Assembly (NCBI GenBank): GCA_965637545.1
Contig: OZ281499.1
Coordinates: forward strand, 16,244,001-16,308,000
Length of the DNA: 64,000 nt
Reading direction: 5' to 3'
From: Phallusia mammillata
Lineage: Eukaryota
Within the stretch, counting starts at the first letter, position 1, and each line of letters starts with the position of its first letter. Positions 1 through 64,000 of this stretch are shown here, one piece after another. Both the position numbers and the translations under genes were made by a program. The notes under the pieces are model-generated. The model was not told the origin of the DNA. It saw only the letters and a list, made by a program, of their open reading frames with translations, and made no database searches.

Positions 1-1147
1 TTCTACGGTCTGTTACGATCGCATAATTTATTTGCTTGGAAAATGACAAAATAGTTTGTTTTATTTATGTTTACGTTTTTATAATGTTTTCAATCAAGCT
101 GTTTAATATTGGATTTGAACACAAGGGCATTTGTGATTCTTTGCCATTTTCCTTACGATTGCATTTTTGTTTTCCAGTACGAAGTGATTACTTTCTTGTC
201 AAGCTGTGCCGCCGTTGCAAGCACTTTTGCAGTAAAGGAGGATGGTCTTTCTTTCTCTCCTAACTTCACTAACAGCCTTCTGTCATCACTGCACTTGTTT
301 TTACCAATTTAAAGTTCCTCTTGAAAAATCTACATATTTGCCCAAGCATTTTGCGCCTAAACCCTGTTTCAAATCACTACAAAAATATTCAAAAGTGTTT
401 AAGTGTACATTGCTGTGTATATATATTTGACTGTTTGAGCTCGTTATACAAATATCCGCCTATTTCAACTTTGGCCCCTGCATGAACGCTCCTTGTACAT
501 TCGACAGCCATTTGTGCCACAGTCTTGTACAATAGAAAGTAGTATGCCTGCATAAAACGGCATAGTCTTTAAAATCAAAATTGCTATGTTTATAAACCTA
601 TTTACGTTTTATTGTAAACAGTAAAAAAAATGTCCCACTTATTTAAAGTTTGACTCAGCGCACTTTGCTTAACTCTCGATATTATTCACCCCAAAGTTAC
701 AAAATATGAATAAAGCTCGTTTTGAAAAGAAAATGTGTAAATCGATTTCGACTTTTCTTCTGCCGTTTTACCAAATCGTTTCTTGTCAATAAAATATTTG
801 CTTTAGTCGTCTGTGAAAAGAATAACTGTCAAGAAAAAGTTCGACAATATAGTTACATATTTAAAATCTAGCACATGACAAAAATATACCCACAAAAATA
901 TGCAGGTATTTACCAAACGCAATGATGGTTGAACAAGCTGACTTGCTTGTCCAAACTTGGCAAGTTAGAGGTTAGGAATTAGCGTGGAAGGCGTCAGGCT
1001 TATTGTGCCATCAGCCTGTGAACTCAGTTGAAAGGTTGTGGTAGTTTTGACATTCCTCAACCTTTGCCGGTTGTAGAAGACGGTAAATTGTGTTTTGGTA
1101 GATTGACGTCATCAGCGACCAGCGCCTTGTTAAAGGTCAAGCTAGTT

Positions 1148-2070
1148 CAGTGGTTCTTAACCTTTTTATAACGGCCGAACCCCTACGATATTCTTCAGCC
1201 TTCGGTCGAACCCCAAAGTTACATACCAGGTTTTTAACCCATTTTGTTTGGTTGGTCATAATTAGTTTTTGTTCACACATAGTGGCAACAGTTACTGTTT
1301 GTAATTTTGTTAAATTCTGACATCATAACTTGGCAACTTTTTTCATGATTGCTTTAATTCCGGTAGTTTTTAGTTTTTACCAAAATTAAGCATTTTAGCA
1401 TCTGTGCACAAACATGAAAAAGATGAAGTAATAAGTTTTTGCTGCCAAAAAAATTTCGTTGTGTTTCTCCTTCGAACAATGCTCTTTGTTACGTCAAAAA
1501 AAGAAAATGAAACCTTAGTGCAGGGGTGCAGAACCATTTTGCTGGGACGGCCGCATCGGCAGATTCTTATTTCACCAACGGCCGCCATTTACCTGCTTGT
1601 TTTTGTTTTAAAATACGTGGTTTATATCATTTATTTACCATCTAATAGCGCCCAAAAAGCCCAGAATAATTTCTAGCTCGGTGCATAGATTGAGCTGCAC
1701 AGTGTGAAGATCAATCTTAAGTATTTACGATGTCATAATCTATATTGTGATGCTTGTGGTACCTGTTTTGTTCGCATTGTTGGCACACAATAGGCGTACA
1801 AAAAGTCATGGCTGGTAATACATGGCTGGTAATACTCTTTTTAGTACCACAAAAATATTTAGAGCAGTTTAAAACACTCCTGCCTAAGTTTAATATTCCA
1901 CTGTTTTGATATTGAGCGAATACAAATTGCCGTTTTAAGCGACTATAGACCCTAAAGTTTGACAAAAACGAGTATTTGTATTGTACTTCAAAAAGACCTT
2001 CGTCGAACCCCTGATTCGGCGATGTCGAACCCCTGATTCGGCGATGTCGAACCCCGGTTAAGAACCACTG
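1148..2070. mobile_element. Non-autonomous hAT (Charlie/Buster-like) DNA transposon, 923 bp
   Basis: Perfect 15-bp TIRs CAGTGGTTCTTAACC (1148-1162) and GGTTAAGAACCACTG (2056-2070). Perfect 8-bp TSD AGCTAGTT (1140-1147, 2071-2078) with central TA. Subterminal CGAACCCC motifs at both ends. No transposase ORF. Confidence 0.95.
2002..2055 (+). repeat. Subterminal tandem repeat of the hAT element (22-bp unit x2.5)
   Basis: GTCGAACCCCTGATTCGGCGAT at 2002-2023 and 2024-2045, then GTCGAACCCC at 2046-2055. A separate 14-bp tandem duplication CATGGCTGGTAATA lies at 1807-1834 inside the same element. Confidence 0.9.
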
Positions 2071-2759
2071 AGCTAGTTAAACGTCATTTTGGCATAAAAA
2101 AGACAAACATAGCTTCAGGAAATTTGTTTTATATCTTTTCTTCAAAGCTAGGAGGGGTAAAATGTAGATACCAACAAACAGCACGTTTAAAGGCATTTTC
2201 GCAAATTTACAAACAAGCGTATTTACTAAATTGTGACCCTAATAGTTTGTAACCAAACAAAATCTTCAAAAAATTAATGTGCAGAAATCCTACTGAATCT
2301 TGCTCCAGAGCGTCATCTTGTGACGACATAGTTTCCAGTTGCTGTGAATGACTAGTTCTGTCATGTAATGCCGATGAATAATGGCACGTAATAATTATTA
2401 CCATTAAAGTGTATTTTCACTCGCATCAAACAAACATTAACCGTATTCCATTTAATGTGTTGAAACTAGCCATTTAAACTTATGATGCAATTCGATGTAT
2501 CGATGTTCTTAACCCCCTTTTCCGTGTGATATCGACAAGGTGGCATCAAACCAAAACTGTAAATGATTTCTTTAGACAAAGGTTTACTTTGTGCCTGCAA
2601 AACACTGTTGGAGGCACAAAAGGAAAATTGGCTGTTTGTTCTGATCAACAGTGCCTGACAATCGTGCAAATTATTCTGAAAGCAATATTCTGAAAGCTGT
2701 CCTAGATAGCAGCTGTTGAATTGAAGCTGATAGCTCCTACAGTGTAGCGGCTGTATCAC

Positions 2760-2933
2760 TAGTGGTGGGATTCAGCCGGCACCGGTTCTATAGAACCGTC
2801 TCACGACAGTTTATGAGATCAGCGAACCGTTTAGCATTACTGATTACTGTATATGGCTTTTTGTAATAGAACAGGCTGAAAAATATGACTTTTGTGATAG
2901 AACCGGCTGACAAAAATTGGAATCCCACCACCG
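2760..2933. mobile_element. Short hAT-like MITE, 174 bp
   Basis: TIRs TAGTGGTGGGATTC and GAATCCCACCACCG (consensus CAGTGGTGGGATTC, one mismatch each); internal (GA)ACCGG motifs. TSD not immediately flanking: AGTGTAGC follows at 2934-2941 but its copy is 11 bp upstream of the element (2741-2748). Confidence 0.7.
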
Positions 2934-3748
2934 AGTGTAGCTTAGAATTCGGTCTGTGTGTTTGTCAGTGAGCTACAGGAGTTTTACAACTTTCCTGTTC
3001 CTTCAAGGCTCAACTTAAATATTTCGCTTTATTTGGAACACCACTATGACATCAGGTAATCAATTTCCGTTTTTGTAGACAAATTGCCACAACTTATTTT
3101 AATTGACCATGACAGAGTATATATATTTTTTATTTCCATCCTACCCTTTTAATTGTTTTCTTTGCCACAAAGACATGATAGCCGTAAATAAAAGCAAAAC
3201 ATTACCCATAGTTACGTCACAGATGCCACATTGTGCAAAAATCGAATGCGTTGTGTCTACAATGTATTAGTCCCACAGTAGGCTACAGTTCAGTTAGGTT
3301 TTGGCTGCAGAGTTTGAAGTTAAATAGCAGTCAAGCAGCTTTTTGTTCAAAAATTAAGTCATTTTTCAAACGCGTTATGTGATAGATGTGACTGTTAAAT
3401 GCTGATAGAAAATAAAAGGTAAGTAACTCTAGTTTTGGAAAGTTACAAACCCATTTATACGCGATGTTTAAGTTTAAGAATTTTTCGAATCTTTTGAAGT
3501 TTTTGACATAGGTTGATGGCTGATGAATTCTAATCTTATTTATTGTCTGATTAATGGCTAACTTGTTAAAATAAAAAACAAACAAACTATGTTTTAGGTT
3601 GTTGTAAGAAATACAGTTTATGTTTATTTGCTTCTTTAAGACAATTCATATTTACCTGTTTGCATGACAAACACTGAACGTTCGTAAGCGCATTTTTGTA
3701 GTTTTTTTTTATCAAAATCTGCGCTTTAGTTCTGTCTAGCGTCAAGGA

Positions 3749-3965
3749 CAGTGATTCTCAAACGCGGCTCTCAGGGCCGCATGCGGCTCCCAACTACTTA
3801 TTTTGCGGCTCCCACCAAACCCCGGAAAACCACCAAATATTGCTATTTTAGCTTTCAAGGTAATAATCTTTAGTGACTTTCTGAAGGTTTCGTTTTTTTT
3901 GCGGCTCCTTACACACTTAAAAAATACCATTTGGCCCCGACAATGAAAAAGTTTGAGAACCACTG
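3749..3965. mobile_element. hAT MITE, 217 bp
   Basis: TIRs CAGTGATTCTCAAAC and GTTTGAGAACCACTG (14/15). TSD GTCAAGGA (3741-3748) / GTCAAGGG (3966-3973), 7/8. Repeated internal GCGGCTC motifs. Confidence 0.9.
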
Positions 3966-6555
3966 GTCAAGGGTGTTTTTGTGCTGCTAGGTGGCGCTAA
4001 CGGTCAGTAAACCATTTTCATTTTTTGATGGTAAATGTCTTATTACCAGTTATCGGTATTTTAGGCAAAAAAAAAATACGTGGAACAAACATTCGGAACT
4101 TTTGTTGATTTAGCTTGTGTCGCCTAACTTTAGTCACGTGACCTATGGCGGCATTATACTCAGCATGTTTTTCAACTTTTAGTCACAAATTTCCAAACTC
4201 CAAGATGTTTTTGTAGTTTGTTAAAATTGCATGGTCTGTTAGTTTTTGTCGGTTTCTTGGTTTGTTGCATTCGCCGGATATAAATATATTGCTATTTTGA
4301 AATTCAATTTAGAAATAAAATCCATCGATAATGGCATTGTAAAATAAGGCTCGAACCGCGTATCATGTGTATACTTGTGTTCACTAGCAACTCATCGACA
4401 GTGGATTTGAATCCGGTAACGCGACTCTAGAACATACGTAAGTGATTAAACATACTTAATCACAATGATTGACAGCATTTATTGCTATTGTCGAGTGTTG
4501 TGATTCAATTTCAATCTTGTCGACACTCCAATGTTAAGTGCAGCATTGAGAGTTGTTGTCTCTCACCGGTTCATCTTTATCTGTGTTGGACCAAAGTTGA
4601 GTTGAGTTTATTTAAAGCTAAATTGCTTGTTTTCATGTAAATTTGGCCGCTTATTTTTTATGTAAACGTAAATTATTACGCTCAAATGTTAGAACCCAAA
4701 AGTTTTATTCGATTTGGCCTATCAAATTTGCGTTAAAGCCCAGCAGTTTGTAAAAATCAGACAATTCATGTGTTTTTCACTATATATACCTGCTGTATTA
4801 TTTTGGACACAAACTGGCATCCAGGAGGCTCTATCGCGTAACAATGGATTGGACTACTTCTTTTATTTATACTTTGTGTAGGACGTGTAAACTTATTTTG
4901 CAATAGTGTTGGTTGCGAATTCATTGCACGATACGCGCGGTTTTAACCACAGTCATGTCAAAACAATTCACGAAAATTGGCTTTTCTAAACGTAAGGATT
5001 TTTTTTAGTACAGCTTCGTTTATAGTAAACACCAAGCTGCGTGTTTTTTGATAAAATGGTGACATTTGACCTTGAGATGCGTGTGTTTGTTTTCGCGCAC
5101 ATCATACACGTGTTCGGCCAAACGGAAGGCGCTGGGAACCGTGTCAACAGATTAAGGGAGAAGTTGTTCTGTTTTCCTTCGAGCTCCATTGAGGCCTGTT
5201 CACAATAACCCAATTTACTGTTCCGCTCACGTACCAATACTGAAGGGCCCTCGTCATTGGTTCGCAACATAACATCTGCACCTGCTCACTAAAACTGTTA
5301 TCAAAATTCAAGTGATTGTATCCGTACGCTCTTGCGCAGCACAATATGCCCTGGTTACGATGAAAAGTTGGACATCAGTGCAAGTAAAGTGCCATCGAAA
5401 GCGCCTGTTCCCCTTTGGTGACTACCTGTCATTTGGTGTTTGATATTGTTACCAAAAGCACTCGTCCCTTTGTCGGTTTGCTACTGAGATAAACGCGCGT
5501 TTTGGGTGCTTGAAAAGATCCTCATCGCCTGGTTATGTAACGTGGCTGGTAATTGAAATTATTGAAGGTAAACACGCTAGCACATCCTTGTTATATTGAT
5601 GGTGCTCGTCGTGATTTTGTAATTTTCCGTCACAGAAGTTTTGTAGCGCATCTGTTCGATCAAGGGCTGAAGTACTGGTTGAAATGGTTTTGTAAATGCA
5701 AGTGTTCATCTGTGATTAGTTTTTGTGATTACCCCTCATGTTTTGTAATTGGGACAGATAGAAACTCATTGAATTTACATCGAATGTATTTTATTCGGTT
5801 TGTTTAAAAAATACTTTTTAAACCACGTAAGGGTTATGCGCATAACCCAGATCATGAACAAAATAATTAACGATATGCCATTTGTAATTTCCTGAGTAAA
5901 AAAATGAATAATAAGTGTAATTTCCCTGCTTAAAAAAATTGAGTATATGTTGTTTGAAAATACAACGAAGTCTCATAATGTTGGAAACAACAGTTTTGTG
6001 CGTAAACTTATGGCTGTCTTAACCGTTGATCATCTTCCATTGGAGATTTCCAGCGGTACCTTACTCCACCCCTCTTGTTGACACCGCCATATAGGAGCTT
6101 GTCATGGAAACTTTACATACGTTCTACCCTGTAAAAGGCATCAATAGAGAATAACACCATGCGTGGGGTGTAGCGTCTTGTTGACGAGTAGGTTGTCTGA
6201 GTCCCATTTGCATAGATCTTACCGATTTAGATCCAATAGATGCGCAAGGAAACGAGGTGATTGGTTCTAGACTTAATGCCCCCGTAAAGGTGCCCAACAC
6301 AGCAACCGATCGGTTATTTATATCGTTAGATGCAACCAATTTTTCCGACTAAGTGCGTGTTTTGGTAAATCAGGTGTTGATCTATGGTAAGTCATACAGG
6401 CATGTTTTGTGGGATGCGTCTTAGGTATGCGGGAGTAACAAACAACTCCGCCTACAAACGCGCGTGCATTTAAATCGGTCCTGCTGTTTTGAACGTGTAT
6501 CCTGTGGTTTCTGAGTTTCTAACAATGCAAGAATGTGGCGCTCACTCGTTTAGAC

Positions 6556-7120
6556 CAGGGGCGGGCAACATACGGCCCGCGACGTGATTTTGTGCGGCCC
6601 GCAGACAGTTTCTGGTCTTACATGATAATGTGGCCCGCGGCCACAGTCTGCCGCAATCCCCCACTACTTGCTTACTACGTCAAATTATAGTTGCAACGGA
6701 CAGTAATGCTCCCCAATAGCAACAAACTTTCCCACCGTTGTTACCATTGCACCACACGTCCATTGTTACGACATAACTGCCAACCTTGTGTTTGGCCTGC
6801 TTTCACGGTTTCCTTTGTTTTCACACGTGTAGCCTAGTTGGTGCTTCAGCAGTATCTAAGTCGGTGGTGTATGAATTAAATTTGCTGTGGTGAATAAATT
6901 TATGTTATATCAGTTAGATTGTTTGGACTGTATTGTAATTGTGACGTACTTGATTGTATTTGGTTTAGGAAAGTTTCCCCACCTCTGGTTTAGGTGGTCA
7001 AAAATCCATTTTAAATCACTGGATAAAAACGCGATTAATGTATCGATTCAGGAATCCGGCCCGCCAAGTACTTCATTTTCCCATATCAGGCCCGCCGACT
7101 GGAGAAGTTGCCCGCCCCTG
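6556..7120. mobile_element. Non-autonomous hAT (Charlie-like) element, 565 bp
   Basis: Perfect 14-bp TIRs CAGGGGCGGGCAAC and GTTGCCCGCCCCTG. Perfect TSD GTTTAGAC (6548-6555, 7121-7128). Subterminal GGCCCGC repeats at both ends. Confidence 0.95.
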
Positions 7121-9890
7121 GTTTAGACCGTTCAAATATTTTTGAAAGACCTGGACAAACGCCTGATCAACAGTGCCCTGGGTTCAACATTTAGTTGAAG
7201 TAGGCAAGGGCTTTAACGCTTTTCCTAAACCCTTCCTACAACCACTCAACGAAAAATATACTAAAACAATACTGGTAACTCTTCATCAACACGTGCTTCC
7301 GTGGAAGTCCACGTTAAATGTGGTTGGCGTCTAGTTTACCCGAGCGGCTCACTTGTTTATCTTTAAATCTATTACAATCCATTGTGTCCTCATTTGCACC
7401 ACAAAAAAACAAGATAGATTGAATTACGCTGCTAAGTACACCATACTGACACACGAACGTGCTTTATAGTGGTACGACGCCTGCAGTGACATTTCCGTGA
7501 ATTATGGAAGCAATTGTCACTTGAAACTTTCATCCAAGTTGCGGAACATGCGGCGGGTTGGCAATAAATCGCCGCCTGATTTATCTGTAAAACTTGGCCG
7601 CACTCAAGCCCGTCGCAATCACGCTTCCTAAGTGCAACAGTTTTTCCACGAAGAATTCAGCAAACTTTGTGAGGAAAGTTTTTACACCAGAAGGTGGTTT
7701 TTCCTTTTTGCCTGGGGAAAAGTGCGCTTCCTCGATAGGATGTGCGTTCGCGCTTTTGACTAAAATTACATGGGCATATTTTCAACCGTTTTTGTTGTTC
7801 AATTTTGTTAGACAAAGCCTAGATATTTCGTGTTTTTTTAAAAAAACAAACAACAAAAACTTGCGGTCAAACAGCACGGTCCCAGTAAATGTCTACAATT
7901 GATATGTGACAAATGCTACAATCGAATAAACCCGAAGCACGTCTAATTGCATTGTAATGTTGCTGTAAAACATATATGTTGCGTAACAATACCACTAAAT
8001 GCACTTTTTCTGAAAGTTTAACTATTCTCAAGACATTACGCGTAGTATTGCGTTTTGAAACATAATAGCCGAAAATTTTCCCGCAATGAAACTTTCCCAG
8101 TAAAGCTCAACGCTATTGGAAAAAGTTCCCACCCTTATTAGCAAGATCAATTCCGCGCCTGACAGGTCATAGGTGCCCAGTTTCATTTGTTACGCTCATT
8201 ATAAATTGCTTAGCTTGGAAATATTAATCACCAAGTGGACGAGTTTATGTAAATTACCCTTCCTTGATTGTGGAGCAGCCACAACAATGCTCGGTAAATA
8301 AGTGTCATGTGCTTGACAGACAGGGTTGGTATATTAAGGGGGACAAAACTGCTATTTATCTACTAATTTTAAAGCAAGGGATACAGCCAATAACAAACAA
8401 ACGAATTCTTAATTTTACATTAACAAGTGAATTTCTATCTATTTTTAAGTATGAAAACGTAAATTTCAAAGCAAATCAAACTACACAAGGATAAAACCGT
8501 AGCTTTACCCTTTAACATCTGTTTAGAAGTTTTAAATTAAAAGATCCATACATAGATATACTTTGGTGGACCATGATCTATGTAGATCTCATCAAGACTT
8601 ATAAACATCAACATTTATGCCCTCTCCCACAGCTTTTAAAAGTTAGCCCTTTTATTTGATCCAAAACCGGCCCTAGGCGAGGTGCTAGTTTCTCGGTGCG
8701 GCTCTTCAAGAAAATGCCCGAATTGACGTCGGAAATTGGCTTGATTGGTTTTTGAGTGAAACTATAAGCAAAGTGACGATTAATCATGCAATGTGGGCCA
8801 TCGGCTTATGCCTGAAACTACAAAATCGCGCCTGCTATGGTGTTTGGGCACAGGATGTTACTTAATAATTGGCTACCTTGTTGCAAAAAGTGGAAACTAG
8901 AAGCCTAATTGGTTTTCATTTAACGGACTTTTCATCATAACCTTTATTTGTTTAAATCAAGTTTTGTTGCTTGCTCAAACAGCAGTTTGGTGATTTCGAT
9001 CGAGTGACCCAAATTTATCATTCAATCTTTATGATCTATGTTAAGGAACCTTTTTTCCATGTCTCTGCTGTTGTTTGATTATTATTTGCCGAATTAAAAG
9101 ATTGTACCAGAATGCCTTTGTCGTTGAAGCTGATGTTTCCAAACTGATAGATACAAACGTCCGTCTTGAATTTGACAAATAGTGACGTTTTTGGCAGTTT
9201 GTGGTAAATTTGTGAAAATCTTGTTTTGCTTTGCGCAAAATTGCTGTTTCTTATTTTAAAAATAAGGATTGTCGTGCTGCCATGTTGGTGTGTAAAAGAC
9301 AAACTTATCAGCATACAATTTCTTATTCTTGTTGGTTTTTCAACGGAATAGCATATATCAACATTAAAGCGTGTAGGTCCTTCAACTCGGAAACGTACGG
9401 AAGTTGTCATGTACACTGTTTCCATGTTAAAATGACATTTTTGGTATCCAGGTGTCGGCACTCAAAGTTTAATTGTGATTATATGAAGCGTGGGCAAGAA
9501 TCAACACTTGGCAAATTGTTGCTTTTTCAAAGCATGATGGCGGCTGTTAGGATGATCACAAAGACTTAATAAGAGCCTTTGGCCACGTGTCTAAGGGAGA
9601 ATAGTAAGAACGCGTAGGCCTATTGTTTGTACTTTCCGTTCCGTTTGGTTGGATCTATCATGGCAGGGTCTAACCAGGTCCTGTCCCGTGATTTTGCTGC
9701 TACTCGATGTGAACAAAACCAACCGAGACAGTTGAAAACACTTGTTACACAATGTATATAGTTCTGTTGAGTGCGTTCGAATTTGGAATTGCGCAATAAT
9801 TTGTGGTAACCATTAACCAATCTGCTTTGGATTCAGGATTTCTACTATGTTTTTGGTACACAATTCACAATTCACGGCTCTAAATATTCT

Positions 9891-10050
9891 CAGCAAGAAG
9901 ATACAAGCCAATAGCTAAGTTTAAAACAAAACAACGTTTCGACAGTTTATACTGTCATCGTCAACTTGGTGCTGCGCTACAAAAAAACAAATATAGAAAC
10001 TATCAAAACTTTGTGTTACGCTGAGATATTGGCTTGTATCTTTTTTGCTG
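9891..10050. repeat. Imperfect inverted repeat (foldback / decayed MITE)
   Basis: Left arm CAGCAAGAAGATACAAGCCAATA matches the reverse complement of the right arm TATTGGCTTGTATCTTTTTTGCTG; weaker pairing continues inward. Confidence 0.65.
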
Positions 10051-12909
10051 CTAACAAGTTTTGTTGCAAAAATGAGATTCTGTGCAGAATCCGCTGTTGA
10101 TTGTGTTCTGGGAGTTGTTTTTTCATTGCGAATATCTACATTTCTGAAAATTGACCAGGCAAAAAGTGACCAACCTCGTGATTGTGTCCAATGATTTGGT
10201 CAAATCGCCAAGCGGAGTGGAGAAACTGTTACTTGAGCGGTGGCTCAATCTGCCCAACACGGAAATAAGTTAACGCGTGGACCAATCTGTTAGTCCCAGA
10301 CCTCCTCTTAATTTCAGGGAAGTAAGCTTTGAGATGTAAACAATTTCAGTTTTTCTACGGCAGGTAACCCCCTGACACCAACGATAAGCCACCAGCATCT
10401 ACCTTTTTCTATTCAACCAGTTTTTATCATACTTTATTGCAACTTATGTACATGTCCGAACATTTTTAGAGAAAAGAGCAAGTGTTTTGCCTGGTACGTC
10501 GATTGCACCGTGCTCCTGCTGAGATGGCAATGGTTATTTACCATATTATAAAACCTTACATAATGAACTAAAAACGGCCAAGGACCTTATGGTAGTAGGT
10601 TGCAAAAACTTAAAAACATGGGGCTCGATAGGATTTCAACTACAAATCTGGTGACGAGTGCAAAATTCTCAGTGTTTGGCTTTGGAAGGCATGTCCCGAC
10701 GCAATTCACTGATTTATTAGCGAATCGTGAACTTATTATAATCACTTGGACGTGTCAACTGTCTAGCTGCTGAAGCGTTTCGCTCTGTGATGGCACAGTT
10801 GCTAGAAACAAAAGTTGTCACCCTTGGAGTGGAACAACAATTTGGCCTTTCAACGTCGCGTGTAGAACAACATTACATCGTTATGCACGCGTCCAAGTGG
10901 TTGCACTCTGCTCTGTAATCATGTGGCCTTGACAACCGAGCGCCAGGCGCCGGAATGAATCGCTTTCGCTATGCAGTGTATGCATACTGACTGGCAGGGG
11001 GGCTCGTAACTTCAAAGTGCCGCATTCGCTGAATTAGTTGCGCAAGTGCGCAGCAGGTTTGGCACTTGGCAGCACTTCATAATCGTTAAGTGTTGTGATT
11101 TCACTCAGGTTGAGTAACACAAATGTTAATTCTTTGATGAAATTTTAGTTTTACACATTGCTCTCGAGTTTATGCAGTAAATATTTCTGCATTACACTTT
11201 GTTTCGTATTTTTTATTTTGGCAATTGGAACATCATGACCAAATGCTTTCATTCTTGTCCTACGTTGATCGCGTTTGTATATACGTTGAGATTGTTTTTT
11301 GTACAAAACAATTTTTCAAAATCTTTTGCAGTTTGTTATTTTGGCGAATCGAGATCCCACTTGCGCTAAATGCAAGTAAATTTAGGCTCCACCCGCCTCT
11401 CACTGCGTCGTGGGTGGAATTTTGATCCCAGATTGGTTCAGTTTTCTATGAGAGCCCAATCTGAATTGATGGAAGCCAGTATCCGCATTTATACGCCTAA
11501 CGCGGTAACAGAAGGGCTATTTACGGACTTCGGTTCTATTTCTGTCTGTCGTTTTGAAAATATTATCGCACCATACGAGAGAACTTTGTTTGTACGAAAG
11601 TTTTTCACTGTCACTAGTCTTTTTTGAACATGTGAAAAGTGGCTTTCGTGAACATTTTTGCCACAGGTTTAAGTATTTTTGCACATTTATTTTTTCGCAC
11701 ATGGTAAGTCAAGTTGTTACCTAAAGTTTAGTAGCGTGTCAATTTTTTCCTAGTTTTGTCAAACAAACTTAAAACCGGATTTCAATAAGCTTAAAAACGC
11801 TCGATACGAATTTCAACTGAACTAAAAAATCGTTTCCGATCCCAAAAAGACAAATTCAGTGTTTTGATAGGAGTAATATTAAGTACTCAACCATTCTCAG
11901 TAAATAGACGCAAAAATTGAGAACAACAAAAAAAACGACAACACAGGACAGATATAGAATCTGCGTATAATAATAAACAAACGTAACAACACATAAACTT
12001 TTTCAACACAGAAAAAAATGGTCACTTTCAAACAAACACAACAAATGCGATTCATAAGGGCCAATATATTGCGCTATACAGTGGAGCCCCTTGACATGTA
12101 TAAGATTTTGCTGTTATGTCCCCTAAACTTTTAAAGGACGAAAAGCATAAATAGGAATAATAAGTAATTGTTACATTTGTTACTTTACGATCAATGAGAT
12201 TGATATGGTTTTTGATACATTTGGTTGCAGTTGAGGCTTTGCAGGAGTGCTCCTTGCATGTACATGATCAAGTAAATGATAAGAACTGTATTGCGATGAT
12301 TTGCACGTAAAATGGCGGACAGTTGAGAATCCGACGTGTTGACAGCGGTGACATGGTTTGTTGCTTCAGGAAAGTCGCCGTCTGATTTTACACACCTGCA
12401 TTTGATAAAAAAAACATGTGTTAAATGTTTGTCACCGAAAACGGGATGTGAAAACAACTTTATCATGAATGACGGGAAATGTGCGACTTTTTTGTGCCTT
12501 TGTAAAACTGCTAAAGTTCTGCTCGGGCCTAAACGCCATAAACCGTAAAATTATTTATTTAACTGTTAACAAATAAAACAAGGCGGGGATTTCATTAAGA
12601 AAATGACCTGGTGTTAAGCTTAGGGTGAAAGTGGGTTTAAATCAATCACGATTAGGCGCTGACATAATAGGGGGTTGTGAGGCGATGATGCGATTCACGT
12701 GACCCCACAAGTCGATTCTTGCATTGTGACGTCACTCGAGGCTTGCCCCTGCATCCGCCGGACTTTCGCGAATTCGCTGGTCGCGGGCATGCACGTAAAT
12801 TTTTCGGTCGATTGTTGTTGGCGGGGTCGAGTAGCACAGTGGAAACGGTTCTCAGTAAAAGAAAGCGACTTACCGTTTCGGTGACTTTTGTTGTTGGAGA
12901 AAGACGACT

Positions 12910-13015
12910 TTAGTACCACAGTCCAGGCACGCTTGTGATGTGGCCGAAAGGTCGGGGAGGAACTCCAGCGCTGCTTGTGCACATTACGGACTTCACGTTG
13001 CACGAAAATTCGCTA
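12910..13015 (-). CDS. PRDM1: Putative PRDM1-like terminal coding exon ([34 protein letters not shown])
   Basis: Strong acceptor GTTTTTTCTTTACAG in phase 2. The peptide is not a zinc finger. Alternative acceptors at 13657 and near 12400 cannot be excluded. Confidence 0.45.
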
Positions 13016-16000
13016 CTGTAAAGAAAAAACAGATGTCAAATTTTATGGCTCCAGTAATTTAACAGGAAATATTCAACTAAGAGCTCAAAGTTATAATTTT
13101 GAAAATATGTTTTTACCGCGTAGGCAACATTATGCCTCAATTTTCATGTCCCAGAAAAAAGTTTAAATTCCACTGTAACCGTATGAACCCGTTTAAATTA
13201 CCCACGGCTAAACACGTCTTAATTTGTGCGGAAGTTAGAGTTTTCGTTAGTTCAATACAGTTGAAAGGTAACACAGAGACGAAACCATTTCGCGTCTTCT
13301 ATTTTTGTTCTAAGTCATTCTATTTGTTGCAGGGTCACGGAATGTCATCTGATGTTACAAAATTTTGACCCAGTCACTTAATTTGTAATCAACGAACGTA
13401 AACGACGAAATACGTTTCTATTAGATGAACTTATCTATAAATACTATACTATGCTAATCTTAGCAAGTCGGCATTAATTGCATAGCTTGGGTAATCACAG
13501 TTGCAAGTCAATGCTGAGTATTCAAACGTGTTTAAACCTATTTTAAAATATGTGGCTTTTTTGCAGTTTAAAAAATCATCGCATTTTTTGGCTGACTATG
13601 CGTCGAAATTTAATCGCATTGTGAAAAGTACATACAAATAATTCCCTTGGGTGTCGCTGTTCAGTCAAAAACATGGGGTAAATAAAAAAAACCTAATTTT
13701 CTTCAAAACATACTGGACTTACCTATGAAGTCGCATGTGAGTCTTCAAGTTGCTTGTGGAACTGAAACGCTTGTGACAAACGCCACATTCGTGTGGTTTT
13801 TCTCCAGTGTGGACAAGGTGGTGTTTTTGAAGGTGGGCAAGTTGGGTAAAACCTTTGCCACATGTTTCACATTTAAACGGGCGTTCTCCGGTGTGAACTC
13901 GCAGATGAACCTTTAAATGGAAATATCGCATTTTATACACAATTTGTACAATTGCGATAAAATTCTGATCTTAAATACATTTTTATTGATGCAACATATG
14001 TCTTACTAATTATGGCATATTTTCTCCAAAAATAAATGCTATTTACAAGATTCTTAGGAAGTAAATGAACATGTAAGTTGCTTTACTTTAAATCAAATAT
14101 TTCTTCTTACCTTCAAGTTCGACAGTTGTCCAAATTTTTTGAAGCAGACATTGCACTCGTAAACAATCTTGCCGTTCTCCTTGCGAAGTGGGTAGGGAAG
14201 AGATTTGTAGCCCGAGTTTGGGCCACGTTTGCAGCGCATTGACCCCGAGCTTCCGTCGCTAAAAATATCAAACACAATGAATTAAAATATTGCACTTTAA
14301 ATCGATCTCAGGTGTCACATTTGAAAATCGAGACGAAACAAAACTTTTTGACAAAATGTTGAATAGGTGTTTTGGAAGTTTAACACAAAACAAGAATAAA
14401 AATAATGTCAGTGTTTCTTTTCTGTTATTGCTTGTTTTCTAAGCTTTGAACGCTCGTTTTTCATAACGATTTTTTGCATTGAAACTCAAAATTCAGAAAC
14501 GCTTTGTCACAAATAGTTACCTGTTGAGGGATGAGGTGTTGCTGTGGGTAGGAGACACCGACTTTGGGGGTGAAATGTTTGGGGTGAGAAAGTTTGCGAG
14601 CATTTGTGGGTTATGAGTGCTCTGGGTGTTCATGGCGTTATTGCAGAAATTGATGAACCCGGCACCGGGACTAGACGGGCTGCGTTCGTTGGACGTACGC
14701 CGCGATTGCGTTTGTTGCTGATTATGGTAAACGCTCTCTGTCGACTTTTCGCTGTGCCTTTGGTGTTCGCCTGTAATAAAAATTCAAAATGTGAAAAGTT
14801 GTTGTCATATTGATGTGCTATACTAGCACTTTTGGTTTGTCAAAGCTTTAAGTCGTTCTATAACCTCACACAGACATAGTGTTTTCCCGATAGTAAAAAA
14901 ATGGTTGCAACAGGAACAACGCGATATTTACAATGAAGACCTAGTGCCCGTGTTTGTTTGTACCATTCGTGGAATCAATGTTTTGGTTTGTAACGAGTAA
15001 TCAAGAGTGATTTAACTTACGTTCTCGGCGATGGTGCGTTGTTTCGGAAGGTCTCCATCCTGCTGGGGTTGTTGCTACTTGCGACTGAAAACGACAATCG
15101 GCTTGGTTCATACCTTCCGCCACGAATGGATTCATCCCTGCTTGTAAAGTCACCGGTAGTTTATGTTGACGTTTCTGGCTTCCTCGACACGACGCTGCCA
15201 GGAATTTTTGCCAACGGTCGCTGTTCAATGTTGATGCCATGTCCATAGGGTTGTACTGTGGTTTTGGTTGTTGCAAAACGCTGGCTGCGGCTGCTGCACT
15301 TCGAATGGCGTTGTCCCAGAACAATTTGCCCATTTGCATCATGTAGTAGTCGGTAGAAAGCATTGGCATGCCCATGGGAGGGAAGGGTGTGCGCAAAAAC
15401 GGGTTCGCTTGAGATTGAAGCTCCAGGTTTGAGGCGTTAAAACTCGGAGGTGAAACCTTTGCTTGTGGGCTACGTTGACATTTTGGAATAACTTCGGTTT
15501 TCCAGGGATGTGTTTCGCTCGTTGGAGTGGAGATCGATGCCGATTTCATTCGTTCGCTGATTTGTTGGAAAGAAGGGTTGCCATGTAACTTTTCCGACTT
15601 GGTTTCGTGTGCCATGTTGGCCAGTTTCGATTGGTATTGGTAAAATTGTTCACATAATTCAGCCCGAACTTTTTCATCACTTTTGCACTCTCCCAGTTGT
15701 TTAGCAAGCAGTGGGTTCGCTTCGGGTGTCGGCAAAGGCGGCTTGCCGGACTCTGGTGCGTGATTTCCCGCCGGACTGGCAAGCGAAGACTGTCTTGCGA
15801 GAAATTGTGAGTTCATTGCGTAAAGCAAACTTTGGTAGTACATAGGCAGCATGGAAAATGCCGGCATTTCCGCGCTGTCATCGGAGGAAGATTTTCTTAT
15901 CTCGGGGGACGTTTCTTTGCTTGTGAAAGTTGGCGACGACATCGGATCCCTGCAGGCTGACTGTTCAGGGCTTGGGCTACCGCTACCGTAACCACTGTCC

Positions 16001-16269
16001 GATGGGGAGGTTACGTTGTGGTCAAGCAACGACCTAACCGAGAAACTAATCGACTTTGGTTTTGGCTTGGGGGATTGCGGCACCTGTGTTTCAGTAGAGC
16101 GCCTTGGGTGCATGTTTGGCGCGTCCGTCATGGCTGTGGACTGCTGAGTGGCAGCGACCGACGCCATATTGTTGCCATTGATGTCTTCTTGCTTGCACGA
16201 TTTGCTTGAGATCGGGGCATTGCTGTAGGGTGCCCAGTGGCTCTCGTACGCTAGACGCTCGTCTTGCAT
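12910..16269 (-). CDS. PRDM1: Blimp1/PRDM1-like C2H2 zinc-finger transcriptional repressor lacking the PR/SET domain (spliced model ~646 aa)
   Basis: complement(join(15021-16269, 14521-14770, 14111-14258, 13723-13910, 12910-13015)); phases 1/2/0/2 are consistent. [96 protein letters not shown] is the Blimp1 finger 1-3 signature. The last exon is tentative. Confidence 0.9.
13723..13910 (-). CDS. PRDM1: PRDM1-like coding exon 4 (end of ZF1, ZF2, ZF3)
   Basis: Acceptor TTTCCATTTAAAG, donor AG|GTAAGT; encodes [12 protein letters not shown]...KTHMRLH. Confidence 0.95.
14111..14258 (-). CDS. PRDM1: PRDM1-like coding exon 3 (pre-finger motif and first half of ZF1)
   Basis: Acceptor GATATTTTTAG, donor AAG|GTAAGA; encodes [34 protein letters not shown]. 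Confidence 0.95.
14521..14770 (-). CDS. PRDM1: PRDM1-like coding exon 2 ([10 protein letters not shown]...SNTSSLN)
   Basis: Acceptor TTTTTATTACAG, donor AG|GTAACT; 250 nt, open in the frame required by both neighbouring exons (phase 1 to 2). Confidence 0.85.
15021..16269 (-). CDS. PRDM1: PRDM1-like coding exon 1 (416 codons; Ser/Pro/Gln-rich, eh1 motif, DSGYGS)
   Basis: ATG at 16269 with an in-frame TGA two codons upstream; acceptor TTTTGTTTTTTCGCAG ends at 16325; donor C|GTAAGT at 15020. Confidence 0.88.
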
Positions 16270-17214
16270 TGCTCAGTTATTAAATGTGTATCAAATGTAA
16301 GATGAAATTGTTCGGAAACGATATCTGCGAAAAAACAAAATTTGGTTAAAATTTCCAACACTCACTGTATTTGATAGCGTTGCTACATATTAAGCAGGTT
16401 TTATATCATTATGTATTACTTTCCGTTTTAAAAATAAGTAATACAGTGCGATAAAAACAACAAGCAGCTGAACATCATAAAATGTCCTGCCTCTTATTGG
16501 AATACAGTGCAACAATATATGAAGGCTTTGCGGATTTAGGCTGGCCGTTAACCATTAGCGTTTAGTTGACGAAGCTAGTTTGTGCAAGTTGTGCAAACTA
16601 TCTTATCTTGCCTTGTGTACATAAAAAGTCGATTTCGCACCATCGGTGTTGTTAGATATGAACGATACTCTGACCTTATGGACTCTTACTAAGCTAAATG
16701 AAGTCACTTATTTGTTCGAGATGAATAAATGTGTGTCAGATCCATATTATTGCCGCAAATGCCAGGTATATTTACAATTTTGGCGCAGTATTTAGTTTAA
16801 AATCAACCTAATTAGAGCCTCGTTTTCAATATGTTTATAATGCACATCATAACTTATCTAAATCGACAATGGAATTGATACAGTTTTTAAAACCTTTCAT
16901 ATCCTTTATAATATTCTAGCTGAAACCCAGAACCGAATTGCAGAAAAAAATGTTTTTTCCTGTGGACCTCGCCTCGTAGACACGCAGAACGAATGTACCA
17001 AACTGTCTGTGAGTTGCTAACTTTATACTGAACGCAACTGTTGCGCATAATTATTGCTACCGCTCCCTGCTAGTTTATAATGTCCAAGTGATTAGCACCA
17101 ATACATTTTGCTCGCCACACGACAAGTGCACAACTCTGCGGGGTTTCCAGCCAGGTAGCTGCTCTATTAATTGCCAACGATAGACGGGGCCCCTTTTTTC
17201 TATTTCTCGCTTAC

Positions 17215-17340
17215 CTAAAATGTTTCCGCTCCGTTCAGATACGGTGGGAGCGTTGTTTTTATCCTACTCCGCTTCTTCTCTCTTTCTATTCTCTTTGTTA
17301 AGGAGAGTGAAGAGCAAAGCAGCACGTGTGTGGCGGATTT
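17215..17340 (-). other. Possible non-coding 5' UTR exon of the PRDM1-like gene (5' boundary unknown)
   Basis: Donor-like TAG|GTAAGC at 17214 lies upstream of the acceptor at 16325. A further donor-like TCG|GTAAGT is at 18204. No transcript evidence. Confidence 0.3.
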
Positions 17341-20300
17341 AGGCACCGGCGTTTTGCTTATTTCTCTAATGTTTTGTGCAATTATAATAAACAGTATTAA
17401 TTTTCTCATTTCCGTACACATGATCACTGGCTTTTACAGGTTACAATTTGCCCTAGCATTTTTCGGTAAGGATTTTGTACACGCTTTTACGACACAAATG
17501 GGTGGGAAATTGAGCAGTTCAAATTTTCAACCACCTTATTTCAAAAATAAAATGCTCATTTTTAACAACAGGTTCTAGCTAACGATAATGCAGAGAATTT
17601 TATGGTTAATTGAGACATGTTTGTTGCTTCGGTCGGTTTACAGGTCAAAATTTGTAACATATTCTGATTGTCCATTTCCGATTGCAATAGTTGTGTTAGC
17701 CACATATCTGGGTCATTTTCGTTTTTTACTCCAATATTACGCAACCCTTTCACCTGTCATCAAATATAGCATTTCTGCTAACTCGCGATAGAGGAGGTCA
17801 GTTGTGGTACGGTTTGCACACAACATGTGACCTATGACCAGTGATAAGTTTGTTTTATCTTTATTATAAGGGTGTGGACGCATTTTTGTAAGGTGCTGCG
17901 CTGTGGAGGCAAGTATGCCCTTTAGTGGAGACATTGTTTAGTAAGTTTTGTTACATTTTTTTGTTACAAGATATATTTTATGATATATTTATGACATAGT
18001 AGGTTTAAGTTTTCTGCAAAATACGAAATTGTTTGATTTGAAATCTTTCTAAAACTCTTATCAATATTTTCGAAAATACATTTTTAAGCTTTTGCGAAAA
18101 GGGTAAACGTAACCTTGCCTGGATAGAGCTGTGTTGTTCTGAGAACGCGATGTGTTAGGATTGGCATTCTCGTTAGGTTAAACTCGAGAAAGTTAAACAC
18201 TTACCGAGTCGCTATCTCTCGGTTACTGTTTGCATGTTTGTAGAGATAATGACCAGTACGTTGCACCACAGGGAGCAAATGCACAGCAAAAAAACAGGCC
18301 AAGGGCCAGGCAGAAGCGCCACTTGTGCCTAATAACTTGTTTGTATATTCGCCCACTCAATGCGAAACAATAGACCTTTGGACAAAGGTGTGCAGGCCAC
18401 AGCGCTGACCGGGCAGCGAAAGCAAACACTAGCCCCGCAAATGCGATAAGAAAGTTATGGTTCGTTATCTCGGTAAGTGATAATGTGTGGCAAGTTTTGG
18501 ACGGAAACGCTTTATCTTCGTTCAGTGTTGTCGTTATTGTTGCATGGCGATAAGCGCTCTGCCACGTTGTTGCCATGTAGGAAGGACACAGATAACAACG
18601 CAGCCAAAGTCAATTTGCTCTGCACTGTCGACTCTATTGGGTTTGCAACCTGCTGTGGTAATTAACAAAGCTAACGGGCCACCTGTAAACAAGGCTTTTG
18701 ACACATTGTAACATGCTGTCCGATTTCCTGTAGTTTACACAGTAAAGAAAACTGTAACGGCCCAGGTTTACTGACTTGAGTGTTACCTATTATTGTGCAC
18801 TTTCTAACGGGGAATTCGCCACTGTCGTGTAGATAACAACATAAAGTAAAAATATGTGTTTACTATTTTGATAGTACGCTGTGTTGCTGCTATTGACTTT
18901 GTATCTGTAGTGTTTTTAAAGGTCGATGCTATTTGCTTTTGTTGTTTTGAGTCTGCGGTTTAGTAAATCTTGTTTGTAGATTCTATTAACCCACGAAGTT
19001 TACGAAACGTTAGGTAAAGATTTAGTTATCGTGAAATCCAAGCAAACACTACAGTACGTAGACTGACGTACCCAATCCACTAAACTTTTGTTTTTGTTTT
19101 TCCTAAACGCGCAATGTTGAACCGTTTACAATACACCTTTAATTTTGCCGAGAGCAAAGGCACATCTACGATTGACACATGCACTATTTCGGACTTGCTC
19201 ATTAAACAGTTTCTACAAACTACTTGACCATGTTTACGAGTGTGTTTTGTGGAAACGGTGCTTTCAAGTGCATGTGGCTGTGTAATCCATACGCTTTGTT
19301 GTGTTTGCGTTACATACTCTGAAGCACAATTGATCGAACAATAGCACTCTTCCAGACTGCATATGTTTAAACGCTATTAAATTTAAGGCACATTTTGGTC
19401 ACTACACAGCATATACAACTTATCAAGCGTGTTGCAATCATCTAACTTATACTATTCTTTAAAGTGGAATGTCATTTGGAAGAAAAGGCTTAGTAGCTGC
19501 CTACGCCTCAAACGCTGATTGAACCTTGCACTCAGTTACAACAACAAACTCAGGCATTGGTAGAAAAACTTTCGATTGCTGTTTCACCTCCATTGCCCGG
19601 GTGAATGTGGATTTATTCGGAAACGAGGTGGTTGGTGTAGTGCGTCATTTGACGGCGAATATGGAAGCCAATGCTTTTGTTTATCCGTTTAGAGCCGTTT
19701 TAACTTTGTGGCCTCTGGTATATCTCTCAATATTTCCGTCCAAGGGTTATTTGAGGGGATGTTTTTAAGACAAATAATTGAGAAAACATGATCAGGTTAG
19801 ATATACTTTCGCCTAAATCATGTATATATATATTTTTTTTGATTTTGGGGTTAAGCGTTTTAGTAGAATTATCAAGGCTATAGAAATATACTTGTGTCGG
19901 TGAATAAAATCCAAAGTAATAACCTCTATTAGAAACCTCAAAGTGGCCCAATGTCAAGGTATTTTATGATTTGGTCCGCATGTCGGTAATTTTGGCGTAG
20001 AACTCCCATTTACTCTGTACAAAATCTTTCATGGATTTTTCTTTACTTCTCTGGATGACAACCAATCGTGTTTCCTTGTTGCGACGCGTATTGCTTGTTT
20101 TGGGCAGTCGATAGAATGACACATTCGGTTTCTCGACAATGGGGAGATGTTGGCGCATGTAATTTGTTATGTAGCAATTTGGTCAAGTTTTCGCTTCTCG
20201 TTTTGCGGTGGGAAGAGGCAAGAAATTGCATCCGAAAACACGCAACGAGGCCACTCATGTAAAGAGGATGGGCTTTATAGCGTTCACGCAATTGTTTTTC

Positions 20301-23300
20301 ACACAAATGCTGATGATGTGGCGCTTGCATCGCTCTCTGAATGCACACAACACCGAATTAACACAACGCGTGTATTATTGCGCATTGCGCTCGCACACAT
20401 CTGTGTATTACCGATGATTGAATCACAATGCTCTTCGTAGAACTGTCTCCATTTTAAAACACGCGTGGCTTTTTCCCAGAAAGGCCTTCCCGTAGTGGAG
20501 CTATCATGGTGCGCTTTATTATCTTGTCTATCAAATATCGAATCAGGATTTGCGTTTTCCGGCGGCTGGATCGTTTGCCGTTTGTACAATGGAACAGGCA
20601 ATGATTATTTGAAGACGACCGCAGTTTCTTTTTAAATCATATTCCACACGCGTTTGCAATGGAACAAAAGGTGCATTGAACACTATTTCCTAGACCTAGC
20701 CCATTTAACCATATAGACACACATGTATACAAACCTTAATTGGACAGCTTTTGTTCGCAACGTTGCATCCTAGCATTTAAACAGTGCAATTTAATCTCAT
20801 GCACAGTGTATAGAAGGCCTAAAGCACGCTACCAGTTGACTACACGTGTTCGAGACCGGTGTTTTCCTTTTAATTGCGGAAAAAGAACACCTGAGGGTAT
20901 CGGACTTTACACATGTTGCGGCTTATGTTACAAGTAACTTGCCTAGCGTCCGGTTGCGCCTGCTGCAAGGCAATCGGGTGCTTTCGCCATTTTGCCTGTG
21001 TCCTAACAAGTGTAGAGCACGCATTGTTGCGTAACAATGCACGGCTTTGGATACGGAAGTTTAACAAGCCTTCGGTAACCGTGGCAATTCAACTGATATT
21101 TTGTCCAGCAGAATGTTGGAACACACTGTAGTTTCAGTTGGTCGAAACATTACATGCCAATTAAACGATATTTTGGTTTCGACTGTTTCGTTTTTGTCGA
21201 TACCGAACTGTTTGATGCAAAAACGACAAAGCTTCAAATTGCACAAATTTTGGGTAGTTGAAAAACAATTAGTTAGTTTTTTGTCGCTATCTTTGCTTGC
21301 AGACCAAAGCAACGACGTCAAAAATGTAAATATTTGTTCTGTGCATCTTGTTTTACCAAATGGCTTTGGTTACAAACAATTCGATCTGTATTATAAGTAT
21401 TCCTTAGTTTTGAAAACATTTATCAGGACGACGGTGCAACAATGCACTTCGTGTAGCCCAGGGTTCGGTAACCTTTTTTGTACTGCAGACCGTTTTAAAT
21501 TGAAGTCTTGTTCGCAGGCTGATCGTTGCCGAAAACTGATGTAACGGATTCACTATTCTGATTTGTCGTGTTTTTAAGAAAAAGAGTTTCGGTTTTAAAT
21601 GCAATTTTTGCCAAAACATTGACACCTACAACGTTTCAACTAGACACAAAACGAAACGTTTCAATTTTTGTGTGTTAACCGTTTTGATGTTTTCGTTTTC
21701 AACTTTTTAACGTACTTCAGCTTTACAGAAAAAAACAAACACGACAGAATGTATAAAAACAAAAACAAATTTTAGACGCCTGAATTATGGCAACACTATT
21801 GCATCAAGGTTTTAGCAAGTAAACAACAAATTTGGGCCATGACGACCGTGAGACAAAAGGTTTATTCATGACACGGCCTAAAAACTCAAACGCAAGTTTG
21901 TTATTACTTTTTAGTTTACAAGACGACACTGACTCATCGCCAGTAACATTGCTTATATTGTGTGCTTTAGGCGGCCTATATTTTGGAAAAGTTGTTCTAT
22001 TTAGTTTGCAGTTCAATCGAATGGTCTCCACCTCCGCTGTTTAATTTCCTAGATTAGATATACGGTTTACATTATTTTAGCATCGCTTTGGTTATATTTA
22101 ACAACAACGTTTTTATGTTTCCAGCGATAAAAGTTTGTGACCGATAAACCAAATTTATTCAGATTGTCTTTGGCAAACATAATGTTTTTGATTAATTTTG
22201 ATTCGATGGTTCGGCTTGCAAGAGAATCATTTAATTTCATAATGTTAAGTCGTGTACGGTGTATGTGTCGTGCTTAAGCGAGTGAAATGTTTTAATAATT
22301 TACCGATCAAATGCCAAAAGCACCCTTGGTGATCGTAAATCAGCTGGAAAACAAATAAAGGCAAAAAAGCGTTAACTAAAAATGCAAAACGTTTTATGAT
22401 TTGCGCCTATAGAAACAATCTGCCTTGTCGACTGCGCTTGTAACTTGACATTTCAACAACGTTTCAGATGCTCCCAGAACTTTTGCGCCAAACCAGCAAC
22501 CGCACTGATTAGTACCAAATCGAGATCAAATCAATCTATTTCATGCGGCACAAGCTTGTTTGGAAATGTGAAACTTGTCAGCATCAGGTAGGGTACAGTC
22601 GCCGTTCCATGTTCGTTTTGTGCTAAGAATCAGTCGCTGGCTGTCAAGCCGAATGCAGCGAACAAGTCGCCTGAGTTTCGTACGCCAGCGCTGTCGCTTC
22701 TTTACCGAGAAGTGGCAATAAAACGGTGGAAGTCACGGAAAAGTTGCCTCGCAGGTTTTGCGCCTTCCCACTAAACAAATGACCTCTGGTTTAAAGTTGC
22801 GAAACTTTTGCTGGCGAAAATTTGACGGCAAGTCGGGAACTTCGTTGAAACACGCCATCACGTTTTGCCGGCAGAGTTCCAACAAATCGCATACGACCTG
22901 CGCAGAAAACATGTAAAACGAGACCAGTTTAGCGTTTATTGCTATGCTACTGAGAAATCTTTATGTAACTTGTAACAATAACCGAGCACTCTGCAAATCA
23001 AACGCGTTTGTTGTTTGGTGTGTTGTTGTTCGCATAACTCAACAACACATACAATTTGCATGCGCTGTGTTGTTGACCACAATGATTTTAGCCACTGCGT
23101 TAACGATTTGGACATATCCGTGCTTTTTAAGTCCGCTATTTTAATATTGTTACTCGGTTGCTGTTAATTTATAAGGAAGTATTTAAAAGAACCCAAAATC
23201 CATTTACTTTTGATTGATTATTATTTGAATGGTATACTTACTAAATTCAAAGTTTGCAAGGCGATAAACGTGGCGGTTTAGGCAACCTAGCTACCGCACA

Positions 23301-24126
23301 TATTTCGAAAGTGCCCCTATGACCTGTCTTTCAGCCATGGCCGATTAAATCGGGTGTCGTATCTCATCCTTTCCGCGACACCTGTCCCTAATTCTCAAGA
23401 AGTTATTCGAAACCTCCACGGTTCGCTCGCATATTGGCCTTGCCCGTTTCCCTAATCGCTCATATTGGGACCGGGGCACTTTGAGTACCCAGGTATCGGG
23501 TGAAGGTATATCCCTACGTACATTTCGCCTTGGTTTCGTTCCGGGTCAAAACGTGGGTTGACATTCACACGCGAAGGCTGTTAGTAGTACTGACGACACG
23601 TCGGGCCTACAAAGCACCGTCAGTCGCTCGTGTAAGTTGGGTGCAATTGCACAATAAACTTTAGCCCAAACTTGTGTTGAGTTGTCGAACCCTGCACTAA
23701 AAAGATAACTCTACCTAATATGCAACCAATACTTGTCTCTTAATGGCGTGTTAGGACTATGTCGGGGCGTTTTATGCTAAACGACCTTTGGTTTTGCAAT
23801 AAATCCCCATAAACTGTTTTTTTTTGTCGAGCAGGGAGATGTTGGACTTTATATGCGGGTGATTTGTATATGCGGTTGTAAGGAATCCCTAAACGTAAAT
23901 GTCGCAACTGAAAAAACAACGATTAAACCACAGGATTTTTGGTGCCCGGCGTGACTTTCTTAAACCCTGTTTAGATTTTGTTTATGTCTATGAACGTCAT
24001 TTAGGAATACACTAATTTTTAAACGCAACAATCCCTGTTCAATGGTGATTAAGCAGGAAAGGTCCAAGGTTTGCATGTTGGCGATATGTTGATCAAACCT
24101 CGCGCAACAAAAGTTATTTTTGAGAG

Positions 24127-24213
24127 GCGTGAGAAAACGTTTCGTTGCGGGAGCCCAGAAGCTTGTTGATGTCAAAATTTAGGAAACGGAATTCAATCAG
24201 CCGTGGACGACCC
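24127..24213 (+). promoter_or_regulatory. Duplicated putative cis-regulatory module, copy A
   Basis: GCGTGAGAAA (CSL/Su(H)-type GTGAGAA core) followed, 35 bp from its start, by a 52-bp core (24162-24213) that is 45/52 identical to 28550-28601; the core has tandem GGAA (ETS-type) sites. Confidence 0.55.
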
Positions 24214-27200
24214 CAGGTTTAACTGAGCTAGCACGCGCGCTGCTCAGGGATAATTGATTGAAAGCTGCTCACCAAACTTCTGTTTAGTCTGTTGCCTGCC
24301 TTGAACCGTTAATCACCCCCTCCCGTTTGCAATAATTTGATGTGTAGTGAAAGTTCATGTTCACCCCCCTCCAAAAAAAGAAATGAAAAGATAAGTAAAA
24401 CGCTGGGTTTATGTACCACCCAATGGAAATACCCAATGTTATTTTTAATAATCACATGTCACACAAATCTTTTTTATTTATTGAGTTTAATACAAGTGGT
24501 GTCCTTTGATAAAGTATAGAGACGCAACATGGCAAGAGCACAGACCGCCTCGCCAGCTCGTCTCTCTGTCAGCGTTGGTGAGAAAAGTTATCTCTCAGCA
24601 GGCGAACAGGAAACGCGGGACATGGGAACGAAAACAACTTTCGAGCGAGGGTCGCGCTCCGTCGACGGTTCACAAGCTTAACATGCCCCGAGCATCTTTT
24701 CAACGCCATGAGGTGTTACGTTTGACCCCGCCCGCGGAAATTATCACCGCTGTTGACAGGTAAGGTGTGGATTGGATCTCGGCAACCAAGTTTCAGTGTA
24801 TAGGCTTGGCCAACATAGGTTTTATGCGGGCGAATTTGAAACTTTTATTTTCGATATCAAAACTTATAGCAATGTTTCATACTCTGCGCTCTATATTTAC
24901 GAGAAATTCCTCGCAAATTACAATCTTTTTAACTTGTATACTAATACACTAATAAATGCCATTTTGGGGGAAATACACAAATCATCAATTATTGTGTCAC
25001 AAACAAAAAATTACAATAACGACTCAAAAAGCATTTCATTTTATCGCCAAAACATGATCCTAAAGTTTTGTCGTTCTTCATGAATATTGTATGACTACCA
25101 TTAAGAAATGCTTTCAGATTTGCAAACTCGGAATACTGCTAATTTTCATTAGTTGTTGTTGTGCCTACACATGATCAGTTGCAGAAAATATGTGTGTAAT
25201 TAGGACCCTTGTCCAATCAGCAATAAGCCCCCTGATTGATGGTTTAATGAAATTTGTTGTTGAATTTAGCCTAATTTTTCAAATTTGTGGTGAATGAAAT
25301 AGCTACACGTGTTGAACTACCTCTTACCAGTGAGTGGATGAAACTTGTTTAAATCATTGGCTCAGTTGGTAAAAAAAAATTCTCTGATGATAAAGAACAT
25401 AACCGGAAGCAAATGCGCGACGAAGGCGGAATTTTGTTCTTGTTTTTTTCATGTTGGGTGGGTATTCAAACCCACTACCCTCAAACTTAAACCTGAGAGT
25501 GATTGTTTTTGCATAAAGTTACAAATGTATCGACACTTATTGAAGGCGCATTGGCAATCTTTGAGCAACAATAGCCGGTCATACTTCTAGTGCCTTTGCA
25601 GTCACAGTGTGAAAACAACAGCGTCCTATTGAAATCATGTCATCGCGGGTACTTAGCAGATACTTGGGGCAGCGAAGCGGTTAACTATACGTGAGCTTCT
25701 AATGCCCCTCTTAACCGCAAACCTTGGGTTATGTTACACCATAAACATGAGCAATGACACTGCAGCCATCTACAGTGCAAAGGTTGCCATGCTAATCTGA
25801 AAAATACTTTATAATCGTTAGAGTAAAGAAACAGGCGTAAATAGTAGGTGACGGTTGAATGTGAAGCGAGTTTATGAATGAGGGAAGTTTGGTTTAAATA
25901 TAGTTTGTGGTTGCTTTTATTTCAGTTTTGCAAATTACTTCCTCCAAATGAGTTTTTTAACTTCCGTTTATTTAAACGTTGTAGATTACGTCAAAATATC
26001 ATACTAGTACAACTCGTTTGGGATCAAACATTTGAAATTGTTCTATAGCGTTCAGCTTTTTGACTATCATTAATAAGCTTGCATGATATGTCTAAATACG
26101 TACATGCTCTACACCAGTTCGGTTAATGGTTGTTAAATTGTTTGGCCGGGCCGTCGTTTTAACATCTGTCGGAGGCGATTCCAATTTCAGAGGGCGGAGA
26201 TTGCGACATTAAAACGTTGAATTAATCATCACTGAAACTTGTCAACGACAAAAGAACAACTCAAATTCAATTGCGGTCGGCCCCCGCGACCTCGTTACCC
26301 ACAAGTGTGTTGTCTTGCCTTGTTTCGGAGTCCACAGTTGCTTGGGGGTGGCAGCTATCGTGGGTTAAAGAACTACAGATGAGCGTGATGTCGTCTCACC
26401 TTACGTTTTACCCCTCTTGAGATCCCTACTTAATTGCGTGCAGTTTCGCCCTTCGACAGCAGCCGTCCTGTTTGTGTGCGCGCTTCAATTTCACTTCCGA
26501 GTTATTGTATCAGCGCTTGATTACCCTCACATTTGCGTGCAAAGCTCAGTAACTTAATCCCGACAAGTTGTGGTGAGCAATTCGGGCAAGTGGGGGTCGC
26601 CTCACAGATGCAGTCGACTATCGTCTTCTTTTCGAGCCCCTCAAGAGGTCTGTAACATTTACCGCACCAGCAACACAACCCCGTTATGCATGCTCGCCTC
26701 TGTTGACGGATGTACATTCCTCGGCTTTTTAAGCTATCGTGTGACCGGAAGTCCCATAGAAAGGGAATTTCAGGCCTCTTTGCCTTGCCCGACCACTCTT
26801 AGCTTGAACACACGCCCGCAAAGTGGGCTTGCCGAAATTACCGCGTTGGCCTGTCGTGCGGTCAAACCCAATGCTCTTTTCCACCTGCTTTTGCAAATCG
26901 TGCCAGTATTGGTAACTTTATCATTGCCACCACATGCTGCTTGAAGACTTGTTCGGAAAACCTCTGTTTTACAAGTCATTGAATTACTTTCTTCACCCAT
27001 TTGCATGGACTGTGGACAAAGTCTATTTTGAGAGCTGCCAACCAAGGAAACTGTACACGTGCCGCTTCTTCAGGTCATCCAGGAGTAATTTACATGATCA
27101 GTAACAGCGCGAACAACGGCCAATAACAAAGATTTGGTTTGACCGCAGTCCGGCAATCGGGTCGAATTGTTCTGTTTTACAAATGTACAAACGATTCTCC

Positions 27201-28515
27201 AAAGATTCTGATGAAGGCTTAATACGGATATAACTTTCAACAGTTGATTACATTTCAGATTCGCCCAGGAATAAGTATGTTCGAGTCTACATTTAAAAAT
27301 GATACATTTCAATGATTTTTGAGAAATTCCCTAATAATAATAGCTCACATGATTTGTAAAGTATAAAAATAGCAGACATAGTGACCAACTCATTAAAAAA
27401 ATCGTTGCAATGCCTCTGTGGGCAACACAAGCCTTTTTTGTAGGGTATGTTACCACACAGTCTTGAATCGAGAAAGTTCCCAGCGAAATCGCGGATACAT
27501 GACACCATGATTCATTGCGGGCGGCTCATATCAAGTCATACACAATGCGAAAGCGTTTCACTGTGACATTGTGTGCATCCGTGTGCTCCACTTTACCCCG
27601 TGTGAGGAAATGTTGTTGTTATTGATATGCTGAGTCATGAGTGACGTTGCGTGACAAGGGATTGTCAAACCTCAGTGTTGGCGGTCATATCTGTTGTAGT
27701 TTCCACAAGCCAATGATTCAATCCTTCCTGTTTCTTACTGTTTCTTCTGTGTCGTTTATGCAGGTAGAATAAGACTAACTGGTGGTTGCTGTGCACTTGG
27801 TATTACGGCATGTGCACAGCTTTGTCTAACGCTCTAACCCGTTAGTTTGTAAAAAAAAGTAGTTGGCATGAAAGTCCTCCCTTGGTTCGTCAAACTTTCT
27901 CTGTTACCCGACAAAGATGTGTTTCAGTTGCCACTCTGTTTAGGTTCACAAAATTTAATATTTATACTATTATAATTATTTATCAATGCACCTGGTTTCA
28001 ACACTTAACTATTTACGTTTGTATATGTTGTTTCGGTTCGGTCTCTTAAAGTTTTGCTTTGATGTGAACATTGATATCAGCATGCAGCTTCAGGGTGCAA
28101 AGTATGAAATGCTCATTACGACTTGGTTTCAACCTTGTATAGTTTATCCACTGCGACGATCTTATAAACCAGAAAAATTACTACCCTTTTTCAAAATTTT
28201 TATTGTGTTTTTTTCAGAGTAATGTGTTTTTTGTTCCGCACAGCGCCACAGCATATGGAAACTTCTTTGTAGTCTACATATGCCGGTAAAACATTATGTG
28301 TTTTCCAACCAAATGGAAGTTGGCGTTTTTTTAAACAAGTTTATTTAAGAGATAAAGCACTGCATAAAACACAAAAACTGTAATAAATCGGATCCAAAGA
28401 GAAACAAAAACGCACTTGCCACTTGCTTTGATATTCACCCATTTCAAAGCCGTGTATTTCGAATTAGTTTTTATTGAATAAATCATTTTAGGGCCGAAAA
28501 GCGTATTATCCCAAT

Positions 28516-28601
28516 GCGTGAGAAACGCTCTCGACTCGTTGACTGAACACTTGTTTATGTCAAAATTTGGGAAGCGGAATTTAATCAGGCGTGTTCGACC
28601 C
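28516..28601 (+). promoter_or_regulatory. Duplicated putative cis-regulatory module, copy B
   Basis: GCGTGAGAAA at 28516, core CTTGTTTATGTCAAAATTTGGGAAGCGGAATTTAATCAGGCGTGTTCGACCC at 28550-28601; same order and near-identical spacing (34 bp) as copy A. Confidence 0.55.
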
Positions 28602-31600
28602 TGAGTGCACAGGGCTGAAACCGAACACAGAATTCTTCCTGCTGGCCTGAGCACTCTCGATTGCTGTCGGAGTTGGGTTACCGGGGCAGAAATTTTGCAA
28701 CAACTTCTTTGGGCATTAACAGCATTACCTTGCCACGCAGTGCCTGTAAAGTTCGGTGCGCTATTTATATACCATAAGCCCGTCCGTTTCCGTTTAACTT
28801 TTCATTAGATGTGTGTTCTGACCTGAAATTGTTTGGAAATTGTAATGTCATTAAAATAGAAAAAGCACCAACAGTGGTTCATTTTAATATCATTTTTTTC
28901 ATGTAAGACATTTTAAGCAGTTACATCTTGTATTGTCATTGACGATATTGCTGGTAGCCTAAACTCGCAAATCTTTTCAATATTTACAAGGTTAACTTTT
29001 TACACCTATAAAATTAAACATTTTAAATAAAGTCCTGTTTTCACATTTGGTCTGTGTGGTATAGACTTTGGAGCAACAAACCATCGTAGAGTCTATGTTT
29101 TGTAAATAAGTCTCTGATTGTGATTCATAAACAACCTATTACGCGATATTAACAATCTCCATGTCGAAAAAAATGTCTCTTTAACCTTACGTACTACCAT
29201 TTTTTATACTCGACAACCATTTTTCTTTCTCGCACCACACGTAATTTTTCTTTGGAGCGATGAAGGTTAACGCTGTCAGACGTCATCACTCCACGCGCCC
29301 GCCCTCGCGCTAACGGACAAGGAGACCAGCGGCACGCCAGCCCACCCTACAAACATCAACAGGGATTACATCCAAACGAAAACTTATCACTGCATTCATA
29401 AAACTTTTTTATACGGTCCACCGTCTGTCCGTCACTTCGGTCATTGGGGATCACTGCCCGGAAACTTTATGGACCGCCCTTGGGCCCATGTTTGGGTTTT
29501 CTGGCACGTTTTAACCGAGCTCGCGGACAGGTTCCTTTCACTTGCCCAGCAGGGTCAACAAAAGCCCAAAGCTATTTCTTAGATACTGTGTACTAGTAAG
29601 TTTAACTATTTGCACTCATTCATGGATGGTGTTTGAAGTTTTTGCAGTGCCTAAAATATCTGCCATGTTCCCTGGCTGTGGGCCACGTGGTGGGCACACA
29701 CCTGTAAGAACAATTTTGAAATTGTTTACTTGTTGACTGACATTAACGAAAAACTTTACCAACACGGTCTGTTGCAGGCATATCATCAAACAAATGTTTG
29801 GCTTTTCACATGACATTATCTTAAATTTATTATTGAACCCACATTTGATGGAAAATATGGTGTTAAAAATTGAACGACAAACGAACAACCCCTGAGTCAT
29901 TCCTTCTGCTGTAAGTTTGTGGCGGTCGCCATAGCTACTATAAAGACGATACAGCGTTTATTAATTCCGGACGCTCCCATACTCCACACGCATTGATGCT
30001 CAACATGGCGTACCACAGGGCATATTGGTGGACCTCTTCCGTTGACAGATAATAGACCGCGACGCGCAAATAGCTACTGTGTTGCCTCCGATCTTCGTCA
30101 CGGTTTCACTGCATTCCGTACATGAGCGGGGCACACAGACCGGGTGTTGTGACCAGATTTTCAACGGAGTCGCACATTAAAGGCGTGCGGCGCGTGTTGG
30201 AGACATAGTTGTGGGCGCGAACGACACAAGCAGGTGGTTATGCTGCCAGGGCCGGATTGACAAGGGAAAATGGAAGGTGGTGTCAGGCTGCCCCTATTCG
30301 GAGTTCAAGACGGCTTTACTTCAAAACATTGCTTTCAAAGTTTATTTGAAAACAAACTTTCACACATTTGAAAGCGATTTTGTTGCCTTCTTAGTTTGTT
30401 TGGTAGTTTCAAACATATTAATGGCCCCTTTATTAGAGTCAAAATTCTGTGTTATTGTAGATTCATTAATTTTCTTTAAGTTAAACATTAGACTAATTGA
30501 TACCATAAGCATTAATGTTAAAAGTTGTTTTAGGGAATCTTTACCAATAGTGAAGACCAACAACGTTAATTTGTTGAACAAACCATATGCTGAATTTTTA
30601 CAGATTTATGTCGAAACGATTCTTTAACAATATGACATGCGGCGCCATTTTTAATTTCTGACCTTGAAAAAAAACACTAAATCGCCCAAACAGTAACTTC
30701 TTGGAAGCTCCTGTGCCCATTCATGCCCCTATTGTTACTTCACCCCCCGAATTCGGGTAATGCAAACAGGAAGAAAAGTTTTTTGCGTGTCGGCTTTATC
30801 GGGTGAAGGGCATCAGGTCTTTATGGGAGAGTGCGCATGGCGTGCGACCCGACACCTGCCGACGATGACACAAGCACACGAGATTTATTTATCCCCTACT
30901 CATTAGCACTGGGGCATCGCGCAGTATGCGTTGGCGTAGTGGGGCCCTGTGGCGCTAAGCGGACAAGGATGGGTCGCATTTATCGAAGTTATTAAATTAT
31001 CCGTTGATCTGATTCGATTTAACGCTCACCGGCATGCTATTTTGAGACATGAATCGTAACAATGCTTGACAGCCAGATGGAAGGCTATTTAGTTTTTTTT
31101 GGTCACTTTACATTAATCTCTCTGTTGTTTCGCGGTCCCTACACCAAGCGAAATTATTCTTTTTCTGTTATTGTATTGTTTTGCTGGGATCAAGCGCAAA
31201 TTCTTCTCATCATATTACCCCTGCGCTGCCTACTGTTTTAATTAAATTCCGAGTTTTGCGTGAAGATATTTCAATTTCGTTTTTTGGTGTTAGTTCGTCT
31301 AAAATCAGTCGGGCCTCAGTTTTCATTTAGTCTGACCACGCAAAATAAGTTGCTTTGAAGCGTCCTAAATTCATTTTGTGTCCGCAATGGTCTGAATTTA
31401 AATTATCTTTCCCGAAAAATAGCTAACGCATGATTATATTTTATTAAGGAACTGAAATGCCATTAGGCGAAATATATAAATTCCACGATAATCATCGACT
31501 GATTTCGTTTCAAGGAAAATATTTTCCATTCTTAGTTATTTAATTACATAAACGGTGACCATCGATGACCATGTTGCCTGTTAAACGGTCCGATACTGTT

Positions 31601-34600
31601 CAGTTCAAACACCCTCAAACTACAACCGAACAAGACATTGTCTAACTTGTGTTGCAAACCTATAGTTGAATTTGAAGAGCATTAGAGCCTGAACTATGGT
31701 TTTGCATATTTAAGTTAGAACTTGATAGTTTTACCCACACCAGGCTAGTTTAAACTTTACACCGAAACGTTTCACATTCGTTTTGTATGTTGGTTATATT
31801 TGCGTTAGTTGTCTTTTGTTTGCTACCATTTTCATTTTGTCAGTCGATCATTATACATTGAGGTATATTTGATTTTACAGAGAAGCACATCTGATTATAC
31901 GCACAAAACCGGCGATGAGTTTATCCATTTTTATCGCTCGTCTGTCATTTTGCTTCCGATCATCATGTGAAAATTATGCCACCACACTAACGAGCTATTA
32001 CAGCTCCGTGCAAATTCCAACACGAGCTGATAACATTTAACCTTATCGCCTTCGCCCCACTAATAGCACTCGCTTGGTTTGCTTTGCATGATTAGTTAAA
32101 CTCGTTTGTTTGTCTCTGTCAAAGTCCATATCGAGGAACGATAATTAACCAGCTAGAAATGCGCTGGCTTTTCGAGGGAAAGTTGTTTGCTGTGCGGTGG
32201 CGCAACGATGTGCCTTGTTTGTCTTTTAATAACCCTTATCACAATGGTAAACACGATAAGTTGCTTCTTTACAGACCCGATATGATTAGCAGGGTTAGTT
32301 AAACTTTTAACTACAGCGAGGTGAAAAGACCGTTGTTGTTTCTCGATAAACAATGATGCACCCTGTTTTATTCACAGCAAACCGTTTTGTTGTTTTGTCT
32401 CATCTTGCTAAAATATTGGTTGCTTTTACGCCACTGAACTAAGTTTTATTACTTCGTTTTTTTGTGTTGCCAATGCTTTTGTTACTTTATCAGGAGTTTT
32501 TGTTTAAAAAATGCCATTATCCTGATAACAAAATCGTTTTTTATATAACGTCGAAGCGTCGGTTGTTAAACGAAGAGTCATATTTGTTTAGATATCTTTA
32601 TATGTTTGTTGCTTACAATTTTTGATCCAGTTGACAACATAGACTTTAATAACAAATCGTCATGGTGTGAGCTTTACTGCTGTTTTGTGGGGTATTGTTG
32701 CTGTGTACTTTCAAACTCTTTTGCTCAGTAAAATATTACTTGCTGCCAATTGGGCTGTCAATCCATCACAGCATGTACAAGTGCCGTATATAAACTCACT
32801 TGCTTAATTTGTAGGCTGACGGCAATACGACAAAACGATGTTAAGGGAAGTCGCAAGCCTGTTCCGTAAAGTGAATTACGGGACTTGGTGACAGCATGTA
32901 GGACCTTGCATATCACATGTTTAACAAACGTTTCCCTTTCTCGCCATATAACGGTTGGTTACTGATTTAACAGGAATCGATTTCATTTGCTTGTCACGGA
33001 CTTTCCATTTTAACCGTTTGTTACAATTATTGTTTTGCTGTGGCGTCCATCTTTTTTTGCCAATCCAGCTATTTTTGGATCCTTGATTGTTCCATAGTTT
33101 CATGCCTTTTCCCTATTGCACCCCAATGTTTACTAAATATGCATTTACATGAATTACATGTTTGTAATAATTTGTCGACGTGTAGTGCATGAGTTGTTAG
33201 CCATGGGTACGTGATGCAGTTTCATAATCAAGGTGGGTCCATTTCATGCTTGGTTTTATCCCAGATGAACGGACGACCCGAATCTGTTATGCTCAGAGAC
33301 CACTGTCGAGCTGTCTGTTGTATTGCAAGTTTGTTGGAAGATTTTTTGACCTTTGGAGCGTTGTTGACTCCAATTTAGTTTAGCCTACAGGCTTTTTGGG
33401 GTTGGTGCAACGGCGCTCAAGTTTCTTGCTCAGGGAATCGCAAGTGTTAAGCGCTGAGTTGCACTTTGGTGAATAAAAGTTAGTACTGTTGCAAGTACTG
33501 TTCGGTTCAAAATACTTATTATTTATATTTGTTTCAATATATTGCGCGTACGTCAATTTCTGCAAATGTATAAAGTCATTGCGGACATCAAGAGAAAAAA
33601 TTCTTCAAAGCTCGAGGGATACTATAGTTGCTCTATAGAGCAAAACGGTTAGGAATTACTGGCCAAGTGATAATTATCTATTGTTTCAGGACCACTATCT
33701 GCCTAAAAATATTTAGCAAGTTCAACAAAAAAACATTGACGAGTGTATGCTTGTATTTAATTGACAAGTGTATTAGGTTCAGCACAATAACCACGAAGCT
33801 TAACTGTCCAAATTGCATAAGCAGCAAGTAGTTATTGCATTGTACCATTTGGCTTGGCAGAAGCACACGTGGCTTGCAGTTTTTCAAATAGTTGTCTCAA
33901 TGTAATTTAAATCATTTGATTACAATGCACATTATGTTTGTTGATTTCTATGCTTTGTGTGCATTCATAACGTCAGTTAGTTTTAAAAACTAAAACTAAT
34001 GCATTCATCATGTCAATCGGTTGTCTTACATCGATTGAGGCTAAAATTTACACAATCACTACGTTGGTAGAAAAACGGACGTTCTTCACCGAAATCGCTT
34101 TATTCAATAGTTCGCAGAAGCGTACACTAGTTTTCGATGCTTGCGCTATGCTAATTGAAGGAATCTGCAGCGATATCCAAGAATCGTAAGGCACTGCCTT
34201 TCATGGGGTGTGATTAATGATTTCCGCAATTCATGGCAATACGTTCTTACCTCTATTGTCTAAGTGGCTTTTCGGATACCTCAAGACAGCACTGTCTCGC
34301 GGCAGTATTCATTAACGGGCTAAAATACCATCCCTTGAGTTTATACCTGTCAAATCGAATTCCAAGAAAGTTTTCTGCCCCCGCCTGGTCCCCGCATTAC
34401 CCTCTTGCAAAGGCTGTCGCGCGTTTGAAGCGCTTCGGCGAAATTCTCATGTTATTTTCCTTCCACTTCTTCATTATCTTGTCCATCAAACCTCCACTGT
34501 GTCCTTCCCCGTGTCGCCCGAACGCTGATCTGTTTTCCTGCCAACTGCCACCCCCCATCAGCAACTCTCGATTTAGCGGAAAACCATATGCCATCTAAGA

Positions 34601-37600
34601 CTTGTGAAACCGCCAAAATATAAAAATCTTGCACGTCAGTTGGCATTAAAATTTATTCCAATATTTTATACCACACTTGGTATTTTTTTTGTTACTAAAC
34701 CAGTGGGTTTAAGCCTATATAAGGACAATTTACTTGAACTGATATGTTGTTTCTCGAAACGTTAATACCAAATCGAAAGAGGTAAAGAGTTTATTGTCTT
34801 TAAACCAAAAATCAACAGCTGGATACATGGAAGCCTTCAACACTTGGTGAACAACAGAACCTGACTTAACTCGCCAAAGTACACCCTTTACTTGTTCTAT
34901 CTCCGATTCGACCTTACGACAAAATTAGACACACAAAAATTTAGTACCGTGTGTTAAGCCCACTTTTTTTCATTAGTTGTGTTGAGAGGGCCTCTAAGTA
35001 TGAATATGTGTTTATGTGTACCATTTGTCTAAATTGTGCTTAACTGTTTAATTATGGTAATATTTTACAGTCTGTTTACAACACCAATGGCGATACTCTA
35101 ACATTTGGGAACAGAGTGACAGCCATCATGCCCTGGCAGTCATAGATTACTCAGTTGTCAATGATACACCTTGACACTGAGCACATTCCAAGGTCGTGGT
35201 CACGTTCAAGTCGCTGTCAAGGTCTGTGACAGGGCAGGGTGAGAGGTCAAGTGGTCGGAAGCTGATTGGTGAATACCACGGTAACACACTACACCACGCA
35301 GCCGTTGTTTGTGCACTTACAAAAAGGCACATTTGATCCCGTAAGCTTCAAATGCCTAGACCTCGAGAGACGCGATTATTTGGTGTTACATCGCGGCGTC
35401 AATGCATGCCAGGGCTAGTGACGTACTTAGAGATTTCAGACTTGCGTTAACCAGCTTATGCGGCTCCGAAAAACGAGAGCATCTAGGCACTTACCCTGTG
35501 TACCGAGTTTCTGTTTCATTTCCGACCGGTCTTACTGAGTGCTCGAGCCCCGGCACATATGCGTGCAAAGCTCGGTAACAGTACCCTTGAAAAGTGGTGC
35601 GGAGGTGAAATATACCCCACCACGGTCACAGACGCTGACCACCCCCTTTTCAGCCCCCGTTCCATGACGTTAGGGGGCTTTGTGATCGGTATTTGGTGAT
35701 AAAACACCCAAGTTTTGCCCCATCGTGCCCCAACGCTCTCTCGACACTGATTCGATCTCTCAGTTTCTACTTCGCTTGTAAACCGAACACGAACGCTCGA
35801 GCACTGTCAATTGTCTTGTTTGTGGCTTGTTCTAATACTGCGCACGACTTCCGTTCCCTTAATTCAGGCGAAAAACCTGTTCGGACGGAAACTGAAACCC
35901 CGAACACACCGGCTTGCGTCATGAGCTACTTGTGGCTAAATGTTTGTGTCTAATTTTATCTGGTAAAAAAGCAGCTGTGGCCTGACAGTTGGTGGTGGAG
36001 CTTTATTGAAATTTTTTTCCGTGTTGAACACAAAACCTCTTAAATTATTTTAATGTAATTTCAATCATTGATAAAAAAGAAATGTTGGTACCATTTAATT
36101 TGTTTTCGTAATGACAGTCGAAGACCTAAACTCTTTCTGGTGAGTTGTATAAAACTGTTGAGAAAATTATCGTGTTGTTGTGAAAAACAGATAAATAACA
36201 AGAAAATGTTTCTGTCGTCAAAATCAAGGTCAACATTAGGGTTCGTATTAAACCTATAGTTTAGGGTGTATTTGTATATATTGTTGCTGACATTCTTCAA
36301 AACCTTTTTTTTTTAATTAACTTGCCGTCTACGTTTGTAAAATATCAAATGTAAATCGATTTTTCCAAAAAAATACCCTATATATATTCGCAAAATAACT
36401 TAAATGTTACTCAATAGACAGTTTGTTGATCAGATCCTTTGGTAGCTAGAACTCATTACTTAGACAGGAATGTTTTGTCACAAATACAAACACAGAGCGA
36501 TTTCTTCAAATACCTTGTCGTCTATTTTTGTACAATATCTTAAATGTTACCCAAAGGACAGTTTATTTCTCAGGTCAATTGGTAACTAGAACTTATTAGT
36601 TTGCCCGGAATAGTCACAAATACCAAGCCCTGCCCTTTAAGTGACTCATAGTAGAGGGTGATGTTGATGCGCCGGTGCTTCACGGTCGGTGAAAATCCTG
36701 CGACGGTTCAAACCCGCCGAGTTATTGCCATTCGGTGATACGGTTTCACCCGATTTGTCGCAACACCAACGACGCTCTGCCCGACTTGAAAGGAAGGCGT
36801 AGCACCACATGGAAAGGGGTGGCTCTTCTTGAATCATAGAGGAGGGTTCTTCAAAAGTTTTTTTAAAAAAAAGGACAAATAGGCACATTTAGCGACGTAG
36901 AAAATATTGAATATATTGAAACGTTTCATCCTCATGGTCGCATATTTAGTAATGTATTTTGTTCATTTGGTGCAAAGTTTTACACATACTCTTTTTTCAG
37001 TTAAAAAAATGTTTTTCTCGACGTTTTGCCCACCAGCACGATGGGCATCATTATGCTGTGATGTTTTCAAAAACATAAAGTTATACTAATTACTGAAGTT
37101 ATGAAAGGCGTGAAAGTCATACAAACCAATCGTTTTTTATGAATTGTAAAACAATTTTTCTAACGTTTCCCTGTAGCTTGATGGACATCGTCATTCGGCT
37201 ACTTGTTTTAACTAGTGCAAGAAACAGTTATAATCAATCCAATTGCTTAAATAATTTTATTTCATGATTTTAGCGACTTGGGGTCGTGGAGCCCGAACCA
37301 AAACCTCCTTAATTTTATTTTTATGGCGCGCCCTTGTCACGCAAGTAGCTGCGTTATTTGTCTTCCTTGCAGCTGGCTAACGCTGGGACAACTTGGGTAA
37401 TTTAATTTTCCTACCTGGCGAAACGCACCGACTGCTCTGGTCTCGTTCGTTTATGTTTTGCGGCGTTTCTGGCGGAAATTGTTGCGTTCCGCATCTATGC
37501 TAAATTCCGAACAACATCCCGACTAAGCCTCGTAATTTTAAGGCGCAAGATTGCGGAAGTAAAATCAAAACAGCATAAGTAATTGTCTCCGGTAAACTTT

Positions 37601-39817
37601 ACAGCTGCGACAAACTTAATATAACATTGGTTTTCTTGTGTGCACTTAGGGAAACGCTCATTCAAAATAATCCGTTAAATTTAGCTCGAAGAGGGGGGAC
37701 GCTTTTTCTTTTATTGTGAAAAATGAGACCACATCTATTCAATGACTTGGGATTTTAAGTGCCAAGTTACTGTTGGCAATATTTGTTTAAATCGAAAGGT
37801 TCTACGATATTTCCTTTCCTTTAAAATTGTGATAATTTGAGTGAAATTAATTTACATGCGAAAAAAGTGAATATATTTATAGACAGCGTTTAATTGCGTT
37901 GTTACTCGACAGTTTATTTTTATTCTCCTTTCCCTCGGGAAACACTGTCATGTTTCTGACAACAAACAACAATTTCGTTAGATCGCTTTTATCGTAGAGT
38001 TTGTCAACATTCGATTGCAGTACAAACAGCTTCCTTCCCCAAATAAACTATACACCATGATGTGATATAAGCACTACAAATAAGTTTATTAGTTTGCTGT
38101 AGTTGTGGAAGACAATTACGAAGAAGTTAAGCATTGAATATTTAGTAACAAATACGCGATTGCCTGATTATAGCTAATACTGGTTCTTATATTTTGTGTG
38201 ATATTGCCGGACCCTTATAACTTATCTGTGAGTGTTGTGGTTGTTGCCGCGTGAACGATTATTAAATCAGTTATATATCAAACAACCTAAATAGGCTATG
38301 TGAAGTTTTAGTTGTGTGATCCTGCTTAGTACAGTTTAACACTGAAAAATGTTGATTTGTATGTTTATTTGACTTCCTTTTAAGGGCCTAAAGTAGGATC
38401 TCAAACTTAAAACGGTAGTATTTATTTTGCAATGAAAAATGGTTAGAAAAAAAGTGTTTTCTGGAAATGACAGCATTTCCCAGAAGCATATAACAACAAA
38501 CTAGTGCTTTTTGAGGTCTGTTTGGGTTCTTGCCATTTTGATAACGAACGCTAATCCGGTGTTAGTATCTCACATGTGAAGCAGCAGGTGTTGTGATCGA
38601 CCGCTTTTGTTTGTGTTTTTCCGGTGCGGGCCGATGGAAAAACAACGTCGCTGAATTTCACACGCACGCGGTCACACACGAGAAAGCAATTGAACCGCAT
38701 TCGTTTACTACATCAGGTCATATTGAAGCAAATGGCCTCTTTAGCCTTTCATGATAATCTTAAAAAAACTCAATTATTCAATTATTTTCTATTTTGATTT
38801 AGAAAAGAATCTAATTTGTAAACGATTATTCCGAAAAACAGTTATTGCTGATGTTTCAATATAATATCCTATACGCATGAGCAAAAGAATGAAGGGAAAG
38901 AAGGTTTTCCTAATGGCATTTTGTTGTTATATTTTTGTGTTATAGGCAATGTAAATTGTACTATTGCACTAAAGCTCTCTTTTTGCATACCCCAAAGATT
39001 TTCTACAAAACCTACTTTTTCGGTTAAATTCGGATAGGACACATCTGACACCTGGTGGTTTAAAGAAATTGGTGGTACACTTTAATTTACGACAGTTTTA
39101 AAGCGGCCTCAGTAATTTTGCAAGCATGTTAGAATCGTCGAAACATTTCTCCGTACCATCACGAATAACGATGCAATGAAACATAAACATGACCTTACAT
39201 GGTTTTAAATGCTTTTCACACAAATAGCAAAACCATGCGGTATATTTTATTGCTGCAATAAGAGAAAGCATGTTGCAATGAAAAACGAAAGTAAAGCACC
39301 GCAGCGAGATGTATGCTGTTAAAAAAATGCAAAGGTAAACGGATCTTATTAAACAAAGAAAAATTGCATGCAACCTATTGTATTACTTGGGTGATGCGAA
39401 ACTAAAAACGTACGGCCGTAGGATAGAATATAGATTTTGCACGTTTAAACACAAATTTGATTTGCTAACAAAGCGGTAATGGAACAGGTCGTTGACGATC
39501 AACATAAAATAAGCCACAAACTGTGTATTGCTGATAAATTAACAACATAGGTAAGCGCAAAAAATAACAAAGTGTCGGAAATATCTAGGATCAACGATTT
39601 TAAATCTTCTTGGCCTAAAATGCCAGTCAATAAGTTTAATTTTTTCTTAAATTTGTTCCGAACATGATTTAGAGTTCTAGACCATGATCTAGTAAAATTT
39701 TTAATTATGCATTATTATGAATAAAAACAGATCTGTCACGTTTGTAGTATACCAGAGATAAAAACGAACTTCGCTAGTTTCAACACTGAAGGTGGTGAAT
39801 CAGCGCCTTGCTTCTCT

Positions 39818-39933
39818 CTAGCGGACATAAAAGTCCTCACAACCGTCTTCTTTTGGCCGCACGAGGCCACCAGAGCAGCATACCGATGACGTTGCGAAAT
39901 AGAAGGTTTGGTGACAGCATAACCGATTATCCC
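39818..39933 (-). CDS. FN3 gene exon 14, terminal (DNRLCCHQTFYFATSSVCCSGGLVRPKEDGCEDFYVR*)
   Basis: Acceptor TCTTTTGTAAAACAG; continues the CC repeat; TAG stop at 39820-39818. Confidence 0.85.
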
Positions 39934-42900
39934 CTGTTTTACAAAAGACATACTATAGTTTAATTTTCACATTGAGTTGTCCATAGCCTACCTTATTTGG
40001 CTTATAGTTTATACTTTATCAAATAGGCCTTAAAATCTTGATAAACCTATAGTTGCGTTTTTAAAGTTAGATTCATACAAAATCAATTGCACATTTTATT
40101 TGACAACTTCGTTGTGCGCTGTTGTATAAAACTTGATAAAAAACGTTTATTATTGTTGGTAAAGCTCTTTTTGTATCTAAATTATAAATGTAGCCTACTA
40201 TGGTTGACCTAGGTCAGTATTAGGCGTTTAACAACTATATAGGTAAAGTAAGTTTCAATGCAAGATTTGCATGTACTTATTTGGCTGTACAACGCAACCA
40301 TATACCGAAGTAACGTTTTTAAGATTGCTAAAAATCTCCAATCTAAATTGTCCAACACGCTATCAGAACTGTTTATTTGTAGTCTACACCACGGGAATTT
40401 CTAGCCCCACTCGTCTTACAGGTAATCAGAAATACCAACCTTCTCTGGCAAGGATCTCTCCGCAGCATTGTTGATTAGCCTTGTTATAAGGTCTGTTTCC
40501 GCAACATGAATCTGGTGTCACCACATCCGGCCTTGGTACCCTTCGTCCGGTTCCTGACAAACAGTTGATATAAACATTCAAAGACTTATGGACCAATAAA
40601 AATAAACAACTGGAAGAACCGGCGAAATTACAGAATCCAAACTGAAAAGTAAAGAAACGAACGCATTCCTAAACACAACCTGGCTACTTGATCTTCTTCG
40701 GTTTACTAGTTTATCTGCTTTAATTTTAAACCTGCCACGTGTTAAAACGAGTCAACAACATGTGAATCTGGAATATACCTTTAGGAGCCGGTAAAACATG
40801 TTAAATGGACTAAAACTTAATCTGAAATAATGAAACACGGTTTGTCTCATTAAAAACTTAGGCTGTATAGATAACCTCTCCGTGGTCATTTTTTAAACTC
40901 ATAGGCCTACATGCTTTTCAGTAGTTTGCAATGTTACCTTAAGGTCACGGTAGAAAAATATGTTTGTTGGGTTGGTATTTGAATCCCGAACGTAAAACGA
41001 ATTTACGTTGTACGGAGAAATATGTTTAATAACTGTAACACCATTAAAGATCGGTACTTTCCAATTTTATTGATACGTTCAAGATTTGGGAAAGTGTTAT
41101 TGGCTTTAAGCTATATAGAAACGAAAAAGGGCAAACTTCCCTTTTTACAAGGACTGGAAGAGCCATATATTTTTAAACGGCAGTATTCATTTGCTGTTAG
41201 CGTTTAATATCGCTGGTTTGGCCTAATCGTTTTGAGTGAATAAATAATGTGGTTTCTTACTTGCTAGAATACAAGGTAATGCTCGTCTCGGCAAGTTCGG
41301 AGGATCGCCGACTTTTCCCGTTTCGGGATCCACAACAGCTCGGGAGGAAACAACAAGTTCTGGACCTTCCAGATAGTTACTCACACACCTGCTGTGAATT
41401 GTGAACCTCTCCTCGCGGGGTACATTGGGTAAATAGATTTCCTAAAACAAGAGATTGCAAAACATGACTACTTCTGTATGGTAAGCACTTAAGGTTTTTC
41501 TGTCAAATAAGGGCAGCTTTCGCGCCTTCAAGCTTGTTTAACCCTGTTTCTTGCCTTGCGGCGACTATTAAAATATATTATTATTAATAACAACTTATTA
41601 ATAATAATGAACAAACAGATTGTGTGATATAAGCAGAGCAGGTTGTGGCAAAACATTTCAATTTAAAATGATGTTTTACCACCGAAAAAGAGTTTCAGGA
41701 AAGATTGAATTCATGCCCAGTGCAAAATGTTGAACTAAATAGGTGTTTTTTTCAGGAATGCCAATTTCACGCAATGTAATTATTCAGAGTTGTGAACAGG
41801 CCTGAAATTGCAGCCCGGACCCGAAAGTACAGGCACTAACCCGAAAGCTACTTAAATTGATCAAAACAAATACTGACACAAACTGTAAAGTCAGGCCCGA
41901 ATCAAGCCTTACAACGCTGTAACTATTACTCTATGGGAAACTGTTCTGCTAACCTGTCCGATAAAGTGATATCCGGGTGGTTTGCTTTCAGGATTCGGAC
42001 TAACGCTCACTTTCAGTTCAGGACATTTGCCCACTGACGGACTGTCATATACCACAATTATTCCCCCGTTGGTTGGATCCAATGTGGTTATTCTCGGCTT
42101 AGGAGGTACTGAGAACAAGATGTGTTAAAATGTATTGTTCTCGTGGACAATTGCAGGTATTTTGTATTTAAATGTTTATCCTTTATGTTCCCCATGAGGT
42201 ATGATGGACATGTGTTCAGTTTTGCGATAAACAAGTTATAGCAAAATTTTGTACATACTTGGTAGCCCATAGATAACCATATTGAGTGCACAAGAAACTA
42301 TACGTACTTGTTGTTTGAACTGTCTCGGCCTGCAGTACAGGTAATTCTCCTGGTTTTTGCGTGTACACCGTAAACTTGTACGTCACGCCGGGAATTAGTT
42401 GTTGAACTTTCACATTCACAAGGAAATCTCCTGATCTAACGCGTGTGGTGCCAGTTTGTCCAGAAGTCGCGTCCTACAAATGACAAAATTAAAAGGACAA
42501 TAAGAAATGCATTCTTGGCTTTAGTTGAGTATGGTGAAAAATGATATTGTTTGTCCTCAATGTTTGGACTGACCTGTTAAACACGTCATACATAAATTTA
42601 TTTCGAACATTTAAAGGAGTAGCAAAGATGTACTCAAAAATGCTTTGCAAAGAGTTTTGCGCTGTCAGACGCTATTTACTCATGAAAAATTCCTGTAGAA
42701 CAAATTACCAAAATTTTCAATACAACTTGTACCTTCAATGAAAATAACATTACTTTTTAATGTAAGTTAGTTCATGACAATTTGCCAAGTTTTGTTTTAC
42801 AACTAAGTTTATTTAAATATAATTTTGTCAATGTTTTAAACCGACATTTAACAAAGTAGAACATACACAAAAGTGCGCTACAAAAACTTTACCATATTTA

Positions 42901-45900
42901 AACGCTAGTCGACTTTCATATCGGGTTTACCTCAATGTCGACGTATCCAATCAAGTATTCAATTTCATCGCTTGTTGTAAACGTTGCAGGTTGGTCCCAT
43001 TGAAGCGTGACGAAATCTTGGCCGTATGCAGTAACTTGCAAAAGCATAGGAGCAGCTGGTTCTGAACAGAAAAAAACGGTACAACGTTCTTTAATTGAGG
43101 CAAAACTGCTGTCAAACTGGCCGCTAGGGGGGTAAATCTGGCAAGCAATGTTTATGCTTTTATTGAGACAATAAATTTGTTCAACAAATTACGCTGATTA
43201 CTATGTGATATTAGCGTAACATTATGAGTCTAACTGCTACATTCGGCAATATTAATAGTAATTAAAAAACGGTTAAATCATGATTGGAAATGGTTTCTGG
43301 CCCGCGTAAAATCGAATAAAATACGACTCTCAGCACCAAACTTGGTACTCATGATCTATATTGGTCATTGGTACTTTACATGCTCGTTTAATCGGGTCGT
43401 TTTTTCAAACATGCACGTAATTCGCAAATTTGAAAACAACACACTAGCTGTGGATGAGCTGGACTGTAATGAACTTGACCGGAACATACAGAGCGCAATT
43501 CAATCCAGTATCCACCGCAAGGAAACAGTGTTTTATATTGTATTGAAAGGTACGCTATTTGTTTGTTAGAACATGCATATGTTTTATAAGCAACATTTTT
43601 TGCAAGAATTTGAACACTAGCCCAAATGTTTCATAGAAACTAATCGCTACTTGATCCCATAGCCAGAAACGGTTCTATTTCGTCTGTAACATCGCGTAAT
43701 AAGATTGACATAAACAAAGGTTGAAACAGAACACCCCTTGTAACCAATGTCTAAAAAGTCAGTTCGCACGAGAACATAAAAAGCTTAGAATATGTGTGAC
43801 CGGCGCCTACTGTTGAAACGCTGATGCTAATTGGTTTTGTAAAATTGAGAATATACAACGCCCAAAAGCCGATAATTTGAAGCTTATTCCAACGTTTTAT
43901 CTACTGGGCGTCTGGCCAACAACGTGCCACTAATTTAGTGAGTCGATTTACAAAATTTATTTAAACCACCCAAACCGTCAACTATAATTAGTTTACTATA
44001 GTAACTAAATATAACATGTACGTGGAATTGGCAATACGCTTAGACAGTTCATTTTCTGAGAGATCTGGCGATATAAGTTCATGCAAAACTTTTAGTTATT
44101 CGTCCCTATGATTTTAAGATTTATACCAGTATCTTATTTGGTTCATTATAGTCTTCATCCACTAAGCAACGAACTGGTATCTTGTAGTTTAAAGTACAAG
44201 TCTGGCGATATACAATTGATACATTTCAAGCACGATACAATGACCTTATGTAGCCTAACCTGATCACCTTAAACAAATCTTTTTCCTAAAACCATGGTCA
44301 TTAACTTAGTAAACTTACATCAAATTATGATATGAAAAACGTACTTGTGTTGATTTCCACTGTGTATGGTTCCCAGCTTCTTACCCCTTTGGATACCGAA
44401 TATACTTTCAATACGTATTTTGTAGAAGGTTGCAATCCGGTAAAGGTATAAACATTAAAGCGATTGTAAATTGGGTCGAGAGATGGAGGGCCTACAACCC
44501 CGTGCTCCGGATCAAGGACAAATTCTCTGAAAGTGGAGACGTTTTTTGGTAAATGCAATTCACTGTTTTACACATACAAGACACATACAAGCCAGAAAAA
44601 TTGTGACAAATTAATTTACTTGAAAATGACATCAGAGGATTATTGAAACATCATGATTTTTCTTATGTATACTTGCTTCTCTGTTTGTTGTTAGTTTTAG
44701 CATGCAAGAATATTTTTTTGTAATGTTTGCACAAACTTTTTCAGTTGGGTTGTTTATGAAAACAACTCGAATTACTTTTTTTCTGATTAATACTAAATTA
44801 TTTCTTGGTTAAAGTCGTTCACTTAATTTAGCCTTTTAATTTTAACTGACAAAACCCGAAATCCTTTTGCAGAAAAAATTACACTTAAATCCAGTAATAA
44901 CGTGCAACAAAAGTGTTAATCCTATGCTTGTACAAACAAAGTCTGAACTTGTTATGATAAACACGAGACACTTACAGTTTGTCGAAAATGCCCTTCAACG
45001 GTCCCAAAGTGTTAACACTTGCATGTGTTGCTCCCACATCTGTTACCTCCACTGTATAAGGCGTGGCTGGTGCTAAAACAGATGGACCAGTTCGTTGACA
45101 AATATTTTAGAAGTCAGCGAAATGTAACGTCTTACTATACTTTTGTGTTTGTTGAAATGTTTATGTACATGATCATGAACGCAAAACGTTCTTGTCACGT
45201 TTTAAGATAGATGTTTGGGCAAACCATGGTTGCAAATGTTAATTAGCAGCCTGCTTAATTTGAGGATTGCAAACAATATTTTTTTAAGAGAAAAATTGAC
45301 CAAAAACAAACCAAGAAGTTTTATAAACCATAGGTTGTTCAAAATATGACCGCAATCAAATCATTTTCATCTTTACAAAATGTATATCAATATTATTGCA
45401 AAAATATCATTCCTTTGTTTCAGTCCATTTGACAAGCATAAAAAATTGATCTCATAAAAAAAATAACAAACTTACGGATTATCGCAGTAGCTGTAATTGG
45501 AGTGCTGTATACCAAATCATACAGAGGACCTGTTTTCGTCCGAACGCTTATGGTATATTGCTGACCTTAAACACAAAATACGATAACGTTATGACAAAGT
45601 CTGCGCTTAAAACGTGATTAGCCGGAATTCAAAGGCAGTCAGACAGTTTGTTTTGACCGTGAATCGTTTGGTTGTACTAAAAACAAAACCAAGGATTTCG
45701 CGCGTCTGTGGAAAATGTATAACCGTATATGCGCAACACGTTGTACAGGATTAACTGATAAACGCGTAGATTTTACAAAATGTATGAGCATTGCGAATTA
45801 GAGTTTGTAATAAAATGTCGCGATGACTCAGAAAAGCCCGTTACTGAAAAGAAAAGTTACAAATATTTAACGAAACGTAACTAATAAAAATGTCAACAAT

Positions 45901-48900
45901 AATGTTTCATATTTGTATAAATGCTTTATTTTGGTTAAGCTTATGTCCTAATCTGGCATACCATTTTATTACATACCTGGAGTAAGTCCTGCGAAAATTC
46001 GACTTGTGTGATCTGGTTCTTCGTCCTTATTAGGTTGCGGATTTAACATTGCACAATCTTCTTTTGGTTCAATACGAACATCGTATCCGTTTAAACCTAA
46101 ATAATAATATTTCAAGTCAGTTTTCCAATTTTTTTCCAGATTCAAATCAGCTATAGTAAGATTGATATTACCATCAAAAATCCAAAAATTAACCTATAAT
46201 TCAAGATGCTATATTTATAACTGCTGAAAGAGAAAACAGCGCATCTTTGGAAAGTGAAAGTCATTCGACAAATATGTTTATATTTGGGTGTTTCCTATTG
46301 AGTTGTTTTGTTAAGCTGTTTGCCAGGTAATACTGCTTTTTGACACAACACTAAACACCTCTGGCGCCCATTAATCATTGTTTTTAATGCAGTCCGGAAT
46401 AGGTCTTGCCCTACCCTTTTTCGACTTTATCACCGACGCCAAATATTATACTGTATACAAGACCTGTCAGTTTCTTTACACTAAGTCAATTGCCTGTCGC
46501 CAAAGTCTTGCTCATAGATGTTGGCTAATCAATCATTTCCGTGTTAAAAGGACATACCAAGAAAATTACATTGTAAACACCAAGCGTTAGACATAATTTG
46601 TCATATTAAATAATCGAGAAGTACTTTGTTTAGCAAATTTTAATGCAAAAAAGCACCAGTTTTTAGCACAATTTGTTTTACTTATACCATTTTTGACGAT
46701 GGTCTGTTTCACTTTATTCTTTACATTTTTGATCAGGTTATTTTACGCTGTGTTTGATCAATCAAAATTTCCACCGCACCAGGAGAATATTAGTAAAACG
46801 CCTTATGTTGAGATTGCGTTGATAGCAACTGACTTTGACATTTAGGAAGATTGTAAACTGGGAAACAAGCAGAAAGTTACCCGTGCGCCCATTAACCACA
46901 GAGTAATGCTGCGTTGCCGGTTTGGCGAGTTGCTGCTTTAAACATTCAACAGAGAAATGCATTTAGGGTTCTGATTTTTAAACGTTGGCTAGTAAAATAA
47001 ACTTTGCATTTGGAAATCAATTGAACCTCACAGAAATTTCGTGATTTTATCTGTTTTGAAAAGATTTCAAATGCTTCAGATTCGAATTAAACATTGTTAA
47101 CACTGACTCAAAAGCAAATAACTTATTATTAAATATAGAATTGACATTTTTGTTTTGTGCATTAGGTATAAACAAAACACAAATTTCATTTTTCGATTTA
47201 GGATGATTTTTATTTGAATATAACTATTAAATTACGTCTGATTCCAGTTTAGATAGAAATTACCTGTTCTGCCCTCAGGGGCCTCCCAATCAACGTGCAG
47301 ACCAACCACTGGTGCTGAATATGTGTCTTCGTAATCTCCAAGTTTCACCGCTAACTTCACCTCACGAATGGGTGTGAGTTTAAGCGATCGTGGTTGCCGG
47401 GGCTCTGAAAAGGCAAAAAAAGAAGATCAAAATTAGCCTTTAATTAAATGTCAAAAGCAAAAAAAAGATCAAATTAGCCTTTAATTAAAACTTTGAGCGC
47501 TTTCAGTATGATCGCGTCAATTTGACTGGAATATAATTATTTAAGTACTTTTTCTGTTTATATGTCAGCACTTTCGTACACGAAACGAAGTTTAAAACAA
47601 TGTTATCAAACAGCGTTAAGTTTCTGCCCATAAGTGTTCGCTTTAAGCTGTTTTAGGCAGAACCGAAAGTCCCAATAGGCCGTCTTGTTTTTCATGCCCG
47701 ATATACTTCAACGTTTTAGTATTTTTATTTTTAAAAGTGTTTTTTTAAAATAGGGCCGCAACTGGTTTTACCTAAATTTGATTTTTTTATGGCGCCTTTG
47801 GGCAAACTGTTTTGTCTCAATTTAACGGATCCGCCTAATATAGTCACGTAGAAGAGGTATTCTCAGCAACGTTACATGTTTGCACAAGGGATTGCCGACT
47901 CCACCCACGAAGGCTTTAAAACGTCAATTTTGAATGTTTGTTTGCGGTGGAAAGTGCTTCAGTATACGGTCGTATGTAGTACGCTGAACTGTTTCACGTT
48001 TCTCATTAAGCCAAAATATTTTTCTTTATTGGTTTAGAGCTTCTGTTAGTTTGGGTTTAGTTTATTCTGCGAAAAATTACAACTTAATGCGTTTCGGAGA
48101 AATGTAAGTTGATTGTTGCTGAAAGTAGAAGCCAAGTTGGATGATTTAAAAAGCATATAACAAACTTCAAATGTGTGAACAATCGCATTTAGTATACAAT
48201 ACTTACAATCGAATCAACACAATTTACGTTGTTTCCAACAACGTTGTTGCTTTATAAATTGAGGATTTTGTTTTATTATTTTTAGACTATAACTTATGTA
48301 CAGATGTGACGCCCTAATTTTCTTTGGTTTGTATAAAGAAACCAATGTATTTCATTCGTTTTTGTGTACTTTCCACCTAACCACTTTAAAAAATCCCCGT
48401 GACACGTAATTTCCAAAAAAACTAGGTAATTAAAACTGTAATAACGTAGTTTAAACAGGTTATTAACAAACATGAAATCCATGAAACTAAAAAAAACATG
48501 CAAAACGTAGTTAAAGTTTTAAGAAAGGCAGAGATTTAGCCCCATTAACGTCCTAAGTTAAAAACCCAGGTAAGTTACTAATAAAGTTTTCACTTTATAC
48601 AAAATAAAAAATAAAACATTTCACTTTTGTACAAAATAAAATTTTTACATTTAAACAAATTTCTTACCACTCCAAATATGGAATCGTAGAGGTCTTGATC
48701 GTCTTCTATCTGCGGTTTCTCCACGTAACGTCACTGTATAAGCGATACCTGGTTGAAGGTCTTCGAACGTTCGAGAAGTGTCGTCCGGTCGCTCAGGCGG
48801 AAGAATCGTGGCTCTTGGAGATATCTACAACATCATATAAATACAGGTACTATAATAAGGGTGGTCAAATATGAACATACAGCAAAAGCAGTACGAGAAT

Positions 48901-50171
48901 GCAACAATGGTGTATTATCATTCAGGGCCTATTTTGAACTTACAGAGCCTGAAGCCAAATGTACAGTGTGGTCAAAATGAACCTTGAACAAAGGTGTCAT
49001 TAAGTTGTAATCAACGTTACAACCTTAGTGACTGTATATTACTACATATGTGGATACTATTAATATGTTATTGAGAGAAATTGCTTTTTATCGGTACGTA
49101 TGGGAGCTATAGTCTGTATATTTGTAAAACTTAGCAACGTATTTTATTGGAAAACTTAAAGAAGCTTTAGATAATCTATTAAAAGCTTTTGGAAAAGGCC
49201 ATCTTGTTAAAGGTTATGAAAAGTAAAAGCTGCGAAAACTAAAAGCTGTGTGACATTACAGCACACCCATGCAGATATTGTATCAAAAGCTGCAATTAGA
49301 GGTTATGTGTTTACCGCCAACACACATTTTATCGCCTTTCTTGAAGCTTACGTGCCACAGTTCTTGAAAATGTCAAGGCGCTACTTAGAGCAAAAATTCT
49401 GCACGTTTTTCCAGCACAGACCATTTAATGCCTTATGACACAATTAAAGGTTTTTTTTAAAAATAGTAAGAAACAGGCAGGTCAATTAAAGTATGTAAAG
49501 TGGCATTAAAAAATAAAAAACCTTACGCTTTATATCAATATATTCGTATATCTGATTCTTGGTAAATGACCTTGCAATTGAATCAATGCAAACCACTTTG
49601 TTTGTATGATCTAAGACTTGCCTTTACGCCGAATTTGGTGTATTTGATACTCGGCGGTTGTTTCCAATTTACACGAACCATTGTGAGCGTTCTTGCGGGA
49701 ATGGTGATTCCAATCGGAGTTGGTAATCTCTGTGCCCAACCTACGAAGCAAAATGGCTTAACGAAATTGACAACAACAAGATAAACAAGTTATCGAAGTA
49801 CAATTGTGCACACCGAGTGTCCAAAAATTACCAACATTTAATTTCTCAATTTAATTGTTGCCTACTTTTTAATCGTATTCAAAATTAGCTTGTAAACATA
49901 ACAAAACCAGTTTAAAAAAGAAAGTATAAAAAACGGCGTATGAACTTAGTACGAAAAGGCTCATCAAAATAGAGAAACAAAAACTTGCTTTTTAAGTTAA
50001 AAAAATATGACTTAATTGAGTTGAATATTGATCAAATGTGACATTATAGGTACTTCCCTAAAACTTTCATCACAAAACAATCTCTTTGGGTTCTTTTTAC
50101 CAAAAATAAAAATACAACTTACCTAGTGCTAAGACACTGCAAACCAAAACTGTAAAATATAATCCAGGCAT
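39818..50171 (-). CDS. Secreted protein, 613 aa: signal peptide + five fibronectin type III domains + C-terminal galaxin/usherin-like di-cysteine repeats
   Basis: complement(join(50123-50171, 49622-49740, 48668-48824, 47264-47404, 45977-46096, 45476-45565, 44976-45072, 44345-44526, 42931-43061, 42308-42473, 41930-42108, 41261-41441, 40440-40553, 39818-39933)) = 1842 nt, open throughout. FN3 hallmarks (W-x-x-P, L-x-P-G/S-x-x-Y). No TM segment, no RGD. Confidence 0.9.
40440..40553 (-). CDS. FN3 gene exon 13 (DSCCGNRPYNKANQQCCGEILARE)
   Basis: Acceptor CTGTTTGTCAG, donor G|GTTGGT; di-cysteine repeat. Confidence 0.85.
41261..41441 (-). CDS. FN3 gene exon 12 (FN3-5 C-half and linker)
   Basis: Acceptor TCTTGTTTTAG, donor A|GTAAGA; EIYLPNVPREERFTIHSRCVSNYLEG. 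Confidence 0.85.
41797..41903. mobile_element. Fragment of a DNA transposon end with (G/A)CCCGA subterminal repeats (hAT-like), in an FN3 gene intron
   Basis: CAGGCCTG...GCCCGGACCCGAAAG...AACCCGAAAG...GTCAGGCCCGA; no TIR pair or TSD found. Confidence 0.4.
41930..42108 (-). CDS. FN3 gene exon 11 (FN3-5 N-half)
   Basis: Acceptor CTTGTTCTCAG, donor AGA|GTAATA; phase 1-0. Confidence 0.85.
42308..42473 (-). CDS. FN3 gene exon 10 (VQQLIPGVTYKFTVYT)
   Basis: Acceptor CATTTGTAG, donor A|GTACGT; phase 0-1. Confidence 0.9.
42931..43061 (-). CDS. FN3 gene exon 9 (FVTLQWDQP)
   Basis: Acceptor TTTTTTTCTGTTCAG, donor GAG|GTAAAC; phase 1-0. Confidence 0.9.
44345..44526 (-). CDS. FN3 gene exon 8 (YTFTGLQPSTKYVLKVYSV)
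   Basis: Acceptor CTCCACTTTCAG, donor A|GTACGT; phase 2-1. Confidence 0.9.
44976..45072 (-). CDS. FN3 gene exon 7 (FN3-3 N-half)
   Basis: Acceptor CTGTTTTAG, donor CT|GTAAGT; phase 1-2. Confidence 0.85.
45476..45565 (-). CDS. FN3 gene exon 6 (QQYTISVRT...TPITATAII)
   Basis: Acceptor TTTTGTGTTTAAG, donor C|GTAAGT; phase 1-1. Confidence 0.9.
45977..46096 (-). CDS. FN3 gene exon 5 (LNGYDVRIEP...IFAGLTPG)
   Basis: Acceptor ATTATTTTAG, donor G|GTATGT; phase 1-1. Confidence 0.9.
47264..47404 (-). CDS. FN3 gene exon 4 (FN3-2 N-part, GLHVDWEAP)
   Basis: Acceptor TTTTTTTGCCTTTTCAG, donor G|GTAATT; phase 1-1. Confidence 0.9.
47413..47489. repeat. Tandem duplication of the branch-point/polypyrimidine segment upstream of FN3 gene exon 4
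   Basis: GCAAAAAAAGAAGATCAAAATTAGCCTTTAATTAAA (47413-47448) recurs at 47457-47489. Confidence 0.85.
48668..48824 (-). CDS. FN3 gene exon 3 (FN3-1 C-half, TFEDLQPGIAYTVTL)
   Basis: Acceptor GATGTTGTAG, donor G|GTAAGA; 157 nt, open. Confidence 0.9.
49622..49740 (-). CDS. FN3 gene exon 2 (FN3-1 N-half, ...VRVNWKQPPSIKYTKFGVK)
   Basis: Acceptor TTTTGCTTCGTAG; donor AAG|GCAAGT (GC-AG). A weaker GT donor lies 6 nt earlier. Confidence 0.85.
50123..50171 (-). CDS. FN3 gene exon 1, signal peptide MPGLYFTVLVCSVLAL
   Basis: ATG, hydrophobic core, phase-1 donor G|GTAAGT. Confidence 0.85.
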
Positions 50172-52869
50172 TGCAGCCCAATCCAAATAATTTGTATTTA
50201 CAATCAGACGATTCAAAAAGTCCAAAGACAGATCTTTCCTCAAAACCCTCTCAACACGTCAGAATAAAATGGCTCGTGTAATTTCTACAGTCCCATTAGT
50301 ATATATAATATCTTAGTACGTTCTACTCTCTATCTGGCAAAAAAATAAAGTGTTTGGCTCACATGACACAATAACTCATATTTCGATTAGTTCTTAATAT
50401 TTCGCCACATAAACACAGTTTTCCGGTTTCATAATGGCCTTCGCCACAATATAGCCACAAAACGCGCTTCAGTGACAAGCGCCTACTTGGCTTGTAAATC
50501 ATCTGTCTAAAACAAAACACTGTTGTTAGCTCGTCAATACAGTTTCTTCTCGGCTGCACGCGTCCACAAAACTTTAACTTCTAACGAAAGCGCAGCATCC
50601 TTGTCCGGTATAAACAAATGCAAACTTCTCTCTAAATCAGCGAATCGCAAAGCAGCAACAAACTAAATTGTATTTCTTTGCTCTCACACAGGTCGCTTTA
50701 AAAGCTTTGATTATGCCCCGTCGCTATATTAGTCTGGAAGTCTTAACGGACTAAAGTAAACAGACTGGACATTAACTTGACCGCTAAACTGACCGTCGAG
50801 ACTAATTGCTCGTTTCAAAAATGCCTAATTACTGCTTTATAGACTGCGATGAACTAATTTAAGTATAATAGCAGGCATTTTAAAATAAGTTCATCGTTTA
50901 GTTTCTTGAAACGTTTCTTATGTCCACAATGTTTTAAAGGTTTTTTTCATAGTAATACTTTTGCCAACAAACAAACAAACAGAACAATACGGTTTAAAAG
51001 TATTACCGCTTTGAAAATATTTTGTTCAAAATTATTATCGTTTATGACTAATTACAAATTTTGTTCACATCTTTTTCGGGTCAAAAAAGTACAAAAACGA
51101 AGTACTTTAAATCCATTTTTGCTTGTCTTAACCTGACCAAACGACACCTGTTCAAACTAAAGCTAACCTTTCTTGTTCAACACCAAAATCTTGCCCTTGG
51201 CGTCTGTTCTGTTTTGCATTTTGAGGCATCACGATCGACTTTTCTTATCGGCATCCACGTTTGTTTTATACAAAGGTCGTCAGATGCCTTCAGGCACCAA
51301 ACGCGCGTTTACGCTCCGCAAGAAGTCTGCCACGTTGTGGTGGTGCCATGTTTTGGGGGTCGTCGTTGCGTTATCTTGCCCTTCAAGGTCAAATTCTTGA
51401 GCAATTTGACATGGTTGATGCTTGCCGTGAAGGTCATTACTAAAAATCGCGTTCGCGTGAAATGACTGGAAGTTTGACTGAATACGAAAGTCTCAATTTT
51501 CGTTCTTGAAGATCCAGTTCGAAAGCAATTACAGTTGAACATAGTCCTAAGTGTATTAATTAGGGCGCAATCAACACATTATACCAGAACTTAATTCTAA
51601 ACACTAGGCAAACTATTATGCGTACAACCATACCTATCTCAAAACTTGTAGAAGAGCATGAAAATAATACTGATATCTGAGCGAAGATCGACGTATTGCA
51701 TTGAAACACTTGAATATTGAACATTCGAGAGATGAAATTGATGTAAAACATGCCACTTAGTTTCGTGCGTCTGTTATACGGCGAACTTGTATATTAAACT
51801 ACTTGACTCTCCTAAAACGTGGAAAATCAGTATTAATTAAACCTTTAAAAACGAGGCGACAGTTTTAAGCCAAGTGGGTGTTGATTATACAGCTTTACAT
51901 TTGGCCTAAGATCTATCATTTAGGTAAAACTACGGAAAATCGTTTGCCCAAACCGGTTTTTGCTTCGTGCAGGTAAAATAGCTGAGATGCAGTTTTCGCT
52001 GTGAAATCGGATTTAAGATGGATCAGTCGACTGCGATTGCGACTATTGAATCGTTAATGTTTACGCCCATAAACCACTGCTGTCAAAGCACGATGGTATG
52101 TACTTGTATTCTTTACTGCTGTATGATTACTTGATATGAATTTATGAGTGGTTTGTCGACATGCCACCAGACTTTTGGATTTTTTTTGGCTGTGCATCTC
52201 TGTTGAGTTGGATACTTTATTTTACCTAATTCTAATTTTTCAAGTTTAGAAACACTTAGGTATACATATATCATTGGTTAATTTTATAATAAATCTATGG
52301 CCTGTTGAGATAAAAACGACGTGGCTATGTTTATTTGTTTAGCGTAACGTAATGCTTCTCAACATTTTCAACGCTTTCTCTACATCCCCAATTTTTGGTG
52401 CAAATTAATGACGAGTAGCGTTCCAACTTTTTTACTTCTTTTTAAACAAACATAAAATCGAGCTGCAGGAAGTTGTAAAGCATTAACGAGACCAGGGGGT
52501 TTAAAAGCACTGGTTGAACGTTTGGGCACGTAACTTTTGTCGTGTTTCAGAGCCGAAACTTGTAATCATATACTGCTGCGTTTTCTTAAGTCTTTTTTCT
52601 GTACTGCTCCTCAACAGCTTAGTGATCCATGAAAACCTCCTTGAATATACAAAATTTGTTAGTGGTTGAGCCAAATGACACTAATTACCCAATCACAGAC
52701 TTTCTTGTTAGAAGTACACGCAACTGAAAAAGTACTTATATTGGCCGCTCAAAGTCATATTTCACCAAATTTACTTTGTTCTTGTATTTTGGTCTAACTG
52801 TCCAATTTTTTGCTCTCAGGGTTCAAACTCAAGATGTTTGCGAATCCTAATTAAGGTTTTTATGCCTGT

Positions 52870-53312
52870 AAATGGATCCAGCGAGCAGCGAGCCTGATCA
52901 GGTCAAATTTCTGCCCAACAATGTCTAAATTTTTTTGGGAGATATGAACCCAGGAAACTCCGGGGGACGAATCCCGATCAGAGTTTTTTATGTCTGTATA
53001 TGGGTCAGGCCGGACCATTCGGCCAAGATCCTGCCAGAAATTTCCAATTTCTCTTGGCGCTCCGAAATAATTACAAACGCCTCCAAGTGGACACTTGCGC
53101 CTACTGTAATAACCGTTGTAGGACAAAAAACACTGATTTGTCGGAGTCGCGGGTCAGGCCAGATTTGGGTCGGAGCTTTTTTTAAAAAAAACACATGAGT
53201 CTGAATTACAACTTTGCTATATTGGTTAATTGACACAATTTCACTTTCTTCGCAATTTGAAAAATATTCGGGTGTGGGTCGGGTTCCTGGCCTAAGCCCA
53301 AGAATCTAGGGC
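52870..53312. mobile_element. Decayed non-autonomous DNA transposon with GGGTC(A/G)GG subterminal repeats
   Basis: GC-richer block with repeated GGGTCAGGCC, GGGTCGG and TCGGGT motifs; the short ORFs here have no recognisable product; termini not resolved. Confidence 0.4.
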
Positions 53313-54292
53313 CTAGATCACTTGTAAAGCGTACGATACACACCTAAACCGCTATCTTTGTTTGTTCATGACCACTAAGTGCGATGTCAGCTTCCTTTGA
53401 CAATGAAGGTGAAACATTTCAGGGTAAATGAAACCGTTTCGGTACAGACGCATTGTCTTGAATCCATTGTTAATAGAAGGAGGACTTTTTAAAGCCAGTT
53501 TTTCTCAGTGTTGTTTATTCGAAAACATACATTGTCACAACATAAGATAAATCACGCTAGAATCTTTTATGAGAGAGTGTGCATTAGCTTTTTGTAAAAC
53601 AATGTCGAGGTAGAATGTAAAAAGTGAAACTTATTCATGAGAAAATTATATCCTTACTAGATTGCTGTCAATGGTTTAAATCTCGCATGGGTTTCTGTTC
53701 ATAGGTCTTTACGTATATATATTGTTGGCTTTAATGTGCAAGTTTAGAGCACTAACTGATATTAACATACGTAACGTAACTACTACAGTACACATCAGAA
53801 AAGAGGTAATTAGTTGATTAGCGCAGACTAAATTAAGCAAATGGACATGACATGAAGTTTTTAATTACAAGCAACTCGTGCCCTTACGTACGACACATTA
53901 AGTCGCGTCCTCGGTCCGCAAACTGTTTGCTCAATGTTCATTGGTTAATGATTGAACAATTCGCAAGGTAAATATGGCGATCGTCGACCCCAGAACGGCT
54001 TCGAATAAGTGGTCGGGGCCAGTGCCTTTGAGGACAGTTGTACAACGTGGTATGATGGCACTTGACTGCGACAGCTGATCATTTGAGAGTCTCAAACATC
54101 TAGGCTTGGGGAAATTACTCTCCTGTAGACTATACGTGTGAAAGTAAGACCCTAACTTGTGGGTTTGTAACTTATCTGTTAGGCAGACATAAGAAGTGCT
54201 AGTACAGTTCAGGATAGTCAAATCGAGTTGCTTAAACTGTATTAAAGGTAAATTAAATTGGCAGTGCCACTATTTCGATATTATATGTACAG

Positions 54293-54359
54293 GTTTGTAC
54301 CTAAACAATTGTCCGTAGGTAAACAGCAGTTTGTACCTAAACAATTGCCCGTAGGTAAA
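54293..54359 (+). repeat. Tandem duplication, 31-bp unit with 36-bp period
   Basis: GTTTGTACCTAAACAATTG(T/C)CCGTAGGTAAA at 54293-54323 and 54329-54359. Confidence 0.9.
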
Positions 54360-55243
54360 ACAAACAGTATAGGTTTCAGTTTAGTCTATTGCGATATAAA
54401 ACACATATTATACAACAGCGCTAACAGTATAGTATGAAAGTTTAAGACCCTGATCTTCACTGGACAAAAAAATGGCAGCGCTAACGACAGTTTGTGAAAG
54501 TGCTTAACCTGTATCTGCACTTTACAGTTGAGGTACACTAATTGTAAGAACAGCGTTTAGTGTCGGTACTTAATGCGTTTAACATCTACAACCTGTTTAG
54601 TACCGGCTGTATTAAGTAAAACCGGAAAAGTCTACCTGTAGGTAGCATATAATTGAATAAAGCAGCTAGAGCTACAATGGAACAGCTGTTAAAATTGGAA
54701 TAAATTAGAAACTGTTAACCAAGAAAAGTAACGTATATTTAACAAAAACATTTCAACAAAGGCAATTTTTTATGTACGCCACCAGTAGTAACGAGTAACA
54801 ATGGTAATGTTACACTACAAAAACATTAGCCTCATACATTGGCATTCTGGCGTTGATCCATGGGCGTTGTTTGTTTGTTTGGTAGTATTGTTACTAACAA
54901 ATGGTTCTTACTATTTCGTAGCTGTTTATGAGCTGAATAAAGATTATGCGGTTGGGAAAAGTACAGTAGGCTACACGGTTTTATTTTTAATCCTTGCTGA
55001 GGTGGAAACGACTCGCTCAGCAAACATTAGCTTAAGAAATGTAATTGTGTTGATACAAAGCGTTTTTATTGCTTTGAGCTCGCCTATTTGAACCATTTCA
55101 ATGACTGGCTTGTTACCCTGATTTACCGTCAGTTTTAGCAAAACGATAGTAACCTGTTGGTGATTTTCTTCGAACCTAGGATCAAAAAATCTGAATATAA
55201 AGTTCTGTGTTAAAACATCAGGCTCAATCTTAAGGATTTTGGA

Positions 55244-55285
55244 ATGGCAGATACAATGGAAAACATATACGACGAAGTTGCAGAG
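55244..55285 (+). CDS. CLIC: CLIC long isoform, putative first coding exon (MADTMENIYDEVAE)
   Basis: ATG with upstream in-frame TAA at 55211; phase-0 donor GAG|GTAAGC matches the phase-0 exon at 58280; similar acidic composition. The linkage is inferred. Confidence 0.55.
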
Positions 55286-55808
55286 GTAAGCTACCAATTA
55301 ATTACCAAAGCTTTTTAAGTATAGGGTACTACTGTCTTCTATTGTAATGATTTGAAATAGTACCCTATATACCGTAAGTAACATCACGTCTTTTAGCATT
55401 GTTTTGCAACACTGTTTGTGCAAAATAATCTTGTTTGCTACGTCGGTGAAACGAACATTCCTTTGAATCCTTAGGAAATTTTAAACTGGTTTATAAGGGG
55501 TATTAAATAACTTGCGCCACGCCCATGAATTCAGTTCAACCTTCACCGCTAGATGTCACTCGCCAGTGACGGTTTTTATTCTTCCTCGCCTGACGGCCTA
55601 TTTTAGCAGCCCAATGTAACTTAACCTCTTCCAAACATTTACCTCGTTTTTTTTCACAAAAGCTAGATTAAAGCTTTGACTGAAGTCAAAAAAGGGTCTG
55701 AGCTAGCTAGTTCTTACAGCTGTAAATTACGGTTAAAGATGGTTACTTTTTTATTATTTATCAAAAGCTTTCGTGAACCCCCAGGAAAATGACAAACGAC
55801 TCCTCCGA

Positions 55809-55841
55809 GGGTTGCGACCCACAAGTTGAAAATCCGCACTG
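55809..55841. mobile_element. Degenerate right end of a Charlie-like hAT MITE
   Basis: GGGTTGCGACCCACAAGTTGAAAATCCGCACTG resembles the TIR/subterminal pattern of the intact elements at 1148 and 3749; no partner end found. Confidence 0.3.
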
Positions 55842-58279
55842 TATGAGGACTTGTAAGAAGGATTAGAACGTAAAACAGGCTGTTCTTTAGCACAGGTTGT
55901 TTCTCACGGCGTGACGCATTATTCTAACAATGATATGACTTAAATAAATCTCGCGCTATAACGAGAAACAAAAATCAAATAGCTTACGTATGCACCATCC
56001 CAAACGTGGCAGGGATTGTAAAACGGGAGTTGCTCAAACTAAAAGGGCAAGAGCTACCTGTTACAAGAGCGAGGGGCAACCTCGCCTTCAAGAATATTAC
56101 TATAATAGGCTACTACTTGTTTGACAAACACCGTTCGTTGGCAATGAAATTACACAAGTAGAAAAAGAGTCAACAATGGTTGATGGTTTGATGAGCACAT
56201 TTTATGACATACCAAAGAAATGAGGCGCCAAACGAACTATTTCGATTCCTTACAGACATTGCTCACACGATTAAAAAATCGTTTACTTTTTTGTTCCAAA
56301 CTCAAACTTACTTTAGATTCTGATATAACACCTAATGCGCGGCGCAGGCAATTTAGGTCGTTCTCACATATGAAGTGGTAAAACTATAACGTAACCTACA
56401 CAATTTAATCACGAAAGGTGAAACGGTGTTAAGTTTTGTTTGTACGTTAGCAAAGTGACACAGTTAGACCTGTGCCCACCTGATTACATATACGGAAATG
56501 ATGCGTCACATTAGTGATAAAGATTCTATACCTAACATTAGAATGTTATGTGGTAGGTCGATATACTACCTGCAGGTATTTCTACAAGGAAGTAGCCCAA
56601 CTGATTGATTTTAACTGATCTGTTACAGAGTGTAATGAGGTTTTTAGATATTGGCCCAGGATGATGTATCTAGGTTAGTTTATAACTGTGTGTTGCATTT
56701 TATATCGCCGTTGCAGCATCAAAGGCAAATGTATTGCAATAAGATTTGCGTTACAAACTAATAGTCAGGGAAAGAAAGCCAAAGTCGTGCAAATTCGAAG
56801 AGCATTTGTCGTTAATTAATTAGGTTGTCAGCTTTATTTTTGCACGTCGAACTGAGTTGATCTTTCCGTTCATACATTTTAAGAATACCAATAACTCCAT
56901 CCAAAGGAAATTTGGTATTTGCATTTCTTTTAAACAGTGGAATGATTGTACTTTTAAAGTTATGTTTAGAAAATGATTTATGCTACAGAACGAACACATG
57001 GTTAATAAAAAAAAAACTTGTTTTATACACAACGATTCAGCAGCATTTTTGTCAAATTCATGTGAAAAAAAAACTGATTTCGAAATAAATTTTTGGTGCC
57101 TTTGTGCAAAAACACATACGTTTGATGCAAAAAGAGCAGCAATTTGTCACAATTTTGTAAAATGCCAGTGAAATGCACATAAAAATGCGCAACTAACGCA
57201 TTCAGTTTACAATCTTGTAAGAAACGATTGTCAGTGCATATTGTAAACATTAACTCAATTCAGTTTTATTGCAACTTGCCCTTGCCCCTAACCTTAACCA
57301 AAAAAAATCAGATAATCTCGAACATGGTGGTAATTTCGAACTAATCAGCTGCCTTCGACGTTCCGTTTCGAGCACCATTGCCAATCCCCGTCATGCCGAT
57401 ATAGCTATGACGTCACATGCTTGAAAAAGATCCAAGTATCTTTCCAAATGTTCTACGCGACAACGCCTTTCAGCGCCTTCCAGCTCATGACCGTGATTTT
57501 TTATTTTGAAATTAACTAACATTATCTGCAAACGATAAGACACATTACGCATTAGATACTTGGTAAAAGTTGTGCACAATTTTGAGAATGCAGCAAGGTT
57601 TTTATTCCAAGTTTATCGCACATGTCTGACAGTCATGCCCGAATTCCTGTGTAAAAAAGGGTAAGGTGACATTTACTTAAGTTCACAGCCTAGTCTACAA
57701 ATACCAGTGACAATGAAAAATATGTATGTTGTTTGTTTGAGGGTTCCATACGGACCATACCACATAAAAGCTTAGGACGATATTAGCTTTCATCATTTAC
57801 TATATTCAGTTCTACGGTATTGTTGCTTGTTGTGCAGTGCAAAGGTGGATCTGTTTATGTAACTTTTACTTAAAGAAGGAAAACAAACCTAAATAAAGTT
57901 AAAATTTAGCTAACAAAATAGAAGGAAAGGAAATTGCTCAAAAAAGATAATGTACGAATTGCATTTCATATTTGAACAACACAGGAATACAGCTTACTTT
58001 ATTTAAAGCTTTTGATGTACAACATGATAAAAAATAACACAAACCTCCAACTCAAAAATAGACAAGCACAACAAATTTAAAGATTAGAATTAGTTTGTGC
58101 TTAAAATCCAGACATACTTAAAACTTTATGCATCAAAAATCCCCTTATTTTGTATTATCTATGTTGTTTGCTCAAAATGCATTGATTCGTATTAACCAAG
58201 TTTAACGAAAAAAAGCAATGTGTTTGGTAGTTTATTGACCAACGATGTCAATTAAAAGAATTGCATTTTTTTTTACCAG

Positions 58280-58543
58280 GGTGTTGGTTCGGAGTATGTA
58301 AATGATAACACAGCTGAAGCTGCAGACATACCAAATTCAGAAGTAGATTACATTCACCATTACGAAACTGAAGCTCAGCCAGAAGCTGACTTACCGCAAC
58401 CTCCGGAACATCTGTACGAGTTTGAGACTCACTCCTCTGCATCATCAGCAAGTGGTAAAGAAGAAGCCCCAAAGTCTCCAGTTGGAATTGCTAGCATGGC
58501 TGAATTGGTTGTTCAAGGCATTGAGAATCTAAAAACAGAAGAT
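58280..58543 (+). CDS. CLIC: CLIC long isoform, acidic exon (GVGSEYVNDN...MAELVVQGIENLKTED, 88 codons)
   Basis: Strong acceptor TTTTTTTTTACCAG, donor GAT|GTATGT; open in phase 0; Glu/Asp/Pro-rich. Also has an internal ATG in good context. Confidence 0.8.
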
Positions 58544-58702
58544 GTATGTAACACTAGGTTGTATTGTAGTCCATTCAGATTTTTGTAACTTGAGTCAAAA
58601 ACATAACATGATATTTGTTCTTATATTATGTATTGGTATAACATGCAAGGTATTGATAAATTTAAATGGCAGCTTTTTATTACAATAGAACCTAAATTTC
58701 AG

Positions 58703-58774
58703 GAGGACCCCGAGGTTAAGACAATCAATTGTGAAGGAGAAAAAACAGAAAAGACTATTTTTCTCTTTGTAAAG
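58703..58774 (+). CDS. CLIC: CLIC beta-1 exon variant A (EDPEVKTINCEGEKTEKTIFLFVK)
   Basis: Acceptor AAATTTCAG; ends in LFVK at a phase-0 donor AAG|GTTAAA (weak). Confidence 0.6.
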
Positions 58775-58973
58775 GTTAAAACTCAAATTTTAGTTGACCA
58801 CTGCGACCTGATTTTATTTATTTTAGGATTATTTTGAAATTCTAACCCAGATTTTTGAAAATCTTATTTAAGCATTATTTTATCAGCTTCATAGAAAACA
58901 TGATTCTACAACATCTAAAACTGCATGCAACATTATTTTATTTTTATTGTGTTGATGCATGTTGACTGAACAG

Positions 58974-59078
58974 AAACCAGAAAAGGACAACGCAGTAGTT
59001 GTCAATGGCAATGGTGCCTGTGCAGACAGTGTGTCTTCCAACAAACGACCTGATCCACAAATTGCTCTTTTTGTGAAG
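58974..59078 (+). CDS. CLIC: CLIC beta-1 exon variant B (KPEKDNAVV...NKRPDPQIALFVK)
   Basis: Acceptor GACTGAACAG, donor AAG|GTAGGT; DPQIALFVK matches the CLIC N-terminal motif DPEIELFVK(AG). Confidence 0.8.
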
Positions 59079-61636
59079 GTAGGTTCAGCACTGACAGAAA
59101 CTGGTTTTAATTCAAATTTGTAAATGGCATGTTCACTGCACAAAAAGGGCAACACTGTTTCAAGGTGTATTGTTTGAATAGGTCATTGTTTAGATACTGT
59201 TATCACAATTTGTTGTACCCTTATAGCAGAGTACAACTCAAATGTTTTGAATTTTTGGCAAAAATTCAAAGTTTTCTGCAACAGCAAGGTGCCAATACAG
59301 TAATGTGGTTTTATCTGCAGCTAAATGATTGCTTACTTTAAAAAACTCTGGTATGAGTATGGTGATTGATATAAACATTAAAACATCTAGTAAACCTTTC
59401 TGATTTGGTTACTTGTCATTGATATTTTCACTAGGACAACTGATTGGTAAAGGGTAATTATAACACATTATCTGAAATATGTTGGTTTGGATGAAGTATT
59501 AAAACATTTGATTTGTTCAAAGTGGATGTTTTTCCAAGTTGAATTGATACTATTGGTCTCGTGGTTTCGTAGGTGGCACTTCCCACAAGGGGGTAGTGTA
59601 ATATTTAATAACCAATGTAAAATCATACCTGCAGGATAAAGCTCCTAGTATGTTGTTATTCTTTTTGTATGAAAGCAGACTTTGTTTCTTTACTATGTGA
59701 AAAGTCTATCTTACCTTCTTCAAACATGTTTTTACTTCTCTTGTTCAACTGTTTGTTTCAGGCTTAGTTTACCTACTTTGTTCAATGGTTTTGATGTGAA
59801 AGTTGGCTTGGAGTAGTAAGAGGTAGGGAAGGATCAAAGAGATTTGGAAAATACAGGCAATGACATCCTTTAGGGATTCCCGTGCAGGAAACGTGCATTC
59901 TTATAATCCCTGCAGACAGGTTTCCTTACATTTTCTGACAGTGGTTATTTCCAGTGTGAGAAAGGCAGTAGGGTTATTAATTTACCTTATTACATGTACA
60001 TAGCTACGAAACAAAGGACCGTGATTTCAAACTGGGGCGTCAACGACACAAAAAGGGCAAGGGTGGCGCTCATCAGACGTAAAACCATCCATCAAGTTGT
60101 TAGTTAAAGGAGTTTGCACAAATATTATCAATATTTGTTGCACTTACCGAACCTTCCTTAGTCAAACATCCAGAATCTTCGATTGTTTCCATCATACACA
60201 GTTTGCGCGCTTCAAAATCTTTCGAAACAACATAAACGTGCCGGCAATCCGTTGATCGATGCTAAAACGTTGGAGTACCTTGTACAAACATCGAAAATCG
60301 TTGTTAACAGAGACATTCGGTCCAGAACTAATCAAATCACCGGTGTCTAGCTTAATGATTACCGAGACTTGGTGAGCCACACTTGTATGCCGAAGTTAGT
60401 ACTGTGCACTCCCTGTCAGCACGAAGCCGTCATCATGTGTGCTTCCTATGATGACGACCTTCGTGCTCTTGAATAAATAATTAGATGTCATGCCGTCGAC
60501 CGCCCGGTATATCGCTATGCCTCTTTCGACCGTCGAACTAGCAGCTACGTGCGATATACGAATCGGAACTAATTGCAGTCGCTTTGTTGATTGCAAATAC
60601 ACATGTGTTAGGGCTAACTTGCGAAAATCCGTACGAACAAGTGCACACTTATTCACGAAGTAAAAGTTTCGAGACGTGATGAAGCCGCAGGGCTAGTATA
60701 GGTCACAGCGCTCGGCACGCTGTTAAGTTTCAAGCGCATTCAGTATTGAATAGCCGCAAGGTATTTTCACCGGCAAGGCGATACAGCACCATGCAATCTA
60801 TCAGCTTGTTTAAAAGTCGCCGTGGAAATTGTCAGGTGGTTTGCAGTCGGTGTGGTGTTGGCGTGTAACGTGGCGTTTGATGAAGAATACAATGGTTTAA
60901 TTGCAGCTTTCGTCACAATTGAACATGTCGAAAAGTTGTAGATTAATCCTCGGAGTTATGGCAGTAAGCTGAACGGCAAGTGCTGAATAGGACCCCTGCT
61001 AAGTTGCTTATGTGGGGAGCAGTAGCGCTCTGCCTTGATTTGCTCCGGCCATGCAGAAAATGTTTGCTTTGCTCTTCAATTTTGAAAGGTCCTTCGCCAG
61101 AGCCACAAAACAGCCGCGCCGGCCTCTGTTGGAATTTGTGGCGTTAGTGTGCAAAGATTAGTTTGAAAGTTTCGTTGAGTACTGTCTATTGTCGACGTGG
61201 AAACATCTTCTCCGACTTTTGCTGTGGAGAAGCCAGGATTACTTAAGCAGTGAAGGATAAGGTTTTTATTGCTAAATAACATGTCTAGAATGATGTTTTA
61301 CCACTAAAGGAAGTTCTACTGCAAGCTTATCAAAGATGTTTTGAATTCTTACCAAACGTATGTAAGCTCGTTTAAATACGCTTTACAACTAGATTCCAAA
61401 CAGATTTTGAAAGATTGTAAAATAAAGTGCTATTTTTAAACATAACAAGCATGTTATCACTACGTTTCAAACGTGAAATAGCAATTTTGTCAGCCTTTTG
61501 TTTCAATGTTGTTGCTTAACTAGGACTGTAGGACGTAGTTTTAAGTGCAACTGTGGTGCAAGGGTTTAGGTTTTGCTTTGTTGGCCACTCTGTCTGTTGG
61601 TCATTGAACCGAAACTGAAACATCAGGCAAGCGAAA

Positions 61637-61732
61637 ATGAGTGAAGAAAATGCTCCAATGGAAGTTAGACCAGACTGTGATGGTCAAACATCTCTTAGTG
61701 ACCGTAAACATGTAATAAACTTGTTTGTCAAG
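61637..61732 (+). CDS. CLIC: CLIC short isoform, first coding exon (MSEENAPMEVRPDCDGQTSLSDRKHVINLFVK)
   Basis: ATG in AAAATGA context; ends in INLFVK at a phase-0 donor AAG|GTAAGC. The exon expected next (AG...G.CPF) was not found, so it should lie beyond 64000. Confidence 0.8.
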
Positions 61733-64000
61733 GTAAGCGGCTCCGCCTTCGGAATGTGACTGTTTTTACCCATTTTCAAAAGTTGTTTCTAACATCAGTG
61801 ACATCGGAACGGTCGCATGGACTAATGTAATACATAGCTGTGGAATGCATGTTCTGCTATTGCGTGTATGTGTCACACGAACGGCATGTGCATATGTTTG
61901 CAGTTAATCTTGTTCTTACATTTCACATCACAAGGAAATGTTTTAAGACCAGTTAACAACGATAGTCCGAGCAGTAATATCTTCATAATTTGTACATTTA
62001 ATTGCAATTGAACGATCTGTGTAAACATTTCTTATGTGGCTGATGGGTATACAAATTGTGAGATCAAGCAGTTGCATGTTGGAAAACGTTGTCATGTGTT
62101 TTGAAGTCGTTTGCTTTGCGACTGTCTGATTGTCGTTCCGCTCTGATAACCCCGTTGCAGTTGTACTTCAACTGCAAACATACCGTATCACGTTGTGTCT
62201 CATGGCACAATCGAACCTCAGTGTGCCATTACACGCTTGTGAAAAATCAACAAATCAATACACAATAAAACGCTGTGGTAATCTTCTAGTTTTCACTCAC
62301 ATACTAGACATGCGATTGGTTGGTGAGACTGTAGTTTGTTACAAGGCGTTTTGAAACAGATGAATTCAAGTGGACATTTTTGGAACGCAATAGTAAATAG
62401 CTATGGTATTTGTACAACCACTATTGTGCTATACATGCAATATTATTGGTAAAATACAGTGCACTGTAAAGTAGTTAAAAAGTACCTTCCACTATTTTAA
62501 ACTGTAGGTAAAATCTATAGCGCCCATGCCCAAGTTCTGTTTACTTTGTGGGATATTTGAAAAGATTATGAATTATGATACCCCGCAAGTCCTACTAAGC
62601 GCATGTGCACATACACAGACCTATTGAATTAGAAGGCACGCTCTTTGCGACTTCACATAATCTTTGGAATTAACTTTTAGCGCGACGAGTCAAACTGGTT
62701 TGACCCCTAGTACAGTTTATAGCATGTGATGCTTTATAGGTTAGGTAATGCGAAAATGTCACCATGTGTAGTAGCGCATAAACGTTTATTTCTCCCGGTA
62801 TGAAAATCCACTTCACAGGCCGTGTAGTACGTTTAAAAGCTGATTGTTTGTATAAATGCTCCCTAAATGTGTAGCAAAGGTAAATCAGACCAATTGTCCC
62901 CTCAATTTGCTACATAGGTCAACTCTTTGTGTAACGTTTCGTGGAAACTTTGATGTCAAACATTGGAGTGACTTACATGACGCCAAGATTTAACCAGCAG
63001 TGCGCACTAAACCAACTTATATGTCTTAGTTTTTTGTTACTAGTTTTGTGCAAAGTTAAATCTTTGGAACCCCATAAACGGCGCTGTTGATAAGTTTGTT
63101 AGCGAATATAACGGCCTAAATAAACGTAAAAGCGCCATGTTTTAGTATTCAAACGTTTCGGCAATAGCTCGTGCCATCACCGTTTGAATAATAAAACATG
63201 ACACTTTTACGTCTATTTATATTCGAATACGCCAGTTGTTTATCTCTCGCTTCTACGGTGCACATACACAGGGAAAATGGATGAAAATGCCCATATTTAC
63301 GTTTCTTTGGTCCACACAACGTTAACAATGTGCCAATCTGGATGTGGCCGTACTGGAAAAGATTGCGTGTAATTTGTGCGTAAGTGGACGAATCACTTTC
63401 GTTGTCACTACAGTGGGCGTTGTACGCATTCTTTGACCACAGGGCTTTATTTGGTTAGCTACCTTTCCCAGTGAACCGGGCGTCCCTTATGTGCTTTGTG
63501 CAGTTATAAATTGACGTGCTGTGCGGTATATATTTATCACATACCTTTGTCATGTTTTAAAACCTCATAAATTTAAGGGGTATCAGTTTTTATTGTGTTT
63601 CTCAAACAGTAAAAAGGTTACTGCTTTGCTGTGATTTGGTGTAGCTGTTTTTATGGTAATTATTGGGTGTGTGACTGTTGAGTCTTGTAGGTAATAACTA
63701 TTTTTCCCAGGTCCACTTTATTTCCTTTAAACTTTCTGTTAAGTTTGTTTGACATTGGACAATGCTTTACTCATGTGGAGCTTGAAATCTGAAATGGTTC
63801 TAAAACGAGCTTGCTGTTCTTATATAGTGCCAGGCCTTGGTAAACAAACGTCTCCAAACCTAAGAGCCCAGCCTTTTTTCTCCTGTGGTTAATGGTGTGT
63901 GGTTTCAACTTTGGATCCAATGTTTGTTTTCCGCTTTTGTAAATTCCATCAATAGTTGCTCCAAGTCTGTGTCAAGTTTTCATTTGTAGCAGCAATAATA

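What the first reader, a model, noticed from the sequence alone, without database searches (positions are those of the whole stretch)
39818..50171. Secreted 5xFN3 protein capped by a galaxin/usherin-like di-cysteine module
The model is complete and phase-consistent. The C-terminus CCGNRPYNKANQQCCGEILAREGDNRLCCHQTFYFATSSVCCSGG has four regularly spaced CC pairs with the CCG-x3-Y-x6-CC pattern of coral galaxins and the Cys-rich segment of usherin (USH2A). Usherin is a giant laminin/FN3 membrane protein and galaxins are essentially repeat-only. I do not recognise a small, anchorless FN3+galaxin protein as a named family. Candidate lineage-specific matrix, tunic or adhesive protein that may crosslink through its Cys tail.
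Basis: partly seen in the sequence, partly recalled or inferred. Interest (0 to 1): 0.7.

Follow-up and report, generated by a model that had tools for sequence, protein, structure and literature searches.

The report
Sea-squirt FN3 protein with galaxin cap
This is a real, expressed sea-squirt gene for a secreted protein made of five fibronectin-type-III domains ending in a tiny galaxin-type cysteine module; it is conserved in other sea squirts, where databases mislabel it "fibronectin" or "tenascin-like", and nobody has studied it.

Summary
A 14-exon minus-strand gene runs from ATG 50171 to stop 39818. RNA-type contigs from two studies confirm the last eight exons (all GT..AG). They end about 570 nt past the stop, near an AATAAA, so there is no further exon or membrane anchor. 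My orthologue-guided model is 603 aa, not 613.

Both cap exons hit Pfam Galaxin_repeat weakly. The caps of seven orthologues pass its threshold.

Collinear orthologues exist in Ciona intestinalis ("fibronectin isoform X1-3") and Styela clava ("fibronectin-like/tenascin-R-like"), plus five unnamed transcripts. Those names are wrong: no FN1, FN2, EGF or fibrinogen domains are present. Adjacency to CLIC is shared with Ciona, which carries two tandem copies; this genome has one.

The cap models as four stacked beta-hairpins. Its best fold matches are galaxin-repeat clusters, and no solved structure matches. The invariant, even cysteine count argues for a closed internal disulfide ladder, not the proposed cross-linking tail.

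Verdict: an uncharacterised, apparently tunicate-restricted family that combines two known modules in a new small format. Tissue, ligand and range outside tunicates are untested. Moderate-low interest.

The parts
50123..50171 (-). Exon 1: start codon and most of the signal peptide (MPGLYFTVLVCSVLAL...; cleavage probably after GWA in exon 2)
   Evidence: First in-frame ATG after an upstream stop. GTAAGT donor. 19-residue Kyte-Doolittle mean of 1.71 at the N-terminus. Orthologues start the same way. The position is predicted; the reads laid did not cover it.
49628..49740 (-). Exon 2: first half of FN3 domain 1
   Evidence: Collinear with orthologue residues about 19-58. Splice signals.
48668..48824 (-). 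Exon 3: second half of FN3 domain 1
   Evidence: Pfam fn3 at 18 bits. Aligns to the orthologues from 'ISP...' onward, which sets the acceptor at 48824.
47264..47404 (-). Exon 4: start of FN3 domain 2, the long A/B hairpin
   Evidence: 51% identical to Ciona P0109 residues 102-154. The orthologue model has two 17-residue strands here.
45977..46096 (-). Exon 5: middle of FN3 domain 2; holds the species-specific odd Cys168
   Evidence: Acceptor 46096 was chosen because it gives a gap-free alignment to all orthologues. Cys list.
45476..45565 (-). Exon 6: end of FN3 domain 2
   Evidence: The 3' end at 45476 is fixed by the RNA contig loose end, which maps to 45476-45505. 50-53% identical to orthologues.
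44976..45072 (-). Exon 7: first half of FN3 domain 3
   Evidence: RNA contig joints in four runs.
44345..44526 (-). Exon 8: second half of FN3 domain 3
   Evidence: RNA joints. Pfam fn3 at 23 bits. This exon was the query that retrieved the orthologues.
42931..43061 (-). Exon 9: first half of FN3 domain 4
   Evidence: RNA joints. Aligned.
42308..42473 (-). Exon 10: second half of FN3 domain 4
   Evidence: RNA joints. Pfam fn3 at 15.6 bits.
41954..42108 (-). Exon 11: first half of FN3 domain 5, with the conserved Cys of the G-x-C-P motif
   Evidence: RNA joints. The Cys is invariant in the orthologues.
41261..41441 (-). Exon 12: second half of FN3 domain 5 (conserved H-x-R-C-V Cys), then the linker with the single upstream Cys (…RRALPCILA)
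   Evidence: RNA joints. Alignment. The linker is disordered in the orthologue model.
40440..40553 (-). Exon 13: end of the linker plus the first galaxin unit (CC1 and CC2: CCGNRPY-x6-CCG). It is a symmetrical 114-nt exon.
   Evidence: RNA joints. Pfam Galaxin_repeat at 20.4 bits. Phases.
39818..39933 (-). Exon 14, coding part: second galaxin unit (CC3 and CC4), the final single Cys, and the TAG stop
   Evidence: RNA joints. Pfam Galaxin_repeat at 17.6 bits. Translation.
39238..39817 (-). 3' untranslated region of the terminal exon, with AATAAA at 39251-39246
   Evidence: The RNA contigs run unspliced to 39238-39292 and stop there. Poly(A) signal found.

Best explanation
The locus encodes a soluble, secreted extracellular-matrix protein of sea squirts.

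After signal-peptide removal it has three parts:
- A rod of five FN3 domains. The second has an elongated hairpin; the fifth carries an internal conserved Cys pair.
- A flexible linker of variable length.
- A minimal galaxin-type module of four beta-hairpins.

The ten invariant cap cysteines (one single, four pairs, one single) most likely form five intramolecular disulfides that chain each hairpin to the next. That would make a small, rigid, protease-resistant knob. I read this knob as a non-covalent docking module for a matrix partner, and the FN3 rod as a spacer or second binding surface.

The cap equals exactly one four-CC unit of the repeat-only galaxin-like genes found elsewhere in this genome. 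It is carried on two small exons, the first symmetrical in phase. This fits acquisition by exon shuffling onto an FN3 gene in a tunicate ancestor.

Shown: the gene structure, expression as spliced RNA, the domain make-up, conservation and synteny.
Inferred: the disulfide topology, the docking role, the matrix location and the shuffling origin.
For: - Spliced transcripts and a true 3' end.
- Signal peptide only, no second hydrophobic segment, in the window protein and in the orthologues with a complete N-terminus (Styela isoform X2, P0159, lacks the hydrophobic N-terminus).
- Five FN3 domains.
- Galaxin_repeat scores: 20.4 and 17.6 bits on the two cap exons; 31.6-38.3 bits on seven orthologue caps against a cut-off of 28.
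- Cap model: four hairpins with pLDDT 78-94, each CC on the first strand of a hairpin.
- Fold matches: the best ESM Atlas matches are Galaxin-like repeat clusters, TM 0.55/0.57 over 65 residues.
- Twelve cysteines are kept throughout the family, and Ciona's mature protein has exactly those 12.
- PMC12419799 describes galaxins as hairpins chained by CC disulfides, with one single Cys at each end.
- Orthologues occur in Ciona and Styela, with conserved exon order and CLIC adjacency.
- The three RNA/DNA differences seen are all synonymous.
- The genome's own galaxin-like loci carry the same CCG-x2-PYN-x6-CCG unit and match the cap profile down to E 1.5e-9.
Against: - No expression site, ligand or localisation is known. 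The runs are coded, and no paper on the gene was found.
- Disulfide pairing was not measured, and I could not read distances from the model.
- The upstream single Cys lies 20-35 residues before CC1, in a low-confidence segment. Its pairing is the weakest link.
- This species and the P0028 clade each carry one extra, non-conserved Cys. Some intermolecular bonding is therefore not excluded.
- The cap in the full-length orthologue model has only pLDDT 45-80.
- The joined window protein itself was never scanned or folded.
Confidence: 0.55

Rival explanations
1. Covalent cross-linker. The CC pairs form vicinal or local bonds. The two single terminal cysteines of the cap, or the whole tail, make intermolecular disulfides that polymerise the protein into a matrix or adhesive.
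For: PMC2726143 reports the older view (Fukuda et al.). In that view di-Cys motifs may close on themselves, leaving only the terminal Cys of galaxin free for intermolecular bonds. The window protein has 13 Cys after signal removal, an odd number.
Against: The odd cysteine (Cys168) is not conserved, and the mature proteins of Ciona and Styela have exactly 12. The cap models as a compact four-hairpin stack, as in the galaxin ladder of PMC12419799. The weak best match among solved structures is granulin. From my own knowledge, granulin's CC pairs form an intramolecular ladder.
Confidence: 0.15
2. Microbe-facing or immune effector. The galaxin cap binds or inhibits microbes at the epidermis or tunic surface, as reported for a squid galaxin. 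The FN3 rod would tether it.
For: [quoted passage not shown] 2014 on squid. [quoted passage not shown]
Against: The cap is only four hairpins and is not notably cationic (the mature window protein has pI 6.55 and the orthologues about 5).
Confidence: 0.1
3. Biomineral matrix protein, like coral galaxin or sponge calcarins.
For: It shares the Galaxin_repeat module. Galaxins and calcarins are skeletal matrix proteins (PMC12419799).
Against: The family is conserved in Ciona and Styela. To my knowledge these make no calcareous spicules. It has four CC pairs against 10-23 in galaxins and calcarins, and the bulk of the protein is FN3. PMC12419799 stresses that galaxin-like proteins in non-calcifiers have other roles.
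Confidence: 0.05
4. Incomplete or artefactual model: a fragment of a larger usherin-, fibronectin- or tenascin-type gene with further exons, for example a transmembrane segment.
For: Public names of the orthologues say fibronectin or tenascin-R-like.
Against: Transcript contigs end at a poly(A) signal with no further joint. There is an in-frame stop before the ATG. Independent orthologue models of 596-653 aa begin and end at the same points. Pfam finds only fn3-type families and Galaxin_repeat in them. Real Ciona fibronectin is a 3698-aa FN1/FN2/FN3/Ig protein on another chromosome (PMC5006582).
Confidence: 0.03

Closest known systems
Galaxin / galaxin-like proteins (Pfam PF24748 Galaxin_repeat, PANTHER PTHR34490), including sponge calcarins
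   Same: Both are secreted. Both have di-cysteine pairs at 11-13-residue spacing with the CCG-x3-Y-x6-CC motif, a single Cys at each end of the CC run, and a predicted stack of beta-hairpins. The Pfam model is hit and the best predicted-fold matches are galaxin clusters.
   Different: Galaxins are essentially repeat-only, with 10-23 CC pairs. Here there are only four CC pairs, about 55 residues, forming a C-terminal cap on a roughly 500-residue FN3 body. There is no link to a skeleton.
Usherin (USH2A) and the ~5000-aa usherin-like sponge proteins
   Same: FN3 domains and a galaxin-like di-cysteine region occur in one extracellular protein (PMC12419799, PMC4878875).
   Different: Usherin is a giant protein with laminin N-terminal, laminin-EGF and LamG domains, more than 30 FN3 domains, a membrane anchor and an internal Cys-rich region. 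This protein is about 600 aa, has only fn3 and Galaxin_repeat, has no anchor, and carries its Cys module at the extreme C-terminus.
Fibronectin and tenascins (the names given by automatic annotation)
   Same: Tandem FN3 domains whose sequences score best against fibronectin- and tenascin-type FN3 arrays.
   Different: No FN1 or FN2 modules, no EGF repeats, no fibrinogen globe and no RGD. Genuine Ciona fibronectin is a separate 3698-aa gene (PMC5006582).
Vertebrate FNDC7 (fibronectin type III domain-containing protein 7)
   Same: A small protein made of tandem FN3 domains. It is among the nearest clusters by language-model features, score 0.90.
   Different: Those clusters list no Galaxin_repeat. 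The relationship is a lead only and was not tested by alignment.
Granulin module
   Same: A small stack of beta-hairpins with four CC pairs flanked by single Cys. Granulin was the only solved chain reaching Z 2 against the cap model (6cku, Z 2.0, rmsd 5.1, 47 residues aligned).
   Different: Granulin has 12 Cys with much shorter spacing. The match is too weak to claim a common fold, and there is no sequence match.

Membership tests
Pfam PF24748 Galaxin_repeat | Profile score at or above the curated cut-off of 28 bits | tested here: inconclusive
   The window was scanned exon by exon only: 20.4 bits for exon 13 and 17.6 bits for exon 14. The joined tail was not scanned. All seven orthologue tails pass, at 31.6-38.3 bits.
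Pfam PF24748 Galaxin_repeat | Regularly spaced di-cysteines with a single Cys at each end of the run | tested here: met
   Cys at 524; 544/545; 557/558; 571/572; 584/585; 597 of the 603-aa model. All are present in every orthologue.
Pfam PF24748 Galaxin_repeat | Stack of short beta-hairpins, each beginning with the CC pair | tested here: met
   AlphaFold model of the Ciona orthologue cap: four hairpins, pLDDT 78-94. Best Atlas matches are Galaxin-like repeat clusters, TM 0.55/0.57. This was tested on an orthologue, not on the window's own joined sequence.
Coral galaxin sensu stricto / calcarins | Repeat-only secreted protein with about 10-23 CC pairs, found in a skeleton | tested here: not met
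   Four CC pairs, and about 85% of the protein is FN3. Skeletal location is not testable here.
Usherin | Laminin N-terminal, laminin-EGF and LamG domains, more than 30 FN3 domains, and a C-terminal transmembrane segment | tested here: not met
   Pfam on three orthologues gives only fn3-type families and Galaxin_repeat. There is no hydrophobic segment beyond the signal peptide, and the transcripts end after the cap.
Fibronectin | FN1 and FN2 modules flanking the FN3 array; C-terminal dimerisation cysteines | tested here: not met
   No fn1 or fn2 hit. A true fibronectin-like giant (P0012) shows them in the same scan type. Ci-Fn is a different gene (PMC5006582).
Tenascin | EGF repeats, an FN3 array and a C-terminal fibrinogen globe | tested here: not met
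   No EGF or Fibrinogen_C hit in the orthologues. A true tenascin-like protein (P0010) shows both.
Granulin | 12-Cys motif with four CC pairs at 5-8-residue spacing | tested here: not met
   Ten Cys at 11-12-residue spacing. No Pfam granulin hit. Structural Z is only 2.0.

The most novel reading that the evidence does not exclude
The four-hairpin cap may be the smallest natural, autonomously folding galaxin module. It could act as a polysaccharide or basement-membrane anchor, for example binding tunic cellulose, chitin-like glycans or collagen IV. It would then tether an FN3 rod in the tunicate-specific extracellular matrix. On this reading the family is a tunicate innovation made by shuffling one galaxin unit onto an FN3 gene. 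It would also offer a tractable handle on what galaxin and usherin Cys-rich regions bind. The only hints are weak. Some Atlas neighbours of the cap carry the fungal glucanase carbohydrate-binding family PF10645. Usherin is reported to bind collagen IV (PMC4878875). A Ciona galaxin-like gene is epidermal (PMC2726143).
Probability: 0.15. Interest if true: 0.55.

Novelty: new variant of a known kind. Interest (0 to 1): 0.3.

Why it matters
Galaxin-type di-cysteine repeats are widespread: corals, sponges, molluscs, squid and usherin. They have no solved structure and no known ligand. A family in which a single four-CC unit is kept invariant at the end of a simple FN3 rod gives a minimal, experimentally convenient version of the module. 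It occurs in Ciona, a genetically tractable chordate.

The finding also corrects misleading public names (fibronectin, tenascin-R-like). These could contaminate studies of chordate matrix evolution.

Beyond that, it is an ordinary case of domain shuffling among extracellular modules.

Tried and rejected
- Word-index protein searches with P0028, P0109 and the alignment A2 returned only the query's near kin. They missed even members of the alignment, because generic FN3 words filled the 8000-candidate limit. They say nothing about range.
- The one exhaustive search had to use a 60-aa FN3 exon. It cannot see distant relatives, and its top rows are giant tenascin- or fibronectin-like and bacterial FN3 proteins.
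- The Atlas feature search of P0109 gave only generic FN3 clusters and FNDC7.
- PDB searches for the cap found nothing by Foldseek, nothing by sequence profile, and only granulin at Z 2.0 by VIA-align.
- Pfam Carb_bind (PF10645) did not hit any cap, even at E 10. It stays a lead from Atlas neighbours only.
- Paper searches by accession, and for galaxin or FN3 with Ciona, collocytes, or tunic proteome, found no study of this gene.
- No tandem paralogue exists in the window or elsewhere in the genome at profile sensitivity. Styela's neighbour NUCB1 is not in the window.
- Two brute-force splice enumerations timed out and were replaced by scored sites plus orthologue alignment.
- The joined spliced model was deliberately not sent to any search, family scan or fold. 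Those were run exon by exon and on database orthologues. The joined translation was used only inside scripts, for length, phase, Cys positions and hydropathy.

Full report
**What is there**

The window is from a sea-squirt (ascidian) genome of about 240 Mb. Between 50171 and 39818 the minus strand carries a multi-exon gene. Open stretches in the three minus-strand frames show a hydrophobic start, a series of FN3-like half-domains and two Cys-rich pieces.

**Transcript evidence**

Six RNA-type runs hold 14-17% of the sampled words of the 9.95-kb stretch, about the exon share. I laid four of them, from two studies, on 39200-45199. Single contigs of 2508-2565 nt cross seven joints, all CT..AC on the plus strand, which is GT..AG on the minus strand. 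With canonical boundaries the exons are:
- 45072-44976
- 44526-44345
- 43061-42931
- 42473-42308
- 42108-41954
- 41441-41261
- 40553-40440
- a terminal exon from 39933 down to 39238-39292

The terminal exon holds the TAG stop at 39820-39818 and about 570 nt of 3'UTR. An AATAAA lies at 39251-39246, just before the contig ends. No joint leaves this exon.

The three differences between the RNA contigs and the genome inside coding exons are all synonymous.

**5' half**

Read laying is capped at one call of 6 kb, so exons 1-6 were not covered. The contigs' loose end maps to 45476-45505, which fixes the end of exon 6. About 840 nt of each contig lie upstream of exon 7.

I placed the remaining boundaries by splice-signal scores, tblastn against orthologues and a joint alignment. 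In that alignment every window exon tiles the orthologues in order, without gaps. The result is:
- E1 50171-50123
- E2 49740-49628
- E3 48824-48668
- E4 47404-47264
- E5 46096-45977
- E6 45565-45476

The model has 1812 coding nt, giving 603 aa. The ATG at 50171 is the first in frame after an upstream stop.

**Domains**

I scanned exon by exon and worked on database orthologues.
- Exon-wise Pfam gives weak fn3 hits on E3, E8 and E10.
- It gives Galaxin_repeat (PF24748) at 20.4 bits on E13 and 17.6 bits on E14, against a cut-off of 28.
- The joined translation, computed only inside scripts, has 14 Cys. One is in the signal peptide, and one is species-specific (Cys168). Two form a conserved pair in FN3-5 (444, 486). 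The other ten are in the cap: 524; 544/545; 557/558; 571/572; 584/585; 597.
- It has no N-x-S/T sequon and no RGD.
- Only one hydrophobic segment exists, at the N-terminus.

**Relatives**

An exhaustive HMMER search with exon 8 (60 aa) found, among many generic FN3 giants, three proteins of about 610-640 aa. They match the whole exon once, at the expected position. They are:
- P0109, Ciona intestinalis XP_018669934.1, "fibronectin isoform X2". Its isoforms of 653, 624 and 621 aa include UniProt F6QP88.
- P0048, Styela clava XP_039257108, "fibronectin-like" or "tenascin-R-like".
- P0028, an unnamed transcript, with four unnamed kin at 59-72% identity.

All have a signal peptide, an fn3 array (73-126 bits) and a C-terminal Galaxin_repeat. 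Cut out alone, all seven caps pass the Pfam threshold at 31.6-38.3 bits.

The alignment shows invariant A-C-C-x-R-P-Y-x6-C-C-G ... L-C-C-x2-P-Y-x6-C-C ... C. It also shows the FN3-5 Cys pair, in proteins only about 30% identical overall. The window has F-Y where the others have P-Y in the third unit.

The public names are misnomers. There are no FN1, FN2, EGF or fibrinogen domains, whereas real giant fibronectin- and tenascin-like proteins show them in the same kind of scan. Genuine Ciona fibronectin is a 3698-aa gene elsewhere (PMC5006582).

**Synteny and copy number**

In Ciona the gene lies next to CLIC, divergently, as in the window. CLIC exons match at 58.3-59.7 kb. In Ciona it is followed by a second tandem FN3+Galaxin_repeat gene of 596 aa.

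The window gene is closer to that second copy: 57% identity over E2-E8. In a small tree the two Ciona copies pair with weak support (81/85), with the 624-aa copy on a long branch.

This genome shows only the one locus at profile sensitivity. Styela has one gene, next to NUCB1, without the CLIC link within 10 kb.

**Structure**

The AlphaFold model of orthologue P0028, built with the family alignment, has mean pLDDT 79.9. It gives five confident beta-sandwiches at about residues 22-110, 111-223, 224-316, 317-415 and 416-505. The second has two 17-residue strands. A disordered linker follows at 508-548, then a hairpin-rich cap of lower confidence.

The Ciona cap modelled alone gives four beta-hairpins with pLDDT 78-94. 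Each CC sits on the first strand of a hairpin.

Its best ESM Atlas matches are Galaxin-like repeat clusters, TM 0.55/0.57 over 65 residues. Foldseek finds nothing in the PDB, and a sequence profile finds nothing there either. The wide structural search gives only zebrafish granulin at Z 2.0.

**Relation to other galaxin genes**

The genome holds repeat-only galaxin-like loci: a cluster at C4:609-625 kb, plus loci on C8, C7 and C1. Their exons usually carry four CC pairs with the same CCG-x2-PYN-x6-CCG motif. They match the cap profile down to E 1.5e-9, and there is no FN3 hit inside those loci.

The cap of the window gene equals one such four-CC unit. It is split over two exons, the first a symmetrical 114-nt exon. 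The intron between CC2 and CC3 is also present in Ciona. Exon shuffling is a reasonable inference for its origin, but I did not test it.

**Mechanism**

PMC12419799 describes AlphaFold models of galaxins and calcarins as beta-hairpins. In them the first Cys of each CC bonds the second Cys of the preceding CC, with one single Cys at each end. That is exactly the 1+2+2+2+2+1 pattern kept here.

I therefore favour a closed intramolecular ladder of five disulfides. That makes a rigid knob acting as a non-covalent docking module on a secreted FN3 rod (confidence about 0.55).

It is weakened by the even conserved Cys count and by the compact model. The odd extra Cys in this species and in the P0028 clade is not conserved in position.

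A biomineral role is unlikely, because Ciona and Styela keep the gene. An immune or microbe-binding role is possible but has no support here.

**Known or new**

FN3 with a galaxin-like region is described in usherin (PMC4878875) and in usherin-like sponge giants (PMC12419799). Ciona has a separate, epidermally expressed "similar to galaxin" gene (PMC2726143).

I found no paper on this small FN3+cap family. The genes are already in public annotation under wrong names.

I class it as a new variant built from known modules: real, conserved and uncharacterised, but not surprising in kind.

**Limits**
- Tissue of expression is unknown.
- Disulfide topology is inferred.
- Exons 1-6 rest on homology, not reads.

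Noticed in passing
L013:10001-27174 (Ciona intestinalis AP043578.1): Ciona carries two tandem FN3+Galaxin_repeat genes (624 aa and 596 aa) beside CLIC and a UbiE-type methyltransferase. The window gene resembles the second copy more. The first copy, which carries the public 'fibronectin' names, sits on a long branch.
   Followed up: partly
P0158 / P0109 / P0157 (Ciona isoforms, alignment A1 columns about 536-590): The three Ciona isoforms differ only by the number of copies of a Pro-rich unit (PPPPGEGANARDA) in the linker just before the Cys cap. Linker length therefore seems to be varied by splicing.
   Followed up: no
G000:C4:609000-625800, C8:7555000-7557600, C7:1171600-1172100, C1:12839400-12855300 (L001-L012): These are repeat-only galaxin-like loci with many exons, each usually carrying four CC pairs and the same CCG-x2-PYN-x6-CCG motif as the window's cap. 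No FN3 was found inside the fetched 3-kb pieces.
   Followed up: partly
window 58300-59700: CLIC exons match the Ciona CLIC gene, which lies divergently next to the Ciona orthologue. This is conserved micro-synteny. The UbiE methyltransferase that sits between them in Ciona has no match in the window.
   Followed up: partly
window 47264-47404 (exon 4); P0028 residues 117-152: The second FN3 domain of the family has an unusually long A/B hairpin, with two 17-residue strands in the model. It is about 110 residues long and is encoded by three exons rather than two.
   Followed up: no
window about 50334-50360: A polypyrimidine run followed by AG lies 162 nt upstream of the ATG. The RNA contigs extend 170-173 nt upstream of the ATG under the 603-aa model. 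This could be a trans-splice acceptor with part of a leader, but it is untested.
   Followed up: no
window 42136-42296 and 43353-43567: Two short, low-depth (3-4x) unspliced contigs from one run lie inside introns. They are probably pre-mRNA or DNA carry-over.
   Followed up: no
window 44409, 44412, 41391: Three positions differ between the RNA contigs and the genome in several runs. All are synonymous (codons 295, 294 and 484), so they look like ordinary polymorphism.
   Followed up: yes

What the first reader, a model, noticed from the sequence alone, without database searches (positions are those of the whole stretch)
58703..61732. Three separate exons encode the first beta-strand (I-x-LFVK) of the CLIC fold
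TIFLFVK (58703-58774), QIALFVK (58974-59078) and VINLFVK (61637-61732) each end at a phase-0 donor just before the expected AG…CPF exon. Alternative first exons ending at FVK are known (CLIC5A/B). Here two are internal exons 200 bp apart behind a shared acidic exon, which implies mutually exclusive splicing of a structural core strand, or tandem inclusion that leaves a spare strand. This strand precedes the redox cysteine and lies in the region implicated in CLIC's soluble-to-membrane switch, so the isoforms could tune that transition.
Basis: partly seen in the sequence, partly recalled or inferred. Interest (0 to 1): 0.7.

Follow-up and report, generated by a model that had tools for sequence, protein, structure and literature searches.

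The report
Alternative first-strand exons of ascidian CLIC
The window holds the front end of a sea squirt's single CLIC gene, where three alternative exons each supply the same first beta-strand; this layout is conserved in other sea squirts and already sits in automatic gene annotations, so it is a tidy but fairly ordinary case of alternative splicing.

Summary
The three exons exist exactly as described and belong to the single CLIC gene of Phallusia mammillata. A database protein (CAB3231625.1) is 100% identical to a newly located first exon (55244-55285), the acidic exon and exon B.

RNA contigs show acidic exon→B (58543→58974). They also show B and C each joined to the same downstream exon, [10 protein letters not shown]…, which lies beyond the window. 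Exon C starts the dominant short isoform from its own promoter, near 61522.

Exon A was not seen spliced in four runs. It is nevertheless not a decayed copy:
- Ciona intestinalis and Clavelina lepadiformis have the same order: acidic, A, B, C, AGSD.
- Their A exon is also 72 nt and also has an AAG|GTT donor.
- Their RefSeq isoforms use A or B, never both. Ciona also has a model with neither.
- Two spliced transcript contigs from another ascidian join acidic–A–AGSD.

A and B are tandem paralogues (hhalign 94%).

Each alternative exon most likely carries the strand simply because the old exon 1/2 boundary lies just after FVK. The isoforms differ in a linker predicted to be disordered, not in the strand core. 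The idea that they tune membrane insertion is untested.

This is a new variant of the CLIC5A/5B theme, of modest interest. I found no paper describing it.

The parts
55244..55285 (+). Coding part of the first exon of the long isoform (MADTMENIYDEVAE), with donor GAG|GTAAGC.
   Evidence: Six-frame search and splice sites. Identical to residues 1-14 of P0010, CAB3231625.1. It was outside the stretch laid with reads, so its junction to 58280 rests on the database protein.
58280..58543 (+). Acidic, Tyr/Pro-motif exon (88 codons) shared by the long isoforms. Its acceptor at 58280 is also a spliced-leader trans-splice site. It holds a conserved in-frame Met at 58496.
   Evidence: Joint 58543→58974 (GT..AG) in X9 and X17, and a spliced-leader loose end before 58278 in X9. 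100% identical to P0010 residues 15-102. Homologues in other ascidians have the donor at the same codon. Only 0.27% of 110-codon windows here are stop-free.
58703..58774 (+). Exon A: a 24-codon A-type cassette exon that ends in the first beta-strand (TIFLFVK). Its donor is the weak AAG|GTTAAA.
   Evidence: Translation. Orthologous 72-nt exons lie at the same position in Ciona (L001 9107-9178) and Clavelina (L002 8211-8282), with the same AAG|GTT donor. Alignment A7 gives 46-58% identity. Codon positions 1 and 2 are better conserved than position 3. A-type is used in Ciona X2, Clavelina X2 and transcript contigs L003/L004. No junction to exon A was seen in the four Phallusia runs.
58974..59078 (+). 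Exon B: a 35-codon B-type cassette exon that ends in the first beta-strand (QIALFVK). Its donor is the strong AAG|GTAGGT.
   Evidence: Joined to the acidic exon in X9 and X17, and continues into the AGSD exon by loose ends behind 59079. 100% identical to P0010 residues 103-137. Paralogous to exon A: hhalign 93.9%, E 1.5e-7.
61522..61732 (+). Exon C: first exon of the short isoform. The 5'UTR starts near 61522 and the CDS is 61637-61732 (MSEEN...RKHVINLFVK). Its donor is AAG|GTAAGC.
   Evidence: Contigs of X1, X5, X9 and X17 start at 61522-61550 and end at 61732. X1, X5 and X17 then continue with the same AGSD-exon letters. This exon has the highest contig depth in the stretch, though contig depth is a poor measure of expression. 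The C-type exon is conserved in Ciona, Clavelina, C. savignyi and Styela.

Best explanation
This is the 5' half of the single CLIC gene of the ascidian Phallusia mammillata. The rest of the gene, from the exon that begins [13 protein letters not shown], lies beyond the window's end.

The exon 1/2 boundary falls in phase 0 just after the first strand (...LFVK|AGSD...). From my own knowledge this boundary is shared with vertebrate CLIC genes and so is ancestral. Any alternative 5' exon must therefore bring its own copy of that strand to complete the thioredoxin-like sheet.

Three such exons exist:
- Exon C has its own promoter, with a start near 61522. It makes the short isoform, which had the deepest contigs.
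- Exons A and B are tandem-duplicated cassette exons inside the long isoform, which runs exon 1L, acidic exon, A or B, then the core. They are chosen one at a time.

B has a strong donor and is the form seen in Phallusia RNA. A has a conserved weak AAG|GTT donor and is probably a regulated minor or tissue-restricted choice.

Shown here:
- the exon coordinates;
- the acidic→B, B→AGSD and C→AGSD junctions;
- identity to the Phallusia protein;
- the conserved A-B-C order in Ciona and Clavelina;
- A-or-B isoforms in those species;
- a spliced A-type transcript in another ascidian.

Inferred:
- that exon A is used in Phallusia;
- that choice between A and B depends on splice-site strength and regulators;
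- that the functional difference lies in the 17- versus 28-residue linker between the acidic region and the CLIC core, not in the strand.
For: - P0010 (Phallusia mammillata CAB3231625.1) equals window exons 55244-55285, 58280-58543 and 58974-59078 exactly, then continues [13 protein letters not shown].
- Its precomputed Pfam hits are CLIC-like_N, GST_N_2 and GST_C_2. It matches solved CLIC6/4/5/2/1 structures at E 3e-82 to 3e-73, with IALFVK aligned to ITLFVK of 6ery.
- Read laying gave a GT..AG joint 58543→58974 in two runs from two studies. Identical loose ends follow 59079 and 61733.
- The Ciona (L001) and Clavelina (L002) loci have the same order: acidic, A (72 nt), B, C, AGSD.
- Isoforms X1 (B-type) and X2 (A-type) exist in both species.
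- Transcript contigs L003/L004 read acidic-A-AGSD without B.
- Exon A shows codon-position conservation of 13-18 of 24 at positions 1 and 2, against 8-12 of 24 at position 3.
- A and B profiles align over the whole exon: hhalign 93.9%, E 1.5e-7.
- AlphaFold2 places the exon-encoded IALFVK (Phallusia, B-type) and IFLFIK (Ciona, A-type) as the first strand. The preceding residues have pLDDT below 50.
Against: - No junction into or out of exon A was found in the four Phallusia runs laid. Depth over A was about 0-1.4. Contigs drop rare variants, and only four runs were examined.
- Ciona RefSeq isoform X3 skips both A and B. The pair is therefore not strictly mutually exclusive, at least as annotated.
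- RefSeq X-isoforms are automatic models.
- I found no intronic RNA pairing that could enforce exclusivity.
Confidence: 0.8

Rival explanations
1. Exon A is a silent relic in Phallusia: a tandem duplicate of B that is no longer spliced, with only B and C functional.
For: No junction to A appeared in four runs, and the acidic exon is joined directly to B. The donor GTTAAA is weak. The one Phallusia protein in the databases is B-type.
Against: The frame, the 72-nt length, the AG acceptor (aaatttcag, also present in Clavelina) and the GT donor are all intact. A is 46-58% identical in protein to A-type exons of Ciona, Clavelina and a third ascidian, while the 40-nt flanks are mostly near the identity expected by chance (10-18 of 40; the upstream flank of Phallusia and Clavelina shares 23 of 40). 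Third codon positions diverge most. The same GTT donor is used in species where A-type isoforms are annotated or assembled from RNA.
Confidence: 0.13
2. A and B are included in tandem. The product would carry a spare strand sequence (…FLFVK-KPEKD…IALFVK-AGSD).
For: Both exons are multiples of 3 and in phase 0, so the frame would stay open. The 199-nt intron between them is long enough to be spliced.
Against: No 58774→58974 joint was found. No tunicate protein returned by the searches has both types. The RefSeq isoforms of Ciona and Clavelina hold A or B, never both.
Confidence: 0.03
3. The isoforms differ functionally through the strand itself, with the variable residue in I-x-LFVK changing the stability of the N-domain. 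On this reading they tune the soluble-to-membrane or redox transition of CLIC.
For: The x residue is type-specific and conserved: F/Y in A-type, N in C-type, and A/M/S/F in B-type. The strand sits directly before the CCPF cysteines.
Against: The rest of the strand is the same in all types. The largest and most conserved differences lie before the strand, in a segment modelled as disordered. No assay or structural difference was obtained here. AlphaFold2 confidence in the N-domain was only moderate.
Confidence: 0.12

Closest known systems
Vertebrate CLIC5A / CLIC5B (alternative first exons of CLIC5)
   Same: One CLIC core is joined to a short or a long N-terminus through alternative 5' exons (PMC10582032). 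From my own knowledge, each of those exons ends in the first strand …LFVK. The long form carries an acidic, Tyr-rich extension.
   Different: Here the long N-terminus is split into three or more exons, and the strand-bearing part is a pair of internal cassette exons (A/B) in addition to the alternative first exon C. The ascidian acidic region shows no significant BLASTP similarity to fish CLIC5b extensions (E 1.1), so homology of the extensions is unproven.
RefSeq/UniProt models of ascidian CLIC: Ciona intestinalis XP_078493367/369/370 (isoforms X1-X3), Clavelina lepadiformis XP_076818968/969, Phallusia mammillata CAB3231625.1
   Same: The same gene and the same exon types. The A-type and B-type isoforms are already present as automatic models.
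   Different: For Phallusia only the B-type protein is on record. I found no paper describing the A/B/C arrangement in two full-text searches.
Mutually exclusive tandem-duplicated exons in general
   Same: The exons are adjacent and paralogous, share the same phase, and encode the same structural element. One is chosen per transcript in the annotated isoforms.
   Different: Frame does not enforce exclusivity, because including both exons or neither stays in frame. The intron is not too short, and no competing RNA pairing was detected. A skip-both isoform is annotated in Ciona.

Membership tests
CLIC (chloride intracellular channel, GST-fold) family | CLIC-type N-domain plus GST-like C-domain | tested here: met
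   P0010 is 100% identical to the window's exons. It carries PF22441 CLIC-like_N, PF13409 and PF13410. It matches CLIC6/4/5/2/1/3 structures at E 3e-82 to 4e-55 over residues 128-366. The domain-encoding exons themselves lie beyond the window's end.
CLIC (chloride intracellular channel, GST-fold) family | First strand …LFVK followed by AGSD…G-x-CPF(S), with the active-site cysteine | tested here: met
   RNA contigs continue from exons B and C into [10 protein letters not shown]. P0010 reads [21 protein letters not shown]. The same exon is present in the Ciona and Clavelina loci.
CLIC (chloride intracellular channel, GST-fold) family | Soluble-to-membrane transition or channel/oxidoreductase activity | not testable with these tools
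   This needs biochemical assays.
Mutually exclusive exon pair | Adjacent exons that are homologous to each other and in the same phase | tested here: met
   A and B are 199 nt apart and both in phase 0/0. hhalign of A-type against B-type profiles gives 93.9%, E 1.5e-7 over 23 columns.
Mutually exclusive exon pair | Transcripts contain exactly one of the two exons | tested here: inconclusive
   In Phallusia only B-containing junctions were seen. In Ciona and Clavelina, A-only and B-only isoforms are annotated and an A-only transcript was assembled. Ciona X3 has neither exon. No both-exon form was seen.
Spliced-leader trans-spliced ascidian mRNA | The 16-nt leader ATTCTATTTGAATAAG at the mRNA 5' end, joined at an AG acceptor and absent from the local genome | tested here: met
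   The X9 contig has GTACGGG+ATTCTATTTGAATA directly before 58278, and its last two letters AG coincide with the acceptor. The 21-mer is absent from the window. The leader sequence is as in Table 1 of PMC1488885. This rests on a single contig from one run. Reading GTACGGG as the tail of a template-switch oligo is my own knowledge.

The most novel reading that the evidence does not exclude
The ascidian CLIC gene makes four or more N-termini from one core. The routes are a promoter choice (C), a conserved regulated A/B cassette switch governed by an invariant weak AAG|GTT donor, and spliced-leader trans-splicing onto the acidic exon. Trans-splicing removes the first-exon AUG, so translation would start at an invariant internal Met (58496). 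The A/B switch would set the linker that couples a Tyr/Pro-motif acidic scaffold region to the CLIC core in a tissue-specific way. It would be a pre-duplication counterpart of the division of labour among vertebrate CLIC4, CLIC5A, CLIC5B and CLIC6.
Probability: 0.25. Interest if true: 0.45.

Novelty: new variant of a known kind. Interest (0 to 1): 0.33.

Why it matters
Ascidians have one CLIC gene where vertebrates have six (PMC3896409). How that single gene diversifies its N-terminus therefore bears on how vertebrate CLIC paralogues and the CLIC5A/5B split arose. The conserved A/B pair with its conserved weak donor is a compact, experimentally tractable splicing switch, since both Ciona and Phallusia embryos can be manipulated. 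It also corrects a tempting reading. The triplication of a core strand follows from where the ancient exon boundary lies, and is not evidence that the strand itself is being tuned.

Tried and rejected
1. I searched 61733-64000 and the whole window in six frames for the CPF exon. None was found, so the core lies beyond the window.

2. I searched the window for the 21-nt loose end found upstream of 58280. It is absent and proved to be the ascidian spliced leader, not an upstream exon.

3. Nucleotide alignment of the three exons with their flanks showed no similarity beyond the last ~12 nt. Homology between A and B is visible only at the protein-profile level. A against C aligns only over the strand.

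4. I looked for competing intron RNA pairing, using RNAduplex on the three introns in three species against shuffles. The first run timed out. The second gave z from -2.3 to +1.2 and nothing shared between species. Whole-intron duplexes are a crude test, and the shuffles preserved only mononucleotide content.

5. I tested homology of the acidic extension to fish CLIC5b extensions. It was not significant.

6. The minus-strand exons overlapping the locus have stops in all frames, so a hidden antisense coding gene is rejected.

7. The look-up of encoding contigs found nothing for the Ciona X3 protein, because only the longest product of a gene is on record. I used X1 instead.

8. I did not run a second word search for Phallusia A-type proteins. 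The first search returned only one Phallusia CLIC protein and not even the abundant short isoform, so a blank would have meant nothing.

Full report
**Observation**

Each ends in AAG followed by GT, in phase 0. A (72 nt) and B (105 nt) have AG acceptors and lie 199 nt apart, behind an 88-codon acidic exon at 58280-58543. The exact tetrapeptide LFVK occurs only six times in all six frames of the 64-kb window, and three of those are here, on one strand, each before a GT. The window has no N. No AG…CPF exon lies between 61733 and the window's end, so on sequence alone the CLIC assignment rested on a few residues.

**RNA evidence in this genome**

I laid contigs from four runs, from four studies, on 58001-64000.

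- A GT..AG joint 58543→58974 is present in X9 and X17. The acidic exon is therefore spliced straight to B, and A is skipped.
- Contigs ending at 59078 (X9, X17) and at 61732 (X1, X5, X17) continue with the same 30 letters. Together with the shared G, these read [10 protein letters not shown]. B and C therefore share one downstream CLIC exon.
- Exon C contigs begin at 61522-61550. One is directly preceded by an Illumina adapter. They have by far the highest contig depth, although contig depth is a poor measure of expression. C is thus the first exon of a short isoform with its own promoter.
- No joint or loose end involves exon A, where depth was about 0-1.4.
- Contigs drop rare variants, so this shows only that A was not the assembled form in these four runs.

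**Identity of the gene**

A profile-free search of 1.8 billion representatives with the acidic exon found seven relatives. One is a 321-aa CLIC of Ciona intestinalis (XP_078493370.1, isoform X3).

A word search seeded with that protein returned P0010 (Phallusia mammillata, CAB3231625.1, 369 aa). P0010 is 100% identical to three window exons: MADTMENIYDEVAE at 55244-55285, the acidic exon, and exon B. It then continues [25 protein letters not shown]….

P0010 has CLIC-like_N and GST Pfam domains. It matches solved CLIC6, 4, 5, 2, 1 and 3 structures at E 3e-82 to 4e-55, with IALFVK aligned to ITLFVK of 6ery. In Ciona, CLIC is reported as a single-copy gene (PMC3896409).

**Is exon A real?**

I fetched the orthologous loci of Ciona intestinalis (L001) and Clavelina lepadiformis (L002). 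Both have the same order on one strand: first exon, acidic exon, A-type exon, B-type exon, C-type first exon with its own ATG, then the AGSD exon.

- The A-type exon is exactly 72 nt in all three species.
- Its donor is AAG|GTT in all three: GTTAAA, GTTTAG and GTTCTA.
- RefSeq lists Ciona isoform X1 with the B-type exon and X2 with the A-type exon (DEAEPFTVNESGIELEKPIFLFIK). Clavelina X1 has B-type and X2 has A-type (EENEVRTINEGGSQTEKVIYLFIK).
- Two Logan transcript contigs from another ascidian (L003, L004) read acidic exon, then ENDVQTINSEGDANDKSIFLFIK, then [13 protein letters not shown], with no intron and no B-type exon. That is direct RNA evidence that the A-type exon is used alone.
- Phallusia exon A is 46-58% identical in protein to these exons.
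- Codon positions 1 and 2 are better conserved (13-18 of 24) than position 3 (8-12 of 24). The 40-nt flanks are mostly near the identity expected by chance (10-18 of 40), apart from the upstream flank shared with Clavelina (23 of 40).

Exon A is thus under protein-level constraint and is not a decayed duplicate. Its use in Phallusia itself remains inferred.

**Origin**

Profiles of A-type and B-type exons align over the whole exon (hhalign 93.9%, E 1.5e-7). They share a [TV][IV]N-x-G motif and the terminal strand, so A and B are tandem paralogues.

A against C aligns only over the nine residues of the strand. The C-type (…DRKHVINLFVK) is itself conserved in Ciona, C. savignyi, Clavelina and Styela.

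**How it most likely works**

The phase-0 boundary after …FVK is the exon 1/2 boundary that, from my own knowledge, vertebrate CLIC genes also have. Every alternative 5' exon must then carry the first strand, or the thioredoxin-like sheet is incomplete. That explains three copies of a core strand without any need for the strand itself to be tuned.

AlphaFold2 models were made of the Phallusia B-type protein (from the conserved Met) and the Ciona A-type protein. In both, the exon-encoded IALFVK or IFLFIK is the first strand, and the residues before it have pLDDT below 50. Confidence in the N-domain was moderate: mean pLDDT 77.6 and 70.8.

The isoforms therefore differ mainly in a linker that is probably disordered, of 17 residues (A) or 28 residues (B) before the strand. 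They also differ in one type-specific strand residue: F/Y in A-type, N in C-type, and variable in B-type.

Choice between A and B is not enforced by frame, because including both or neither stays in frame. The intron is not too short, and I found no intron pairing that could enforce it. The pattern of a fair acceptor and weak donor on A, and a poor pyrimidine tract and strong donor on B, suggests regulated competition. That step is inference. Ciona X3 skips both exons and would lack the strand. It may be a minor by-product.

**Comparison with what is known**

The closest described case is CLIC5A/CLIC5B, which arise by alternative first exons (PMC10582032). The ascidian gene adds an internal A/B cassette pair.

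The acidic extension is not detectably similar to fish CLIC5b extensions.

The isoforms exist as automatic RefSeq models. Two full-text searches found no paper describing them. I rate this a new variant of a known kind, of modest interest.

**Limits and rules followed**

The earlier scan note s1-405525 is this same finding. I did not find it on other DNA.

Noticed in passing
window 58278-58280 (acceptor of the acidic exon); conserved Met at 58496: One RNA contig (X9) carries GTACGGG+ATTCTATTTGAATA(AG) directly on the acceptor at 58280. This is the Ciona-type 16-nt spliced leader, preceded by what looks like the tail of a template-switch oligo. Such an mRNA lacks the exon-1L AUG. Its first in-frame AUG is 58496, a Met invariant in seven ascidian sequences, and it follows two short upstream ORFs at 58296 and 58302.
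   Followed up: partly
window 58277-58528, 60148-60275, 60360-61198, minus strand: There is a spliced antisense transcript. CT..AC joints 58528→60148 (X1, X5) and 60275→60360 (X1, X5, X17) are minus-strand introns with good signals: donor GTAAGT and acceptor ttctgtttttag. All minus frames have stops, so it is probably non-coding. It seems to diverge about 320 bp from the exon-C start. It overlaps the acidic exon, and exons A and B lie inside its large intron.
   Followed up: partly
L001 (Ciona intestinalis), protein P0001: RefSeq isoform X3 joins the acidic exon directly to the AGSD exon. It would lack the first beta-strand of the CLIC fold altogether. It is unclear whether this is a real product or a by-product of splicing.
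   Followed up: no
This would be local synteny conserved between Ciona and Phallusia.
   Followed up: no
P0010 and other tunicate CLICs (beyond the window's end): Tunicate CLICs read E-C-I/V-G-C-C-P-F, with a third cysteine at the position that is S in the one vertebrate sequence I aligned. Vertebrates have G-N-C-P-F at the active site.
   Followed up: no
window 58266: A 2-nt length difference in the T-run just upstream of the acidic exon's acceptor appears in contigs of two runs, X1 and X17. It is probably a polymorphism.
   Followed up: no
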